64,000 nucleotides of DNA. Source: Lachnospiraceae bacterium 62-26. Lineage in GTDB: Bacteria > Bacillota > Clostridia > Lachnospirales > Lachnospiraceae. Of this stretch, positions 1 to 64,000 are shown in pieces. The translations under genes were made by a program, and so were the position numbers. How positions within the stretch are numbered: position 1 is the first letter of the stretch; every line of letters starts with the position of its first letter. Location of the stretch: NCBI GenBank assembly GCA_041223685.1, contig JBCLQR010000015.1. One strand, given 5' to 3'. Below the pieces are notes generated by a model. That model made no database searches. It was given only the letters and a program-made list of their open reading frames with translations, and was not told the origin of the DNA.

Positions 1-155
1 CGGTGAAACGGAGGATTATGGACATGGGGCTTACAAAGGGTACTCAGGTCTGTGTAAGAAAGATGGCGCCTCTTGGAGATCCGGTAGAAGTGACGGTCAG
101 AGGCTATGAGCTGTCAATCAGAAAAGCGGATGCTCAGATGATCGAGGTACAGTAA
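1..155 (+). CDS. feoA: FeoA family iron transport protein, 3' part (start lies upstream of window)
   Basis: Frame open from window edge to TAA at 153-155; translation ..MDMGLTKGTQVCVRKMAPLGDPVEVTVRGYELSIRKADAQMIEVQ matches the FeoA SH3-like domain; sits directly upstream of feoB. Confidence 0.7.
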   Translation, partial: VKRRIMDMGLTKGTQVCVRKMAPLGDPVEVTVRGYELSIRKADAQMIEVQ

Positions 156-241
156 GGCATAATAACACAGAGAATTTTAGCAGTGAGGAAAGAAATATCT
201 GCGAAATACAAGAAACAGTATAAGAACAGGAGGGAAGAAAT

Positions 242-2395
242 ATGGGAGTAAAGATCGCACTTGCAGGAAACCCTAACAGCGGGAAGACCACGCTGTTCAA
301 TGCGCTTACGGGTTCGAACCAGTTTGTTGGAAACTGGCCGGGTGTTACCGTTGAGAAGAAGGAAGGAAAATTAAAGGATAATAAGGAAGTCACGATCACA
401 GATCTGCCGGGGATCTATTCCTTATCCCCATATACATTGGAGGAAGTTACAGCCAGAAATTATCTGATTACGGAGCGCCCGGATGCAATCCTTAATATTG
501 TGGACGGAACGAATCTGGAGCGGAATCTGTATCTGAGCACACAGCTGATGGAGCTCGGGATTCCGGTTGTATTGGCGGTTAATATGATGGATGTGGTGAG
601 AAAATCCGGAGATCAGATAGACATAAAGCTGTTGGGAGAAAAACTGGGGTGCAAGGTCGTGTCTATTTCCGCATTAAAGGGAGAAGGCGTCGGGGAAGCG
701 GTTGACATGGCCGTGAAAATGGCGCAGAATAAGTGTGAGACCAAAGCTGTCCATAGATTTTCTTTGGAGGTGGAAGGATATCTCGGGGAGATTGAGAGGA
801 AGCTGACAGGGATTGCAGAAGAGCAGAAAAGATTCTATGCGATAAAGCTGTTTGAAAGAGACGAGAAGCTTAAGGGGCAGATGGTGCAGGCCCCGGATGT
901 ATCGCAGATAATAGCAAAGGCAGAGGAGAAGCTGGATGATGACGCGGAGAGTATCATTACGGATGAACGGTATCATTACATTGCGTCCGTGACAGACGGC
1001 TGTGTTAAGAAGGCCGGGAAAGAGAAGATGACGATCTCTGACAAGATTGACCGGGTTGTGACGAACAGATGGCTTGCATTGCCGATCTTTGCCGCTGTAA
1101 TGTGGCTGGTCTATTATGTGTCGGTTTCAACGATAGGAACCGTTATGACAGATTGGACGAATGATGTTCTGTTTGGGGAGATTATTCCGCCTGCGGCAGA
1201 GAAATTTCTTGTGAGCATTCATTGTGCAGAATGGCTGCGGGGATTGATCCTGGATGGTATCATTGCGGGCGTGGGAGCTGTTCTTGGATTTGTTCCGCAG
1301 ATGCTGGTGCTGTTTATCTTTCTCGCATTTCTGGAAGCGTGCGGTTACATGGCCAGGATTGCGTTTATCATGGACAGAGTATTCCGCAGGTTCGGACTGT
1401 CCGGGAAGTCATTTATCCCCATGCTGATCGGTACGGGGTGCGGTGTGCCGGGGATCATGGCGTCCCGCACGATCGAGAATGACCGCGACCGCAAGATGAC
1501 GATCATTACGACTACATTTATTCCGTGCGGTGCGAAACTGCCGATCATCGCGCTGATTGCCGGAGCGTTGTTTGACGGGGCTTCATGGGTGGCGCCGAGC
1601 GCGTATTTTCTGGGGATTGCGGCGGTCATCTGTTCCGGGATCATTCTGAAGAAGACGAGGCTGTTTGCCGGAGATCCGGCGCCGTTTGTTATGGAACTGC
1701 CGGCTTATCACATGCCGACAGTGGGAAATGTGATGAGAAGCATGTGGGAGAGAGGCTGGTCCTTTATCAAGAAGGCGGGAACCGTCATTCTTCTGTCAAC
1801 GGTCTTTATCTGGTTTACCTCCGGATTCGGAATTGTGGACGGACAGTTCGGTATGGTGGATGACCTAAGCGACGGATTCCTGGCAGGTATCGGGCGGGCG
1901 TTTGCATGGATTTTCGTTCCGCTTGGCTGGGGAGACTGGCAGGCGGCTGTGGCGGCGGTCACAGGGCTTGTGGCGAAGGAAAATGTGGTCGGGACATTTG
2001 GTATTCTCTATGGATTTGGGGAAGTGGCAGAGGACGGGAGCGAGATCTGGGGGACGCTGGCCGTGAGCATGACGGCTGTTTCCGCGTATTCTTTCCTGGT
2101 ATTCAATCTTTTGTGCGCGCCATGCTTTGCGGCGATCGGCGCGATTAAGAGGGAGATGAACCATGCAGGCTGGACCTGGTTTGCGATTGGGTATCAGTGC
2201 GCATTTGCTTATGCGGTTTCATTATGTATCTATCAGTTTGGAATGCTGTTTGCTGGTAAAGAACCTGGGATTGGTACGATGGCGGCGCTTCTGGTGCTGA
2301 TAGGATTCTTGTATCTGTTATGCAGGCCGCATAAAGAGACGACTGGGTTAAATATGAATCTGTCCAGCGTGGCAGTTAAAGGAGCGAAGGTGTAA
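242..2395 (+). CDS. feoB: Ferrous iron transporter FeoB (N-terminal GTPase + membrane permease)
   Basis: 717-aa ORF; N-terminal G-domain motifs GNPNSGKTTLFNALTG, DLPGIYSL, NMMD; long polytopic C-terminal region; RBS GGAGGGAAG 8 nt upstream of ATG. Confidence 0.95.
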   Translation: MGVKIALAGNPNSGKTTLFNALTGSNQFVGNWPGVTVEKKEGKLKDNKEVTITDLPGIYSLSPYTLEEVTARNYLITERPDAILNIVDGTNLERNLYLSTQLMELGIPVVLAVNMMDVVRKSGDQIDIKLLGEKLGCKVVSISALKGEGVGEAVDMAVKMAQNKCETKAVHRFSLEVEGYLGEIERKLTGIAEEQKRFYAIKLFERDEKLKGQMVQAPDVSQIIAKAEEKLDDDAESIITDERYHYIASVTDGCVKKAGKEKMTISDKIDRVVTNRWLALPIFAAVMWLVYYVSVSTIGTVMTDWTNDVLFGEIIPPAAEKFLVSIHCAEWLRGLILDGIIAGVGAVLGFVPQMLVLFIFLAFLEACGYMARIAFIMDRVFRRFGLSGKSFIPMLIGTGCGVPGIMASRTIENDRDRKMTIITTTFIPCGAKLPIIALIAGALFDGASWVAPSAYFLGIAAVICSGIILKKTRLFAGDPAPFVMELPAYHMPTVGNVMRSMWERGWSFIKKAGTVILLSTVFIWFTSGFGIVDGQFGMVDDLSDGFLAGIGRAFAWIFVPLGWGDWQAAVAAVTGLVAKENVVGTFGILYGFGEVAEDGSEIWGTLAVSMTAVSAYSFLVFNLLCAPCFAAIGAIKREMNHAGWTWFAIGYQCAFAYAVSLCIYQFGMLFAGKEPGIGTMAALLVLIGFLYLLCRPHKETTGLNMNLSSVAVKGAKV

Positions 2396-2571
2396 TGATG
2401 GTATTGGCGGTGAGCAGTATTGTATCGACGTCGCTGACAGGGGGCGTGGTATTTGCCATTATGGTACTGGCGGTAAGGAGTATATGGAAAAAGAAGAAGT
2501 CAGGGGGAGGCTGTGGCTGCGGGTGCGCCGGATGCAGCGGCGCGTGCCCGTCTAAGAAACGTGATTCTTGA
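2395..2571 (+). CDS. FeoB-associated Cys-rich small membrane protein (58 aa, below ORF-track cutoff)
   Basis: ATG overlaps feoB stop (TAATG at 2393-2397); one predicted TM helix followed by GGGCGCGCAGCSGACPS Cys cluster; 59 codons ending TGA 2569-2571. Confidence 0.55.
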   Translation: MMVLAVSSIVSTSLTGGVVFAIMVLAVRSIWKKKKSGGGCGCGCAGCSGACPSKKRDS

Positions 2572-2586
2572 TTCCGTTGTAATAGT

Positions 2587-2615
2587 TTGACTTTTGAGGG
2601 GTGGAATAATATAAT
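2587..2615 (+). promoter_or_regulatory. Putative sigma-A promoter (TTGACT-17-TATAAT) for the aminopeptidase gene
   Basis: TTGACT at 2587-2592, 17-nt spacer, TATAAT at 2610-2615, about 40 nt upstream of the 2654 start. Confidence 0.4.
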
Positions 2616-2653
2616 GAAGTTATCAATATTATAGAGAAAGGCTGGGGAAGACA

Positions 2654-3739
2654 ATGGACCAGGGCAAAGTTGCAAGAGTGTTGAAATCAATGGAGGAACA
2701 CGAGATTCCGCAGATGATCATATCTGATCCGGTTGCTGTCTTTTATCTTACGGGAAAGCGGATCGAGCCGGGGGAGAGACTGCTGGCGTTATATCTGAAC
2801 GTCAACGGCGGTCATAAGCTGGTTATCAACAAGTTATTCCCGCAGGAGAAGGATCTGGGGGTTGAACTTGTATGGTATGATGACATTGAGGATGGTGTGG
2901 AGATTTTAAGCCGGCTTGTGGAGAAGGATAAGACCATGGGAGTTGACAAGACATGGCCGGCGAGATTTCTTCTTCGTCTGCAAGAGCTGGGCGGCGGAAG
3001 CAGGTTCGTGAATGGTTCTCCGATCGTTGATTACATCCGTATGGTGAAGGATGAGAAAGAGAAGGAGCTGATGAGAGAGGCCTCCAGGCTGAATGACATT
3101 GCTATGGAGAGACTGATTCCATGGGTTGTCAAAGGAATGACGGAGAAGGAATTGAACGCGAAGATCCGGGAGATTTACAAGGAACTTGGCTGTGAGGATG
3201 TATCCTTCGATCCGATCACGGCTTATGCAAAGGGCGCGGCAGATCCGCACCATGTAACGGATGATTCGAAGGGGAAGCGCGGTGACTGTGTGCTCCTTGA
3301 TATCGGTGCGTTCAAGGATAATTATGCTTCTGATATGACGAGGACGGTGTTTATCGGCGAGGTGTCCGACCGGGCAAAGGAGATCTACGATATCGTTGTT
3401 GAGGCGAACAGACGCGGTATCGAGGCGGCAAAGCCGGGTAACCGGATGTGCGACGTTGACCTTGCGGCCAGGAATTATATCGAAGAAAAAGGCTATGGGC
3501 AGTATTTTACGCACAGGACCGGACATTCCATTGGTTTGGAGGATCACGAGTTCGGGGATGTGTCCTCTGTCAATGAAGATATCATTCAGGCAGGACAGTG
3601 CTTCTCTGTTGAACCGGGGATCTATCTTGCGGACGAGGGCATCGGAGTGCGCATTGAGGATCTTGTGCTCATCACGGAAGACGGCTGTGAAGTGTTGAAT
3701 CACTTTACAAAAGATCTGATCATAGTACCAGAAGAATAG
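2654..3739 (+). CDS. M24 family metallopeptidase (Xaa-Pro aminopeptidase/dipeptidase-like)
   Basis: 361 aa; creatinase-N-like N-terminus plus pita-bread fold motifs DIGA..YASDMTRT, HRTGHSIGLEDHE, EPGIY, IRIED. Confidence 0.85.
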   Translation: MDQGKVARVLKSMEEHEIPQMIISDPVAVFYLTGKRIEPGERLLALYLNVNGGHKLVINKLFPQEKDLGVELVWYDDIEDGVEILSRLVEKDKTMGVDKTWPARFLLRLQELGGGSRFVNGSPIVDYIRMVKDEKEKELMREASRLNDIAMERLIPWVVKGMTEKELNAKIREIYKELGCEDVSFDPITAYAKGAADPHHVTDDSKGKRGDCVLLDIGAFKDNYASDMTRTVFIGEVSDRAKEIYDIVVEANRRGIEAAKPGNRMCDVDLAARNYIEEKGYGQYFTHRTGHSIGLEDHEFGDVSSVNEDIIQAGQCFSVEPGIYLADEGIGVRIEDLVLITEDGCEVLNHFTKDLIIVPEE

Positions 3740-3760
3740 AGACGGTTCTTTTATAAAGGG

Positions 3761-3798
3761 TTGCCGGGGAAGGTAATTATTTTCCGGCAATCTTTTTT
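3761..3798 (+). terminator. Rho-independent terminator after the M24 peptidase gene
   Basis: Stem TTGCCGG (3761-3767) / CCGGCAA (3784-3790) with 16-nt loop, followed by TCTTTTTTG. Confidence 0.6.
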
Positions 3799-4019
3799 GT
3801 TAAAATGTGTATGTGTCTTGTTGTCGAAAGATGTCGAAAATTTGTTCGTTTTTTTGAGGAAAAAGGATTGAAATCTATGGGGAAGGTCTGGTAAAATAAA
3901 GGTCAGAAAGATTGCAAGGGAAGTAATCATCTATTTTCATTTATTTCAGGATATATCTGTCGGATTCAGACAATGTTTTCCAGGTTATGCTATTTTAATT
4001 TAAGAACAGGAGTGAAGTT

Positions 4020-4274
4020 ATGAACCATATTAAGATGGAAAATGAATATGTAGGGGTAATGGTGAATTTATATGAGAAGTCAAATGAGGAGATTTGTGCA
4101 ATTGCAGAGAGCGGGCGTATAGACGACATTATGACAGGATATCTCGTATTGATCCTTCATAAGGTAGGGGTTGCGATGGATAAGGTAGATGAGATAGACT
4201 ACAACGCCATCTTCCGCAAGATTGATGTCAGAGAAGCGCAGATGCTTGGAAGACTGTATGGAAGAAAGAGATGA
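4020..4274 (+). CDS. Hypothetical small protein (84 aa)
   Basis: ORF with RBS AGGAGTGAAG 5 nt upstream of ATG; lies in an AT-rich 750-bp region; no recognisable motif. Confidence 0.4.
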   Translation: MNHIKMENEYVGVMVNLYEKSNEEICAIAESGRIDDIMTGYLVLILHKVGVAMDKVDEIDYNAIFRKIDVREAQMLGRLYGRKR

Positions 4275-4386
4275 GGCGGTTTCTCGTCTTACCTGTGTGA
4301 CAGGCGGTTTTTGGGTAAGTGTCTGTGAAGGTGTGTTAAGATAGTGAAAATATAGCAAAAAGACTGCGATTAAGAGAAGATACATC

Positions 4387-4415
4387 TTGACCTTTAGTTG
4401 TAAAGAGATTATAAT
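4387..4415 (+). promoter_or_regulatory. Putative sigma-A promoter (TTGACC-17-TATAAT) upstream of the HD-domain gene
   Basis: TTGACC 4387-4392, 17-nt spacer, TATAAT 4410-4415; about 80 nt upstream of the GTG start at 4493. Confidence 0.4.
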
Positions 4416-4492
4416 TTTGAACGTAAGACTTGAAGTTAAGGCGGATAAGAGGAGATAGAGGATAAGAGAAACTGACAAAGGAGGAAGCAAAA

Positions 4493-5056
4493 GTGACCAG
4501 AGAGCAGGCACACGATATCTTGATGAAGTATATGAAGGGTGAGAATTATATTACTCATTCATATGCAGTAGAGGCAATTATGAAGGGACTGGCCAAGCGC
4601 CTTGCCCCGGATGAGGTAGAATACTGGGGCATTGTCGGACTTCTCCATGATCTGGATGAGGAACAGTGTGACTGGAAGAACGACATGGGAGTGCATGGCC
4701 CGTCGTCTGTGGAGATCCTTAAAAAGGAAGGGATTGATGATAAAGTATTATTTGACGCGATCTGTGCGCATAACCCGAAGTGTGGTGTGAAAGCGAAGAC
4801 CAAGCTGCAATATGCGATTCTGTCGGCAGATCCGATGAGCGGATTTGTGAAGGCGGTTGCACAGATTTATCCAGATAAGAAGATTGCGAGTGTGAAGCAC
4901 AAGTCTGTAATGAAGCGTTTTAATGAACTGCGATTTGCGGCAGGAGCCAACAGGGATTATATGGAAGCGATTGAGTTTACAGGGCTGAGCCTGGACGACC
5001 TGATCGATGTTGCGTTGGAGGAGATGGGAGCCATCGCGGATGTGCTGGGGTTGTAA
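4493..5056 (+). CDS. HD/HDIG domain phosphohydrolase
   Basis: 187 aa; His..HD metal-binding signature (ITHSYAVEA .. GLLHDLDE); GTG start preceded by AAGGAGGAAGC. Confidence 0.75.
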   Translation: MTREQAHDILMKYMKGENYITHSYAVEAIMKGLAKRLAPDEVEYWGIVGLLHDLDEEQCDWKNDMGVHGPSSVEILKKEGIDDKVLFDAICAHNPKCGVKAKTKLQYAILSADPMSGFVKAVAQIYPDKKIASVKHKSVMKRFNELRFAAGANRDYMEAIEFTGLSLDDLIDVALEEMGAIADVLGL

Positions 5057-5201
5057 TTTATTGATAACGACAGCAGATATATCAGGGGCATATGCCGGAT
5101 ATCACATAGTATCTCTTATATAATAGGAAGAAACAGGGATTAACTGGTTTTGCAAATAAAAATTGGAAGTGTTTATGCGTCCCGCTTTGACGCTAAAGCT
5201 G

Positions 5202-5230
5202 TTGACAAAATTATATTGAGAAGGTATTAT
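5202..5230 (+). promoter_or_regulatory. Putative sigma-A promoter (TTGACA-17-TATTAT) of the cps-like operon
   Basis: TTGACA 5202-5207, 17-nt spacer, TATTAT 5225-5230, 46 nt upstream of the cpsB-like start. Confidence 0.45.
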
Positions 5231-5276
5231 TAAATACAGCTATATAACAGGCTGTATATAAGAAGGGTGTGAAGTT

Positions 5277-6014
5277 ATGGAAGGCTTTATAGACATGCAT
5301 TGTCATATATTGCCGGGAGTAGATGACGGCGCGAAAGATATCAAAGAGACGAAAGAGATGTTAAGGATCGCATATGAGGAAGGGATACGCTGTATTATTG
5401 CTACTCCACATCATCATCCAAAGCGTGGAAAAGAGAGCCCGAAGATATTGCGGCGGCAGGCTAAGCTGGTGCGGGAGGCCGCCCATGAGATAGACGAGCA
5501 TTTCCGTATCTATCTGGGGACAGAGATTTTCTTTGGACAGGATGTGCCGGACAAGCTGGAAGCCGGTGAGATATTATCCATGAATAACAGGGATTATGTG
5601 CTTGTGGAATTCTCGCCCTCTGATACTTATGCTTATATACGGCAGAGTCTCCAGCAGATGCAGATGGCCGGCTATGAGGTGATCCTCGCCCATGTAGAGA
5701 GATACAACTGTATTATCAAGGAGATTGAACTGGCAGAACAGTTGTGGGAGATGGGGATTCGTCTTCAGGTGAATGCGGACAGTATCACCGGCGAGAACGG
5801 CAGAGAGCTTAAGAAGTTTGTAAAGTGTCTGATGGACCAGGATCTTGTGTTCTGTGTTGGTACGGACGCACACAGCTGCCGGCACCGTGCACCCAGAATG
5901 AAGAAAGCGGCAGCCCAGGTAAAGAAGAAATTTGGCGATGAATATATGAGGAGGATATTCTTTGGCAATGCGAAGACGATGCTGAAGAAGTTACAGAAGA
6001 ATGAGTTACGATAA
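5277..6014 (+). CDS. cpsB: Capsular polysaccharide biosynthesis protein CpsB/YwqE-type PHP-family protein-tyrosine phosphatase
   Basis: 245 aa; N-terminal DMHCHILPGVDDG and ATPHHH PHP-phosphatase motifs; operon position immediately before Wzz and BY-kinase genes. Confidence 0.85.
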   Translation: MEGFIDMHCHILPGVDDGAKDIKETKEMLRIAYEEGIRCIIATPHHHPKRGKESPKILRRQAKLVREAAHEIDEHFRIYLGTEIFFGQDVPDKLEAGEILSMNNRDYVLVEFSPSDTYAYIRQSLQQMQMAGYEVILAHVERYNCIIKEIELAEQLWEMGIRLQVNADSITGENGRELKKFVKCLMDQDLVFCVGTDAHSCRHRAPRMKKAAAQVKKKFGDEYMRRIFFGNAKTMLKKLQKNELR

Positions 6015-6783
6015 GATGACGAATCCGGAATTTGATAATGATGAGATTACAATAGACCTGACAGAACTGCTTATGGTATTGTGGTCCGAGATTCATATTA
6101 TATTGCTGTCGGGGATGCTGATGGCTTTATTGGCGTTTGTAGGAACAAGATTGTTCATTACGCCGTTATATACGTCTGTTACCCAGATGTATGTATTAAC
6201 CAAGCAGGATAATAATGCGAATGTTACTTACAGTGACTTACAGACAGGTACTCAGCTGACGAAGGACTACATGGTCCTGATCAAGAGCCGCCCGGTAATG
6301 GAGCAGGTAATCTCGGCGCTGAACCTTGATATGGAGGCAGAAGAGCTTGCCGACATGATAAGCGTTGAGACTGAGACGGATACCCGTGTACTGAATATCA
6401 GCGTCCGGAATAAGGATCCTAAGGTGGCGAAGGAACTTGCGGATGCAGTGAGATCGGCCGTAGGCGTGCAGATCACAGAGATTATGGATGCAGAAGCGGT
6501 GAATACAGTACAGGAGGGCAATCTGGCCACATCACCTTCTTCGCCGAATACTATGAAGAATTCATTGATTGGCGGAATACTGGGAGTGATTATTGCGATA
6601 GGCGTGATCGTGCTGATATTCGTATTAGATGATACGGTTAAGAGCCCGGATGATGTGGAGCAGTATCTGGGACTTAACGTGCTTACGTCTATTCCGATAC
6701 AGGAAGGGGCAGAGAAGTCTAAGACGAAGAAGGTAAGAGGATTATCGGCAAAGAAGCTCATGGGGAGCAGTAAGAAGAGGTAA
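6001..6783 (+). CDS. cpsC: Wzz/CpsC-type polysaccharide co-polymerase (BY-kinase transmembrane activator)
   Basis: 260 aa; N-terminal TM, periplasmic Wzz-like segment, second TM (IGGILGVIIAIGVIVLIFVL) and short basic tail; overlaps cpsB end by 14 nt. Confidence 0.8.
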   Translation: MSYDKMTNPEFDNDEITIDLTELLMVLWSEIHIILLSGMLMALLAFVGTRLFITPLYTSVTQMYVLTKQDNNANVTYSDLQTGTQLTKDYMVLIKSRPVMEQVISALNLDMEAEELADMISVETETDTRVLNISVRNKDPKVAKELADAVRSAVGVQITEIMDAEAVNTVQEGNLATSPSSPNTMKNSLIGGILGVIIAIGVIVLIFVLDDTVKSPDDVEQYLGLNVLTSIPIQEGAEKSKTKKVRGLSAKKLMGSSKKR

Positions 6784-6798
6784 GAAGGAGAGAAGAGG

Positions 6799-7512
6799 AT
6801 GCAGGAAGTAATATTAAAGAATGTGGCGAAGGATTATCGGAGCAATGAAGCATATAAGACTCTCCGAACCAATGTTGAATTCTCGGGTTCAGATAAGCAG
6901 GTGATCGTATTCACGTCCTGTACACCGAATGAAGGTAAGAGTACGGTGTCGTTGTCTTTGGCAATCTCGCTTGCAGAGGCAGATAAGAATGTACTTTTTG
7001 TAGATGCAGACCTTAGAAAGTCTGTATTGGTAGGACGGCATCAGATTAAGGGATCTATCAAGGGGCTCAGTCATTTTCTGTCGGGACAGGCTGAGGCAAA
7101 GGATGTAATTGCCAAGACTCAGGAGAATGGATTATTCTGTGTACTTGCGGGTGTTGTACCGCCAAACCCGGCCGAGTTGTTGGGGAACCGCAGGTTTGAG
7201 GCATTTATCCAGGGGGCGAAGAAGGCATATGATTATGTGATCATTGATGCGCCTCCGGTTGGAAGTGTAATTGACAGCGCCATTATAGCTAAGAATTGTG
7301 ACGCGGCCATACTGGTAATTGCGGCGAATACGATCAGTTACAAGTTTGCCAGGAGCATGAAAGAGCAGATGGAGAAGTCGGACTGCCCGATCCTGGGTGT
7401 TGTGCTCAACAAGGTTAATATGAAGCAGAATAAGTATTACGGAAGATATTACGGAAGATATTACGGTGACTATTACGGAAGTTATGGTCATGAAGAAGAT
7501 AAGAAGAAGTAG
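6799..7512 (+). CDS. cpsD: CpsD/YwqD-type bacterial protein-tyrosine kinase (BY-kinase)
   Basis: 237 aa; Walker A CTPNEGKSTVS, Walker A' VLFVDADLRKS, Walker B VIIDAPP; C-terminal Tyr cluster YYGRYYGRYYGDYYGSYG typical of autophosphorylation sites. Confidence 0.9.
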   Translation: MQEVILKNVAKDYRSNEAYKTLRTNVEFSGSDKQVIVFTSCTPNEGKSTVSLSLAISLAEADKNVLFVDADLRKSVLVGRHQIKGSIKGLSHFLSGQAEAKDVIAKTQENGLFCVLAGVVPPNPAELLGNRRFEAFIQGAKKAYDYVIIDAPPVGSVIDSAIIAKNCDAAILVIAANTISYKFARSMKEQMEKSDCPILGVVLNKVNMKQNKYYGRYYGRYYGDYYGSYGHEEDKKK

Positions 7513-7520
7513 AGGGCATT

Positions 7521-8219
7521 GTGATGAAACATCGGGGATTAGCACTTGCATTGGCGAGTGGATGTGTGATTTTGGGAATTATAGCGGTTTTCTTACAGTT
7601 GAGCCAGGACACCACGCCGCCGGAGATTAAGATAGAAGAGAGAGATATTACGTATACGGAAGGAGACAGCTACGAAGGTTTGCTTGAGGGTGTGTCTGCT
7701 TCTGATAAGGCAGACGGCGATCTTACCAGCGAAGTATTTGTCAATAAGATCGTACTTACAGACGAACATGCGGCTGTCGTTTATTATGGAGTAATGGACG
7801 AGAGTAATAATGTGGGGATGGCAAGAAGACGTGTTAACTACAGGACTGCCGAGGAGGCATCAGGAGAAACAACTGATGAACCAGGAACGGACGCCTCCAA
7901 CGAAGCAGGAGAAGGAACAGCGGACGGAACGGTTCCGGCAGGAGGGGAGCCAACGCCGCTGGAGCCCAACGGACCAAGGCCGGTTATGGCGCTTACGACG
8001 AACCAGATAACGGTTCCGGTCAGAGGAGAGTTTGATCCGGTGAGTGTTGTACAGGGGGCGGTAGATGATAAGGACAGTTTTGAGATGTTATATCAGAATA
8101 TCCATGTAGATGGTGACTATGATCTGAAAGTCCCTGGCGTATATGAGCTTCGGTTTTATGTTACCGACAGCGACGGGAACGCATCTGATCCGCACATACT
8201 TACTTTGACGGTCGAATAG
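7521..8219 (+). CDS. Membrane-anchored protein with two Ig-like (DUF5011-type) repeats and a low-complexity acidic linker
   Basis: 232 aa; N-terminal signal/TM anchor; two related beta-rich repeat segments (..TYTEGDSYEGLL.. and ..VPGVYELRFYVTDSDGN..); assignment tentative. Confidence 0.5.
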   Translation: MMKHRGLALALASGCVILGIIAVFLQLSQDTTPPEIKIEERDITYTEGDSYEGLLEGVSASDKADGDLTSEVFVNKIVLTDEHAAVVYYGVMDESNNVGMARRRVNYRTAEEASGETTDEPGTDASNEAGEGTADGTVPAGGEPTPLEPNGPRPVMALTTNQITVPVRGEFDPVSVVQGAVDDKDSFEMLYQNIHVDGDYDLKVPGVYELRFYVTDSDGNASDPHILTLTVE

Positions 8220-8230
8220 AGAGGATAGAT

Positions 8231-9658
8231 ATGGAGCATCTTACCAGGAGAAAGAGAAACAGTATAATTGCGAAGATGTTTGTTCTGCTGCAATTGGTTG
8301 TGTCTATGGGATTCGCAGGTATATTACGGAAGAGCGGCATGATACCTGTGAAATATCTGCTTATCGTTCTGGTATTGCTGTTGATTGTGTGCGGTATTAT
8401 TTTCGCGCTTCAGCATTTGAGTAAGAGTATTAACGTACCAGGTGCTGTCCTGAGCATTCTGATCAGTATTATCCTGGGAATAGGGATTGCTTATTTCGCG
8501 AAAGCGGACAGGGTACTTAAGGATGTGGGAGGTGCGACATATAAGACTGATAATATGATTGTTGTGGTCAAGAAAGATGATCCGGCAGACAGTATAGAGG
8601 CTGCGAAGGATTATCGGTTTGGATATCAGACGGCGGCAGACAGTGACAATAATACACTTATGATTCAAGATATTGAGGCTAAGGTGGGAAGAGAACTGAT
8701 GCTGGTGGAAAACGCTACGGTTGTGGAGATGGCGCAGGCGCTTCTTGACGGAAGGGTTGATGCGGTCATTTATAACGAAGCGTACAGCGGTATTATTGAG
8801 GAAGCGGTTGAGAACTATCAGGATCAGGTAAGAGTTCTGTACCAGTATGGTATCCAGACAGAGATTGAACAGGAAGAGACGAATATTGAAGAAGCGTTTA
8901 ATATATATATCAGTGGTATAGATGTGGCTGGTTCGATCACAACGAACAGCCGGAGTGATGTGAATATTATCATGACCATCAACCCTAAGACGAAGAAGAT
9001 TCTTCTGACGACTACACCGAGAGATTACTATGTACAGATCCCGGGAGTATCAGGGGAAGCAAGGGATAAGCTGACACATGCCGGGATCTACGGGGTGGAC
9101 AGGTCGATGGCGGCATTGGAAAGTTTATATGGTATTGATATCTCTTATTATGCGAGGGTGAATTTTACTTCACTGATCACGATCGTGGACACTTTGGGAG
9201 GAGTAGATGTAAACTCTGAATATGCGTTTGAGGCCGGAGGCTACAGCTTTGTGAAGGGAATGAACCATCTGGATGGTAAACAGGCGCTTGCATTTGCAAG
9301 GGAGAGACACAGCTTCGCAGATGGAGATAATCAGAGGGGAAAGAATCAGGAAGCAATCCTGAAAGCAATACTGGAAAGAGTTATGTTTCCAGATATTCTT
9401 CTTCAGGCGAATCAGATATTGAATCATGTTGCAGATTGCGTTGAGACGAATATGACACAGGATGAGATGGCGAAGTTTATCAATATGCAGCTCTCTGAGA
9501 TGGCTGCATGGGAGATAGAGACGACGGCGGCAACGGGAAGAGGAGACAAACAGCCATGCTATTCGTCCGGATCACAGTTATTATATGTGATGTGGCCGGA
9601 TAATGCGATTGTTTCAGATATATCGAGAAAGATGAAGAAAATAGAGGGAGAGAACTAA
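8231..9658 (+). CDS. LCP (LytR-CpsA-Psr) family cell-envelope polymer ligase
   Basis: 475 aa; N-terminal TM segments, central accessory domain, C-terminal LCP core (NIIMTINPKTKKILLTTTPRDYYVQIPG .. HAGIYGVD .. YYARVNFTSLITIVDTLGGVDV .. ALAFARERH). Confidence 0.9.
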   Translation: MEHLTRRKRNSIIAKMFVLLQLVVSMGFAGILRKSGMIPVKYLLIVLVLLLIVCGIIFALQHLSKSINVPGAVLSILISIILGIGIAYFAKADRVLKDVGGATYKTDNMIVVVKKDDPADSIEAAKDYRFGYQTAADSDNNTLMIQDIEAKVGRELMLVENATVVEMAQALLDGRVDAVIYNEAYSGIIEEAVENYQDQVRVLYQYGIQTEIEQEETNIEEAFNIYISGIDVAGSITTNSRSDVNIIMTINPKTKKILLTTTPRDYYVQIPGVSGEARDKLTHAGIYGVDRSMAALESLYGIDISYYARVNFTSLITIVDTLGGVDVNSEYAFEAGGYSFVKGMNHLDGKQALAFARERHSFADGDNQRGKNQEAILKAILERVMFPDILLQANQILNHVADCVETNMTQDEMAKFINMQLSEMAAWEIETTAATGRGDKQPCYSSGSQLLYVMWPDNAIVSDISRKMKKIEGEN

Positions 9659-9660
9659 GG

Positions 9661-9786
9661 ATGTTTAATGTGATTGATCCAGAGAGAGCCGTAATTGCGG
9701 CGGGGGTAGTAATTGTAATCGGAATTGTGATCTTTGTTGTGAGAAACAGCAAGATGTTAGGAAGCAGATTGAGGAGCAGATATGAA
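9661..9786 (+). CDS. Possible 41-aa single-TM peptide between LCP and CapD-like genes
   Basis: ATG 3 nt after the LCP stop with GAGGGAGAGAA RBS; hydrophobic core AVIAAGVVIVIGIVIFVV; end overlaps next gene start by 5 nt; not in ORF track (<60 aa). Confidence 0.35.
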
Positions 9787-11647
9787 TAAAATGTTAGAAG
9801 GCAGGGGAATGCTGTGGATACACAAAGCAATCCTGGTTGCGGTTCTGGATGCACTGTTTGTGGTGATATCCTATGGATTAGCATTGATCCTTCGATTTGA
9901 TTTCATATTTTCCCGTATTCCCGAATCCTACCGGAGTGGTTATCTGTGGTCGATGCCGTTTTGGATTGCAGCTACAATTGTAGTATTTTATATTTTCAAG
10001 CTTTATCATAGTATCTGGAGTCTGGCCAGCATCTCGGAATTGCAGATGAGTGTTGCGGCATATCTGGTATTGGTCCCGGTATATGCGTCAGGCGCTATGT
10101 TCATGCGCCTGAAGATGCCGAGAGGCTATTATTTTATGGGGTATGTGATCTGCTTTTGTATGACGACAGCGATGAGGTTTTCCTATCGGTTTCTGAGAAC
10201 GTATCTTGGGAACAGAGAGGCTGTGAGTGAGAATGACCAGGACCGTATCATGGTGATCGGCGGCGGCGCCGCAGGTCAGACGTTGATCAGGGAACTGGTT
10301 AACAGCAGGAAGCTGCATACGAAGGTATGCTGTGTCATAGATGATAATCCCAACAAACTGGGCAGAGTTCTTGAGGGGATCCCTATTGTCGGAAACCGCA
10401 ATGATATCCTTGCCATGGTAAAGAAATACAGGGTGAATCACATTATATACGCGATTCCGGCGACGACAGGAAAGAATCAGAAGGATATTCTGAATATCTG
10501 TAAAGAGACTTCCTGTAAGCTTCAGACTGTGCCGGGGGTATATCAGCTGGTCAATGGAGAGGTGAGCGTCAGCAAGCTTCGGGATGTAGATATCTCAGAC
10601 TTGCTGGGAAGAGCGCAGGTTAAGGTCAATAACGATGAGATATTCAAGGCCATCCAGGGGCGCACGATCATGGTTACCGGAGGAGGAGGCTCTATCGGGA
10701 GCGAGCTTTGCCGGCAGATTGCCAAGGCTAATCCGGGTAAGCTGATCATCTTCGATATCTATGAGAATAACGCATATGAGATCCAGCAGGAGCTTAGACG
10801 GGCTTATCCGCAGCTTGAGCTGATAGTGCTGATCGGCTCTGTGCGTAACAGCAACCGGATCAATCAGGTTATGCATACCTATAAACCGGAGGTCGTATAT
10901 CATGCCGCGGCACATAAGCATGTACCGCTGATGGAAGACAGTCCGAATGAAGCGATCAAGAACAATGTAATGGGCACCTATAAAGCTGCGGCGGCGGCCG
11001 CGAAGACAGGTGTGAAGAAGTTCGTCCTTATCTCGACGGATAAGGCTGTGAATCCTACCAATATTATGGGAGCTTCTAAGCGTCTGTGTGAGATGGTCGT
11101 ACAGATGATGAACCGTAAGACACAGACTGAGTTCGTGGCTGTACGATTCGGTAATGTACTTGGAAGTAACGGCAGTGTGATCCCGCTCTTTAAGAAGCAG
11201 ATTGCACAGGGCGGACCTGTGACTGTCACAGACAAGAATATCATACGTTATTTTATGACGATACCAGAAGCTGTATCGTTGGTGCTGCAAGCATCCTACT
11301 ATGCACAGGGGGGAGAGATTTTCGTCCTGGATATGGGAGATCCTGTGAGGATTGACGATATGGCAAGGAACCTGATACGACTGTCAGGCTATATACCGGA
11401 TGTGGACATCCCGATCATATATACCGGGCTCAGGCCCGGCGAGAAGCTGTACGAAGAGCTTCTGATGGATGAGGAAGGACTTCAGGATACAGCGAATGAG
11501 ATGATCCATATCGGGCATCCGATAGAGATGGATGATGAGTTGTTCGAAGAGAAGCTCAGACTTCTTGACAAGGCGAGCAGACAGGATTCTGCAAGGATCA
11601 AGGAGATTGTGGCGGAGATTGTGCCTACTTATCATTACACTAAGTAG
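9782..11647 (+). CDS. CapD/PglF/WbpM-like membrane-bound nucleotide-sugar 4,6-dehydratase (polysaccharide biosynthesis protein)
   Basis: 621 aa; 4 N-terminal TM helices, Rossmann GxGxxG motifs (VIGGGAAGQT; VTGGGGSIGSEL), YxxxK-type SDR epimerase/dehydratase core (AAAHKHV, ISTDKAVNPTNIMGASKR). Confidence 0.9.
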   Translation: MNKMLEGRGMLWIHKAILVAVLDALFVVISYGLALILRFDFIFSRIPESYRSGYLWSMPFWIAATIVVFYIFKLYHSIWSLASISELQMSVAAYLVLVPVYASGAMFMRLKMPRGYYFMGYVICFCMTTAMRFSYRFLRTYLGNREAVSENDQDRIMVIGGGAAGQTLIRELVNSRKLHTKVCCVIDDNPNKLGRVLEGIPIVGNRNDILAMVKKYRVNHIIYAIPATTGKNQKDILNICKETSCKLQTVPGVYQLVNGEVSVSKLRDVDISDLLGRAQVKVNNDEIFKAIQGRTIMVTGGGGSIGSELCRQIAKANPGKLIIFDIYENNAYEIQQELRRAYPQLELIVLIGSVRNSNRINQVMHTYKPEVVYHAAAHKHVPLMEDSPNEAIKNNVMGTYKAAAAAAKTGVKKFVLISTDKAVNPTNIMGASKRLCEMVVQMMNRKTQTEFVAVRFGNVLGSNGSVIPLFKKQIAQGGPVTVTDKNIIRYFMTIPEAVSLVLQASYYAQGGEIFVLDMGDPVRIDDMARNLIRLSGYIPDVDIPIIYTGLRPGEKLYEELLMDEEGLQDTANEMIHIGHPIEMDDELFEEKLRLLDKASRQDSARIKEIVAEIVPTYHYTK

Positions 11648-11716
11648 GATCAGGCTTAAGCAGGATTAGAGGCTCAGGAAAGAATCAGAAACGTATCTGC
11701 GGAGAATGGAGGGCTT

Positions 11717-12541
11717 ATGGAGAAGACCTTATATGTAACCGACTTAGACGGCACGTTACTGAACAGGCAGGAACAGATCGATCCAAAGAGTATTCAGGTC
11801 ATCAATGATCTGGTAGAAGCGGGTATGATATTCACCTATGCGACGGCGAGATCATTTACCTCCGCATCCATTGTCACGCGGGGGTTGACCACGGACATTC
11901 CTGTGATCGCATATAACGGTGCATTTATTCTTAATCCGTCTACCGGCGAGATCTTATCCAGAGAAAGCTTCTGTAAAGAAGAGATGGACCAGGTAAGGGA
12001 TGCATTGGAGCGGATTGATGTCTGTCCGCTGGTCTACTCTTTTGTGGAGGGCGTGGAGAAGGTTTCATGGATCGTATCCAGGGAGAATGAGGGGATCCGC
12101 AGATACCTGGATAACCGGAAAGGCGACAGACGGCTGCGCCCGGTTACATCTAAGGAAGAATTGTATCAGGGAGATATGTTCTATTTTAGCTGTATCGGAG
12201 AGCAGGAGGAGATACAGCCGGTGTATGATATCTTCTCAAAAGACGCTAGATTCCGTTGTACCTTTCAGCAGGAGCTTTATCGGCCGGAATACTGGTGCGA
12301 GATCATGCCGGCGAAGGTATCGAAAGCAGAGGCAGTCCAGAAGCTTAAGCAGATCAAGGGATGTGACAGGGTGGTATCTTTTGGAGACGCAGTTAACGAT
12401 ATCCCCATGTTCGAGATATCCGACGAATGCTATGCGGTAGAGAATGCGGTGGACGAGCTTAAGGCGGCCGCTGACGGAGTGATAGACAGTAACGAGGAGA
12501 ACGGCGTTGCGAAGTGGCTTAAGGAGCATGTAGTGATATGA
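11717..12541 (+). CDS. Cof-type HAD-IIB family hydrolase
   Basis: 274 aa; motif I LYVTDLDGTLL at N-terminus, C-terminal SFGDAVNDIPMF motif IV. Confidence 0.85.
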   Translation: MEKTLYVTDLDGTLLNRQEQIDPKSIQVINDLVEAGMIFTYATARSFTSASIVTRGLTTDIPVIAYNGAFILNPSTGEILSRESFCKEEMDQVRDALERIDVCPLVYSFVEGVEKVSWIVSRENEGIRRYLDNRKGDRRLRPVTSKEELYQGDMFYFSCIGEQEEIQPVYDIFSKDARFRCTFQQELYRPEYWCEIMPAKVSKAEAVQKLKQIKGCDRVVSFGDAVNDIPMFEISDECYAVENAVDELKAAADGVIDSNEENGVAKWLKEHVVI

Positions 12542-12600
12542 TATATGCCGGCGTTCATACAGAATATACAGCATACAGATGAGAAGATAATCCATTACAG

Positions 12601-12644
12601 GGATGTTGCAGAATTCAGAGATGATTTTTGCAACATCCTTTTTT
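12601..12644 (+). terminator. Rho-independent terminator after the Cof hydrolase gene
   Basis: Perfect 10-bp stem GGATGTTGCA / TGCAACATCC with 18-nt loop followed by TTTTTT (12639-12644). Confidence 0.6.
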
Positions 12645-12710
12645 AGATCTTCTATCTTAGACACCAGACGAATCATATTCTTGTCAGATTATTGGAAATG
12701 ACATGAGAAA

Positions 12711-12736
12711 GGGCAGAAAGCTGATGCTTTCTGCCC
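12711..12736 (-). terminator. Hairpin terminator for the minus-strand M20 amidohydrolase gene
   Basis: 11-bp perfect stem GGGCAGAAAGC / GCTTTCTGCCC with 4-nt loop, 15 nt past the gene stop; U-rich tail (UUUCUCAU) on the minus-strand transcript. Confidence 0.4.
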
Positions 12737-12751
12737 GCAGGGGGACAATAT

Positions 12752-13936
12752 TTATCGGTTTAAAAACCTTTCTACTATTTCAACAAATAGAGCAGATCCT
12801 TTGTACAATACGTCTTCATCAATGTTAAACTTTGGATTATGATGTGGAACGTCTGTATGTTTCTCTGCATCTGACGAACTGAGGAAGCAGAATGCTCCGG
12901 GTGCCTTCTGGAGATAATATGCGAAATCTTCTCCGCCCATATTCGGAGCTGGAATGGAGACGATAACATGCTCCCCGCCAGCAATATCTCTGGCCGCATC
13001 GGCCGCCAGTGCTGCCATCTCGTCATGATTCACGACCGGAGGCGCGCCCCAGTCAATCTCTACTTCGGCGCGGCCTCCGAAAGCGGCCGCCACGCCGCAG
13101 GCAATCTCCTGGATACGTTTTGCCTGATACTGTCTTATGTCTTCTTCCAGTGCTCGGATTGTTCCTTCAATCGTTACAGTTTCAGGGATAACATTATATA
13201 CATTACCGCCGTGTACGGAACCAATGGTGGTAACTGCGGGCTTTGTCGCGGCAATTTCTCTTGCAATGATCTCTTCCAGAGAGATTACAATGTGAGAGGC
13301 AATGTTGATCGGATCAACACCTTTTTCCGGTGATGAACCATGGCAGCCCTTTCCGTGTACCCTGATCACAAATCGGTCAAAGGAAGCCATACAGCATCCG
13401 GGTACGACGATAATAGTTCCCGATGGAGCGGTCTTGTCAATGATCGTGCCGATATGCTGTCCGAATACAGCATCCACGCCGTCCATCGCTCCGTCCTCGA
13501 TCATGATCTGGGCGCCTTTTGACAATTCTTCTGCTGTCTGGAACAGAAGCCGGACATTTCCGCATAATTCTTCCTTATGACTGCATAGCACCCTGGCCGC
13601 GCCAAGGAGCATTGCCGTGTGGGCGTCGTGTCCACAGGCGTGCATACATCCTTCATGAGTGGAAATGTAATCCACTCCGGTTGCTTCCTGTATGGCAAGT
13701 GCGTCCATGTCTGCACGAAGTGCAACGGTCCTGCCCGGCCTGCCTCCGGTGATATCTGCGATAATACTGCTGTCAGTTTTCGAACAGCGGTAAGGGATTC
13801 CAAGCTTTTCCAGTTCTTTTATTACGTATTGCTGTGTCTTTGGAAGCATCTTACCAACCTCCGGAATTTGGTGCAGTTCTCTTCTCATCTGAACCAGTCC
13901 GTCCTGCAATGCTTCGCATTCTTTCCACAAATTCAT
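12752..13936 (-). CDS. M20D family amidohydrolase (N-acyl-L-amino acid amidohydrolase/hippurate hydrolase-like)
   Basis: ORF-track frame; start moved to ATG at 13936 (MNLWKE..) which has GGGAGGATATCAGA RBS; motifs VALRADMDAL, CGHDAHTAM, M20 dimerisation region. Confidence 0.85.
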   Translation of the reverse strand: MNLWKECEALQDGLVQMRRELHQIPEVGKMLPKTQQYVIKELEKLGIPYRCSKTDSSIIADITGGRPGRTVALRADMDALAIQEATGVDYISTHEGCMHACGHDAHTAMLLGAARVLCSHKEELCGNVRLLFQTAEELSKGAQIMIEDGAMDGVDAVFGQHIGTIIDKTAPSGTIIVVPGCCMASFDRFVIRVHGKGCHGSSPEKGVDPINIASHIVISLEEIIAREIAATKPAVTTIGSVHGGNVYNVIPETVTIEGTIRALEEDIRQYQAKRIQEIACGVAAAFGGRAEVEIDWGAPPVVNHDEMAALAADAARDIAGGEHVIVSIPAPNMGGEDFAYYLQKAPGAFCFLSSSDAEKHTDVPHHNPKFNIDEDVLYKGSALFVEIVERFLNR

Positions 13937-13964
13937 TCTGATATCCTCCCAATCCAATATAAGC

Positions 13965-14633
13965 CTATGCTTTTTTATTTTCACGTGTGTATAATACTCT
14001 TGCCCATGCAAGGCTTCCGAATACTGCGACTACAATAAGGATCCATGCCTGAGGTGCAATCGTATATTTTAAGATCAGCGGCACACCTATTCCAAATACT
14101 GCCACCTTCGGGTATTTCAGCGCATATGTCGCGAAAGTGGCGCCGAAGATTGCGGACGCAGCGTATTTTGTAAGTCCGGCAACGATAAATTCCGGAAGAA
14201 CGGCCACTATGGTCGCACCTAAGAATACAGCCGCCGTTGTCGCAACGAGATTAGTGATGATCGAACCGCAGATCGCCATAGTAGAGACGACCTCAGCCTG
14301 GATGGAGCCGGTCTCGCTGTCAGTTACTTCAAGTGCCATCGTCGCACAGGGTACACGCATATTCCCGATATTACCCGACAGAAAACTCAGATATGTTCCC
14401 GTCATACCAAGTGCCGCATAGTAAGATACAGGTTCTACTACATAGAACGCTCCAAAAGATAATGCGACCATTCCCCAACCGGCCAGCACAACCTTTGGAT
14501 CCGGCCAGCAATCATATGTAATACACAGCCAGACAGCCGGCAGAAATGCGGTAAACGCCGCAAGGAGATTTGTTGGGGAGCCAATCCGTATACTTCCCCT
14601 TTTCCATTCCTTCATCAAACTCTTATTATCCAT
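13965..14633 (-). CDS. Polytopic membrane protein, likely transporter subunit co-operonic with the M20 amidohydrolase
   Basis: 222 aa, about 6 hydrophobic helices; stops 28 nt before the amidohydrolase start on the same strand. Confidence 0.6.
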   Translation of the reverse strand: MDNKSLMKEWKRGSIRIGSPTNLLAAFTAFLPAVWLCITYDCWPDPKVVLAGWGMVALSFGAFYVVEPVSYYAALGMTGTYLSFLSGNIGNMRVPCATMALEVTDSETGSIQAEVVSTMAICGSIITNLVATTAAVFLGATIVAVLPEFIVAGLTKYAASAIFGATFATYALKYPKVAVFGIGVPLILKYTIAPQAWILIVVAVFGSLAWARVLYTRENKKA

Positions 14634-14644
14634 TTCCTTCCCTC

Positions 14645-15355
14645 CTATATGCCTGCCGTCATGTCATAGATAATTCCGCACGCCATTCCGAGAATCATCG
14701 CCATTCCCAAAGTATATTCTTTGATTTTCGGATATTTCGGTACTACAAATTTTTGCAGAAGGGCCATAGAGATGATACCGCCGATAACTGCCGATGCATT
14801 TCCAATGCCCTTCGCAATGTCGTTCGCGTTCAGGTAACCGAAAATACCGATGGAACATGCTCCGCTTAATGCAACCAGCCACTTCGAATCACCGCCGGAC
14901 ATCTTATCGCGGACCTTCTCGAGCGCCGGTGTAAAGCAGCCTGTCACAACCAGCCATCCGGCTCCGTTAAGCGCCATGACGAACCAGGTGATTGCCATCA
15001 CATTCAGCGTAAAGCCGGCACCCCCAAGTTCTGCTCCGGCCGCTTCCGCCCCCAGGGTTGCGGCCGTAAGCTCTGTAGGCGCCGCACCAATAATGGAAAG
15101 ACGCATCCACGCCATCGGCCCGCCGATAGAAGACATAAGTCCTACCATTACGATGAACACGCCAAGGGCAGGCCCGATTGCCGAGATAAGGCCGACACGG
15201 AAAGCCTGCTTTGGAACCGCTGCCGGGATATTTGCCTTAACCGTCATTTTCCGGGCCATTCTGATATAAAGAACAGCCTGTAGAAGGGCGATTACCACCG
15301 TGACTCCGCACAGGAGGTACACGGTAAGTGAGTTTGAGATTTTTACATAATCCAT
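14645..15355 (-). CDS. Polytopic membrane protein, second putative transporter subunit
   Basis: 236 aa, Gly/Ala-rich helices; first gene of the minus-strand operon, divergent from the PucR-family regulator. Confidence 0.6.
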   Translation of the reverse strand: MDYVKISNSLTVYLLCGVTVVIALLQAVLYIRMARKMTVKANIPAAVPKQAFRVGLISAIGPALGVFIVMVGLMSSIGGPMAWMRLSIIGAAPTELTAATLGAEAAGAELGGAGFTLNVMAITWFVMALNGAGWLVVTGCFTPALEKVRDKMSGGDSKWLVALSGACSIGIFGYLNANDIAKGIGNASAVIGGIISMALLQKFVVPKYPKIKEYTLGMAMILGMACGIIYDMTAGI

Positions 15356-15597
15356 AAATTCCTCTCTCCTTTGTATTTTTGTTACTTAATAGTCTAGCAC
15401 TGGAATGATTCAAAATATATATGCCTGCGGGCTAAAGCCGTCCCTTTGAATTTGTATATGAAAACTGTTTTTTATATTTATCGTACAATTTTTGTGCTTT
15501 CATTTTATATCACAGGTACAAGTACATAATTTTTAAAATGTTTTATAATATATCTAACATATAAAAATATTAAGGTTGAGGAAAGGAAATATTTTTA

Positions 15598-17229
15598 ATG
15601 ACAGTTTATGAGTTATTACAGGTCCCGTCATTGTCAGGATTCAAGGTGATATCAGGAGAACTGGGGCTTCACCGGAAGATATCCACGGTTACGGTGATCG
15701 ATACGCCCGACGGATTTAACTGGCTGAACGGCAACGAGGTAGTGATCACGACTACTTATGCGTTCAGAGACAGCGACGCTTCCTTCTGTGAGTTTGTGGA
15801 AAAGCTGATTTCACGCAACGCCAGCGCGTTGTTTGTCAAGACGGGGCGCTATCTGAAGGAAGTGCCTAAGAGAGCCATCGACCTGTCTGATGCATGTGAT
15901 TTTCCACTCATTTTCTGTCCGGGGAAATATTCCTTTGCAGACATTATCACGCCTGCGCTGTCCAGCATTATCGTCAGTCAGGCTGCGGAACTTAAGGAAG
16001 CAAGTCTTATCCATGAGAAGTTCACAACTCTGGCAATCAATGACAATACCATACCAGAGATCCTAAAGGCTTTAAGTTCACTGATCCACCGCCCCACGGC
16101 CTACGTAGATACGGTGTTTAAGAATATATATTTTTCAGACAATACGCAGCCTGAATTCCTGTCTCTGCGAAGTCTGTCCTACAGTGAGAGTCTGTCTAAG
16201 CTCGCAGAGACAGAGGATTTTGAACAGTTTACCGTCAATAATAAGAAGCGCCGGTTCGGCTATATATTTATCCTCAGGGAACAGAAAGAATCGGCGGAGA
16301 AAAGTGAGTGGGAGAACAGTATATTTAAGACTGCGGTTGAGAATGCGGGTGTTGTTATCATTCTGCGGATGCAGGTGCTCATCAGTACGAACCTTATCGA
16401 AGAGAAGTATAATTCTTCTTTTGTTGAGGATCTGATGTTCCACAATGTTAAGACGCGGGAAGAGATCCAGACCAGATCTCTGCTCTACGGATGGAATCTA
16501 AGCGGCGGCGGGTGTGTGGTTATCATAGATATCAATAATATCAAAAAGCATTATTTACAGAAACTGGATTCAGATACGAATAATAAGCTGCGGACGTACA
16601 CAGAGCACATATTTGATACGTCTATCTCCTGTATGACACGCTCCTTTTCAAATGCAAAATACTATCAGCAGAGCGACTTTATATCATTTCTCCTTCCGGG
16701 AAAGGAAGCTGCGTCTGCCAGACCGGTACTTGAGAAGGTATTTTCAGAACTGCGGGGGAATCTTGCAGGCAGTGTTCCCTTTACTGTTTCAATGGCTGTA
16801 GGGGCATATATTGACGATGTGATCAATATTCATCAGAGTTTTGAGCAGGCGAAGAATGTTATACAGATTATCTACCAGCTTCAGCGGTTTGACTGTATCA
16901 TGTTTTACGAGCAGCTGGGTATATTCAAGGTTTTGTTTTCCGTTTCGGATCAGGAGGAGGCGGTTGAATTTTGCAGAAAATATATTGCGCCGTTAAAAGA
17001 ATATGACAGACAGCATAATTCTACGCTGATAGAAACATTGCAGGTGATTGTAAACTGTGGATGGAATATAAAGGCGGCTTCGGAGCAATTGTTTATACAT
17101 TATAACTCAGCAAAATATCGGTTTAATAAAATCTGCGAGATACTTGAAATGGATCTGCATGACGCGACGCTTCACACAGAGATTGATCTGGCGCTCAAGA
17201 TATATATGATACGGAATAAAAATGTATAG
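15598..17229 (+). CDS. PucR family transcriptional regulator (purine-catabolism-regulator-like, C-terminal HTH)
   Basis: 543 aa; PucR-type N-terminal domain (..TVIDTPDGFNWLNGNEVVITTTYAF..), GGDEF-like middle, C-terminal HTH (LQVIVNCGWNIKAASEQLFIHYNSAKYRFNKICEIL). Confidence 0.85.
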   Translation: MTVYELLQVPSLSGFKVISGELGLHRKISTVTVIDTPDGFNWLNGNEVVITTTYAFRDSDASFCEFVEKLISRNASALFVKTGRYLKEVPKRAIDLSDACDFPLIFCPGKYSFADIITPALSSIIVSQAAELKEASLIHEKFTTLAINDNTIPEILKALSSLIHRPTAYVDTVFKNIYFSDNTQPEFLSLRSLSYSESLSKLAETEDFEQFTVNNKKRRFGYIFILREQKESAEKSEWENSIFKTAVENAGVVIILRMQVLISTNLIEEKYNSSFVEDLMFHNVKTREEIQTRSLLYGWNLSGGGCVVIIDINNIKKHYLQKLDSDTNNKLRTYTEHIFDTSISCMTRSFSNAKYYQQSDFISFLLPGKEAASARPVLEKVFSELRGNLAGSVPFTVSMAVGAYIDDVINIHQSFEQAKNVIQIIYQLQRFDCIMFYEQLGIFKVLFSVSDQEEAVEFCRKYIAPLKEYDRQHNSTLIETLQVIVNCGWNIKAASEQLFIHYNSAKYRFNKICEILEMDLHDATLHTEIDLALKIYMIRNKNV

Positions 17230-17236
17230 TGATAAT

Positions 17237-17283
17237 GGGAAGACGGCTGACTCAGGGAAGATATCTCTGAACAACCGTCTCCC
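17237..17283. terminator. Weak imperfect hairpin between convergent PucR and oxidoreductase genes
   Basis: GGGAAGACGG (17237-17246) pairs with CCGTCTCCC (17275-17283), 28-nt loop; plus AU-rich palindrome CAAAAAGATTTTTTG nearby. Confidence 0.25.
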
Positions 17284-17325
17284 AAATACTGTTAAGCTAT
17301 GCAAAAAGATTTTTTGGCAGGCGTG

Positions 17326-19896
17326 CTAACAAGTGGCGCCCCCGACTACATTTTTCTCAAGAATCTGCTTCTTATCAATCCTGCTGTTCAGCAGTTTATC
17401 CTGTACGTAGTCGAATCCAAGCCTTGCGACGGTATCTGCAAAGCGTTCTCCGGAAATACCCTCATCACGGAAGAACAGGATCGCGTTTTCGACCAGATCA
17501 AGAACTTCTTCTTCTGTGGCAAAAACCTTATCTAACGCGCGTCCTTCGGCGGCCTTCTTGCCCCAGCGTCCTCCTATGTAGACCTTATAGCCGGTCAGAG
17601 CTTCTGTTACCGCGCCAAACGGGCATCTGTCGATACAGCGTCCGCAATGGTTGCACTGATCCGGAGCGATACGAAGTTTACTGTCCTCTACACTGGCGAT
17701 CTTGATCGGACAGCTGTTCTGAACCTGGCAGGTCTTACAGCCTTTACATTTGGACAGATCGATCTCCGGCAGACGCTGGCCGATGATCCCGAGATCGTTC
17801 AGGTCCGGTTTTACACAGTTATTCGGACATCCGCCCACGGCAATCTTGAATTTATGAGGCAGAGACACATGGTGATAGCCAGTGTAATACAGGTCGTGCA
17901 GTTTCTCGGAGAGTGCGAAGGTGTCTATAAGGCCGTACTGGCAGGTCGTGCCTTTACAGGATACCACCGGACGCACTTTGGAGCCGGTTCCGCCGGTCTT
18001 AAGTCCGGCTTCCTCAAGGAAGGCAAAGAGCGGTTCCAGATTGTCATAGTTAACGCCCTGTATCTCAAGAGTAAGACGGGTGGTCATTGTGACTTCGCCG
18101 GAGCCGAATCTCTCGGCCGCCTGCGCAACCTTCATCTGTTCTTCTGAGGTCAGCTTACCGTTCCGGGTGATGACGCGGACGTTGAACACATCATCATACC
18201 GCTTATCTTGCAGGCATCCCAGCCCCTTAACGCGCTTGATCTCATCGGCAGACAGCTTTTTGCCGTCACGGGGTACTTTTACATCATTGAAGAACGCTCC
18301 GCCCTCCAGGACCTTTGTGCCGGTATAGCCGTAAGCTTTCAGGCGGTTCTGTAGAAAATAGCCTCTCTTGCCCTTTGCACACACGAGCAGAAGCTTTGCA
18401 TCTTTTGGGAGTCCGTCGATCGGGGCGTTGACAGAAGCCAGATCGATCCAGCGCGCGTTAGGAAGCGCCGGGGAGGGTTGTACATCCAGTACGGTATATC
18501 CCTTTGCCATGCCGGCCGCATATTCAGCCGGGCTCATAGACTCAAGCAGTCCGTCGATCTTATTTTCCAGGATATAGCACGCAGAGACGAACGGATGGAT
18601 CGCGGTGGAAAATGGCGGTGCATATGCAAAATCGAGGGTATCAAAGTCGTCAAGCTTCATACCCTGAGAGATTCCCACAACGGCGGTATCTGTGATCTTA
18701 TCTACGGCGCCCGGGCCAAATACCTGGATGCCGAGGAGCTTCCTGGTGGAGGTCTCGGCGGTCAGCTTGATAACAAAGGATGAAGCGCCTGGATAGTAGT
18801 GGGCCTTGTCATCCAGCACACAGGTCACAGAGGCCGTGTCATAGCCGGCAGATTTTGCCTGTGCTTCTGTAAGACCGGTACGTCCGCCGTTCAGAGAAGG
18901 AAGCAGACGGACAACGCCGGTTCCAAGGCATCCGCCGTATCCGTATCCTGCGCCGTTCAGGGATTTGGCCATGGCACGTGCCGCCAGGTTGGCGGTAGAG
19001 CCCATGGCGGACCACTGGTCTTTGCCGGTCTGGGCATTCTTCACCATAGCGCAGTCGCCAACGGCATAGACATCCGGCAGGTTTGTCTTCATCCGGCTGT
19101 CCACAAGGATGGTTCCTTTGAACATCTCAATTCCGGAATCGTTAAGGAATGCAGTCGCCGGACGGACGCCGATCGCCATGATCACGAGATCTGCGGCGAA
19201 GGTGCCGTTATTGGTGATCACCTTCTCGGCTTTGCCGTTCCCTTCGATTCTCTCAAGAGCGGCGGAGGTCAGCACGCGCATACCGGCCGCTTTGAGCTGC
19301 CTCCTGGCGTAGTCTGCCATCTCCTCATCGAAAGCGTTAGGCATAATCTGAGGTGCGGCGTCGATGGTGGTTACCTCAAGGCCGAGAGCCATCAGGTTTT
19401 CAGCCGCTTCAAGGCCGATAAAGCCAGCCCCGCAGACAACGGCTTTACGGCATTTCTGCTCCTGTGCATAAGCCCGTACATTTACCGCGTCATCAGGGGT
19501 GCGCACGCAGAATACGCCGGGAAGGTCTCTTCCTTCTACCGGCGGAACAAAAGGCACGGCGCCGGTTGCGATGATCAGTTTGTCATAGTCCTCTGTGAAT
19601 GTCCCGCCGGAGGCTTTTTTGAAAGAGACGGTCTTGCCGGCGCTGTCAATGCCGACGGCTTCGCATCCTGTAAATACCTCGACGCCGGTTAATCCCGAAT
19701 AGCGCGTTGGCGTGTTGACGATCAGGGCTTCTCGGGTTGGGATATCCCCGCCGATATAATAGGGAAGTCCGCAGCCTGCGTAGGAGATATCCCCGCCTTT
19801 CGTGTAGACCTTGACCTGAGCGTTCCTGTCACAGCGTTTCAGCTTGGCGGCCGCTTTTGTTCCGGCAGCGACGCCGCCTAGAATTACATACTTCAT
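17326..19896 (-). CDS. Multidomain redox enzyme: FAD pyridine-nucleotide disulfide oxidoreductase (CoA-disulfide/persulfide reductase-like) + rhodanese + nitrite/sulfite-reductase-type siroheme/4Fe-4S ferredoxin domain
   Basis: Start moved to ATG 19896 (MKYVILGGVAAG.., RBS AAAGGAGAA). N-terminus GGxAAG FAD fold with redox Cys in YAGCGLPYY; mid rhodanese with active Cys LLLVCAKGKR; C-terminus VSCKGTTCQ..GGCPNNC (sulfite/nitrite reductase Cys motif) and two ferredoxin CxxCxxCxxxCP motifs. Confidence 0.8.
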   Translation of the reverse strand: MKYVILGGVAAGTKAAAKLKRCDRNAQVKVYTKGGDISYAGCGLPYYIGGDIPTREALIVNTPTRYSGLTGVEVFTGCEAVGIDSAGKTVSFKKASGGTFTEDYDKLIIATGAVPFVPPVEGRDLPGVFCVRTPDDAVNVRAYAQEQKCRKAVVCGAGFIGLEAAENLMALGLEVTTIDAAPQIMPNAFDEEMADYARRQLKAAGMRVLTSAALERIEGNGKAEKVITNNGTFAADLVIMAIGVRPATAFLNDSGIEMFKGTILVDSRMKTNLPDVYAVGDCAMVKNAQTGKDQWSAMGSTANLAARAMAKSLNGAGYGYGGCLGTGVVRLLPSLNGGRTGLTEAQAKSAGYDTASVTCVLDDKAHYYPGASSFVIKLTAETSTRKLLGIQVFGPGAVDKITDTAVVGISQGMKLDDFDTLDFAYAPPFSTAIHPFVSACYILENKIDGLLESMSPAEYAAGMAKGYTVLDVQPSPALPNARWIDLASVNAPIDGLPKDAKLLLVCAKGKRGYFLQNRLKAYGYTGTKVLEGGAFFNDVKVPRDGKKLSADEIKRVKGLGCLQDKRYDDVFNVRVITRNGKLTSEEQMKVAQAAERFGSGEVTMTTRLTLEIQGVNYDNLEPLFAFLEEAGLKTGGTGSKVRPVVSCKGTTCQYGLIDTFALSEKLHDLYYTGYHHVSLPHKFKIAVGGCPNNCVKPDLNDLGIIGQRLPEIDLSKCKGCKTCQVQNSCPIKIASVEDSKLRIAPDQCNHCGRCIDRCPFGAVTEALTGYKVYIGGRWGKKAAEGRALDKVFATEEEVLDLVENAILFFRDEGISGERFADTVARLGFDYVQDKLLNSRIDKKQILEKNVVGGATC

Positions 19897-20109
19897 GAAA
19901 TGAGTTCTCCTTTCTTGTTCCATGCTTTTACATATATTATAATACCTGCCGTCCAAAAAGGAAATCTCTTGACATTATAATACTTGCCATTCATTAAGAA
20001 AAATCGTAAAATGAAATCTATAATCGGTCCAATCTTTTTTGCATCCCATGCATGGTAAGGATTGGGGCATCTGAAAAAGGTCATCTGACAGAGAAGGAGT
20101 AGAAGCAGA

Positions 20110-22377
20110 ATGGGTATTTTATATAATGAACAGGCAGGGATTTTTAAACTGGATGCGCTGGATACCAGTTACGTGATCGGTATCTTTGACGATGAGAGGT
20201 TTGTCTCGCATCTATATTATGGAAAGAAGATCATAGACTCGGATGTGCGTTATCTCTACGGTCCGTTATACCAGGTCCGTCCGTCGGTACTGCCGGGGCA
20301 GGCGGGGCGTATCATGGATGCAGTCCCCTTTGAATATCCGACCTTCGGATGCGGGGATTATCGTGAGCATTGTCTCGAGGTGGAGACGGTTGACGGGTAT
20401 CATGCCTGTGATCTGCGCTATGAAGCGCATAAGATTTATCCGGGCAAGCCGGCTCTTGAGGGACTGCCGTCGACTTTTGAGCGGGAAGCGGGTGATTGTA
20501 ACACGTTGGAACTGGTCTGCCGGGATAAGGTACTGAATCTTGGAGTAACGCTTCTTTATACGGTATTTGAACAGCTTAACGTGATTACCCGTGCTGTTCT
20601 TGTTACGAATGAAGATTCGAATGCTGTGTATATAAAAAGAGTCCTGTCAGGATGCGTGGAATTCGATCATCAGAACTTTGATGTGATGACACTTCACGGA
20701 AGCTGGGAGAGGGAATGCGGGCCGGTCCGCACGCCGCTGCGGCAGGGAAAGATCGTTACAGAAAGTACCAGGGGAGAGTCCGGTCCTACGGACAATCCGT
20801 TTCTGGCTGTGCTTTCCTGTGACGCCACAGAAGATACCGGAGAGGTATTTGCCATGAATCTGGTATATTCCGGCAATTTCCTTGGAGTTGCACAAGGCCA
20901 TCATTTTCGCGGTACACGGATCGTAATGGGAATCAATCCGGTCAATTTCAGCTGGAAACTGGAGCCGGGCGATACTTTTACGGCTCCGGAGGTTGTGATG
21001 GTCTATTCTGACCGGGGGCTTGGGAAAATGAGCAGGACCTTTCATGATCTGTACAGAGGGCATCTGATCCGTGACGTTTATCCGGATACGTCAAGGCCGG
21101 TCCTGATCAATAACTGGGAAGCTACGTATTTTGGGTTTACCTTTGACAGGCTGATTGAGATTGCGGCAGAGGCGTCGAAGTGCGGTATCGAATTATTTGT
21201 GCTGGACGACGGATGGTTTGGAGACCGGAACGATGAAACGAAAGGATTAGGAGACTGGTTCGTCAATGAAGAAAAGCTGCCGGGCGGTATCGCCCGCCTT
21301 TCAAAGGAGATCAACAAGCTTGGCATGAAGTTCGGACTGTGGATCGAGCCGGAGATGGTAAGTCCCGATTCTGAGCTGTTTCGCGAGCACCCGGATTGGG
21401 CGATACAGATTCCGGGAAGGCACCGGTCGTTGTTCCGACATCAATATGTTCTGGACTGGTCCAGAAGAGAAGTGCGAAGCCATATCTATGATATGATCCA
21501 TCAGGTGCTATCCGGCGCAAATGTTGAGTATATTAAGTGGGATATGAACCGTACTCTGACAGAGGCGGCGTCTGCGGCGCTTCCGGCAGACCGTCAGGGC
21601 GAGCTGTGCCACCGGTATGTACTGGGAGTCTATGAGATCATGGGAAGGCTCAGAGAGGATTTCCCTTCACTGCTTCTGGAAAATTGTTCTGCGGGCGGTT
21701 CGCGGTTTGACCCGGGCGTGCTCTATTACAGCCCTCAGATCTGGGGTTCCGACGATTCAGACGCGATAGAGCGGATCCAGATAGAGATGGGAGCCTCCAT
21801 GTGCTATCCTCTTTCCACGATAGGCGCGCATGTGAGCGCGGTGCCTAATCATCAGACCGGCAGGATCACGCCGCTTGAGACGCGGGGATATGCGGCCATG
21901 GCCGGGACGTTTGGGTATGAGCTTAATATTGCGCAGATGAGCGAGGCGGAGAAGGCGGTTATCCGTGAGCAGGTGGATATTTATCATAAATATAATTGGA
22001 TCGTGAAGGAAGGAGATCTCTACCGGATCGGAGATCCTTTTGCAAACCGTGATCATGCATGTTGGATGGTTGTATCCAGGGATAAGAAGGAAGCGCTCGT
22101 GACTTATATCCAGACACATGCTCTGCCGGGGTATTTCGGTTCTGCAAGAAAGCTGAGGCTGAAAGGATTGATGGATGAGGCGGTTTACAGGGCGGAGGTG
22201 ATCTCTGTCTCGTCAGAGGTTGTGAACGGGGATGCGCATCTGGAAGGCGGGCAGAATGCAGGAAAAGGCCGTGAGGTGCTGGAAGTGTCCGGATCGGCGC
22301 TTATGAACGCCGGATACTGGATGGAGCGTCTGGGAGGCGATTATATGGGGATGATGATACATCTGAAAGCCGAATAG
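20110..22377 (+). CDS. GH36 alpha-galactosidase
   Basis: 755 aa; GH36 catalytic region motifs FVLDDGWFGDRNDETKGLGDW, KWDMNR, ENCSAGG; adjacent GPH sugar symporter. Confidence 0.9.
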   Translation: MGILYNEQAGIFKLDALDTSYVIGIFDDERFVSHLYYGKKIIDSDVRYLYGPLYQVRPSVLPGQAGRIMDAVPFEYPTFGCGDYREHCLEVETVDGYHACDLRYEAHKIYPGKPALEGLPSTFEREAGDCNTLELVCRDKVLNLGVTLLYTVFEQLNVITRAVLVTNEDSNAVYIKRVLSGCVEFDHQNFDVMTLHGSWERECGPVRTPLRQGKIVTESTRGESGPTDNPFLAVLSCDATEDTGEVFAMNLVYSGNFLGVAQGHHFRGTRIVMGINPVNFSWKLEPGDTFTAPEVVMVYSDRGLGKMSRTFHDLYRGHLIRDVYPDTSRPVLINNWEATYFGFTFDRLIEIAAEASKCGIELFVLDDGWFGDRNDETKGLGDWFVNEEKLPGGIARLSKEINKLGMKFGLWIEPEMVSPDSELFREHPDWAIQIPGRHRSLFRHQYVLDWSRREVRSHIYDMIHQVLSGANVEYIKWDMNRTLTEAASAALPADRQGELCHRYVLGVYEIMGRLREDFPSLLLENCSAGGSRFDPGVLYYSPQIWGSDDSDAIERIQIEMGASMCYPLSTIGAHVSAVPNHQTGRITPLETRGYAAMAGTFGYELNIAQMSEAEKAVIREQVDIYHKYNWIVKEGDLYRIGDPFANRDHACWMVVSRDKKEALVTYIQTHALPGYFGSARKLRLKGLMDEAVYRAEVISVSSEVVNGDAHLEGGQNAGKGREVLEVSGSALMNAGYWMERLGGDYMGMMIHLKAE

Positions 22378-22400
22378 GGATGAAAGGCGGGGAGGATCTG

Positions 22401-24011
22401 ATGCGGAAAGAGTTCAATATTACAGGGTTGTGTGTGCCGAGGAAGCATTATATGGTGAATTTAGACGATCGTCTGGAACGGATGAAGAAAATGGTTGATA
22501 AGGGGAATTATTTTGCTATAAACCGTGCGAGGCAGTATGGGAAAACGACAACGCTTGCAGCACTGGCGAATTATCTGAGTGATAAGTATGTTGTGATATT
22601 TATAGATTTTCAGACAATCGGAAATGCAATGTATCAGGATGAAGACGCATTTGCAAGGGCGTTTGCAATTTGCTTTTTGGATGAATTTCGCACAGAATAT
22701 TCGGACTGGTCCGAAGAAATGAGACATAAGGCAGACGGGCTTGAGAAGTTGTTGGAGGAGCAGGAGAAGCCGTTTTACCTGATGAATCTGTTCAGATATC
22801 TGACCGCTTTCTGTAAGATGACCGAAAAACCGATGGTTCTGATGATTGATGAGACCGACAGTGCGGCGGATAACCAGGTGTTTTTGGATTTCCTGTCACA
22901 GCTTCGTAATTATTATCTTCAAAGGGAGCGGAAAGGAACAGAAACATTCCATTCTGTGATACTGGCGGGGGTTCATGATGTTAAGAATCTGAAAGGGAAG
23001 CTTAGGCCGAAAGAAGACGGAAGGACGAACAGCCCATGGAATATTGCTGTAAATTTTGATCTGGATATGAGTTTTTCCAAAGATGAGATAGCCGGTATGT
23101 TGAAGGAATATGAGAAAGATGTGGATTCGGGAATGGATGTTGATAAGATGGCCGGGCTGATCTATGATGAGACGTCAGGCTATCCGTTTCTGGTATGTCG
23201 CTTGTGTAAGATCATAGATGAAGAACTGCCGGAGATGCTGGATTTTCGGAATCTTTCTGAAGCCTGGAGCAGGATGGGGTTTCTTGCGGCAGTACGCATA
23301 CTGGTTCTTGAAAAGAATACATTGTTTGATTCTCTGAATCATAAGCTGGAGGAATATCCTGAATTGGAGAGGGTTATCGGCAAAGTATTGTTTAATGGGG
23401 AAAAGATTGTATATAATCCGGATCTTAGGGAAATTGATGTTGCGATGATGTTTGGATTCGCGAAACGAAAGGACGCCTCAGTTGTGATCGCGAACCGTAT
23501 TTTTGAGACACGGCTTTATAATCGTTTCCTTGCGTCTGAAGAATGGAAAGAGAGTGAGATCACACAGGCGTCTTTTTTGGATAAAAATGGGTTTGTGAGG
23601 GACGGCCGTTTAAATATGCGAAGAATACTCGAGAAATTTGTGATACATTTTCAAGAGTTATATGGAGGGAAGGATCATAAATTTATAGAAGAGTATGGAA
23701 GACGTTTTTTTCTGTTATATCTCCGTCCCATTATAAACGGAACCGGAAATTACTATATTGAGGCACAGACCAGAGATAAAAAGCGGACTGATGTCATCGT
23801 AGACTATCACGGGGAGCAATTTATTATTGAGATGAAGCTGTGGCACGGAAAAGAATATCATGAAAGAGGAGAAGCACAGCTTGCTGAATATCTGGACATT
23901 TATCAGAAGCGGACAGGATATATGCTGAGTTTTAATTTTAATAAAAAGAAAGAGACCGGTGTATTTGAGCGGATGATCGGTGACAAGCGGATTATAGAAG
24001 CAATAGTGTAA
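22401..24011 (+). CDS. AAA-ATPase (DUF1703-type) with C-terminal PD-(D/E)XK nuclease-like domain
   Basis: Start set to ATG 22401 (MRKEF.., RBS GGCGGGGAGGA); Walker A RQYGKTTTLAAL; C-terminal YYIEAQTRDKKRTDVIVDYHGEQFIIEMKLW resembles PDDEXK_9. Confidence 0.8.
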   Translation: MRKEFNITGLCVPRKHYMVNLDDRLERMKKMVDKGNYFAINRARQYGKTTTLAALANYLSDKYVVIFIDFQTIGNAMYQDEDAFARAFAICFLDEFRTEYSDWSEEMRHKADGLEKLLEEQEKPFYLMNLFRYLTAFCKMTEKPMVLMIDETDSAADNQVFLDFLSQLRNYYLQRERKGTETFHSVILAGVHDVKNLKGKLRPKEDGRTNSPWNIAVNFDLDMSFSKDEIAGMLKEYEKDVDSGMDVDKMAGLIYDETSGYPFLVCRLCKIIDEELPEMLDFRNLSEAWSRMGFLAAVRILVLEKNTLFDSLNHKLEEYPELERVIGKVLFNGEKIVYNPDLREIDVAMMFGFAKRKDASVVIANRIFETRLYNRFLASEEWKESEITQASFLDKNGFVRDGRLNMRRILEKFVIHFQELYGGKDHKFIEEYGRRFFLLYLRPIINGTGNYYIEAQTRDKKRTDVIVDYHGEQFIIEMKLWHGKEYHERGEAQLAEYLDIYQKRTGYMLSFNFNKKKETGVFERMIGDKRIIEAIV

Positions 24012-24048
24012 TACGCCTCTCCCAACCTAAAAATAAGACAACAAAACA

Positions 24049-24066
24049 TTGTCATATTCATGACAA
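24049..24066. promoter_or_regulatory. 18-bp palindrome TTGTCATATTCATGACAA upstream of the GPH symporter gene (candidate operator)
   Basis: 7-4-7 perfect inverted repeat about 100 nt upstream of the 24164 start. Confidence 0.3.
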
Positions 24067-24163
24067 CTTGTAAAATACTAAGAAATCTAAAAAATGTACG
24101 GATTCTGACAGGGCAGAATGTCTGTTATCCTTTTCTTAGCGATAAGAAAGGGAGGAGACAAAG

Positions 24164-25546
24164 ATGAATAATACTTCTACAACGGACGGAAAGCTTACCT
24201 GGAGAATCCGGGTTTCCTATGCAGGCGGAGACGTGGCGTGTAACGTGATCTTCGGAATGGTCGGAACGCTGCTTACACTTTTTTATACGGATTATGTGGG
24301 GATCAATCCGGCGACGGTCGGTATGGTCATGCTGATCTCACGTCTGTTTAACGGTGTTTCAGATCTGGTCATGGGAATGATCGTGGAGCGCACCAATTCA
24401 AAATGGGGGAAATCAAGGCCCTGGATTTTGTGGATGAGCGTGCCATACGCGCTGTCAGCCGTTCTTTTGTTTACCGTGCCGCATTCTTCGGCGATGGTGC
24501 AGGCCGTCTACATATTTGTAACCTATAATTTCTGCACGACCATATGCTATACGGCCGTCAATCTCCCCTACGGAAGTCTTTCGGCCATGATGACACGGAT
24601 ATCGGCAGAGAGAGATATGCTGAGCGTTGTGAGGATGGGGCTGTCTCCGCTTGGAAGGATTATGGCAGTGACATTTACCCTTCCTCTGGTGAAGCTGTTC
24701 GGGGATGATCAGGCGGCATGGGTTAAGACGATGGCGGTGTGGGCCGTGATCGCGCTGATCCTTCTGGTCATCTGCTTTGTAGAATGTAAGGAGACTGTAG
24801 TGATCACCGCGAAGAAGGAGGCGAAGACGGTTTCGACAGGAAAGGGACTGAAAGCGCTGGTTACGAATCAGTATTTCTGGGCTGTCCTTGTGCTTTGGAT
24901 GCTGCAAAGCGTATCCTTTGGGATATCCGGTACGATCCTTCCATACTATTGTAAATATATTTTCCATAATGATACCTGGATGTACAGCGCGCTCTATCTG
25001 ACAGAGACCTTGGTACTGGTCGCATGTATCTTCCTGTGTGCTCCGCTGATCAGGAAGTATGGCAAGAGAAATGCGGCCTTTGCAGGTGCGGTGACCGCCC
25101 TTGCGGGACAGCTGTTATTCTTTTTGAATCCATACAGCTTCACGTGGATGGTGGGAAGCTGTGTACTCCGTGCAGTAGGGCTGGCGCCTTTGAATGCGGC
25201 GGTATTCGGAATGATCGGGGATGTGGTGGAATTCGGACAATGGAAAACGCATATCCGTCAGGAGAGCCTGATATTCGCGGGCGGTTCCATCGGTACGAAG
25301 GTGGGTGCGGGACTGGCGTCTGCGCTCATGACAGGAATGCTCTCTGCGGCAGGATATATCAGCACGTCAACAGGAAGCGTGACACAGCCGGAGTCCGCGC
25401 TGAACTGTATTGTTACCATCTATAAGTTCGGGCCGGTGATCGTTGCCGGGATTGCAGTGATCACGCTTGCGCTGTATAAGCTTGATAAGAAGTATCCGTC
25501 TATCATGGAGGAACTGATGAAGAGAGAGGCACAAGGAGAGTTATAA
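24164..25546 (+). CDS. Glycoside-pentoside-hexuronide (GPH):cation symporter, MelB-like
   Basis: 460 aa, 12 TM; GPH signature region (VSYAGGDVACNVIFGMV..YTDYVGINPATVGMVMLISRLFNGVSDLVMG..RTNSKWGKSRPWIL). Confidence 0.85.
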   Translation: MNNTSTTDGKLTWRIRVSYAGGDVACNVIFGMVGTLLTLFYTDYVGINPATVGMVMLISRLFNGVSDLVMGMIVERTNSKWGKSRPWILWMSVPYALSAVLLFTVPHSSAMVQAVYIFVTYNFCTTICYTAVNLPYGSLSAMMTRISAERDMLSVVRMGLSPLGRIMAVTFTLPLVKLFGDDQAAWVKTMAVWAVIALILLVICFVECKETVVITAKKEAKTVSTGKGLKALVTNQYFWAVLVLWMLQSVSFGISGTILPYYCKYIFHNDTWMYSALYLTETLVLVACIFLCAPLIRKYGKRNAAFAGAVTALAGQLLFFLNPYSFTWMVGSCVLRAVGLAPLNAAVFGMIGDVVEFGQWKTHIRQESLIFAGGSIGTKVGAGLASALMTGMLSAAGYISTSTGSVTQPESALNCIVTIYKFGPVIVAGIAVITLALYKLDKKYPSIMEELMKREAQGEL

Positions 25547-25748
25547 GGAAATGGGAAGTTCTGCACTGAGCAGGACTGGCTGACAGGGAGATTAAAAGCA
25601 CGCAGATTTTGCGTGCTTTTATGATAAAATACTACAAAATATGTGTTGACACGCAGGCATATATTCTGTATATTAGGATATAGAGAAAATGCGTAAAAAT
25701 TAGGAAGAACAGCTTGTAAACAGGTATAGGCCGCAGAGGGACAGCAAG

Positions 25749-26691
25749 ATGGGAATCTTAAATTATGCCGGCAGGAGCTTAAGAACTGTGACGGCAATTA
25801 TGCTTGGGTTATGTGTGATATCGGGATGTGCACGCAGAGAGAGCGCGGAATCTGAGGAAGAGCCGTATACGATTGGCGTGGTTACGAAGTCCAGAGACAG
25901 TGAGTATTGGATGTCTGTGTTCGGGAATGGAGAAGGCGGCCGGAGATTACAGAGTGTCTGTCAGGATCATTTCCCCGGATTCAGAGTCCAATGACAAGAT
26001 GCAGAAGAAGATGATCCATGATCTGATACAACAGAACGTGGATGCCCTGGCGATCTCCCCGATCTCTTCTTATGACGCCCCCTATCTAGAAGAGGCAGAA
26101 GAAGAGGGGATAAGAGTGGTTGCATACGATACGAAGATCATGGCGGACGGGATACCGTACATAGGGATAGATAACCGCAAGGCGGGGGAAGAGCTTGCCG
26201 CAGATATGGCAGGACGGCTTTCGAACTGTGGAAAGGTAGGGATTGTTGCGGGTGATCTGAGGCAGACAGCGCATTCAGAACGAGTGGAGGGTATCCTCTC
26301 CTACATAGAGAAGAATACGGACATTGAGATTGCGTTTGTCGAGAGCGGGTATGCGAATCTTCTGATTTCGGATGCGGAGATATCAAGGATATTCTCAGAG
26401 CATCCGGATATTGACGGGATATTTGCCACCAGCGGGGTTACGGCCCTTGGGATCCGGCAGTATCTGGGAGAGTCTCCGGTACTTGTGATGACGGTGGACG
26501 CCCAGCAGGATGCGCTGACTGCGGTCGCAAGCGGGAAGCTTGCCGCGCTGGCTGCGCAGTCCGGATATGAGATCGGATACGAGACGGTCCGCTTTATCGC
26601 CGAGAACAGGGAGAATGACGATGGCATATTGGAAGACAGGATATTAGACGCAGATATTTTGACAAAAGACAATATAGATGAGTGGCAGTAA
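25749..26691 (+). pseudogene. Frameshifted lipoprotein-type periplasmic sugar-binding protein (PBP1, RbsB/LacI-type), sensor partner of the downstream kinase
   Basis: Frame 0 (25749..25994) encodes lipobox LGLCVISGC and domain start TIGVVTKSRDSEYWMSV; the domain continues in the +1 frame (SGMEKAAGDYRVSVRIISPDS.. to 26691); junction in the TCTGTGTTCGGG run near 25917-25923. Confidence 0.6.
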
Positions 26692-26714
26692 ATAAGTACC
26701 TAAGGAGACAGGGT

Positions 26715-28526
26715 ATGTTCCATAGTATGAGAAGTAAGATGATCCTGGCAATGCTTGTGGTGACAGGCTGTGCGGTAGTTCTGGTTACCGCGATGTTCTA
26801 TCAGAGATCTGCCGGGATGATAGAAGAGGATTACGTGGAGAACCTCTATGGCAGGCTCCGTCAGATGGGCGATGCGCTGGACGAATCCTTAAAGGAGATC
26901 TATTTTCTCACGGTACAGGCTTCCTGTGATGAGAAGATTCTTGCAGGAACGGAAGCTTATCTTTCTGAGGGTGAGGAACAGAACCTGACGGAGCTTGCAA
27001 AGATGCTTCGGGATTATTCCGGAAGACACAGCGAGGCAGGGTGCTTCTATCTGGTGATTCCTGAAAAACGGATGATCGTGACGTCTCTGGAGTATCCGGT
27101 ATATCACAAGGAGATATCGGAGGAGAAGCTTGATGAGATTGAGAAGACGGGGACGGCCTCCCTTACACCGGCGCTTATCAAAGATCCGCTGAGGGAACAG
27201 GATCATATCCTGGTATTTGTAAGCCCGGTGGAGGCGGATAACGGCGGGATATGTGCTTATGTTATGAGTTGCCTGAAAGAACGGACGCTGTATTATAATT
27301 ACCTTGATAATCTGGAAGGCGGAGAAACCTCGAGGGCGGCGCTTCTGGATGAGAATGGAAGGATCGTATCAGCGAAGCGTCTGGAACATGTGGGCATGTA
27401 TTATCCGGCAGAGCAGGAGCAGGGTTATGCCGGGACGCAGAAGGACCGTGAGGGACAAAAAAGCAAGGACGGCCGGGATATGATCTTCGTACAGTATCGG
27501 GCTGATTTCTCCGGATATTCGTTTCTGCTGGAGCGGGAGAAGAATGAAGTGTTAGCCGACTTAAGAGAGATACGCTCTTATCTGGCAGTGATTCTCCTGG
27601 CGGTCCTTGGATGTGTGGCGGTTCTGATGGTTGTGATCACGAAAGCCATGTATCAGCCCTTAAAGCGCCTGACAGAGACGATGGGGCAGGTAAGCAGGGG
27701 CGGACTGGAATGTCGTGTGGAAGTGACGACAAAGGATGAGATCGGCCTCCTGTCCGGTGAATTCAATGATATGCTGGACCATATTGAAGATCTGATCGGC
27801 CGGCTTTTGCAGGAGGAAATGCTGAAAAAAGATGCGGAGCTTGAGGCGCTTCAGTATCAGATCACGCCTCATTTCATGTACAATACACTGAATTCCATCA
27901 AGTATGCCGCGCTGTTAAAGGGCGAGGATGAGATTGGCGGTCTGCTTGAGGATTTTATAGAGCTTCTTCAGGCAAGTATCAATAAGAAGGGAAAGTTCGT
28001 TACTGTTGCGGAGGAGATCCATTTTCTTAAGAACTACATGAACTTGTAGCGTATGCGCTATGAAGAGGAAATCGTGGTTGATTACCAGATACAGCAGGAG
28101 GCTTATGCCTGTTTCCTTCCAAGGCTGATGCTCCAGCCGCTTGTGGAGAATGCGATCCTGCACGGGCTTGATCTGAGAGGCAAAAGGAACAGGATCGTGA
28201 TCGGCGGAGACGTAGAGGAGGGCCGGCTAAAGCTGTGGGTACAGGATTACGGCAGAGGAATGTCACAGGAGCAGATAGCGCGTCTCTTACAGGAGACGCA
28301 CAAGAAGGAGAAGGGGCTGTCCGGAATCGGCGTGGCGAATGTGAAGGAACGTCTGCGGCTGTATTATGGTGACGCCGGGCATGTGACGTGTGTAAGCAGT
28401 GACGCAGGTACGAAGATCTGTATGTACCTGCCTGCATACAGGGAGCAGAACCAGTATGCACTGTATGGGTTTGATATGCAGAAGGAAAAGGAGCAAGGAT
28501 ATGATCAGAACGGTGATTGTGGATGA
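26715..28526 (+). pseudogene. YesM-like sensor histidine kinase interrupted by an in-frame TAG
   Basis: N part (to 28049) has 2 TM + HAMP + His_kinase signature LQYQITPHFMYNTLNSI; TAG at 28047-28049; same frame continues RMRYEEE.. with HATPase_c (LQPLVENAILHGL, DYGRGM, GLSGIGVANVKERL) to 28526; a CAG codon at the stop position would give the family-typical ..NLQRMRY.. Confidence 0.6.
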
Positions 28527-30147
28527 TGATTTCCTGGTGCGCAGTTATCTGAGACAGCTTAAAGCGTGGGAACGGGCGGATTATCAGATCGTGGCCGATG
28601 CAAGGGACGGCGAGGAGGCGCTTACGGCTGTGGAGGAGCTGGGGCCTCAGGTGGTGATCACGGATATTTCCATGCCTTTGATGGACGGTATCGAGCTGAT
28701 TAGAAGAATACGGGAGACAAATCGTACCGTATATATTATCGTACTCAGCTGTCACGATGACTTTGAATATGTGAGAGAGGCCATGAAGCTTGGAGCCGAT
28801 GAATATGTACTGAAGAATTCACTGAATGAAGACAGCCTGTATGAGATGCTGGTCCATACGGCCGGACAGCTTAAGGACAGGAGGGCGCAGTTTCAGGAAA
28901 ATGATGAGACAAAGCGGTTGGTGGAGATGGGAAGGCAATCGCTGAAATATCATTTCTTCAACGGACTGCTTGCGGGCAGTTTAACCGCTAAGGAGCGGGA
29001 GAAGAGAAGGAAAGAGGCAGGGATCCATGCGAAATATACCAACAGTGCGGTGATCAATCTGTTCATACCTTCCTGGGGGATGCTGAAATATCAGTACAGC
29101 GGACTGGAGCTGGAGCAGTACGGACAGAGATTCTTACGAAAGCTGATCAGAGGGCTGGAACGCAGGGCAGAGGATATCTCTCTTGAAGCTTCGAACGGGA
29201 CAAGAGAGATACGGGGGAGGGATTCGCCCGGGAAAGAGATGGAATGCGTGGAATGTGTATATCTGGGAGAAGGGGTTTTCTGCTGTTTCCTGGATATGTC
29301 GGGACTGTATCGGGACAGCCTGATGAGGCAGAAGCTGACGAGCGCCGCCACGGCGTGCTATCGCTGTTGTAAAGATGAGGAGCATACTTTTTTTGTAGGC
29401 GTGAGCGGTATCTGCTTTGGAGAAGAGGGAATCCGTCAGGCATATCAACAGGCAAGAGAGATGCTGAGGCTTGGCTTTTATGAGGACGCCGGGATCCTGT
29501 ATTATGAGGATTGTCCGGGGATCGGAAGGGTTCTGCCGGGGGAGGCTCAGGAGCTTCTGGATCATGCGGCGGATTATGTGGAATGCCGGCCGTATGAGGA
29601 CATGAGAGCGGAATTTGAGAAGGTATCGTCGGTTTTTTGTAAGGAGCATACAGATCCCCGTCTGATCCTGCACTGGCTCAGGGAGCTGGATCAGCGGCTG
29701 AAGGTTGAACGGCCGCAGGAGGAGTATGCCGGGATCATCAAGATCGAACAGCTTATGTCTGCGTGTGACGCCTACAAGCCGAAGTGGTTTCTGTTGCAGA
29801 AAAAACCGCTGCCAAAGGAAGTAAGCTCGGCTGTGCGCCGGGTGGTGGAGTATCTCCATACCCATTATAAGGAACCGATCGGGCTTGCGGATGCGGCAGA
29901 GACGGCGGGACTGAATCCGGCATATTTAAGCTTCCTGTTCAAGCAGGAGCTGGGAACGGGGTTTTCCTCCTACCTCCTTGATCTGAGAATGGAGTGCGCC
30001 AGGGCTTTGCTTCGGGGCACGAATGAAAAGATAAAGGAGGTGGCAAGAGAAGCAGGATTCAACGACTATCATTATTTTTCCAAGGCATTCAAGAAGATCA
30101 ACGGATGCAGTCCGGTGGATTACCGGAAGAATCATATTAAGGTCTAA
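28501..30147 (+). CDS. YesN-like two-component response regulator with AraC-type DNA-binding domain
   Basis: Start ATG 28501 (MIRTVIVDDD, RBS AAGGAGCAAGG) overlapping the kinase 3' end; REC domain with DISMPLMDG; C-terminal AraC HTH (..GFSSYLLDLRMECARALL..FNDYHYFSKAFKK). Confidence 0.85.
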   Translation: MIRTVIVDDDFLVRSYLRQLKAWERADYQIVADARDGEEALTAVEELGPQVVITDISMPLMDGIELIRRIRETNRTVYIIVLSCHDDFEYVREAMKLGADEYVLKNSLNEDSLYEMLVHTAGQLKDRRAQFQENDETKRLVEMGRQSLKYHFFNGLLAGSLTAKEREKRRKEAGIHAKYTNSAVINLFIPSWGMLKYQYSGLELEQYGQRFLRKLIRGLERRAEDISLEASNGTREIRGRDSPGKEMECVECVYLGEGVFCCFLDMSGLYRDSLMRQKLTSAATACYRCCKDEEHTFFVGVSGICFGEEGIRQAYQQAREMLRLGFYEDAGILYYEDCPGIGRVLPGEAQELLDHAADYVECRPYEDMRAEFEKVSSVFCKEHTDPRLILHWLRELDQRLKVERPQEEYAGIIKIEQLMSACDAYKPKWFLLQKKPLPKEVSSAVRRVVEYLHTHYKEPIGLADAAETAGLNPAYLSFLFKQELGTGFSSYLLDLRMECARALLRGTNEKIKEVAREAGFNDYHYFSKAFKKINGCSPVDYRKNHIKV

Positions 30148-30288
30148 AGAAAAGACAACTTTTATCTGACCAGAAAGCAACAAACCTAAAATAATTACAG
30201 TTTTTTTAGACCTGCGGGTATGGTATATTTTTTATAGAAAAGCAAGAGAAGAGAAGAAGAGTGGATATAGAGAAAGGAGAGTCAAGAG

Positions 30289-31188
30289 ATGTTTGACAAG
30301 AACAAAGTAAAACTTGGAATTGCGCCCATTGCATGGACGAACGACGATCTGCCGGATCTGGGAGGAGAGAACACATTTGAGCAGTGTGTCAGTGAGATGG
30401 CGCTGGCCGGATTTACGGGATCGGAGGTAGGAAACAAGTATCCTAAGGATCCGGAAGTCCTGAGGAAGGCTTTGGAGCTTAGAGGGATTGAGATCTGTAA
30501 TCAGTGGTTCTCCTCTTTCCTGATCACGAAGCCGTTTGAAGAGGTGGAGAAGGAGTTCCGTGCACAGCTTACATTCTTAAAGGCCATGGGAGCGAAGATC
30601 ATCGGCGCTTCTGAGCAGAGCCACAGTGTGCAGGGACAGCAGGATACGCCGATCTTCGGGCATAAGTATGTGATGAACGACGAAGAGTGGAAGACCTTCT
30701 GCGACGGCATGAACCGTCTTGGCAAGATTGCGAAGGAGGAGTACGGGATTGCCCTTACCTTCCATCATCATATGGGAACCGTGGTACAGAACCCGGATGA
30801 GGTGGAGCGCATGATGGAGAACACGGATCCGGAATATGTAAGCCTGCTGTTTGATACGGGGCATTTTACATACTGCGGGGCTGATCCGCTTGAGATGGTG
30901 ACCAAGTATGTGGACAGGATCAAGCATGTCCACCTGAAGGATATCCGTCCGGAGGTAGTAGAGAAGGTCAAAGCAGAGAACTTAAGCTTCCTTGAAGGTG
31001 TAAGGATGGGAACCTTTACGGTGCCGGGAGACGGATGCATTGATTTTGATCCTATTTTCAAGGTTCTTGAGGATCACAATTATGAAGGATATATGCTGGT
31101 AGAGGCGGAGCAGGATCCGGCGAAGGCGAATCCGTTAGAGTATGCCGTTAAGGCAAGGAAGTTTATCGCAGAGAAGACAGGGCTTTAA
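30289..31188 (+). CDS. iolE: IolE-like (myo-inosose-2 dehydratase family) xylose-isomerase-like TIM-barrel protein, paralog 1
   Basis: 299 aa; N-terminal [37 protein letters not shown] and internal [15 protein letters not shown] motifs typical of the IolE family. Confidence 0.75.
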
Positions 31189-31212
31189 ACCAGAGAAGAC
31201 AGGGCTTTAAAC
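31169..31212 (+). repeat. Perfect 22-bp tandem duplication spanning the iolE-like stop codon
   Basis: CAGAGAAGACAGGGCTTTAAAC at 31169-31190 repeated exactly at 31191-31212. Confidence 0.8.
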
Positions 31213-31274
31213 CGGCGCGGAAAGATTGCCGGTAAGTGATACAGTCACATAAACAGGAAGGAGATAAGAAGATT

Positions 31275-32288
31275 ATGGTTACAGTAGGTATTATCGGAGC
31301 AGGAAGAATCGGAAGAGTTCACGTGGAGAGCATTTGTACAAAGGTGGGCAATGCAAAGATCAAGGCCCTTGCGGATCCGTTCATGAACGAGGAGACAGAA
31401 CTCTGGGCAAAGAAGATGGGTGTGGAGAAGACGACGAAGGATTACAAGGAGATCCTTGCAGATCCTGAGATCGATGCAGTGCTGATCTGTTCCTCCACAG
31501 ATACACATTCACCAATCTCTGTAGAGGCGATCCAGGCAGGAAAGCATGTATTCTGCGAGAAGCCGATCGACCATGATGTGGCGAAGATCAAGGAGGTTAT
31601 AACTGCGCTTGAGAAGAACCAGGTGAAATACCAGGTAGGCTTCAACCGCAGATTCGACCACAACTTTGAGGCGGTAAGAGATGCGGTGGCGGCAGGCAGG
31701 ATCGGAGATACACATATCATCAAGATCACATCCAGAGATCCGGAGCCGCCGTGTGCAGACTATGTGAAGGTATCAGGCGGAATGTTCCTGGATATGACCA
31801 TCCATGATTTCGATATGGTGCGTTTCCTTGCAGGATGCAATGCAACAGAGGTTTATGTAGAGGCAGCGGTCCTTGTGGATCCGGCGATCGGAGAAGCAGG
31901 AGACGTAGATACGGCAGTGATCACGCTCAAGATGGAGAACGGCGCGATCGCAGTTATTGATAATTCAAGACAGGCCGTATATGGATACGACCAGAGAGCG
32001 GAAGTATTTGGCTCTAAGGGAATGGTGGCAACGGGAAATGACACTGCAAGTGCCGCAGTGATCAGTAACGTGGACGGCGTGACTGGAGAGAAGCCGCTTC
32101 ACTTCTTCCTGGAGCGTTATATGGATGCATATGCGAAGGAGATTAAGTGCTTTATCGAGGCAATCGAGAATGATTCTGAAACTCCTCTTGGAGTGGAGGA
32201 CGGATTGCAGCCGGTACTGATGGGACTTGCGGCGAAGAAGTCCTTGGAGGAGCATCGTCCGGTGAAGATCTCTGAGATCAGCGCGTAA
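31275..32288 (+). CDS. Gfo/Idh/MocA family NAD-dependent inositol dehydrogenase paralog (IolX/IolW-like)
   Basis: Start ATG 31275 (MVTVGIIGAGRIGRVH, RBS AAGGAGATAAGAAG); Rossmann GxGxxG, conserved EKP motif (VFCEKPI) and GFNRRFD. Confidence 0.8.
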   Translation: MVTVGIIGAGRIGRVHVESICTKVGNAKIKALADPFMNEETELWAKKMGVEKTTKDYKEILADPEIDAVLICSSTDTHSPISVEAIQAGKHVFCEKPIDHDVAKIKEVITALEKNQVKYQVGFNRRFDHNFEAVRDAVAAGRIGDTHIIKITSRDPEPPCADYVKVSGGMFLDMTIHDFDMVRFLAGCNATEVYVEAAVLVDPAIGEAGDVDTAVITLKMENGAIAVIDNSRQAVYGYDQRAEVFGSKGMVATGNDTASAAVISNVDGVTGEKPLHFFLERYMDAYAKEIKCFIEAIENDSETPLGVEDGLQPVLMGLAAKKSLEEHRPVKISEISA

Positions 32289-32377
32289 TCCGAGTGAGCA
32301 GTAGTTTTCTCGTTAATTTTCACACCCTTCGCCGATCACACAGCTGATTGAGTGGAGCCGATATAAGATACACATCC

Positions 32378-32425
32378 AACGGGACTGCCCCTGGCCGAAG
32401 ACGGCTTTTAACGGGCAGTCCCGTT
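32378..32425 (+). terminator. Long hairpin after the dehydrogenase gene (possible terminator or attenuator)
   Basis: 13-bp stem AACGGGACTGCCC / GGGCAGTCCCGTT with 22-nt loop, followed by only a weak T tract (TATAATTCTC). Confidence 0.35.
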
Positions 32426-32575
32426 TATAATTCTCAACTGCATAGAATAAAAGCTATATAGAATCCGGCGGGGATTTGCTTCTATTTTTATAAGGTGATA
32501 TAATAGACCTTGACTTTCGGGAGACACTACATCAGAAGGATATGTGCAGTCTGCCCGCAGCAGGGAGGGAAGGAT

Positions 32576-33604
32576 ATGGCAGTAACCTTACAACAGATCG
32601 CAGAAGCGGCCGGAGTCTCCAGAGGAACGGTAGACCGGGCTTTGAACAATAGAGGAAGAATCAATGCGGAGGTGGCGGACAGGATCCGGAGAATCGCAGA
32701 TGAGATGGGATATCAGCCCAACCGGGCGGGCAGGGCGCTGGCGATGTCGAAACGGTCGATCACCATAGGCGTGCTTATCCAGGCGGCGGAGACGCCGTTT
32801 ATGGAGAATGTCATTGAGGGCGCAGAGGATGCCAAGGCAGAGGTAGAGCGTCTCGGCGCGGATGTGATCATCCGCAGGATGGAGGATTTTGATGCCGGGA
32901 AGGCGGTTGAGGCGATGTATGAGCTTAAGAAGGCGGGATGCAACGGGATCGCCATGATCCCGGTGGACGACGGGGAGCTTAAGGAGACGGTCAACAGATT
33001 CGCCGATGAGAATATACCGGTGATCACGTTTAACTCGGATATCGAAGAGTCGAAGAGGCTCTGCTTTGTGGGGCAGGATACTTACCAGAGCGGAAGAGTG
33101 GCGGCGGGCCTGATGGCCGATATTCTCCCGGCAGACGGGAAGGTACTTGTCATATCAGGATATCCGACCAGTTACGGACATAAGAACCGGACAAAAGGAT
33201 TTCTTGGAGAATTTGCGGCGCTCAGGGAGGATGTCCGGGTACTGGATGTACAGTATGATTTTGACGACGACCATATGGCGGAGATGATCACGAGGGGAAT
33301 GCTTAAGGAGTACGAGGATCTGTCCGGCATCTATCTTGCGGCGTCCGGGGTAGAGGGTGTGTGTAAGGCGCTTAAGGATTTTGGCATGGAAGAGAAGGTG
33401 AAGGTGATCTCTAATGACCTGACTGCCCGGAACGTGCAGTATCTTAGGGAGGGGAAGATCCGCTTCCTGATCGGGCAGGACGGTTACCGCCAGGGGTATG
33501 AGCCGGTCATGCTGTTATTTGAGAAGATTTTTGACGGCAAAGAACCAGAGAAAGAATATGCCTACACGGAGATTGTGATCAAGACCAGGTATAATCTTGT
33601 ATAG
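32576..33604 (+). CDS. LacI family transcriptional regulator
   Basis: Start ATG 32576 (MAVTLQQIAEAAGVSRGTVDRALNN, RBS GGGAGGGAAGGA); N-terminal HTH plus periplasmic-binding-protein-like sugar-binding core. Confidence 0.85.
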   Translation: MAVTLQQIAEAAGVSRGTVDRALNNRGRINAEVADRIRRIADEMGYQPNRAGRALAMSKRSITIGVLIQAAETPFMENVIEGAEDAKAEVERLGADVIIRRMEDFDAGKAVEAMYELKKAGCNGIAMIPVDDGELKETVNRFADENIPVITFNSDIEESKRLCFVGQDTYQSGRVAAGLMADILPADGKVLVISGYPTSYGHKNRTKGFLGEFAALREDVRVLDVQYDFDDDHMAEMITRGMLKEYEDLSGIYLAASGVEGVCKALKDFGMEEKVKVISNDLTARNVQYLREGKIRFLIGQDGYRQGYEPVMLLFEKIFDGKEPEKEYAYTEIVIKTRYNLV

Positions 33605-33648
33605 ACATAATGAATAAAAATGTTTTGTGAAAATTGTGTAAAATGCCA

Positions 33649-33670
33649 ATTGCGTTCACGTGAACGCAAT
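33649..33670. promoter_or_regulatory. 22-bp perfect palindrome ATTGCGTTCACGTGAACGCAAT, candidate LacI-type operator upstream of the iolG-like gene
   Basis: Perfect inverted repeat about 70 nt upstream of the 33740 start; same 18-bp core recurs at 34776-34793. Confidence 0.5.
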
Positions 33671-33739
33671 GATAAAATAACAACATAAAGAAACAAAGTC
33701 ATGAGAAACATATAAAAAGCAGGAAAGGTGGAAAACAAA

Positions 33740-34744
33740 ATGTTAAGAGTAGGAGTTATCGGTTGCGGCGGAATGGGAAGAGACCATATCAGGAGGATCA
33801 CAGAGAGGATTCAGGGAGCTGAGGTTGTGGCAGTATCAGATGTATTTGAAGAGGGTGCGAAGAAGGCGGCAGAGATTGCCGGAGGAGCCAGGGTATATAC
33901 GGACGGCAAAGCACTGATCAATGATCCGGAGGTTGACGCGGTTCTGATTGTTTCACCCGGATTTGCGCATGTAGAGGATCTTCTTGAGGCAATTAAGGCC
34001 GGCAAGCGAGTATTCTGCGAGAAACCGCTCTGTACAACAGCGGAGGACTGCAAGAAGGTTATGGACGCGGAAGAGGCATCCGGCAGGCATCTGATCCAGT
34101 TAGGATTCATGCGCCGTTACCACAAGGGATACAACCAGATCAAGGATGCGATTGCCACAGGAGAGTACGGCGAACCGCTGATGATGCACTGTACGCACAG
34201 GAATCCTGAGGTGGGGACAAATTACAACACGCCGATGGCAGTACATGATACCGTGATCCATGAGATTGATCTCTGCCACTGGCTGGTAGATGATGATTAT
34301 GAGAGCGTACAGGTGATCATGCCGAAGGTTACCAAGTACTCACATTCAGAGCTTAAGGATCCTCAGATCATGCTGATGCGCACGAAGAGCGGTATCTGCA
34401 TTGACGTAGAGTGCTTCGTGAACTGCAAGTTTGGCTATGATATCAACTGCGAGGTTGTATGTGAGGACGGCGCTCTTAAGATGGGAGCTCCGATGGCTCC
34501 GTCTATCCGTAAGAATGCGGCGGCTTCTACAGAGATCACGACAGACTGCTTCGTACTGTTCAAGGATGCATATGACGCGGAGATCCAGAACTGGGTAGAT
34601 TGTGCAAAGAAGGATGTGATTGAAGGGCCGACCACGTGGGACGGATATCTGGCGGCAGTTACAGCGGATGCGCTGGTGAAGGCTCAGGAAACGGGGAATA
34701 TCGAGAAGGTTGTAACGGTTGAGAAGCCGGAATTTTATAAGTAA
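33740..34744 (+). CDS. iolG: myo-inositol 2-dehydrogenase-like (IolG-type) Gfo/Idh/MocA oxidoreductase
   Basis: Start ATG 33740 (MLRVGVIGCGGMGRDH; the track start 33728 is a GTG); VFCEKPLCTTAEDC, QLGFMRRYH, GEPLMMHCTHRNP resemble the B. subtilis IolG pattern. Confidence 0.8.
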   Translation: MLRVGVIGCGGMGRDHIRRITERIQGAEVVAVSDVFEEGAKKAAEIAGGARVYTDGKALINDPEVDAVLIVSPGFAHVEDLLEAIKAGKRVFCEKPLCTTAEDCKKVMDAEEASGRHLIQLGFMRRYHKGYNQIKDAIATGEYGEPLMMHCTHRNPEVGTNYNTPMAVHDTVIHEIDLCHWLVDDDYESVQVIMPKVTKYSHSELKDPQIMLMRTKSGICIDVECFVNCKFGYDINCEVVCEDGALKMGAPMAPSIRKNAAASTEITTDCFVLFKDAYDAEIQNWVDCAKKDVIEGPTTWDGYLAAVTADALVKAQETGNIEKVVTVEKPEFYK

Positions 34745-34775
34745 TACTAAGGCAGGAGATTATTTTTTCAGGCAA

Positions 34776-34793
34776 TGCGTTCACGTGAACGCA
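34776..34793. promoter_or_regulatory. 18-bp palindrome TGCGTTCACGTGAACGCA, second copy of the candidate operator
   Basis: Identical core to the 33649-33670 site, about 40 nt upstream of the 34832 start. Confidence 0.5.
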
Positions 34794-34831
34794 AATGAAC
34801 CCGGAGGGAAAAACGAAAGGAGACGACGATC

Positions 34832-35665
34832 ATGAAATTAGGATTTAACGAGGCAACAGCGCTGGAGTGTAAAGGGCAGTCCCTGCTTGCAGATATGGAG
34901 GCATGTGAGAAGTATGGTTTTGATTATATAGAGATTAGATTTGACTGTGTAAAGGATTATCTGAAGGAGCATACGTTAGAGGACCTGGCAGACTGGTTTA
35001 AGAATCATCATCTGAAGCCGTGGGCGTATAACACGCTGATTTTCTTTAACCAGAGAGATGAAGCGGGTGTGAAGGAGATTGATGAGGAGACCGATTTTAT
35101 CATCGAGGTATGCAGGGCGATCGGGATGAAGATGCTGATCACGGTTCCGCAGTTTGATGTAAAGGATAAGAGCGTGTCCGAGATTAAGGAGGAGGCTGTG
35201 GAAAGACTTCGCTATCTGTCCGACAAGGTTGGCTCTGACATCAGGATTTCCCTGGAGTTCTGCGGCGCTCCTAACTGTTCCATCAATCAGTTTGGGACGG
35301 CGTATGACGTAGTGAAAGCGGTAGACAGAGAGAATGTGGGAATTACGGTTGATACCTTCCATTTCCATGAGATGTGTTCTAAGATCGAGGATCTTAAGAA
35401 GGCTGACGGCAGAAAGATTTTCGCATATCACCTGAATGACTGCGAGGATCTGCCTCTTGGTTCCTGCGGCGATGACAAGAGACTGTGGCCGGAAGAGGGT
35501 GTGGTCGATCATGCGGCGATTGCCGGCGCGCTGAAGGAGATTGGATTCGACGGAGTGTGCACGATAGAGGAATTCCGTCCGGAGTATTATGCAATGTCTC
35601 ATGAGGAGAATGTGAAGAAGGCGGCAGAGGTAACGAAGGCATTTGTAGAGAAATATTTCGGCTAA
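34832..35665 (+). CDS. Sugar phosphate isomerase/epimerase, xylose-isomerase-like TIM barrel (IolI/inosose-isomerase-like)
   Basis: 277 aa; AP-endonuclease-2/xylose-isomerase TIM-barrel pattern (..DYIEIRFD.., ..VDTFHFHE.., ..YHLNDCED..). Confidence 0.75.
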   Translation: MKLGFNEATALECKGQSLLADMEACEKYGFDYIEIRFDCVKDYLKEHTLEDLADWFKNHHLKPWAYNTLIFFNQRDEAGVKEIDEETDFIIEVCRAIGMKMLITVPQFDVKDKSVSEIKEEAVERLRYLSDKVGSDIRISLEFCGAPNCSINQFGTAYDVVKAVDRENVGITVDTFHFHEMCSKIEDLKKADGRKIFAYHLNDCEDLPLGSCGDDKRLWPEEGVVDHAAIAGALKEIGFDGVCTIEEFRPEYYAMSHEENVKKAAEVTKAFVEKYFG

Positions 35666-35702
35666 ATGGATTGGGCAGTGCGGGCTGGAAGGAGCAGAAG
35701 AG

Positions 35703-36599
35703 ATGTTAGATAAGAATAAAGTTTCACTTGGTATAGCGCCGATCGGATGGACGAACGACGATATGCCGGACCTGGGGAAAGAGAATACATTTGAACAGAC
35801 GGTAAGCGAGATGGCGCTTGCAGGATTTACGGGATCAGAGGTGGGCAGCCATTATCCTGCGGATCCGGCAGTGCTAAAGAAAGCGCTGGATCTGAGAGGA
35901 ATGACGATCTGTAATCAGTGGTTTTCTTCTTTCCTGATCAGCAGACCGTATGAAGAGACGGAGGAAGCATTTATTAAGCAGTGCGATTTTCTGAAAAAGG
36001 TGGGTGCAAGGTGCATCGGCGTGTCCGAGCAGAGCTTCAGCATCCAGGGAATGACGGACCATCCGATCCAGGAGGGCAAATATGTCATGAATGATGAGGA
36101 GTGGGATCTGCTTACGGGGGGCCTCAACAGGCTTGGAAGGATTGCGAAGGAGAAAGGAATGGTACTTACCTTCCATCATCATATGGGAACGGTTGTGCAG
36201 ACGGAGGAGGAGATAGACCGGTTCATGGCATCTGTGGATCCCGAACTTGTATTCTTGTTGTTTGACAGCGGACACTTGTCGTTTGCAGGGATAGATCCGG
36301 AGAAGGTGCTGAGAAAATATGTGGACCGTGTGCGTCATGTCCACCTGAAAGATCTGAGGAAGCGTGTTGTGGAACAGTCGCGCAATGAGAAATGGAGTTT
36401 CCTGAAAGGAGTGCGCGAGGGAACGTTTACCGTGCCCGGCGACGGGGATGTGGATTTTGCACCGATTTTTAAGATCCTTGAAGAGGCTGATTACAGAGGA
36501 TGGGTAGTGGTAGAGGCGGAGCAGGATCCGGCGAAGGCAAACCCGCTTGAGTACGCTCTTAAGGCAAGAAAGTATATTGCAAAGCATACGGGCTTATAG
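35703..36599 (+). CDS. iolE: IolE-like (myo-inosose-2 dehydratase family) TIM-barrel protein, paralog 2
   Basis: 298 aa; same family motifs as 30289..31188 ([37 protein letters not shown]; LTFHHHMGT; HVHLKD). Confidence 0.75.
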   Translation: MLDKNKVSLGIAPIGWTNDDMPDLGKENTFEQTVSEMALAGFTGSEVGSHYPADPAVLKKALDLRGMTICNQWFSSFLISRPYEETEEAFIKQCDFLKKVGARCIGVSEQSFSIQGMTDHPIQEGKYVMNDEEWDLLTGGLNRLGRIAKEKGMVLTFHHHMGTVVQTEEEIDRFMASVDPELVFLLFDSGHLSFAGIDPEKVLRKYVDRVRHVHLKDLRKRVVEQSRNEKWSFLKGVREGTFTVPGDGDVDFAPIFKILEEADYRGWVVVEAEQDPAKANPLEYALKARKYIAKHTGL

Positions 36600-36641
36600 G
36601 ATAAATTTTAAAAATCCAAAAACAGGAAAGGAGTGTAAGAA

Positions 36642-37541
36642 ATGAAGATAGCATTCGATGTAGATGTATTGGCGAAGCAGATGGGTATTAATGATATGGT
36701 TCATCAGGTTGCGGACTGGGGTTACAAATATATTGAGCAGTCCCCGCACCCGCGTATCAACCCGTTCTACAAGCATCCGTTGTTTTCTAAAGAGTGTGAG
36801 GCGGAGTATAGAAAGGCTCTTCGCGAGACAGGTGTGGAGATCTCCTCTTTTATCGTTGTATACCGCTGGTCCGGTCCGACAGAGGAGCAGCGGCAGATGG
36901 CGGTGGCAAACTGGAAGCGGATGGTTGAGATTGCAGTAGATATGGGAGTACAGGTGATCAACACGGAGCTTTCCGGCGACCCCAATCAGCAGGAAATCTG
37001 CAATGGTATGTGGTTCCGCTCTATGGATGAACTGCTGCCGTTGTTTGAGAAGGAAGGGATCCGTGTAGAGATACAGTCACATCCGTGGGATTTCTGCGAG
37101 TTGAATAATGAGACCTGCGATATGGTGAAGAGTTATCGTTCCGATAATCTGAAATATGTATATTCTTCCCCGCACGGTTTCTTCTACGACAAGGGCGCGG
37201 GCGATGTCCGTTCGATGCTCAAGTACGCGGGCGATGATCTGAGCCATGTATTATTTGCAGATACGTACAACCAGACCAAGGATTGCAGATATATCCTGAA
37301 TCCGCCGTGGCTTAACAGTATGGGAAGAGAAGATGTTTCCATTCATCAGCATAATCCGATGGGAGAAGGGGATGTGGATTTTGACGGGATCTTCGAGACG
37401 CTGAGAGAGATGGATTTTGCAAACAGACAGTTTAAAGCAGGCGGAGACGCAATCTCCTGTGTATCTATCTTCGGATATCCGGAGCGCATGGCGGTTGAAG
37501 CTCCAAAGGCAAGAGAGATCATTGAGCGTGAATTATTATGA
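36642..37541 (+). CDS. Sugar phosphate isomerase/epimerase family TIM-barrel protein
   Basis: 299 aa; xylose-isomerase-like fold pattern; stop overlaps the next gene start (ATGA at 37538-37541). Confidence 0.7.
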   Translation: MKIAFDVDVLAKQMGINDMVHQVADWGYKYIEQSPHPRINPFYKHPLFSKECEAEYRKALRETGVEISSFIVVYRWSGPTEEQRQMAVANWKRMVEIAVDMGVQVINTELSGDPNQQEICNGMWFRSMDELLPLFEKEGIRVEIQSHPWDFCELNNETCDMVKSYRSDNLKYVYSSPHGFFYDKGAGDVRSMLKYAGDDLSHVLFADTYNQTKDCRYILNPPWLNSMGREDVSIHQHNPMGEGDVDFDGIFETLREMDFANRQFKAGGDAISCVSIFGYPERMAVEAPKAREIIERELL

Positions 37542-39661
37542 AATCAGCGGCGGAATTACTGAATTATAAACAAAAGAATAAAGATATGGATGAGTTCATC
37601 AGGGTGCCCGTGTCTGAAAAGCTGGCGTACTGCTTCGGCGATCCGGCTTTGACGCTGATGTATACGATGACAACCACACTTCTGATCTACTTCTATACCA
37701 ATGTGGTTGGTATTTCGGCAGGATCGGTCGGAATGATCATGCTGGTGTCCCGCGTGTTCGACGGCTTCTCGGATGTGTTGATGGGAACCATTATAGACCG
37801 GACTCATTCCAAATACGGGAAATCCAGAATATGGATCTTACGGCTGGCGGTTCCTTATGCGTTAGCGGCAATTATCCTTTTTACGATGCCGGGCATGGGG
37901 CCGAAGGGGAAGATTGTATATGCGTTTGTGACTTATAATATCATGAATACGGTTGTATATACGGCGATCAGCCAGCCGTTCCATGCTCTGGGATCCCTGA
38001 TGAGCCGTGACAGGAGAGAGCGCGATGTAATCTGTAATATCCGTATGGTACTGTCCATTACGGCGAGCATGGTCATCACGGCATTCACGCTTCCGCTGAT
38101 CAATAAGACTGCGGGCATCATCCATCATGAACAGGCGGCGTGGATCCTCGTTACGGCTGTGTATGCCGTCATCTCAGTGTTCGTACTGCTGAACACCTAT
38201 GCGACATGTACCGAGCGTGTACAGACAGCCCAGAAGAGCAAGGAGGATATCCCGTTCTGGATGGCGCTTAAGGCTACGGTGACGAATCCGTATTTCCTGA
38301 TCGCGCTGGGGCTGATGCTGTTCTATACGGTGTATCAGATCATTATAGGGACGGATCTTACATATTATTGTCAGTATGTATTGAATGATGTGGATCTGGT
38401 CATGCCGTTGTCGGCTTCCGAGAAGATTGCAACTATCATCGGAATCGCCCTGCTTCCGAAGCTTCTTCCCAAATTCGGAAAACGAAATCTGATCTGTGCG
38501 GGATGTATTCTTGGCGTTGCCGGGCAGCTCATCTTCCTGATGAATGTTACAAGCGTTCCGTTAGGAGTTGTTACGTGTATTATGAGGGGATTCGGAATCG
38601 CCCCATTCTATGGTGTACAATATTCGCTGCCAAGTGATGCCATTGAATATGGCCAATGGAAGACAGGGCTTAGGATCGAGGGGCTGATGTTCTCATCCAT
38701 GAGCATGGGGCAGAAGGCCGGTTCGGGATTCACGTCTGCTATTATGGGTGCAATCCTCTCTATGGCGGCATTCGACGGACTGAAAGCGACGGCGGCTGAA
38801 CAGACAGCAGAAGCGATTGCGGTGATCAAAGGGTTCTATCTCTATGTACCGATCGCAATCTGGATGATTATGTTCCTGATTGCTCTGTGCTATAAGCTTG
38901 ATAAGAAATATGACCAGATGATGCGGGATCTGATCGCGCGGGAAAGCAAAGCGGAGCATACGGAAAGCGGGCGTGATGATACAGAGCTTATCGGGCAGAA
39001 TGATCACTTAAGCAGATTTAACGCAGACAACCAGGCCGTTGATTGGAAGCAGGGGCAGATTAATATCGCGATCGGGCGGCTCTATGGGGCAAGTGGAAGA
39101 AAGATTGCGGAAGCACTTGCAAAGGAGCTTGGATGCCGGGTGTATGACCGGCAGATCATCTGTATGCTGGGCGAGAAATTCGGAATGGAGACAACGGATA
39201 TCGAGAAGCTTAAGCGGTATCTGGATTCCTATAATGAAGGACGGCAGGTAACGTTCTCCCCTTATTCCATGCCGGGCGCCGGGGTTGCGGAGGATATTAT
39301 AGACACGCAGGTATTTGAAGAGCAGAGCCGGCTGATCATGAAGCTTGCGAAGACGGCGCCGGGAGTCTTCCTCGGACGTTGTGCGAACTTCTTATTGGCG
39401 GAGCTTCCTCACACCTATTCCTTCTTCATCTATGCGGATGATGAATACAGGGAAAGAGAAGGACGGGAATATTACCAGGGACAGACGCTTGAGAAGCTGA
39501 AAGAGCGTGATGAGAAGAGGAGTGAATATTATCTGCGGTACACCGGCACGAAGCGGGACGATCCAGGATGCTATGATATGGTCATCAACGTAAGCAGGAC
39601 GGGCGTTGCCGGCGCGGTGCAGGTGATTATGGATTATATTAAGAAGAAAGAGGAAGAATAG
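37538..39661 (+). CDS. GPH-family sugar:cation symporter fused to a C-terminal cytidylate-kinase-like (Cytidylate_kin2) P-loop domain
   Basis: 707 aa single ORF; residues 1-470 are a 12-TM MelB-like transporter (..YTNVVGISAGSVGMIMLVSRVFDGFSDVLMG..RTHSKYGKSRIWIL); residues 515-707 (INIAIGRLYGASGRKIAEALAKELGCRVYDRQII..) match the standalone cytidylate-kinase-like family. Confidence 0.7.
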   Translation: MKSAAELLNYKQKNKDMDEFIRVPVSEKLAYCFGDPALTLMYTMTTTLLIYFYTNVVGISAGSVGMIMLVSRVFDGFSDVLMGTIIDRTHSKYGKSRIWILRLAVPYALAAIILFTMPGMGPKGKIVYAFVTYNIMNTVVYTAISQPFHALGSLMSRDRRERDVICNIRMVLSITASMVITAFTLPLINKTAGIIHHEQAAWILVTAVYAVISVFVLLNTYATCTERVQTAQKSKEDIPFWMALKATVTNPYFLIALGLMLFYTVYQIIIGTDLTYYCQYVLNDVDLVMPLSASEKIATIIGIALLPKLLPKFGKRNLICAGCILGVAGQLIFLMNVTSVPLGVVTCIMRGFGIAPFYGVQYSLPSDAIEYGQWKTGLRIEGLMFSSMSMGQKAGSGFTSAIMGAILSMAAFDGLKATAAEQTAEAIAVIKGFYLYVPIAIWMIMFLIALCYKLDKKYDQMMRDLIARESKAEHTESGRDDTELIGQNDHLSRFNADNQAVDWKQGQINIAIGRLYGASGRKIAEALAKELGCRVYDRQIICMLGEKFGMETTDIEKLKRYLDSYNEGRQVTFSPYSMPGAGVAEDIIDTQVFEEQSRLIMKLAKTAPGVFLGRCANFLLAELPHTYSFFIYADDEYREREGREYYQGQTLEKLKERDEKRSEYYLRYTGTKRDDPGCYDMVINVSRTGVAGAVQVIMDYIKKKEEE

Positions 39662-39677
39662 CTGATAAAAATCCGAT

Positions 39678-39734
39678 ATTGCGTATGTATAGCTTCCGCG
39701 GGGGTTAGACCGCCAGAGCTTTTACATACGCAAT
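39678..39734. terminator. Long-loop hairpin between convergent genes (possible bidirectional terminator)
   Basis: 12-bp stem ATTGCGTATGTA (39678-39689) / TACATACGCAAT (39723-39734) enclosing a GC-rich 33-nt loop. Confidence 0.35.
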
Positions 39735-39761
39735 CTCGAAAAAGTTCAGAATGGAACATGA

Positions 39762-40967
39762 TCATGCCTGCGGTTGTATATCGGAGGCATATCTGTCATA
39801 GTATAGTGATGATTCATCTTCAGTGAGACCAAAATGTTTTTGCAGTTTCATAAGGATTCTTCCCTTGGGGATCTGCTCGTCCAGGTTGTCTAGAATTAAT
39901 GCCTGTATGCCTTCTTCTTTGGCAATCCTGGCTTGTGCTTTAGCGTCCATAGCTTCTTTTTTAATAATTTCAGATTCCTTTTTAATAATTTCAGCTTCTT
40001 CCATAACAATTTCGGCTTCTTTTCTGGCGATTTCAGCCTTTTCTTTAACAATTTCAGCTTCTTTTCTGGCGATTTCAGCTTCCGCTTTAATAGCCTCAAC
40101 TTCTTTCTGGACAGATTTTAGAGCATCATCCCGAACTCCTGCGTGTACGACCTGCTCCAGGCTGCTCATCTGCGTAACCTCCCTCCACAATTCCGCATTG
40201 GCAGAGAAATCGATATATTCTGTTACTGTTGACATAAAGTCCTCTTTATGCGGATACATAATTGCATTCAGGAAACGAAAAAGGTCATATCCATCGTCTT
40301 CCTTACCCCCATTATACACCTCATTGCCTAATTTGATAACTACTAATGTCATCAGATCGTAGTTTTCTCTGGCCACGGAGCCGGGCGAGGTATTCCTGGT
40401 GTTGGTCGTCTCGTAAACGGAAATACTATAGCAGTCCTTCTTTGGGATATCATCCCGGCAGATAAAGATGCTGTAGCATTTGGAGAGAAGGTTGTAATCC
40501 GTGCCTTCATAGGCCAGTGACAGCTGGGAGGACAAACGGCGTGCAAGATAGTAAAATCCCCGCTTTTCAATCGGGTAACCTGGTTTATACGTCTTCTGCG
40601 GTTCCAGATCGATATGCAGGTTGATCTGGATATCTTCTGTAGAGAGCTGGGGATTCCGGGCCTGAAAGGCCAGATCAAAGTTAGTTGTTTTCTCATTGAG
40701 ATGAATGAATTCGGTGTTGCCGCAGCTGACTTTGGTGTTACTCCTTCCCGGCGATACTTCCGTGGTGTTGGTAATGGAATCCGGAACAATAAATTCTTGT
40801 ACTTCCTTTAAACTATATCCTTTGTATTCTGAGACGGTTCCTTTCAAGATAACTGCCAGCACCTCCAAGTGGCGCAGGATTGTTTTGCTTGGAGCGTCCT
40901 TACCGGCCGTGTCTGCGGTAGTCTGCAAAGCGCTAAGGGCAGCAATGCTTCCCTGAAGCTTATCCAT
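39762..40967 (-). CDS. Rpn family recombination-promoting nuclease/putative transposase (PD-(D/E)XK, YhgA-like)
   Basis: 401 aa; N-terminal nuclease-like region, central acidic heptad-like repeats (KEAEIARKEAEIVKEKAEIARKEAEIV), C-terminal ..LILDNLDEQIPKGRILMKLQKHFGL.. tail as in Rpn/Transposase_31 proteins. Confidence 0.6.
   Translation of the reverse strand: MDKLQGSIAALSALQTTADTAGKDAPSKTILRHLEVLAVILKGTVSEYKGYSLKEVQEFIVPDSITNTTEVSPGRSNTKVSCGNTEFIHLNEKTTNFDLAFQARNPQLSTEDIQINLHIDLEPQKTYKPGYPIEKRGFYYLARRLSSQLSLAYEGTDYNLLSKCYSIFICRDDIPKKDCYSISVYETTNTRNTSPGSVARENYDLMTLVVIKLGNEVYNGGKEDDGYDLFRFLNAIMYPHKEDFMSTVTEYIDFSANAELWREVTQMSSLEQVVHAGVRDDALKSVQKEVEAIKAEAEIARKEAEIVKEKAEIARKEAEIVMEEAEIIKKESEIIKKEAMDAKAQARIAKEEGIQALILDNLDEQIPKGRILMKLQKHFGLTEDESSLYYDRYASDIQPQA
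40007..40090. repeat. Two tandem 42-bp units (plus degenerate flanking copies) inside the Rpn-like gene
   Basis: CAATTTC(G/A)GCTTCTTTTCTGGCGATTTCAGC.. repeated at 40007-40048 and 40049-40090; encodes the EAEIxRKEAEI peptide repeats. Confidence 0.7.
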
Positions 40968-41251
40968 GTGATGACCTCCTCCATTCTGTTGAAATGATAT
41001 AAAAATACTGGTAAATCCTATCGAAGTGATATGGGGATACTGTTGAATGCTGTTGAGATGTTCCGGAAATGATGCCGGATGATCAAGAAATCATAAGGCT
41101 GTCTTTCTGTCTTTATAATGAAGTAAAAACCGACGTTTGTCAATGCAAATCCTTCGACATCTTTTGACAAAATCACCAGCCGGCAGACTTCTATATATGA
41201 TAAAAGAGACTGCCTGGAAATGAATCGACAGTCTCAATCTGCGTCCCCTGC

Positions 41252-42040
41252 TTACGAAAGAACATCCATCTTGCAATATCTGCAAAATCCAACTCCGATC
41301 CCGATTATCGTAAACACCAGTCCCGCAGACAGATATTTTACATCCAGACATTGACCTGCAATGATGTCCGCGCTCTCTGTATAGCTGAACGGAGTAATAT
41401 ATTTTACAAAGTCTGCATGATCTGTAAGATTCGCGGCAAGGTTAAGAAAGTAAAGAAGCGCGGCCATGCCAATCCCGATTCCGGCGCCTCCCTGTGTAAG
41501 GAAGGCAGATATCCCGAAGCATACGGAAGCCACCTCGATCTGTAGGATGAAATAAGCAAGGAACAGAAGCAAGATTGGACGGATCTCAGGGGATTCGCCG
41601 ATAGCCCGTATAGATACTGCGGTGATAATGACGGCAAAGAGATTCAGGAACAGGATCTGTAAAAATACGGCAATCAGTTTCCTGCTTAGGATATCCCGCC
41701 GGCTGACCGGATGGGTAAGAAGGAACTCTGCCGTATGTTCCCTGCCTTCTTTGGCGGATATAGAGATGCCAAGGAGAGCCGCGAAAAGGGCGCCCCCAAG
41801 CCCCAGGATATTACCGCATTCCACACCGAAGAATCCTGTGAACTCACCGAAATTAAGCCTGTCCATGCCGAAAGCGGCAGAAAAACTCCCCATCTTGGCG
41901 AATATAGAGCTGACGTCCCCCATCTGCATTTCCATTTCCGGATAGATCAGAATACAGAGGGACAGCATAAATGCGATCACAGCCGTCCATATGAGTAAGG
42001 TGATCCGTCCTTCCTTTAATTCGTGTCTTATCATAACCAT
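41252..42040 (-). CDS. ABC-2 family transporter permease
   Basis: 262 aa, 6 TM helices; downstream of and co-directional with the ABC ATPase. Confidence 0.75.
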   Translation of the reverse strand: MVMIRHELKEGRITLLIWTAVIAFMLSLCILIYPEMEMQMGDVSSIFAKMGSFSAAFGMDRLNFGEFTGFFGVECGNILGLGGALFAALLGISISAKEGREHTAEFLLTHPVSRRDILSRKLIAVFLQILFLNLFAVIITAVSIRAIGESPEIRPILLLFLAYFILQIEVASVCFGISAFLTQGGAGIGIGMAALLYFLNLAANLTDHADFVKYITPFSYTESADIIAGQCLDVKYLSAGLVFTIIGIGVGFCRYCKMDVLS

Positions 42041-42069
42041 GCCAATTTACCTCCCTGATTTTCTTGCCG

Positions 42070-42945
42070 CTATCCATAATAATGCATAAATATTTCCTCC
42101 AGATCCGGTTCGGTGATCGAGGCGTCTGAAAGTGGAAGCGCGGCCAGAGTGTTCAACAGTTCTTTCAGGCTGCCACTGTACAGGAAACTGACAGAATCAC
42201 CGTCAATCTGTAGATCTTTCAGATTCAACAGACTGGACAGACGATCAGATATCCGCCCTGTTCCTCTTAGACGAACCCGCTTTGTATCTGTATGTCCGAG
42301 GTTTTTGGTGCTGTCTAGAGCTAACAGCCTGCCTTCGCGGATTATAGCCGCATGGCGGCAGTACCGCTGGACTTCTGAAAGAATATGAGAGGATACGAAG
42401 ATGGTGGCGCCGTTCTTGCTGCGTTCCTCCAATATAGCATAGAATTCCCTCTGCATCAGCGGATCCAGCCCGCTTGTCGGCTCATCCAGGATACAGAGCC
42501 TGGGCATATGCTGGAGTGCGCAGACGATGGATACTTTCTTGCGGTTGCCAAGAGACAGCTCGTGGATTTTCCTGTTTACGTCAAGTTCCAGACGTTCACA
42601 GAGCGTTTGGGCTTCTGCGCGGCAATCCTTGCGACGAAGATCCGCTGAGAATTTTATCACATCCCGAACCCGCATATTGCGGTAGAAAGAGGCTTCTGAC
42701 GGCATGTATCCGACATGGGAGAGTATGGTCTCCTTCTGGCGGGAGATATCCATCCCGAGAACCTGCGCACTTCCAGAAGATGGTGCGATCAGGCCCAGAA
42801 GAATGCGGATGGTGGTGCTCTTGCCGGCGCCGTTCGGCCCGATAAATCCAAAGAAATCGCCCTGTTCCACCGTCAGGTTCATGTCCGTGATACCCCGTGC
42901 CCTGCCATAATATTTAGTGAGTGAGTTGGTTCTTATTGCGTCCAT
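42070..42945 (-). CDS. ABC transporter ATP-binding protein
   Basis: 291 aa; Walker A GPNGAGKST, signature LSLGNRKKVS, Walker B LCILDEP. Confidence 0.9.
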   Translation of the reverse strand: MDAIRTNSLTKYYGRARGITDMNLTVEQGDFFGFIGPNGAGKSTTIRILLGLIAPSSGSAQVLGMDISRQKETILSHVGYMPSEASFYRNMRVRDVIKFSADLRRKDCRAEAQTLCERLELDVNRKIHELSLGNRKKVSIVCALQHMPRLCILDEPTSGLDPLMQREFYAILEERSKNGATIFVSSHILSEVQRYCRHAAIIREGRLLALDSTKNLGHTDTKRVRLRGTGRISDRLSSLLNLKDLQIDGDSVSFLYSGSLKELLNTLAALPLSDASITEPDLEEIFMHYYG

Positions 42946-42973
42946 CCTATATTAATGCCTCCTTCCTCTTATG

Positions 42974-43071
42974 AAGATTTCCGTGGATACGCATTCTTCC
43001 AGAAGTTCACACTATCCGAAGTCAATTCATACCTCTATCAAGATTTCCGCAGATACACATTCTTCCAGAAG
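42974..43071. repeat. Imperfect 32-bp direct repeat (29/32), one copy intergenic, one inside the 3' end of the TetR gene
   Basis: AAGATTTCCGTGGATACGCATTCTTCCAGAAG (42974-43005) vs AAGATTTCCGCAGATACACATTCTTCCAGAAG (43040-43071); explains the artefactual + strand ORF 42955..43149. Confidence 0.6.
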
Positions 43072-43652
43072 GCCAGCATCTCCGAGAAGTCCTTCTTTAG
43101 TACGTCAGCCGTCAGGACACCGCCCTGCTGTGAGATCTCCCACAGATAGCCGACGGACATTAAGTAGATCTGCCGGTGCATCATCTTAAGATCCAGCCCG
43201 GGAACAAAGTCTTCCGGGTTAAGCTTTTCGAGAGCATTCTCCGCTTTCAGGTCAAAATGCCGGCGGTAACTCATCTGGATGTCCTCACAGATGGAGGCAT
43301 CCTTTTCGTAGAAAGCCTTTATGGCGAATACAGCCATGTCCGGATAACGACACATGATCTGGATCTTTGCATACATACCCCGCTTTATCATCTCAAATAA
43401 ATCTGTAGAGTCGTAACAGTGATACAAGTTAAGATATTCCATTGTGACGTCCGCCGCCTTGTTCCACAGGAACAGATACAGGTCCTTCTTGTTGCGGAAG
43501 TAATAGAATAAGAGGGATTTGCTGATCCCCGCCTCGTCCGCAATCTCCTGCATGGGGCTTTTTTTGTAGGAATTCTGTGAAAATACACGGAAGCCTGCAT
43601 TGATGATCCGCTGCTGCTTATCCGGCGGAAGGATAAAAAATCGTTCGTTCAT
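43038..43652 (-). CDS. TetR/AcrR family transcriptional regulator
   Basis: 204 aa; N-terminal HTH (QEIADEAGISKSLLFYYFRNKKDLY); immediately upstream of the ABC-2 exporter operon on the same strand. Confidence 0.85.
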   Translation of the reverse strand: MNERFFILPPDKQQRIINAGFRVFSQNSYKKSPMQEIADEAGISKSLLFYYFRNKKDLYLFLWNKAADVTMEYLNLYHCYDSTDLFEMIKRGMYAKIQIMCRYPDMAVFAIKAFYEKDASICEDIQMSYRRHFDLKAENALEKLNPEDFVPGLDLKMMHRQIYLMSVGYLWEISQQGGVLTADVLKKDFSEMLAFWKNVYLRKS

Positions 43653-43756
43653 GGGAATGCCTCGCTGACTATAATGGTCAATGGGTTATATGTATCATTA
43701 TACTCCATTGACCATTTTTGAGAAGACCGTTTGACTGAGAAAGTATGAAGAGGATC

Positions 43757-44617
43757 CTATTCTGATTTTATAGATGAATACATGGCCACACTTAAGATGA
43801 CAGCCCCGCCGATCAGTTCCCTTACGCTGGGGATTTCCCCGAGGAAGAGAAGGGCATAGACGATCCCGTACACCGTCTCCATTCCTGATACGATCCCGGC
43901 AGTCTGAGCCCGGACGCTCTTCTGGGCGGATATATAGAGGGAATGTGCGAAGGCCGTGCAGATGAATCCCACGAACGCAACTCCTGCAATATCCTGTATC
44001 CGCCAGGAAGCCTCCACGAGAAACAATGCCGGAAGAAGCACGATGGCGGCGCTTCCCTGTTCGTACAGGCATATGGTGCGGGCGGCGTACCGCGCGGAGA
44101 AATACCGGTTGGCAAGTGTCAGGACCGCATAGGTGAAGCTTGAGATCATTCCCCATATGATGCCGATCGTCGTATGATTGGCCATGGAAAATTCCGGGAT
44201 CGTGATGAGCACGCCGATAAACAGCACGACGGCGCTTGTGATACTCTGTTTTCGCAGTCTCTCATGGAATATAAGGGGTTCCAGAAAGGTCAGGAACAGT
44301 GGAAATGTGGAAAATGTGATCGTACCGATGGCCACCGTTGATACCTGTATGGACTGGAAGAATGTGGTCCAGTGTGCGGCCATGACTACGCCCGTCAGGA
44401 CGATCATGCCATAATCCTTCTTAGAATTCAGGCTCAGCCTGTCTTTTTTGAATACTGCGATCAAAAACAGCAGGATGGAGGAGCAGATTACTCGTCCAAG
44501 GGCGGTCAGGACCGCGGGTATCTCTACGAACTGTGCGGCGACGCCGGCCAGCCCGAAGAGCATTACTGCAATGTGCAGGTACAGGATATTTCTGTCAAAT
44601 GATTCACGTATATGCAT
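43757..44617 (-). CDS. DMT superfamily (EamA/RhaT-like) transporter
   Basis: 286 aa, 10 TM in two EamA-like halves. Confidence 0.8.
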   Translation of the reverse strand: MHIRESFDRNILYLHIAVMLFGLAGVAAQFVEIPAVLTALGRVICSSILLFLIAVFKKDRLSLNSKKDYGMIVLTGVVMAAHWTTFFQSIQVSTVAIGTITFSTFPLFLTFLEPLIFHERLRKQSITSAVVLFIGVLITIPEFSMANHTTIGIIWGMISSFTYAVLTLANRYFSARYAARTICLYEQGSAAIVLLPALFLVEASWRIQDIAGVAFVGFICTAFAHSLYISAQKSVRAQTAGIVSGMETVYGIVYALLFLGEIPSVRELIGGAVILSVAMYSSIKSE

Positions 44618-44792
44618 GAGTATGGATTTCCTCTCTGGTAAATATTGTTTTTCTCTACATATCAGATTATAAAGGATATTCTTATAAGGTCAATGTTTTT
44701 TTTGATTAAGTTTGAAGATACGAAAAGCATCCTGTATAATAAAAAAAGACACAGATAAATCAGCAACAGGAGCATACAGAGAAGGAGAGGAT

Positions 44793-46484
44793 ATGGAATT
44801 AATCATTCTTGCAATTGGAGCGGTATTTGCGATACTTTCAGGGTATCTGTACAATCTATATTTAAGAAGAAAACGGATTCAGGATATACTTCTGAGAAGA
44901 TTTGGGACCAAACCAGAGTATAAGGAATATGATTTTGACAGGATAAAGATACTCTGGGAAGAAACCAGAGTGACGGGATGTCCGGGGAACATAGATGATA
45001 TAACCTGGAATGATCTTGAGATGGATAAGGTGTTTGCAAGGATTAACGGGTGCTGTTCGTTTGCAGGGGAACAGTATCTGTATCGAAGTTTAAGAACGCT
45101 TTGCTTTGACCGCTCAAAGAGGGAGGCTCTGGAAAGAAAGATATCATATATGGAGAGTGACCGGGAGGGAAGAACGGATATACAGAAGAAGCTGTTATGT
45201 ATAGGCAAAAGGGAAAATAGTTATCACGTGTCATCCTTTTTAAACGATCTGGACAGTTTTAAGCTTGATCGGAGCTGGATTTATTATACTTTGCAGCTCC
45301 TGCTGTTTCTTGCGATCGCATCAAGTATGATTTTCAGGCATATTTATGCTTACGCTTTTCTCGGTATTATTTTCCTGGTCAATATGAATGTCTATGCGTT
45401 GATGAAGAACAGATATGAGACGAATATAGATCTGATCACAGCGTTGCAGAACGTTCTTACGATCAGCAGGAAGCTTGCAGGCAATAAAGAGCCTGTCGTG
45501 TCCGGTATATTTAAAGAGAATCTGTCAGTGCTCCATAAATTGTTAAAGCCGATGTCGTTCGTCAACGGAAGACATCAAAGAGAATATTCCGCAGATTTTA
45601 TGGAGCTGTGTGGGATGTATGTGACGGGTGCGTTCTTATTCGATTTTGTGCTGTATAATCGGATACTGTCGGATCTTAAGGAGCATCTGTCGGTCGTATA
45701 TGAGCTTTTGGATGGCGTGGGAGAACTGGAGCTGGCGGTTTCGGCGGCGTCTTTTCGAAAGAGCCTGCCGTTATACTGCGTTCCGAAGATCTGTAAGGAG
45801 GGCGGGATTTGTTACGAGGAGATGTATAATCCGCTGTTGGATAAGCCGGTCTATAATGATTTCAGCCTGAACGGACACTGTATTATCACAGGCTCCAATG
45901 CGTCGGGGAAATCTACTTTCATTAAGGCGGCTGCGATCAATGAGATACTGGCCATGAGCATACATACCTGTGCCGCGAAGACGGCGCGGGTATCAGAGGC
46001 GGAGGTCTATACATCCATGGCGGTACGGGATGATCTGCTGGCAGGCGAGAGTTACTTTGTGAGAGAAATAAAGTCGTTGCAGAGAATCATAGAAGTGATT
46101 GACCAGGGAAGATTTGTCATAGCGGTCATAGACGAAATCTTACGCGGAACGAATAACAGGGAACGGATCTTCGCCTCGTCGGCGATACTAAAATACCTGG
46201 AAGATAAAAACTGTATGGTGATCGTCGCGTCTCACGATGTGGAACTGATCGATCTGCTGGGAAGCGAAAGATATGCAAATTACTTTTTCTGTGAACAGGC
46301 AGAAGAAGAGGAGGTAATATTTGATTATAAGATACATCTTGGGATCTGTGAGCAGAGTAACGCAATAAAGCTGCTCGGCTGTTTTGGATTTCCCGAAAGA
46401 ATTGTGGAGGATGCGAATGGATATCTCCGTGAATATCAGGACAAGGAAAAAAACGCGGGTAGTGTCTGCGGGCTGCTCTTCTGA
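44793..46484 (+). CDS. Membrane-anchored MutS domain V-type ABC ATPase (MutS-related protein without mismatch-binding domain)
   Basis: Start ATG 44793 (MELIILAIGAV.., RBS GAAGGAGAGG); 2-4 TM helices then MutS ATPase motifs GSNASGKSTFIKAAAINEIL, VIDEILRGTN, VIVASHD. Confidence 0.75.
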   Translation: MELIILAIGAVFAILSGYLYNLYLRRKRIQDILLRRFGTKPEYKEYDFDRIKILWEETRVTGCPGNIDDITWNDLEMDKVFARINGCCSFAGEQYLYRSLRTLCFDRSKREALERKISYMESDREGRTDIQKKLLCIGKRENSYHVSSFLNDLDSFKLDRSWIYYTLQLLLFLAIASSMIFRHIYAYAFLGIIFLVNMNVYALMKNRYETNIDLITALQNVLTISRKLAGNKEPVVSGIFKENLSVLHKLLKPMSFVNGRHQREYSADFMELCGMYVTGAFLFDFVLYNRILSDLKEHLSVVYELLDGVGELELAVSAASFRKSLPLYCVPKICKEGGICYEEMYNPLLDKPVYNDFSLNGHCIITGSNASGKSTFIKAAAINEILAMSIHTCAAKTARVSEAEVYTSMAVRDDLLAGESYFVREIKSLQRIIEVIDQGRFVIAVIDEILRGTNNRERIFASSAILKYLEDKNCMVIVASHDVELIDLLGSERYANYFFCEQAEEEEVIFDYKIHLGICEQSNAIKLLGCFGFPERIVEDANGYLREYQDKEKNAGSVCGLLF

Positions 46485-46924
46485 AAATACCTGCTGAAAT
46501 ACAAGGGCTTCTCGAATTCGCACAGCGCTCATGCAAAGCCCCGAAACCAGGCCCTTTAGGGGAAGGTTTCGGGCAAAAAAAACAGTCGTGCAATGTAAAA
46601 AAACTTCACTTCACTGGCAATCTATGGTATATTAATTATAATCTGTCGTCCAATTTGGCACGGCGCATAACTAACTCCTATTAGTGTACTGTCTGACTAA
46701 TATGTAGGCAAATCTCCTTGCCTATCTTCCTGATAGCACTATATTAAAAGCCCTGACGAAACCCCCGGCGCTGTCAAGCGTCTGCGGTGCTTTTTTAGTG
46801 AGGACCAAAACGGAGTGTAAAACTGCGTTTGTGAGACAGGACTTTCAGAAAAAGATCCTGAATGCTGTTCTTAAGCGGGAATGGTCTGGATCGCAAATAT
46901 CATTATATATCAGGAGTGAAATAT

Positions 46925-48595
46925 ATGGCATCTTTCGTACACAAAGGAAACGACAAGCAGAAGATTAAACGGATTGGCCGCAAGGTGGGAAACCTGGTTG
47001 CGGCGATGTTGGGCGTGAGCATCACCCTTGTTGTGGTGCTGTGTGTGCTGATGTTTTACCGGCTCACGATGTCCATGATGCAGAAGGAATGCGTAAGCGG
47101 CACGAATGTGCTGGCTTATGAGCTGGCCGCCTATTCCGGCAACGATGATAAGACGGAGTTATTAGATGAGCTCAAGAAGGAGATGGGGTGTGAGTTTACC
47201 ATTTTTCACGGGGACGAACGGGCGTACACCACCATTTTGCAGAACAAAGAGAGAGCCGTGGGCACCCGTCTTTCCGGCGAGATTGCAGAGATAGTGCTGG
47301 AAAAAGGGGAAGAATACGTGGGGCAGGCTGTTATTCTGGGAGAAAAGCATCTATGCTCATATGTTCCTACATACGATGCCGACGGTCAGATCGACGGCCT
47401 GATCTTTGCCGGGATCTCCATGTCTTCGGCGATGAGACAGATTGGACTGACGGTCGTGCTGTCCTGCCTGGCCGGAGTCGTGCTGATCATTATTGGGATT
47501 TTGATCATTGGAGCCTATATAAAGAGAACGGTTTCCAGCCCGCTCTTCCGCCTGACCATATTGGCGCAGACACTGGAGCAGGGAGATCTGGGGCTGAATC
47601 AGCATCAGACTATGCTGGGCGGGATCGAATCTGACGATGAAATCGGAGTATTGTCTAGAAGTTTCGACAATACCATCTGCCGTCTGAGAGATTATATCGG
47701 AGAGATATCGAATATGCTGGAGGCCATCGCAAGCGGCGATCTGACGGCGCAGACCACCCATGATTATGTCGGTGATTTTTCGTCTATCCGTACATCTCTC
47801 GACGACATTCTTCAGAGACTTAATGCCACAATGGGACAGATTGTCACCAGCGCGGAGCATGTATCCGGCGGGGCAGAGCAGATGTCAACTGCCTCACAGG
47901 CTCTCAGCCAGGGTTCTACAGAGCAGACCTGTGCCGTGGAGGAATTAGAGGAGACCATCCGCTCCGTCACAAACAGCGTCAAGCAGACGGCGGAAAATGT
48001 CCAGCGTGCGCGGGAGCAGGTTGGCGGAATGGGACGTCAGCTTGCCGAGGGAAATCAGAAGATGCAGGAAATGATAACTGCTATGGATGAGATTACCGAC
48101 AGTTCTAATGAGATTGAGAAGATTATCAAGACGATTGAGGATATCGCTTTCCAGACCAATATCCTGGCGCTTAATGCCGCTGTGGAGGCGGCACGTGTCG
48201 GTGCGGCGGGTAAGGGTTTTGCCGTGGTTGCCGACGAGGTCCGCAACCTGGCGGCCAAGAGTGCGGAAGCCTCGCAATCCACTTCGGCGTTGATCGGGCG
48301 GTCCATTGCCGCGGTGAATCAGGGGACACAGATCGCGGACGCTACGGCGAAGCAGCTGGAGAGCGTAGTGGCGGGCGCGTCTGAGATTGTGGAAACCATT
48401 AACGGGATTGCCGCAGATGCGCAAACCCAGGCAGGAGCGGTGGAACAGATCCAGGATCAGATCGGCCAGATCACAAGTGTGGTGCAGACCACATCCTCTA
48501 CGGCAGAGGAGAGCGCGGCCACCAGCCAGGAACTCAGCGCTCAGGCCGGCGTATTGAAGCAGCTGGTCAGAGCATTCAATCTCCGTCAGAAATAA
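46925..48595 (+). CDS. Methyl-accepting chemotaxis protein (Cache-like sensor, HAMP, MCP signalling domain)
   Basis: Start ATG 46925 (MASFVHK, RBS CAGGAGTGAA); two TM, HAMP, highly conserved signalling hairpin (..[43 protein letters not shown]..). Confidence 0.9.
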
Positions 48596-48611
48596 ATAAC
48601 GAAGAGGTTGT

Positions 48612-48692
48612 TGTAAAACGGCGGGTTTTTACAATATATGGTATGAATACGAGGGTATTTGCGCCTATATATTGTAAAAACCCGCCGTTTTC
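48612..48692. terminator. 25-bp perfect inverted repeat flanking a 27-nt loop, 17 nt after the MCP stop; T-rich downstream
   Basis: AAAACGGCGGGTTTTTACAATATAT (48615-48639) and its exact reverse complement (48667-48691); each arm also contains a small AAAAC-GGCGG-GTTTT hairpin. Confidence 0.5.
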
Positions 48693-48744
48693 TCATGGCT
48701 TCCTGGATTTTTATAAAAGGGTTTTATATTTCTTTTTTTACTCC

Positions 48745-48773
48745 TTGAGAAATACCAGAATATTAAGTATAAT
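48745..48773 (+). promoter_or_regulatory. Putative sigma-A promoter (TTGAGA-17-TATAAT) for the malic enzyme gene
   Basis: TTGAGA 48745-48750, 17-nt spacer, TATAAT 48768-48773. Confidence 0.4.
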
Positions 48774-48875
48774 GAGAAGGATACTATCAGCCGGAATGAA
48801 TGATGATGTGAACAGCAGACGGTACGGATAGAAGCGATAAGTCTGGCAGGAAAATCAATTAAGGAGGATATAAAC

Positions 48876-50069
48876 ATGAATTATGCAGAAGAGTCATTGA
48901 AGATGCACTATGACCTGAAGGGGAAGATTGAGATCGCGTCCAGATCATCCGTGGATTCAAAGGAAGCGTTAAGCCTTGCCTATACGCCGGGAGTTGCACA
49001 GCCTTGTCTTGAGATCCAGAAGGATCCGCAGAAGAGCTTCGAGCTTACCCGACGCTGGAATACTGTTGCCGTCGTGACGGACGGGACGGCCGTTCTGGGA
49101 CTGGGCGATATCGGACCGGAAGCAGGGATGCCGGTAATGGAGGGCAAATGCGTCCTTTTTAAAGCTTTCGGAGATGTCGATGCTTTTCCGCTGTGCATCC
49201 GCAGTAAGGATGTGGATGAGATTGTAAAGACTATAAGTCTCCTGGCCGGAAGCTTTGGCGGAATTAACCTCGAGGACATTTCCGCTCCGCGGTGTTTCGA
49301 GATTGAGGATAAACTGAAGAAATGCTGCGATATCCCGATCTTCCATGACGACCAGCATGGAACGGCTGTAATTACCCTTGCCGGACTTCTCAATGCTTTG
49401 AAAGTAGTCGGTAAGAGATTAAGCGAAGTCAAGATTGTCACATCAGGTGCGGGAGCCGCCGGGATTGCGATCATTAAGCTCCTTATGTCCATGGGGCTTA
49501 AAAATGTGATCATGACGGACCGGAAAGGAGCCATTTACGAAGGCCGTGAAGGCATGAACGATATCAAAAAGGAGATGGCTGAGATCACCAACCTCAATCG
49601 TGAGACGGGAGAGCTTTCGGAGGTGATACAAGGAGCGGATGTATTCATCGGCGTGTCTGCGCCGAAGACACTGACGGCAGATATGGTGAGGACGATGGCG
49701 GAAGATCCGATTATCTTCGCCTGTGCCAACCCTACGCCTGAGATCTTCCCAGAAGAGGCGAAGGCCGCCGGAGCGGCGGTGGTGTCTACCGGACGTTCCG
49801 ATTACCCGAATCAGGTGAACAATGTGCTCTGTTTCCCGGCGCTGTTCAGGGGAGCCCTGGATGTACGCGCCTCTGAGATCAATGACGAGATGAAAGTGGC
49901 GGCCGCATATGCGATCGCGGACCTTGTAAGGCCGGAGGAATTGAATACAGAATATATCTTGCCGCAGCCTTTCGATCCGCGGATTAAGGACGCTGTGGCG
50001 TCGGCCGTGGCAGAAGCGGCGAGAAAAACCGGCGTGGCGAGAGTTTATTCAGCCAAGATGGATCAGTAA
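48876..50069 (+). CDS. NAD(P)-dependent malic enzyme (short form)
   Basis: 397 aa; malic enzyme N-terminal and NAD-binding domain motifs (LSLAYTPGVAQPC, VVTDGTAVLGLGDIGP, GAGAAGIAI); strong RBS AAGGAGGA. Confidence 0.9.
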   Translation: MNYAEESLKMHYDLKGKIEIASRSSVDSKEALSLAYTPGVAQPCLEIQKDPQKSFELTRRWNTVAVVTDGTAVLGLGDIGPEAGMPVMEGKCVLFKAFGDVDAFPLCIRSKDVDEIVKTISLLAGSFGGINLEDISAPRCFEIEDKLKKCCDIPIFHDDQHGTAVITLAGLLNALKVVGKRLSEVKIVTSGAGAAGIAIIKLLMSMGLKNVIMTDRKGAIYEGREGMNDIKKEMAEITNLNRETGELSEVIQGADVFIGVSAPKTLTADMVRTMAEDPIIFACANPTPEIFPEEAKAAGAAVVSTGRSDYPNQVNNVLCFPALFRGALDVRASEINDEMKVAAAYAIADLVRPEELNTEYILPQPFDPRIKDAVASAVAEAARKTGVARVYSAKMDQ

Positions 50070-50113
50070 GACGAGAGAGATTAAAATATGAGCATGAAAG
50101 GATAATTTCTGAA

Positions 50114-51595
50114 ATGGATACGAAGGGAAATATGGACGGAAAGAATGTAAATATGGAAATGGAGAAAAAAAATTACCGGACAGAGGAGGATTCGATCGGT
50201 ACAAAGGCTGTCCCGGAAAGCGTCTATTATGGAGTGCAGTCTCTGAGAGCCGCCGAGAATTTCCGTATCACGGGGCTTAATATGCACCCGGAGATCATCA
50301 ACAGTCTGGCGTATATTAAGAAGGCGGCCGCGGTTACAAACTGTGAGGTCGGGATTCTCGACCGGAAGATTGCCGATGCCATTGCCAAAGCCTGTGATGA
50401 GATCCTGGAAGGAAAACTTCACAAAGATTTTATCGTAGATCCCATACAGGGAGGCGCGGGTACTTCCATCAATATGAATGCCAACGAAGTGATCGCGAAC
50501 CGTGCCATAGAGATTTTGGGAGGGCATAAGGGAGATTATTCCATTGTGAATCCGAACGACCATGTAAACTGCGGACAGTCTACCAACGACGTGATACCTA
50601 CCGCAGGAAAGATGACCTCCCTCAGACTGCTTAAGAACTTAAAGGAAGAGCTCCTGAGACTGCACAAAGCGCTGCTTGCAAAGGCTGAAGAGTTCGACCA
50701 TGTTATTAAGATGGGACGAACCCAGATGCAGGATGCGGTGCCGATCCGTCTGGGGCAGGAATTCCGGGCGTATTCGGTTGCGATCATGCGCGACATCCGC
50801 CGTATGGATAAAGCCATGGAAGAGATGTGTACGCTGAACATGGGAGGCACCGCCGTCGGGACGGGGATCAATGCGGACGCGGCTTATCTGCGCCGGATTG
50901 TTCCGAATCTGGCAGAGCTGTCCGGCATGGAGCTTGTACAGGCATTTGACCTGATTGACGCGACACAGAATCTGGATTCCTTCGTGGCGGTATCCGGTGC
51001 AATTAAGGCCTGCGCGGTTACGCTGTCTAAGATTGCCAATGATCTGCGGCTGATGTCTTCCGGACCTAGAACCGGTTTCGGAGAGATCAATCTGCCTGCG
51101 CGCCAGAATGGTTCGTCAATCATGCCAGGAAAAGTGAATCCGGTTATCCCGGAGGTGGTCAATCAGGTTGCGTTCAATATCATCGGTAACGACGTGACGA
51201 TCACCATGGCGGCAGAGGCAGGACAGCTGGAACTGAATGCGTTTGAACCAATCATCTTTTACTGCATGTTTCAGTCGATCGATACCCTTGCTTATGCGGT
51301 ACAGACTTTCGTTGATAACTGTATCACAGGGATTACCGCGAATGAAGACCGCTGCCGTTATCTGGTCGAGAACAGCGTGGGGATCATTACGGCAATCTGC
51401 CCTCATGTAGGATACCAGAGGGCGGCAGAGATCGCAAAGACAGCCATGAAGACGGGGGAATCGGTGCGTACTCTGATCCTCAGGGAAGGACTGCTTGATG
51501 AAAAAGAGTTAGACGAGATCCTTGAGCCGCTGCATATGACAGAGCCGGGGATTTCCGCCAAAGAGCTTCTGAAAAAAGAACGGCTGAAAAAGTAA
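50114..51595 (+). CDS. aspA: Aspartate ammonia-lyase (fumarase/aspartase family)
   Basis: 493 aa; fumarate-lyase signature GSSIMPGKVNPVIPE, AspA-like following segment VVNQVAFNIIGNDVTITMAAEAGQLELN; start ambiguous (in-frame ATGs at 50114, 50132, 50153, 50159). Confidence 0.8.
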   Translation: MDTKGNMDGKNVNMEMEKKNYRTEEDSIGTKAVPESVYYGVQSLRAAENFRITGLNMHPEIINSLAYIKKAAAVTNCEVGILDRKIADAIAKACDEILEGKLHKDFIVDPIQGGAGTSINMNANEVIANRAIEILGGHKGDYSIVNPNDHVNCGQSTNDVIPTAGKMTSLRLLKNLKEELLRLHKALLAKAEEFDHVIKMGRTQMQDAVPIRLGQEFRAYSVAIMRDIRRMDKAMEEMCTLNMGGTAVGTGINADAAYLRRIVPNLAELSGMELVQAFDLIDATQNLDSFVAVSGAIKACAVTLSKIANDLRLMSSGPRTGFGEINLPARQNGSSIMPGKVNPVIPEVVNQVAFNIIGNDVTITMAAEAGQLELNAFEPIIFYCMFQSIDTLAYAVQTFVDNCITGITANEDRCRYLVENSVGIITAICPHVGYQRAAEIAKTAMKTGESVRTLILREGLLDEKELDEILEPLHMTEPGISAKELLKKERLKK

Positions 51596-51632
51596 GAAAC
51601 TACTGATTTCTTTTAGAAATGGAAGAGTTGTT

Positions 51633-52859
51633 ATGAAAATAATATCACAATACAAGGGGCTTCGCAGGGAGAATTATATCCTCTGCTTCGGACGTCTCGT
51701 TACGGCTATGGGCTCCATGATCTGGCCGATGCTGACGATGATCTTAAGCCAGAAGATGGGCATGAGCGCAGAGCATATTGCCTGGATCATGGCTGTGGTA
51801 GGCATCCTGGCCCTGCCGGCTAATCTGATCGGCGGCAAGATGGCGGATCATTTCAATAAGAAAATGAATATTGTATACCTGGATATGATATCTGTAGTCT
51901 GCTATGTGATCTGTGCATTGACGCCTCTGACAGAAAAGTCCATTGTGGTGATGTTTATTGCGGCCACCTGTCAGAGCATGGAGCATCCGTCTTATAATGC
52001 GCTCACAGCGGATATCACGGTAACGGAAGACCGGGAGCGTGCGTATTCACTCCAGTACCTCTGCTCGAATCTGGGATTTGTCATGTCACCGACGATCGCG
52101 GGATTTCTGCTCAGGGATTATCTCTGGCTGGCGTTTTTGATCAGCGGGAGCGCCATCGGGTGCTCTGCTGTGCTGATTCTGTTTCTGGTGAAGGATATCA
52201 CCCCGGTCAGAGACACCAGCCAGAAGGCTGTATATCAGGCCGAACGAAAAGGCGAGGGGCTGTGGACCGTCTTGAAGGAGAACAAGATGATCGTTCTCTA
52301 CCTTCTGGCAGTCAGCGGTTACTTTGCGACCTATCAGATGTATAATTATCTGATGCCTCTGGACCTTGCGAGACTGCATGGAGACAGCGGTGCGGTCATC
52401 TTCGGCTCTATCACCAGCGTGAACTGTGTGGTAGTCGTGTTGTGCACACCGCTGTTTACCAGAATGTTCCCGCAGGTGACAGAGACTGTCAAGACGCTGC
52501 TCGGCCAGGTCCTTTTGGTGGCGGGCTTCGGTATATTCCTGCTGTGCCTGGGGCGGATACCGTTCTACTATGTTGCGATGATCGTCCTGACCTGGGGAGA
52601 GGTGTTCAGTACGCTCGCGGAGAGCCCGTACCTTACGAAGCGGATGCCTGCAAGCCACAGAGGACGTATCAACGGGCTGGCAGAAGTGTTAAGGACCGGT
52701 ATAACCAGTGTATACCAGCTGTTGATAGGTTTCGTGTATAAGGCCGGAGGATCAGAGACGGCCTGGGTGGCTGTTCTGATCCTTGGAGTGTTCTTTGTGA
52801 TACTCTGTGTGGTACTGACGGTAAAAGACCGGAAGGTCTATAAGAATCTATACCTTTAA
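51633..52859 (+). CDS. MFS transporter
   Basis: 408 aa, 12 TM; follows the malic enzyme and aspartase genes on the same strand. Confidence 0.8.
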   Translation: MKIISQYKGLRRENYILCFGRLVTAMGSMIWPMLTMILSQKMGMSAEHIAWIMAVVGILALPANLIGGKMADHFNKKMNIVYLDMISVVCYVICALTPLTEKSIVVMFIAATCQSMEHPSYNALTADITVTEDRERAYSLQYLCSNLGFVMSPTIAGFLLRDYLWLAFLISGSAIGCSAVLILFLVKDITPVRDTSQKAVYQAERKGEGLWTVLKENKMIVLYLLAVSGYFATYQMYNYLMPLDLARLHGDSGAVIFGSITSVNCVVVVLCTPLFTRMFPQVTETVKTLLGQVLLVAGFGIFLLCLGRIPFYYVAMIVLTWGEVFSTLAESPYLTKRMPASHRGRINGLAEVLRTGITSVYQLLIGFVYKAGGSETAWVAVLILGVFFVILCVVLTVKDRKVYKNLYL

Positions 52860-53378
52860 AGCGAGCCGTCTGATGTCGGGGACTGCCAGCAGGATTGGAT
52901 ATAGTACAAAAGCGATAATAAGTCCACTGAGTCCCTGAATCAGATTGGCGGGAATACTTGCCGCGGCGGCGGAGATTCCATAGAGCGGGATCTCACAGAG
53001 GAAATATCCCCCGGCAACGAAGATGATGTCAACAATCCCGCCCAGTATCACGGCTGTACACTGACCTTTGCCGGTACGGCCGATCTTATGATAGATAAGT
53101 CCCGCAACACATGCGGTGATTCCTTTGATCGCGAATGTGATCGGTATATAGATAAAATATCCGCCGACAAGATCAGCCATGGCGGAACCGATTCCTGCGG
53201 CCAGAAATCCGCCGGACGGACCTAAGATAATACCGGAGAGGATGACAACAGCGTCGCCCGGATGTATGTATCCGCCCGTTCCCGGCGTCGGGATGCGGAT
53301 GGACATGGTTGCAACACAGGCCAGAGCCGCAAACAATGCAGTCGTGACGATTTTTCGCAGATTAGTATTTACGTTCAT
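52848..53378 (-). CDS. ECF transporter S component (substrate-specific membrane subunit)
   Basis: Start moved to ATG 53378 (MNVNTNLRKIVTTALFAALACV.., RBS AAGAGG); 176 aa with 5-6 TM and Gly-rich motifs typical of ECF S proteins; the upstream part of the track ORF has no RBS or homology. Confidence 0.65.
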   Translation of the reverse strand: MNVNTNLRKIVTTALFAALACVATMSIRIPTPGTGGYIHPGDAVVILSGIILGPSGGFLAAGIGSAMADLVGGYFIYIPITFAIKGITACVAGLIYHKIGRTGKGQCTAVILGGIVDIIFVAGGYFLCEIPLYGISAAAASIPANLIQGLSGLIIAFVLYPILLAVPDIRRLALKV

Positions 53379-53540
53379 AGTAGTGACCTCTTTTCCTTTT
53401 AATCTGTGGTAAACCTGTATGGATACAGGTTCAATCCGATAGAGATACTTTATACCCAGACTGGCGTGAAGGGAAGGTCCAATAAATACAAAATTAACCA
53501 TACCAGTTATTTTTTGAATATGTTTGTGAGGAAATAGAAA

Positions 53541-53825
53541 ATGGCAGATAACATCTATAAATTCAACGCAGTTATTCACACGATTCCGGAGAAAGGCGGA
53601 GCATATATTGAATTCCCCTATGATATCCGCGAGGAATTTGGGAAGGGGAGGGTGAAGGTCCATGTGACATTTGACGGGATTCCCTACGACGGGAGCATCG
53701 TGAACATGGGCGTAAAAAATCCTGACGGAAGTATCTGCTATATTATCGGAATGTTGAAAGCGATTCGTGAACGGCTGGGCAAGTCAAACGGTGATTCGGT
53801 TGAAGTAACTGTATGTGAGAGATGA
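53541..53825 (+). CDS. DUF1905 domain protein
   Basis: 94 aa; small beta-rich protein (..YIEFPYDIREEFGKGRVKVHVTFDGIPYDGSIVNMG..) matching the DUF1905 pattern; RBS GAGGAAA. Confidence 0.6.
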   Translation: MADNIYKFNAVIHTIPEKGGAYIEFPYDIREEFGKGRVKVHVTFDGIPYDGSIVNMGVKNPDGSICYIIGMLKAIRERLGKSNGDSVEVTVCER

Positions 53826-53832
53826 TCCCCTT

Positions 53833-54888
53833 TCATTTCAGATTCCGTTGTCTCCAAAGGCGCGACCGCAGGCTTTTCAGGAATTTCTCATTTCCGATCA
53901 CTGTGATCATAGGACCAAAGGACATCACTTCGATCAACAGCTCGGTTTCCATGCTCTGATTATAATAGATAAGGCATTCATAGGTGTTCTCATCTATCTT
54001 GGTCGTATTCTTTTCATAATTGGCAAAATGTAACATAGCCCGTTCCAGTGCGTTGCGCTTATTGGCGATATGCAGCCGGAGCGGTTCTTTGTAGTAGGAT
54101 CTTCGGATCAGCGAATTCAGATCAATGTCAGAAGAGAGCCGTTTTTCTGTGAGCCGGGCACTCTGTATGCGGGCGATATTCAGGATGTCAAGCCTCATGC
54201 CGCCACGGCCGGTATTCTTCAGCGCGAGGAGGCGGAACTTGTCGTTTTTGACGGAGTATTCAAGCCTGGCAGGAACATAGTGATGGTGTACGCGCGTTCC
54301 GGCAGGGGAAGTATAATCAAGATCCACATACCGTTTAAGCTTCTGCGCCTTCAAGAGAGTTCGGAAGTTTTGACGGTATGTTTCACTTCTGCCGTAAAGC
54401 CTGTCCTCTTTTTCATCTGCGCCGGCTTCGTCTGACAACGCCGCGGCGCCTGATGATACCGCGTCACTGCCTGACGGCGGTATCGGATAGGGATCTTTGT
54501 CTGCAAACTGGTCATAATAGCAGAACTGTTCCTTACGCCAGAGCGGTTTTACAGACGCAAGCATTTCGTTCAGGGCATCGAATTGCTCCCGGTCAAGAAA
54601 CAGTCCGATGCGGGGATCTGACAGCAAAGCCTTGAGATAAGATTTTTCAAGGGAAGTGAGCGGGACGGCAAAGGAGGGGGAAAGCCTGGACAGATAGAGT
54701 TCGTTGTCCCTGTCAAACAGATTCCATGCCCCGCTCTCCAGTCTTGGGATGATGGAGATCATGCTTTCGCCGAAGCCTTCGTTGTCGATCTGGCGGTAGA
54801 TCTCCTGTATGGTCATGGCATCTGTCCGGCACAGAATATGCCGTAATACCTGGTAATAACAGCTGTATATTTCTGAAAATAATTCCAT
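53833..54888 (-). CDS. WYL domain transcriptional regulator (wHTH-WYL-WCX architecture), downstream member of a tandem pair
   Basis: 351 aa; WYL-domain signature region (..YVPARLEYSVKNDKFRLLALKNTGRGGMRLDILNIARI..), C-terminal WCX-like end (FGPMITVIGNEKFLKSL); RBS AAAAGGAG. Confidence 0.7.
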   Translation of the reverse strand: MELFSEIYSCYYQVLRHILCRTDAMTIQEIYRQIDNEGFGESMISIIPRLESGAWNLFDRDNELYLSRLSPSFAVPLTSLEKSYLKALLSDPRIGLFLDREQFDALNEMLASVKPLWRKEQFCYYDQFADKDPYPIPPSGSDAVSSGAAALSDEAGADEKEDRLYGRSETYRQNFRTLLKAQKLKRYVDLDYTSPAGTRVHHHYVPARLEYSVKNDKFRLLALKNTGRGGMRLDILNIARIQSARLTEKRLSSDIDLNSLIRRSYYKEPLRLHIANKRNALERAMLHFANYEKNTTKIDENTYECLIYYNQSMETELLIEVMSFGPMITVIGNEKFLKSLRSRLWRQRNLK

Positions 54889-54916
54889 GTGAGAACTCCT
54901 TTTTCATTCGCGGCTG

Positions 54917-55025
54917 GTGTAAGGGGACCGATTCGTAAAGGTATTGACTCGTAAAGGAATCGATTCGTAAAGAAATCGACTCGTAAGGGGATTGATTCGT
55001 AAAGAAATCGACTCGTAAGGGGATC
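54917..55025. repeat. Tandem array of 6.5 copies of a 16-bp unit (GAYTCGTAARGRRATY), filling the spacer between the two WYL genes
   Basis: Full units at 54930, 54946, 54962, 54978, 54994, 55010; units alternate GATTCGTAAAGAAATC / GACTCGTAAGGGGATT, giving a 32-bp period; last unit overlaps the stop codon (55024-55026) of the upstream WYL gene. Confidence 0.85.
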
Positions 55026-56289
55026 AGGCGTCTTCGTTTGGCGTATGGGAAGCCGGGGGGATCTCATACATCTCGTACATTTTCTGCAAGTCACGGTAAA
55101 ACCGTTGTTCTACGGATCTGGCGGTACACTTAAGATCAAGGATCCTTCCGATAAATGTGCGGATCCACGGCAGCATTTCATTACAATCAAAGACTTCGAT
55201 CTCGTACTGATAGATATTCCGTGCGATCTTTGTTACGGTTCCGCCCCTGCCTTCCCGTTTCAGCCTGTCAACAATATAATCCTCAGCAGGTTCGAGAGCC
55301 TGTATGGTCATGGTAAGTCTGTCCAGATGATGCGCTCCTTCGCCCTGAAAGGAAACGCCCCACAGCTTCTTGCGGTTCTGATCCAGTGTGTCTGTGAGCC
55401 TGTCATATTCCGGGAAGGGTTCCAGAGGGGTAACACATTTGATGGAATCCAGTCGGAAGCAGGAGAAGCGTTTTCTTCTGTGCACATATCCGCACAGGTA
55501 ACGCCGGCCGCTCCTTGTGCTGATAAATATCTGCAACGGGACGCAGACGGTGGTGGTTACTTTCTCCGAGCGGGAGCTTTTCAGGCTGAGTTCCACACGC
55601 ATTTTCTGGTTCATGGCACAGAGAAGCTTAAGAAGAATCTCATCCTCCAGTGTATGTACGCAGAAGCTGTGTTTTACCCGGAAAGTCTGGTTCTGACAAT
55701 CCATCTGATCGGTTAGTTCATTCCCGATGATTCCAAATACTTCCGCTGTCTGGTAGAAGAAGAGTGCATCCAGTATATCTTCGTTGGAACGGATCCACCG
55801 GATCGGCGCAAGGTTCAGGGAGTAGACGACCGTCTTTCCTTTCTTCTGCTTGTCTAAAAGCCCCTCTCTGGCATAGGCGTTGCATTTGCGCCGGACGGTC
55901 TGTATGTCGAACAGTGCTTCGTATTCCGTGAGAAGGAGGTCTGTGACGGCTTCTGCTGTCAGGGCGCGCCCGTCTTGCAGGATATCTAAGATCAGAAAAT
56001 GCAGGACAATATCGTTGTCGGTAAAGCTCTTCGTCTTCCATACTCTGAACAGGGGATTGGCATCCAGAAGATTACTGTCGATGGCGAGGGAAATATTTGA
56101 GCCGCCGGATACATGATCTTTCCGGACATAGGGGGCAAGCCAGCTCTCCAGCCGTCTCCGCTCATTGTCGTAGGTGCGGGGGCTTTTGGCCTTGAATTCA
56201 TTCCTGGTCTTGAACCCGTAGACGAAAAAATCGCGGACGTATTCCCGTGTCTTGGGAAAGCTCTTTATTAATTCCTGAAAATCAGACAT
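55024..56289 (-). CDS. WYL domain transcriptional regulator (wHTH-WYL-WCX), upstream member of the tandem pair (PafB/PafC-like arrangement)
   Basis: 421 aa; classic WYL motif VPLQIFISTRSGRRYLCGYVHRRKRFSCFRLDSI; C-terminal WCX-like ..WIRTFIGRILDL; strong RBS GTAAGGAGGCA; divergent from rtcB. Confidence 0.75.
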   Translation of the reverse strand: MSDFQELIKSFPKTREYVRDFFVYGFKTRNEFKAKSPRTYDNERRRLESWLAPYVRKDHVSGGSNISLAIDSNLLDANPLFRVWKTKSFTDNDIVLHFLILDILQDGRALTAEAVTDLLLTEYEALFDIQTVRRKCNAYAREGLLDKQKKGKTVVYSLNLAPIRWIRSNEDILDALFFYQTAEVFGIIGNELTDQMDCQNQTFRVKHSFCVHTLEDEILLKLLCAMNQKMRVELSLKSSRSEKVTTTVCVPLQIFISTRSGRRYLCGYVHRRKRFSCFRLDSIKCVTPLEPFPEYDRLTDTLDQNRKKLWGVSFQGEGAHHLDRLTMTIQALEPAEDYIVDRLKREGRGGTVTKIARNIYQYEIEVFDCNEMLPWIRTFIGRILDLKCTARSVEQRFYRDLQKMYEMYEIPPASHTPNEDA

Positions 56290-56472
56290 TGGGTGATGCC
56301 TCCTTACTTCTGTGCCTGTGGGACGGATGTACTTTGTATGGAAGTAATCGTATCACAGACCAGAAGAAAATACCAGAGTTCGCAGCTTTTTTTAAATGAT
56401 TCTGCGGAAAATGCCGGGTATAATACTACCATCAGATGCAGATCAGAAATAAGATGAAAGGGTGTGGAGGAT

Positions 56473-57705
56473 ATGTTTGTAATATCAAATGAGAATACCA
56501 GATTTCCGATAAAAATATGGCTTGAAGATATCAGCCGGCTTGAAGGATCCTGTCTTGAACAGGCGTATCACCTGGCACAGCTTCCGTTTTTGCACAAATG
56601 GGTGTGCCTGATGCCGGACACCCATACGGGCAAAGGAATGCCGATCGGCGGGGTGATCGCGGCGAAGGATGTGATCATACCCAACGCGGCAGGCGTGGAC
56701 ATCGGTTGCGGGATGGATTACATACCGACGAATATTTTGGTGGAAGAGATAAGGAAGGTACAGACGGGAAACGGCACGATCCTCCAGGCAGTCATCGGAA
56801 ATATCATGCGGACGATCCCGCTTGCCACGGAACGTTACAGGGAACCGCAGAAGTCCAGGGTGCTTGACCGGGCGAAGCAGGAGCCGGAAAAGTATCAGGA
56901 GGATCAGGAGCTTCTGCCGTTGATCGAAGACGGGTATTTTCAGGTGGGAAGCCTGGGAGGAGGAAATCATTTCATAGAGCTTCAGGAGGATCAGGACGGC
57001 TGTCTGTGCATCATGATCCATTCGGGCAGCCGCCATCTTGGGAAGGAAATCTGTGATCATTTCCACAAGAAGGCCAGAGAACTGAACCGGAGATGGTACA
57101 GTGAAGTAAAAGACGAATATCAGCTGGCGTTCCTTCCGGTTCAGGCCAGGGAGGGGCAGCAGTATATCAATTGGATGAACCTGGCGCTTGATTATGCTTT
57201 CGAGAACAGAGAGAGGATGCTTGAGAAGACCTGTTCCATTGTGAAGGAGACCATAGAGAAGTATACGGATATGATCGTGGAATTCGGGGAAGAGATCAAC
57301 TGCCACCACAACTATGCGGCGTTGGAGAACCACTATGGAGAAAATGTCTGGGTACACAGGAAAGGCGCAGCCAGGGTGCGGGAAGGCGAGCTGGCTGTAA
57401 TCCCGGGGGCGATGGGTTCCTTCAGCTATGTGGTGGAAGGAACGGGGAATCCCTTATCTTTCTGCTCGTCTTCCCACGGCGCCGGAAGGAATTATTCGAG
57501 GACGGGAGCCATGAGAGAGTTCAGCGTGGAAAAGGTCATGACCGATCTGAAGGAACAGGGCGTCGTGCTTGGGAAACGCAGGAAAAATGATGTGGCAGAA
57601 GAGTGCCGGTTTGCCTATAAAGATATCGACCAGGTAATGGCACAGCAGATGGACCTGGTTACGCCGGTCAGAAGACTTCGGACGGTCGGCGTCGTGAAGG
57701 GATAG
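56473..57705 (+). CDS. rtcB: RtcB family RNA 3'-phosphate/2',3'-cyclic-phosphate ligase
   Basis: Start ATG 56473 (MFVISNE.., RBS GTGGAGGAT); metal-binding and catalytic motifs MPDTHTGKGMPIGGV, GGGNHFIELQ, IHSGSRHLG, CHHNYAALENH; the track start 56464 is a GTG. Confidence 0.9.
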   Translation: MFVISNENTRFPIKIWLEDISRLEGSCLEQAYHLAQLPFLHKWVCLMPDTHTGKGMPIGGVIAAKDVIIPNAAGVDIGCGMDYIPTNILVEEIRKVQTGNGTILQAVIGNIMRTIPLATERYREPQKSRVLDRAKQEPEKYQEDQELLPLIEDGYFQVGSLGGGNHFIELQEDQDGCLCIMIHSGSRHLGKEICDHFHKKARELNRRWYSEVKDEYQLAFLPVQAREGQQYINWMNLALDYAFENRERMLEKTCSIVKETIEKYTDMIVEFGEEINCHHNYAALENHYGENVWVHRKGAARVREGELAVIPGAMGSFSYVVEGTGNPLSFCSSSHGAGRNYSRTGAMREFSVEKVMTDLKEQGVVLGKRRKNDVAEECRFAYKDIDQVMAQQMDLVTPVRRLRTVGVVKG

Positions 57706-57820
57706 GGAAATAATTTATTGTGTCAGGGTATTGGGAGGACTTCATATAACCCGTGCTCCCTGCCCGGCGGTGCCTGCGGCGTGCTGTCAGGTATACCATA
57801 AATATTTCAAATATAAAAAG

Positions 57821-57875
57821 TGTGGTGTCGGGGGTTCGAATCCCTCCCGTGTAAACGGCAGCTCAGAGGTAGAGC
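57821..57875 (+). other. tRNA-like fragments: T-arm (GGGGG-TTCGAAT-CCCTC) with 3' acceptor-like strand, then a D-arm-like GCTCAGAGGTAGAGC; no complete tRNA
   Basis: T-stem/loop at 57830-57846 followed by CCGTGTA-A; D-arm-like element at 57861-57875; the upstream 50 nt are AT-rich with no acceptor or D-arm partner. Confidence 0.35.
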
Positions 57876-58317
57876 ACACATGAGAAAGGGAAGACTTGTC
57901 AAAGGTCTGCGGTTTAACGCCGCTCTAATTAAAAATACTTCTGTCCCTTCTGTGTCATTGCATGTTATATGCGGATGCAATGATGCAGGGGTTCATGCAC
58001 AGGATGCAGATTGACTTGCCGCCTGTAAGCCCGATTTGCAATACGCAGACTGGAAGGATCATGGAAGTGATCATAGACAGGGATCAGGAAGATAAGCCGG
58101 AAAGAAAGAACAGCGGCCGGCAAAAGGTATTTTCAGAATGTACGGCAAAAGGCGGCGGCCTGTGAATGCCGTGCAGGAGAAGTGGATACCAGCTGACGGA
58201 CCGTCCTTCTTTCAGACCGGCCGCCTCCCCGGGCTTCCGCGGCAGGCCGATGAACAAGGGATGGGAGTATTCTGAAAAGAACAAAATTATTCTACATTCA
58301 GACAGGAGGAATGTGTT

Positions 58318-59430
58318 ATGAAGTATATGCTCAGGGATAATCAGGCGGGATTTGTGTTAAAGGACGGAGTATTCAAGAAAATGATAACGTCCGGAATCTG
58401 CCGTTTCTCCAAAATGCGGGGGTACAGTGTTGAGATAGAAGAGATGTCGGGCGAGGTCGACTACATGGAAGTGCCTTATCAGATCCTTGCCAAAGATCCG
58501 GCGTTTCTTGCATCGGTCCTGCATGTGGAGATTCCTGACGGTTCTGTGGGATTTATTTACATAAATGGAAAACTGACGTCATTTGCCAATCGGAAAGAGT
58601 ATACATTCTGGAATGTATTTGACAAGTATGAGGTAAAGACCGTATCCATGGCGGAGACAGAGATCGGGGCGGAGGTGTCAAAGCAGATGCTTGCACTGGT
58701 CCCAAAGAACCTTTATACGGAGATATCCGTAGGAGAAGGGCAGACTGGCCTGGTATATTATGACAATGTACTCCAAAGGCAGCTGGCGAAGGGGGTGTAT
58801 CGCTTCTGGAACTATGCCCGAAGTGTGACGTACCATATATTTGATATGAGGCAGCAGGAACTGGACATCGTGGGGCAGGAGATACTGACCAAAGACAAGA
58901 TCGGTATCCGGATGAATGTTTCCTGCATGTATAAGGTCCGGGACGCCGTAGAATTTGCCGCGACGGTGACGGAGCTTAAGAGGCCCCTTTACTCGGCGGT
59001 ACAGCTTGTGATCCGGGAAATTGTGGGAAATTATAAGCTGGATGAGATATTAGAGTTAAAAGAGAAGATTTCCGGGGAAATCTATACGGCTCTCAGGGTG
59101 CGGGAGAAGATGTTCTGCGTTAATTTCCTGACTGCCGGGATCAAGGATATCATACTGCCGGGCGAGATCCGGGAGATTATGAATTCCGTCCTGGTGGCTG
59201 AGAAGTCGGCGCAGGCAAATGTAATCTCAAGGCGGGAGGAGGTGGCTTCTACCCGGTCGCTTCTCAATACGGCGAAACTGATGGATGAGAACAAGACGCT
59301 CTTTAAGCTCAAGGAGCTCGAGTATCTGGAGCGGATCTGTGAGAAGGTGGGAGAGATATCTGTGAATGGAAATATGGGGATTGTAGAACAACTGGGGAAG
59401 ATGATCGGGACAGGGCAGAGGGCTTCTTAA
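58318..59430 (+). CDS. SPFH/Band-7 domain protein (slipin/flotillin-like) with no N-terminal TM
   Basis: 370 aa; SPFH core (..QEILTKDKIGIRMNVSCMYKVRD.. and ..REIMNSVLVAEKSAQANVISRREEVAST..) preceded by a 130-aa soluble N-terminal extension. Confidence 0.7.
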   Translation: MKYMLRDNQAGFVLKDGVFKKMITSGICRFSKMRGYSVEIEEMSGEVDYMEVPYQILAKDPAFLASVLHVEIPDGSVGFIYINGKLTSFANRKEYTFWNVFDKYEVKTVSMAETEIGAEVSKQMLALVPKNLYTEISVGEGQTGLVYYDNVLQRQLAKGVYRFWNYARSVTYHIFDMRQQELDIVGQEILTKDKIGIRMNVSCMYKVRDAVEFAATVTELKRPLYSAVQLVIREIVGNYKLDEILELKEKISGEIYTALRVREKMFCVNFLTAGIKDIILPGEIREIMNSVLVAEKSAQANVISRREEVASTRSLLNTAKLMDENKTLFKLKELEYLERICEKVGEISVNGNMGIVEQLGKMIGTGQRAS

Positions 59431-59580
59431 TGAAGCTCTCTAATTTTTTGGGGATTTTAGATATATTTCATACTGTTTTTCTGATTATATGATAAAATAA
59501 ACAAGAATGCGGAGAAATACAAGGGCGTAGATTTCCACAGATAAAAAAGAGTTGTCATCACAGGAAGGAGTTGTTTTATT

Positions 59581-60288
59581 ATGGAAGCAGGAAAGCAAAG
59601 ATTTCGAAAGATGAGATTTCGAAAGATGAGATTTAAAAAGGATTTATTATGCAGATGTGCGGTATTCGTCCTGTGCTGTCTGCCTGTTCTGAGCGGATGT
59701 GCGTCAGGGGAAGGGGCTTCGACTGGCGGAAAGGACGCCGTTTCTGAAAAGGAACAGGGAAGCCGGCAGAAAGACGACGGAGAGGGGAACGACGGACAGG
59801 ATCAGACAGGAGCGAAGGGTTCAGAAAGCGAAACGCTGGGAGATTTCAGCATACAGGACGTCGCAGGGGAGACTTATACGCCGGACATGTTCGCGGATTA
59901 TGAGCTGACTCTGGTCAATGTGTTTACTACCTGGTGTACGCCGTGTATCCGGGAGATCCCGGAGCTTGAGAAGCTTCACCGGGAAATGGCGGATCAGGGC
60001 GTACAGGTGGCGGGTATTGTCCTGGATGCGGCGGGACAGTCCGGCGAGACGGATGAAGAGGCGGTAAAGAAAGCGAAGCTTCTGGCAGAGAAGGCGGAAG
60101 TGACATATCCGTTCCTGATTCCTGATGCGGGATATCTGAACGGCAGGCTTGCAGGAATCAGCGCCGTGCCGGAGACCTTCTTCGTGGATAAGGAGGGCAA
60201 TATCGTCGGAGAGACTTATTCTGGGAGCCGTTCTTATGACGACTGGAAGAGTATCGTAGAGAAAGAACTCTCAGAGGCGGCGCAATGA
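59581..60288 (+). CDS. TlpA/ResA-like thiol-disulfide oxidoreductase lipoprotein (thioredoxin fold, WCxxC)
   Basis: 235 aa; lipobox VLSGC, Asp/Gly-rich linker, thioredoxin motif VFTTWCTPCIREIPELEKL; 5' end has a 15-bp x3 tandem repeat encoding RFRKM. Confidence 0.8.
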   Translation: MEAGKQRFRKMRFRKMRFKKDLLCRCAVFVLCCLPVLSGCASGEGASTGGKDAVSEKEQGSRQKDDGEGNDGQDQTGAKGSESETLGDFSIQDVAGETYTPDMFADYELTLVNVFTTWCTPCIREIPELEKLHREMADQGVQVAGIVLDAAGQSGETDEEAVKKAKLLAEKAEVTYPFLIPDAGYLNGRLAGISAVPETFFVDKEGNIVGETYSGSRSYDDWKSIVEKELSEAAQ

Positions 60289-60434
60289 GCCGTATCTTAC
60301 GCACACCCCGGGCAGGGATCATCCTTGCCGTCACAGGGCTTGTATTCATGGGGATCGGCATATACCGCGGGGAGATGGCGGTAGTTCTTGAAAAGGCGGT
60401 CAATATATGCATGGAGTGTGTGGGGATCGGGTAA
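60285..60434 (+). CDS. Small single-TM CxxC-motif protein (49 aa) translationally coupled to TlpA
   Basis: ATG overlaps the TlpA stop (ATGA 60285-60288); MSRILRTPRAGIILAVTGLVFMGIGIYRGEMAVVLEKAVNICMECVGIG; TAA at 60432-60434; below the ORF-track cutoff. Confidence 0.5.
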   Translation: MSRILRTPRAGIILAVTGLVFMGIGIYRGEMAVVLEKAVNICMECVGIG

Positions 60435-60575
60435 ATAGTTCTATATTGTGCAGATAACTGGCGGAAACCGGCTTTTCCTGCGTCTTTGGCATACAGGAAT
60501 TGTGAGGGATTGGAAGCCTGGGAGGTGAATGTTATACAAGGAGAGGGAAAGAAGGGCGAAGAACCAGGGGAGAGG

Positions 60576-60899
60576 CTGGAAAATGGTGAGAATCAGGCGA
60601 TTGGGAAGGATCAGAAAAATGGTGAGAATTTGGCAATTGGTGAGAGCTTGAAAAATGGTGAGAATTTGGCAATCGGGGAGAGCCTGAAAAGTGGTGGAAA
60701 GCAGGCAATCGAGAAGAATCAGGAGGCCGGGAAGAATCAGAAAATGGAGGAAAGTCTGAAAAATGGGGAGAATTTGGCAGCCGGGAAGAATGTGAAAAAT
60801 GGTGAGAGTCTGAAAAACGGAAAGAATCAGAAAGCCGGGAAGAATCAGAAAATGGAGGAAAGCCTGAAAAATGGTGAATATCAGGCGGCCGGGAAGAAG
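60576..60899. repeat. 18-bp tandem repeat, about 18 units (CWGAAAAATGGTGAGAAT-like), in-frame hexapeptide repeat or upstream noncoding minisatellite
   Basis: Units readable every 18 nt from 60576 to 60899; translate in the polyferredoxin frame as (K/E)NGEN(L/Q)A(I/A)G(E/K)S repeats. Confidence 0.8.
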
Positions 60900-60941
60900 A
60901 CGGCGGCACGAAAGTCGGGATTATACGGGAGATGTACGGGG

Positions 60942-61763
60942 GTGTATGAAGGGAAACGTCATGGCGTTCAGGCTTTGTGGGCATTGCTTACTAATAGCTA
61001 TCTGGCGGGATTTGTGCAGGGGAAAATATACAGAGGAAGTCTTAAGAATCTGTGCGTGCCGGGCTTAAACTGTTATTCTTGCCCGGGAGCTGTCGGCTCC
61101 TGCCCGATCGGCGCTATGCAGGCAGTCATCGGGAGCTGGAACTTTAAGCTTGCATTTTATGTGGCAGGCTTCCTGATGTTTGTTGGGGCGCTGATGGGAA
61201 GATTTGTCTGTGGATGGCTGTGTCCATTCGGGCTGATCCAGGATCTGCTGTACAAGGTTCCGTTTTTTAAGAAAATCGAGAGCTTTCGGGGGGATAAGTC
61301 TGCGCGGAAGCTGAAATATGTGATACTTGTTGTATTTGTGATCCTTCTGCCGATGTTCCTGGTGGATATCCTGGGACAGGGGGCGCCGTATTTCTGTAAG
61401 CTGATCTGTCCGGCCGGGACGCTGGAGGGAGGAATTCCCCTTGTCCTGCTCAACAAGTCCATGCGAAGCGCGGTGGGATGGCTGTATGCATGGAAAAATG
61501 TGCTGCTGGCGGTTACCGTCATTTTCTCGGTTCTGATCTACCGGCCGTTCTGCAAATATATCTGTCCGTTGGGAGCGGTCTATTCTGTATTCAATCCCGT
61601 CTCGGTGTTCCGATACCGGATAGATGATGATAAATGTACCGGCTGCGGGATCTGCGCAAAGGTCTGTAAGATGCAGGTGAACCCGGTGAAGAATGCAAAT
61701 CATCCGGAGTGTATCCGATGCGGAGTTTGTAAAGCGTCATGTCCTGTAAAGGCGATACGGTAA
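60942..61763 (+). CDS. Polytopic 4Fe-4S-binding membrane protein (NapH/MauN-like polyferredoxin)
   Basis: Conserved core starts ..HGVQALWALLTNSYLAGF.. with CxxC pairs in TM helices and C-terminal 2x CxxCxxCxxxCP; proposed GTG start 60942 (RBS GGGAGA); the track ORF extends to a TTG at 60486 through the repeat region and an in-frame ATG lies at 60744, so the start is uncertain. Confidence 0.6.
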   Translation: MYEGKRHGVQALWALLTNSYLAGFVQGKIYRGSLKNLCVPGLNCYSCPGAVGSCPIGAMQAVIGSWNFKLAFYVAGFLMFVGALMGRFVCGWLCPFGLIQDLLYKVPFFKKIESFRGDKSARKLKYVILVVFVILLPMFLVDILGQGAPYFCKLICPAGTLEGGIPLVLLNKSMRSAVGWLYAWKNVLLAVTVIFSVLIYRPFCKYICPLGAVYSVFNPVSVFRYRIDDDKCTGCGICAKVCKMQVNPVKNANHPECIRCGVCKASCPVKAIR

Positions 61764-61889
61764 GTCTGATTGCAGTATGATACATTTGACCAATAAAATG
61801 GGAAAAAAGGAAGAAATTTCTTGTTCATGTTGTATATTTCTATTTATGGAAAATTATGATATCATCTTTTTCGAAAAGGAGAGGTTAAT

Positions 61890-62120
61890 ATGAACAAGAT
61901 GACAGTAGTATTTCAAAATCCGGATGACATCTTAGAGTTTGTGCAGAAGGTAGAAAAGTATCCATATAATATGGATATGAAGCGCGGCAGGTATGTAGTA
62001 GATGCGAAATCTCTGTTGGGGTTGATGAACCTTGGCTTTCACAGGGAGATTGAGCTGGAGGTTCATGAAGAGGACTGCGAAGATCTCCGAAGAGATATTG
62101 AAGAATTTATTGCTGCGTAA
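61890..62120 (+). CDS. HPr-family-like phosphocarrier protein lacking the catalytic His15 (Crh-like)
   Basis: 76 aa; HPr fold pattern with Ser46 region RYVVDAKSLLGLMNLG conserved, but the N-terminal region (NPDDILEFV) has no His at the His15 position. Confidence 0.55.
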   Translation: MNKMTVVFQNPDDILEFVQKVEKYPYNMDMKRGRYVVDAKSLLGLMNLGFHREIELEVHEEDCEDLRRDIEEFIAA

Positions 62121-62267
62121 GGAGTTGGTTTGATAACTCCGGGGTATTTTAAATTGATACTTGTATAAAGAGACTCCTCGTCGTATAATAAGTAATTGTG
62201 CAGAAGAGATTATATATCTACTTTTCTTTTTTCTGACATTTCTTATCCGATGAAGGAGTCTTTCGTT

Positions 62268-63629
62268 ATGAGTAAAACAGCCAGGGCGGACAGGAGCGGT
62301 TATCTTTTTGACAACAGAGCTCTTGTAACGCTCATCATTCCGCTTATTATTGAACAGCTTTTGGCAGTGCTTGTCGGTATGGCGGATTCTATTATGATTG
62401 CGAGTGTAGGCGAGGCGGCTGTGTCCGGGGTATCGCTGGTGGACCAGATCATGGTCCTGCTCATCAATATTTTTGCCGCGCTTGCGACCGGCGGTGCGGT
62501 TGTGGCAGGACAATACCTGGGACACGGGAGGAAGGATTCGGCGTGCGAATCGTCGACACAGCTTGTATGGTTCATTACCATTTGTGCATTAGTGATAACG
62601 GCAGTGGTATATCTGGGGAAATCTCTGATACTGCGAGGGGTATTTGGCCAGATTGAGCCGGATGTCATGCGTCACGCGGACATTTACCTGACGATCGTGA
62701 CCATGGCGATCCCATTTATGGCACTGTATAATGCCGGTGCGGCGGTTTTCCGGGCGATGGGGAATTCCAGGGTGTCTATGCTGGTATCCATTATCATGAA
62801 TGTGATCAATGTGACAGGCAATGCAATCCTGATCTATGGTTTCCACCGGGGGACGGAAGGGGTTGCGATACCGACGCTGGTATCCAGGATCGTGGCGGCG
62901 GTGATCATCATCGTGCTCCTCTGTGATGAGAAGCAGATCTTGCATATCAGGCGTTCCTGGCGTTACAGAGTGGACTGGACACATGTGAAGAAGATCCTGA
63001 GCGTGGGAGTTCCGAACGGGCTTGAGAACAGTATGTTCCAGCTTGGCAAGATTCTGGTGCTGAGCCTGGTATCTACCTTCGGGACATATGCGATTGCGGC
63101 CAATGCGGTGAGCAACGCGATCGCATTATTCCAGATTCTTCCGGGAATGGCGATCAACCTTGCGGTTACGACAGTCATTGCAAGATGTGTGGGCGCCGGT
63201 GATTATGAGCAGGTGAGATATTATAATAAGAAGCTGCTGCTCATTACGCATATAGGGATTACGGGAATGGTCCTGGGTGTATTTACGCTTCTTCCGTTGA
63301 TTATCCGTGCGTATAATCTGTCAGATATTACGGCAGAGGTAACGAAGCAGATCATATATTTCCACGGGCTTAGCGCGATTATTATATGGCCGGCGTCATT
63401 TTCCCTTCCGTCAACCTTCCGGGCTTCCGGGGACGCGAAGGCATGTATGATCATTTCCATGGTATCTATGTGGTTATTCCGGATTATATTCAGTTATATT
63501 CTGGGGAAATATATGGGAATGGGAGTGTTTGGAATCTGGGTGGCGATGGTTGTGGACTGGGCATTTCGGGCGTTGTGTTTTATCATTCGGTATTTCAGGG
63601 GCGGATGGAGAAAGCAGGCGTTGGTGTGA
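62268..63629 (+). CDS. MATE family efflux transporter
   Basis: Start ATG 62268 (MSKTARADRSGYLF.., RBS GAAGGAG); 12 TM, MatE repeats. Confidence 0.85.
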   Translation: MSKTARADRSGYLFDNRALVTLIIPLIIEQLLAVLVGMADSIMIASVGEAAVSGVSLVDQIMVLLINIFAALATGGAVVAGQYLGHGRKDSACESSTQLVWFITICALVITAVVYLGKSLILRGVFGQIEPDVMRHADIYLTIVTMAIPFMALYNAGAAVFRAMGNSRVSMLVSIIMNVINVTGNAILIYGFHRGTEGVAIPTLVSRIVAAVIIIVLLCDEKQILHIRRSWRYRVDWTHVKKILSVGVPNGLENSMFQLGKILVLSLVSTFGTYAIAANAVSNAIALFQILPGMAINLAVTTVIARCVGAGDYEQVRYYNKKLLLITHIGITGMVLGVFTLLPLIIRAYNLSDITAEVTKQIIYFHGLSAIIIWPASFSLPSTFRASGDAKACMIISMVSMWLFRIIFSYILGKYMGMGVFGIWVAMVVDWAFRALCFIIRYFRGGWRKQALV

Positions 63630-63850
63630 TGATGTTGGCGTGATGCTGGTGTGATAGGGTTGGTGTGATGTTGGTGGTGTCAGGGAGATATTATGGGGAG
63701 AGTGTATGTACAGTCGGGGTGGTTTAGATAGGTTTGTAGATTGATTTATTGATAGGCTGGTTTTATAGATTAAACAGATTTGTAGATTTGAGGGGATTTG
63801 TAGATAGATAGGCAGATGGATGCATCGGGCAGATTTGTTTAACAGGCAGG
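63630..63850. repeat. G/T-rich low-complexity repeats (GTTGGTGTGATG-like units, then GATTTGTAGAT-like units)
   Basis: Begins at the MATE stop codon; 5 copies of a GGTGTGATG-type motif followed by 4 copies of GATTTGTAGAT-type motif. Confidence 0.5.
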
Positions 63851-63871
63851 TGAATGAAAAAGTCTTTTAAT

Positions 63872-63890
63872 CCCCCATCTGAGATGGGGG
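63872..63890. terminator. 8-bp GC-rich hairpin CCCCCATC-TGA-GATGGGGG; U-rich flank on the minus-strand reading
   Basis: Perfect stem; on the minus strand it is followed by AUUAAAAGACUUUUUC; a new + strand gene (RBS AGGAGG, ATG 63991) starts just downstream. Confidence 0.35.
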
Positions 63891-64000
63891 AACAGGCAAA
63901 GCCGTAGCGGTGCGTAGAGTATAAAAAACTCCTATGCTATAATGATATTGGTTTCGCAGGCCATATCAAAAGCATAGGAGGTATCCAAAATGGATAATCA

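Follow-up and report, generated by a model that had tools for sequence, protein, structure and literature searches.

What occupies the gap between the RNA ligase gene rtcB and the Band-7 gene that follows it, and what is to be made of a canonical tRNA T arm that stands there ahead of a D arm? For bacterial RtcB, a conserved RNA ligase, few physiological substrates or cofactors are known. In the window, by which we mean the whole 64-kb stretch of Lachnospiraceae DNA analyzed here, rtcB (56464..57705, + strand; Pfam RtcB, E 1e-108) encodes the RNA 3'-phosphate/5'-OH ligase and is the upstream gene of the predicted operon. The gap of 612 bp is correctly measured, with the rtcB stop codon at 57703-05 and the ATG of the band-7 gene at 58318. 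The latter gene (58318..59430, + strand; Pfam Band_7), with its Shine-Dalgarno sequence AGGAGG at 58304-09 (+ strand), encodes a soluble Band-7/SPFH ('slipin') protein in which no transmembrane segment is predicted. Foldseek matched the model of this protein to the stomatin, prohibitin, and HflK/C cage formers; its confidently modelled N-terminal beta domain found no counterpart in the PDB fold search, where all matches were SPFH proteins. Divergent from rtcB lies a tandem pair of genes for WYL-domain proteins, putative regulators (53833..56289, − strand), one of 421 aa (55024-56289, − strand; Pfam WYL and the PADLOC WYL model) and one of 351 aa (53833-54888, − strand). The 351-aa protein is recognized only by the PADLOC WYL model, with no match in Pfam, NCBIfam, or the PDB and a negative BLASTP comparison with the WYL protein. 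Both WYL genes are syntenic in nearly all of the 80 RtcB loci that we compared.

A sequence-only reading of the gap had reported the T-arm motif GGGGG-TTCGAAT-CCCTC at 57830-57846 and, following it, the D-arm motif GCTC-AGAGGTA-GAGC at 57861-57875, and the sequence bears out both motifs and their order. By itself the T-loop motif is not significant (2 matches in the window versus 0.59 expected). The two motifs in combination (T loop, 16 nt, AGCTCAG..GTAGAGC) have a single match in the 64-kb window and none in 100 dinucleotide shuffles, even with two mismatches allowed. Two details of that reading have to be revised. What was taken for a 7-nt acceptor-like strand is really a closed 4-bp hairpin, CCGU-GUAA-ACGG (57847-57858), after which come C57859 and A57860, and the supposed lack of a 5' half upstream gives way to a pairing of GUGUG (57820-24) with CACAU (57877-81) that closes the module across a 5-nt variable loop (57825-29).

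Together, the two arm motifs make up the core of a YrlA-type tRNA mimic with circularly permuted order (57820..57881), which is delimited by a partial YrlA match, covariation, and the score of covariance model R1; this and all RNA elements described below lie on the + strand. A tetraloop caps the acceptor stem of the mimic and the anticodon stem is open to the flanks, so that the elements run in the order anticodon-stem 3' strand, variable loop, T arm, closed acceptor stem, D arm, anticodon-stem 5' strand. Within the closing 'anticodon' stem (57820-24:57877-81), the variable loop leads into the T arm (57830-34/57835-41/57842-46) and the acceptor-like hairpin with its GUAA tetraloop (stem 57847-50:57855-58); C57859 and A57860 are the equivalents of tRNA positions 8 and 9, and the D arm (57861-64/57865-71/57872-75) is followed by A57876, the equivalent of position 26.

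A strict regular expression for the module had no match in the 80 loci, and the module was retrieved there with a looser expression followed by profile and covariance-model searches. In alignment A2 (45 genomes), the module and the two hairpins after it comprise 26 pairs, 99.1% paired, of which 13 are compensatory; all four module stems and both hairpins show compensatory changes across the 45 genomes, and the covariation of the module was reached in 0 of 500 shuffles. The bases that make tertiary contacts in tRNA (A14, G15:C48, G18, and A21) are retained together with the UUCRA T loop in 44-45 of the 45 sequences. Model R1 scores 106 bits at the window module and places the module identically in RtcB-Band7 loci, 47 of them close and 6 distant, where the stems are fully compensated. 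A single-sequence fold of 57790-57930 gave a z-score of -1.1. We consider it very likely that the element in the gap is a conserved tRNA-mimic RNA.

As the sequence-only reading maintained, this is not a normal tRNA: ARAGORN finds 0 tRNA genes in the window, the Rfam tRNA model has no match, the order is permuted, and an anticodon loop is absent. A canonical tRNA or tRNA pseudogene was rejected on these grounds, as were a tmRNA (matched over 18 nt of the T arm only, at 8.8 bits, and none found by ARAGORN) and a T-box leader (RF00230 unmatched at E up to 10, and no terminator in the gap). Two of the three explanations offered earlier had made the element the 3'-end remnant of a tRNA, marking an att scar, or a decaying tRNA pseudogene. 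Real tRNA genes do stand after rtcB in loci without the RNA, so tRNA genes occur at this position in relatives. The permuted order, however, is a conserved YrlA-type design with a closed acceptor hairpin, all of whose stems have been kept by compensatory substitutions in about 50 species, with an unchanged location relative to rtcB, and whose tertiary-contact bases are near-invariant; the gap region is 97.6-98.4% identical across the sampled strains of the species, and the 64-kb window holds neither a parent tRNA nor a second copy, repeat, or mobile-element gene. Both explanations are therefore rejected, and the probability that we leave to them is minute.

Compared with Rfam by Infernal, the window gave nothing at the gathering thresholds. 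The sub-threshold partial match to YrlA (RF02553) reaches 35.3 bits (E 7e-6) over model positions 23-86; this is below the 69-bit gathering threshold, as are the scores of 28-38 bits in seven other loci. The solved YrlA structure has the same order of elements as the window module (Wang et al. 2018, bioRxiv 10.1101/312249). The two RNAs share the permuted tRNA-like order closed by an anticodon-like stem, the tertiary-contact nucleotides, the lack of a CCA end and of an anticodon loop, and the linkage to rtcB. They differ in that the window has no long 5'/3' stem for binding Rsr/Ro60 and no rsr gene among its ORFs of at least 397 aa, in that the 5-bp closing stem here opens into other structured domains, and in that the RNA as a whole has about five times the length of YrlA. 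Could it nevertheless be a genuine YrlA Y RNA that serves an Rsr/Ro60 encoded elsewhere in the genome, YrlA being the only Rfam family to match? For the window and most loci, the alignment leaves model positions 1-22 and 87-114 without a match, and where the full model does align (loci L074 and L057), the outer stem consists mostly of non-standard pairs. By covariation, the flanks of the module belong to other helices, namely P1/P4 and the anticodon-arm-like hairpin described below. Moreover, TROVE (rsr) is absent among the neighbors and among window ORFs of at least 397 aa, and the presence of the RNA tracks Band-7. With neither an Rsr/Ro gene among these ORFs and neighbors nor a Ro-binding stem, the window RNA is not a Y RNA proper, and a Y RNA with a distant Rsr partner is very unlikely.

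The permuted tRNA genes of Cyanidioschyzon merolae likewise carry the 3' half first, and their maturation involves RtcB-type ligation and a circular intermediate. Their products are real tRNAs that can be aminoacylated and that have an anticodon loop and 7-bp acceptor stems, whereas the window module has a 4-bp closed acceptor hairpin and no anticodon loop.

The tRNA-like core sits inside a larger conserved RNA, about 566 nt long and extensively base-paired (57706..58271, + strand). This RNA fills the rtcB-band7 spacer: it starts 1 nt past the rtcB stop codon and stops 33 nt short of the Shine-Dalgarno sequence of band-7, whose gene begins 47 nt after the RNA end. Its extent is drawn from an nhmmer profile, which matched 46 loci over the full length, and from three covarying sub-domains; G-U pairs are preserved on the + strand only. 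The ends of the RNA, its processing, and its partners are what we infer. At its 5' end is a three-way-junction domain (57707..57808) identified by covariation in alignment A3. It is built from helix P1 (57707-18:57798-808, with A57713 bulged), a P2 hairpin (57726-30:57761-65 and 57733-37:57756-60) with an 18-nt species-specific loop, the junction GGCGGUG (57766-72), a P3 hairpin (57773-79:57784-91), and the junction UAUACC (57792-97). In alignment A3 this domain has 39 pairs, a count that takes in a P4 hairpin missing from the window copy; 94.6% are paired, 25 pairs are changed on both sides, and 0 of 500 shuffles match this. P1 with its bulged A and P3 are in register even in the distant loci L073-L076. 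The folding energy of the 5' half of the RNA is unremarkable (z -1.08), and a candidate pairing between the conserved AUGG linker and the CCAU of the P1 junction was dropped, with no covariation seen on inspection.

Beyond the module follow two hairpins. The first resembles an anticodon arm (AGACU-UGUCAAA-GGUCU, 57892..57908), has two compensatory pairs, and carries a 7-nt loop YUGUNAA in most species; in distant loci its stem reads ACAC/GUGU in place of AGAC/GUCU. The second is at the position of another T arm (57909..57923), which is GCGG-UUCGAAU-CCGC in 44 of 45 sequences, has decayed in the window species to a plain hairpin, GCGG(U/C)UUAACGCCGC, and is likewise a plain hairpin in the distant loci. 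The remainder forms a helical rod of about 340 nt (57934..58271), supported by covariation. It is closed by helix S1 (57934-47:58258-71) and contains a species-specific hairpin (57950-88) and helices S4 (58011-18:58243-50), S5 (58020-22:58239-41), S8 (58104-10:58207-13), and S9 (58114-16:58201-03). Scored after a pair-frequency scan of the alignment, the rod helices comprise 41 pairs, 90.8% paired, with 31 of the pairs and 188 cells compensatory, where no shuffle exceeded 79 cells; a separate RNAalifold run on the rod returned 32 pairs, 24 of them compensatory. The minimum free energy of the rod in the window is -143.3 kcal/mol (z -5.97). Model R2, an apex-trimmed search model of the rod, matches loci outside its training set, Subdoligranulum among them. 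Within the main group, the window copy deviates most: it has C where U8 is expected, lacks the P4 hairpin, shows a degenerate second T loop, and carries a diverged rod that R2 fails to detect. Matches of the gap to miRNA and snoRNA families in Rfam were set aside as chance matches to rod hairpins. The module that drew attention to the gap makes up only about one-tenth of the conserved structured RNA that fills it entirely, an extent that the sequence-only reading had missed.

The 3' domain also holds two ORFs, one of 67 aa (57962-58165) and one of 51 aa (58166-58321), and in sister strains gene callers annotate 60-aa and 51-aa ORFs at the corresponding place. If the gap held small protein-coding genes (60-67 aa and 51 aa), these calls and the weak tblastn matches of the 51-aa peptide in a few loci would be explained. 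Those matches, however, fall in nucleotide-conserved helix strands; the frame, length (11-149 codons), and start of the small ORFs vary by locus, with often only 4 codons past the first start; and indels in the region are not multiples of three. The earlier judgment that the gap has no credible ORF is thus upheld, the two ORFs not being conserved as such in other species, and a coding function has practically no probability left. The large structured RNA, for which there is no Rfam model, is currently mis-annotated as small ORFs.

The RNA occurs in many gut Clostridia, between rtcB and a gene for a soluble Band-7 protein, and it is inherited or lost with the Band-7 gene. Cultivable carriers include Sporofaciens musculi WCA-9-b2 (L072), Lachnospiraceae JLR.KK009 (L069), Petralouisia muris (L056), and Lacrimispora xylanisolvens (L076). 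Of the 80 RtcB loci, about 54 are informative, and the RNA and Band-7 occur together in about 53 of these; about 25 loci lack both, and in two loci that have lost Band-7 (L017 and L059) the RNA has decayed. The place of the RNA is different in Subdoligranulum and E. coli, immediately ahead of band-7 and not after rtcB: the Subdoligranulum relative is organized as Band7-RtcB-RlaP and the E. coli relative, which has a sigma-54-like promoter, as Band7-RlaP. RlaP, a nucleotidyltransferase of the Pfam 'RNA repair pathway' type carried by related systems, is absent from the neighborhood of the window locus. A scan of viral contigs revealed many YrlA-like modules, none of them beside homologues of RtcB, Band-7, or WYL proteins. 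That the real genomic partner of the RNA is the downstream Band-7 gene was a further point overlooked in the first reading.

The third explanation offered there, and the last in its order, was a tRNA-like RNA co-transcribed with rtcB. It was essentially right: the tRNA-like RNA stands, and co-transcription is suggested by operon signals. P1 begins 1-2 nt past the rtcB stop codon, a terminator scan of the gap found no terminator-like site between rtcB and band-7, and an intrinsic terminator (59417..59441, + strand; a 10-bp stem, then AATTTTTT) follows band-7. On these signals, rtcB, the RNA, and band-7 probably form one co-transcribed unit. In 26 of 44 loci, rtcB and P1 are set apart by a spacer of 36-196 nt, so the RNA may possess a promoter of its own there. 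Two promoter candidates were set aside. A sigma-70 promoter right before the module (TATAAA, 57812-17) is not conserved, coincides with the position of P4 in other species, and was not supported by a promoter scanner; a -10-like box 5' of P1 in spacer-bearing loci has the wrong spacing.

A gap between two co-oriented genes without a terminator would also suit a cis-regulatory leader, that is, a long structured 5' UTR of band-7 or 3' UTR of rtcB that modulates band-7 translation or the stability of the mRNA, for example via tRNA or protein binding, and is no stand-alone RNP subunit. The RNA always accompanies band-7, it lies directly 5' of this gene in Subdoligranulum and E. coli, and the 3' strand of the rod closing helix stops 33 nt from the Shine-Dalgarno sequence. 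That sequence, however, is not sequestered by any conserved pairing, there is no terminator/antiterminator pair, the T-box model is unmatched, and the rod lies at a variable distance from the start codon, with differences of tens of nucleotides. Furthermore, an RNA of about 570 nt, with its more than 100 covarying pairs and a complete tRNA mimic including tertiary contacts, far exceeds the needs of known leaders. We regard a leader function as improbable.

The two divergent WYL proteins probably control the rtcB-RNA-band7 unit. WYL domains are nucleic-acid ligand sensors, and their pair is syntenic with rtcB, which would fit a sensor or decoy in which the anticodon-arm-like hairpin or the whole mimic baits anticodon nucleases or ribotoxins. 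Cleavage would release fragments with 2',3'-cyclic-phosphate ends, WYL sensing of these would induce the operon, and RtcB would reseal both the bait and real tRNAs. The hairpin has features that would suit such a bait, namely a 4-5-bp stem that covaries even in distant loci, a loop that is mostly a 7-nt YUGUNAA, and U33-like and purine-37-like positions. A precedent for the sensing step is RtcR, which is activated by tRNA halves with cyclic-phosphate ends (Hughes et al. 2020, PMC7790460). Against this scheme, the loop is variable (5-9 nt, with many sequence variants), and WYL-rtcB pairs remain in about 25 loci without the RNA, so the WYL regulator does not depend on this RNA. We therefore judge a sensor or decoy role unlikely.

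Burroughs and Aravind (Nucleic Acids Res, 2016) reportedly predicted a Band-7-associated tRNA-like RNA ('b7a-tRNA') together with an RtcB/Band-7 repair system. According to Wang et al. 2018 (bioRxiv 10.1101/312249), RtcB adjoins Band-7 and a predicted tRNA-like ncRNA, and YrlA is 'occasionally' found beside Band-7. As far as this secondary description goes, the window RNA fits the Band-7-associated system, with a tRNA-like ncRNA beside a Band-7/SPFH gene, RtcB directly upstream, and RlaP in relatives. It departs from it in that the b7a-tRNA is described there as strongly resembling authentic tRNA, whereas the window module is permuted, and in that the regulators here are WYL proteins, not RtcR. 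A functional analogue is the Deinococcus Ro60-Y RNA-PNPase RNP, where the ncRNA binds protein at one end while a structured module at its other end is offered to a second enzyme (Hughes et al. 2020, PMC7790460; bioRxiv 10.1101/312249). Like it, the window system would combine a ring or cage protein with a modular ncRNA, and it too is linked to an RNA-repair operon; its protein is SPFH, not TROVE.

Taking all this together, the best overall explanation, which we hold to be probable, is a tRNA-mimic RNA of the rtcB-band7 operon, co-transcribed with its neighbors and with a putative role as RNP scaffold or cofactor for RtcB-dependent repair. How it might act as a scaffold can be proposed only tentatively, by analogy with the Y RNA that tethers Ro60 to PNPase. 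The RNA would be the non-coding subunit of an RNA-repair ribonucleoprotein, whose soluble SPFH/Band-7 protein, from a family of ring and cage oligomers, is the putative binder of the parts unlike tRNA (the 5' junction plus the rod, including the GNAUACC and CUGAA loops of the latter). A tRNA-shaped surface would be offered by the exposed tRNA-like elbow together with the anticodon-arm-like hairpin, and this surface would recruit or position RtcB and other tRNA-recognizing enzymes on damaged tRNA or rRNA.

Large 'ornate' bacterial ncRNAs such as OLE, ROOL, GOLLD, and raiA, about 500-600 nt long, have dense covariation, occur in Clostridia, and keep a fixed protein-gene neighborhood. The window RNA agrees with them in size class and in all three of these respects; it differs in that their Rfam models are unmatched and in that it carries a complete tRNA mimic inside an RNA-repair operon. 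It is conceivable, if short of probable, that the spacer encodes an uncatalogued RNA of the OLE/ROOL class, about 520-620 nt long and present in several Clostridia families and Paenibacillaceae, that unites the tRNA mimic, a second T-loop module, the 5' junction, and the rod. Together with the SPFH cage and RtcB it would then form a particle dedicated to RNA repair, the bacterial equivalent of Ro-Y RNA or vault-like RNPs, of which only the tRNA-like piece would have been seen in earlier work.

To our knowledge, no function has been established for the tRNA-like RNAs found beside RtcB (YrlA and the predicted Band-7-associated RNA), and we know of no test of an RNA-repair cofactor RNA of this kind since one was predicted in 2016. 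The locus offers a well-delimited RNA with covariation-backed base-pair models, natural deletion variants, and a strict genetic partnership with the soluble SPFH protein, in abundant gut Lachnospiraceae, and thereby makes the role of tRNA mimics in RNA repair directly testable.

Read on the plus strand, nucleotides 57820-57881 of the window are GUGUG-GUGUC-GGGGG-UUCGAAU-CCCUC-CCGU-GUAA-ACGG-CA-GCUC-AGAGGUA-GAGC-A-CACAU, so that the T-arm and D-arm strings reported by the sequence-only reading are present, at its coordinates and in a non-tRNA order. A search for the joint T-arm/D-arm motif gave a single match in the window and none in 100 shuffles, even at two mismatches; the T loop by itself would lack significance. 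Across the 64 kb, ARAGORN predicted neither tRNAs nor tmRNAs, and no Rfam family reached its gathering score in the window. A permissive Rfam scan gave one meaningful match in the gap between rtcB and band-7, to YrlA (RF02553, 'Y RNA-like'; 35.3 bits, E = 7e-6), confined to the tRNA-like domain (model positions 23-86). The module consists of a stem strand, a 5-nt variable loop, the T arm, a 4-bp stem with a GNRA tetraloop, 2 nt, the D arm, 1 nt and a stem strand. The same order has been described for YrlA (Wang et al. 2018, bioRxiv 10.1101/312249; Chen et al. 2014), whose architecture the module matches exactly, and the 'scrambled' order therefore reflects design, not decay.

The window's RtcB protein falls within Dorea/Lachnospiraceae, and among 80 species-level RtcB loci a profile of the region matched 46, over ~260 nt directly after rtcB. 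An alignment of 45 sequences, spanning the module and the two hairpins downstream (A2), contains 26 pairs with 99.1% of cells paired and both-sided changes in 13 pairs; these values were reached by none of 500 shuffles, and pairing was only 26–54% when the partners were slid. The tertiary positions A14, G18 and A21 and the T loop UUCRA are conserved in all 45 sequences, G15:C48 in 44 and U8 in 43 (C in the window). A covariance model of the same region (R1) scores at least 95 bits in 47 loci and the window, and also detects the module in six distant loci, including Paenibacillaceae and Lacrimispora, in which RtcB is ~69% and Band-7 ~48% identical and all stems are compensated (for example AUGAU/AUCAU, GCAGG/CCUGC and CGGU/ACCG). 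Because G-U pairs are retained on the plus strand, in the module as in the 5' domain, we assign the RNA to that strand. The first downstream hairpin resembles an anticodon arm, usually with a 7-nt YUGUNAA loop; the second is another T arm (GCGG-UUCGAAU-CCGC) in 44 of the 45 sequences and a plain hairpin in the window's species and in distant clades.

The module makes up only a small share of a large RNA (57706-58271). In the first multi-species alignment, conservation already begins at the rtcB stop codon. Upstream of the module lies a three-way junction formed by P1, which carries a conserved bulged A and starts 1–2 nt past the rtcB stop in the window, the bulged hairpin P2, and the hairpin P3, flanked by the nearly invariant junction strands GGCGGUGCC and GGUAUACC; a further hairpin, P4, follows the junction and is lost in the window's species. 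Across P1-P3 and P4 (alignment A3), 39 pairs are 94.6% paired, with both-sided changes in 25 and 115 compensatory cells, values reached by none of 500 shuffles, and P1 and P3 are in register in all four distant sequences. Within the species the RNA is 97.6–98.4% identical, and the peculiarities of the window's copy (C8, no P4, a degenerate second T loop) are fixed.

At the 3' side, the tail AAUACUUUUAUCCC pairs with GGGAUAAAAGUAUU ~300 nt downstream, right ahead of the band-7 ribosome-binding site. C-G and G-U replacements preserve the pairing of this helix (57934-47:58258-71 in the window), which closes a long irregular rod of seven helices; the rod's 41 pairs are 90.8% paired. Compensation affects 31 pairs and 188 cells, whereas 500 shuffles gave no more than 79 cells and sliding the partners no more than 66; independently, RNAalifold on 24 sequences found 32 pairs, 24 of them compensatory. 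A rod-core model with the apex trimmed (R2) matches untrained loci at 50–78 bits, and the rods of Subdoligranulum (Oscillospiraceae) and L074 at ~30 bits (E ~2e-5). The window's own rod, which has a ~60-nt insertion and diverged loops, gave no R2 match; its folding energy is -143.3 kcal/mol (z = -5.97). Automatic gene calling placed 60-aa and 51-aa ORFs within the rod of sister strains (L083-L088), corresponding to ORFs of 67 aa (57962-58165) and 51 aa (58166-58321) in the window; other species show no conservation of these reading frames, which are probably mis-annotations. Covariation and the ORF tests exclude a coding explanation for the gap, as well as two earlier proposals, a tRNA remnant marking an old integration site and a degenerate tRNA pseudogene. 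The third, a tRNA-like RNA co-transcribed with rtcB, was right in spirit: a conserved, folded plus-strand RNA is present, with co-transcription likely.

A GNAUACC-like motif appears twice, once in the 5' junction (57790-57797; consensus GGUAUACC) and once in the rod's main internal loop (58086-58097; consensus GGGAUACCG, diverged to GAAGAUAAGCC in the window). The distant versions and that of Subdoligranulum carry it as well, so the two copies may be binding sites for one protein.

The locus comprises two tandem WYL-domain genes on the minus strand (53833-54888 and 55024-56289), divergent from rtcB, the RNA, band-7 and an intrinsic terminator (59417-41); no terminator was found within the rtcB-band-7 gap. 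Nearly all 80 loci have the WYL pair and rtcB in synteny. The 351-aa WYL protein matches the PADLOC WYL model (E = 5.7e-7) and no Pfam, NCBIfam or PDB entry, and the pair may be a PafB/PafC-like heterodimer regulating rtcB. Elsewhere in the window, a 401-aa ORF (39762-40967, minus strand) unrelated to the RNA matched no Pfam family at E ≤ 1e-5. The spacer between rtcB and P1 is 0–14 nt in 18 of 44 loci, which suggests that the RNA is co-transcribed with rtcB. In one subgroup (L013, L015, L041, L070 and related loci), the palindrome CAGTATACTG, or a near variant of it, occurs twice, ~30 nt apart, in the stretch 20–60 nt upstream of P1; the pair could be an additional helix, or else an operator accompanied by an internal promoter.

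Across the 80 loci, the RNA and band-7 are gained and lost jointly. Loci without both carry genuine tRNA genes 70–260 nt past rtcB, tRNA-Glu plus Thr, Arg or Cys (L021, 5495-5649; L044, 5305-5477; L028, 5391-5652; L025, 5414-5698). In L017 (5233-5440) band-7 is lost and the remaining RNA is deleted and decayed; in L059 (1650-1860) the RNA is lost along with most of band-7. A deletion between the two T loops of L037 (5385-5410) removed the acceptor hairpin, D arm and anticodon-like hairpin, leaving a chimeric T arm, as if T loops 1 and 2 had recombined. A rival reading of this tie would make the RNA a cis-acting leader of band-7.

The Band-7 protein has no membrane segment, and the proteins matched by its structure model (stomatin, prohibitin, HflK/C and flotillin) all assemble into oligomeric rings or cages. 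Residues 1–180 (58318-58860), ahead of the SPFH domain, are confidently predicted as an all-beta region (pLDDT ~85–90) without a match in the PDB fold search; they are a candidate RNA-binding part.

Two further relatives bear out the Band-7-associated RNA system. In Subdoligranulum variabile (L082; OY725857, 4500-4990) its genes are arranged differently, as WYL, 303-aa partner, RNA, Band-7, RtcB, RlaP. The RNA there combines a pair of neighbouring T arms (4654-68, 4677-93) with a closed acceptor hairpin of 7 bp, a D-like arm and an R2-matched rod core (30 bits). In E. coli, an island beside lysC encoding a slipin (Band-7), an RlaP nucleotidyltransferase and a zeta-toxin-family gene occurs in 1635 of 5426 complete genomes (~30%). 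This region (in STEC639, CP061233, L081: 4670-4990 and 4992-6916) begins with a sigma-54-like TGGCAC-N5-TCGCA and an unannotated RNA that precede the island's genes. In the RNA, which neither R1 nor the Rfam YrlA model detected, a closed 7-bp hairpin comes after a T arm (UGGGUUCGAUUCCCA). Separately, the pattern T loop, N13-18, AGCTCAG matches at least 120 viral contigs (L089-L177), with 75 of 91 matches outside ARAGORN tRNAs; many resemble permuted tRNA mimics of the YrlA type, with a T arm, tetraloop hairpin and D arm, and none adjoins homologues of this locus's RtcB, Band-7 or WYL.

Our results show that the plus strand of an rtcB operon encodes a conserved, folded RNA that includes a complete tRNA mimic and is genetically tied to Band-7. 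By analogy with Ro60-Y RNA-PNPase, an SPFH oligomer would hold its non-tRNA domains in a ribonucleoprotein, and the tRNA-shaped module would recruit RtcB or other tRNA-recognising enzymes. The WYL pair probably regulates the unit. Alternatively, the RNA could serve as bait or sensor for ribotoxins, with the WYL proteins reading it out. It could also be a genuine Y RNA whose Rsr is encoded elsewhere in the genome, given its likeness to YrlA in the core; however, no Rsr/TROVE protein occurs among the window's ORFs of at least 397 aa or the neighbouring genes, and the defining Ro-binding stem, rsr linkage and Rfam-threshold score were all lacking. Rfam searches over the whole RNA in eight genomes found no family beyond the partial YrlA match. 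According to Burroughs and Aravind 2016, as summarised by Wang et al. 2018, RtcB adjoins a Band-7 gene and a predicted noncoding RNA, the Band-7-associated tRNA-like RNA (b7a-tRNA), in some bacteria; within the literature searched, b7a-tRNA is mentioned by Wang et al. 2018 alone. It is with these predicted RNAs that the RNA belongs functionally, and what appears to be new is its size and architecture, together with the putatively WYL-controlled form in Lachnospiraceae.
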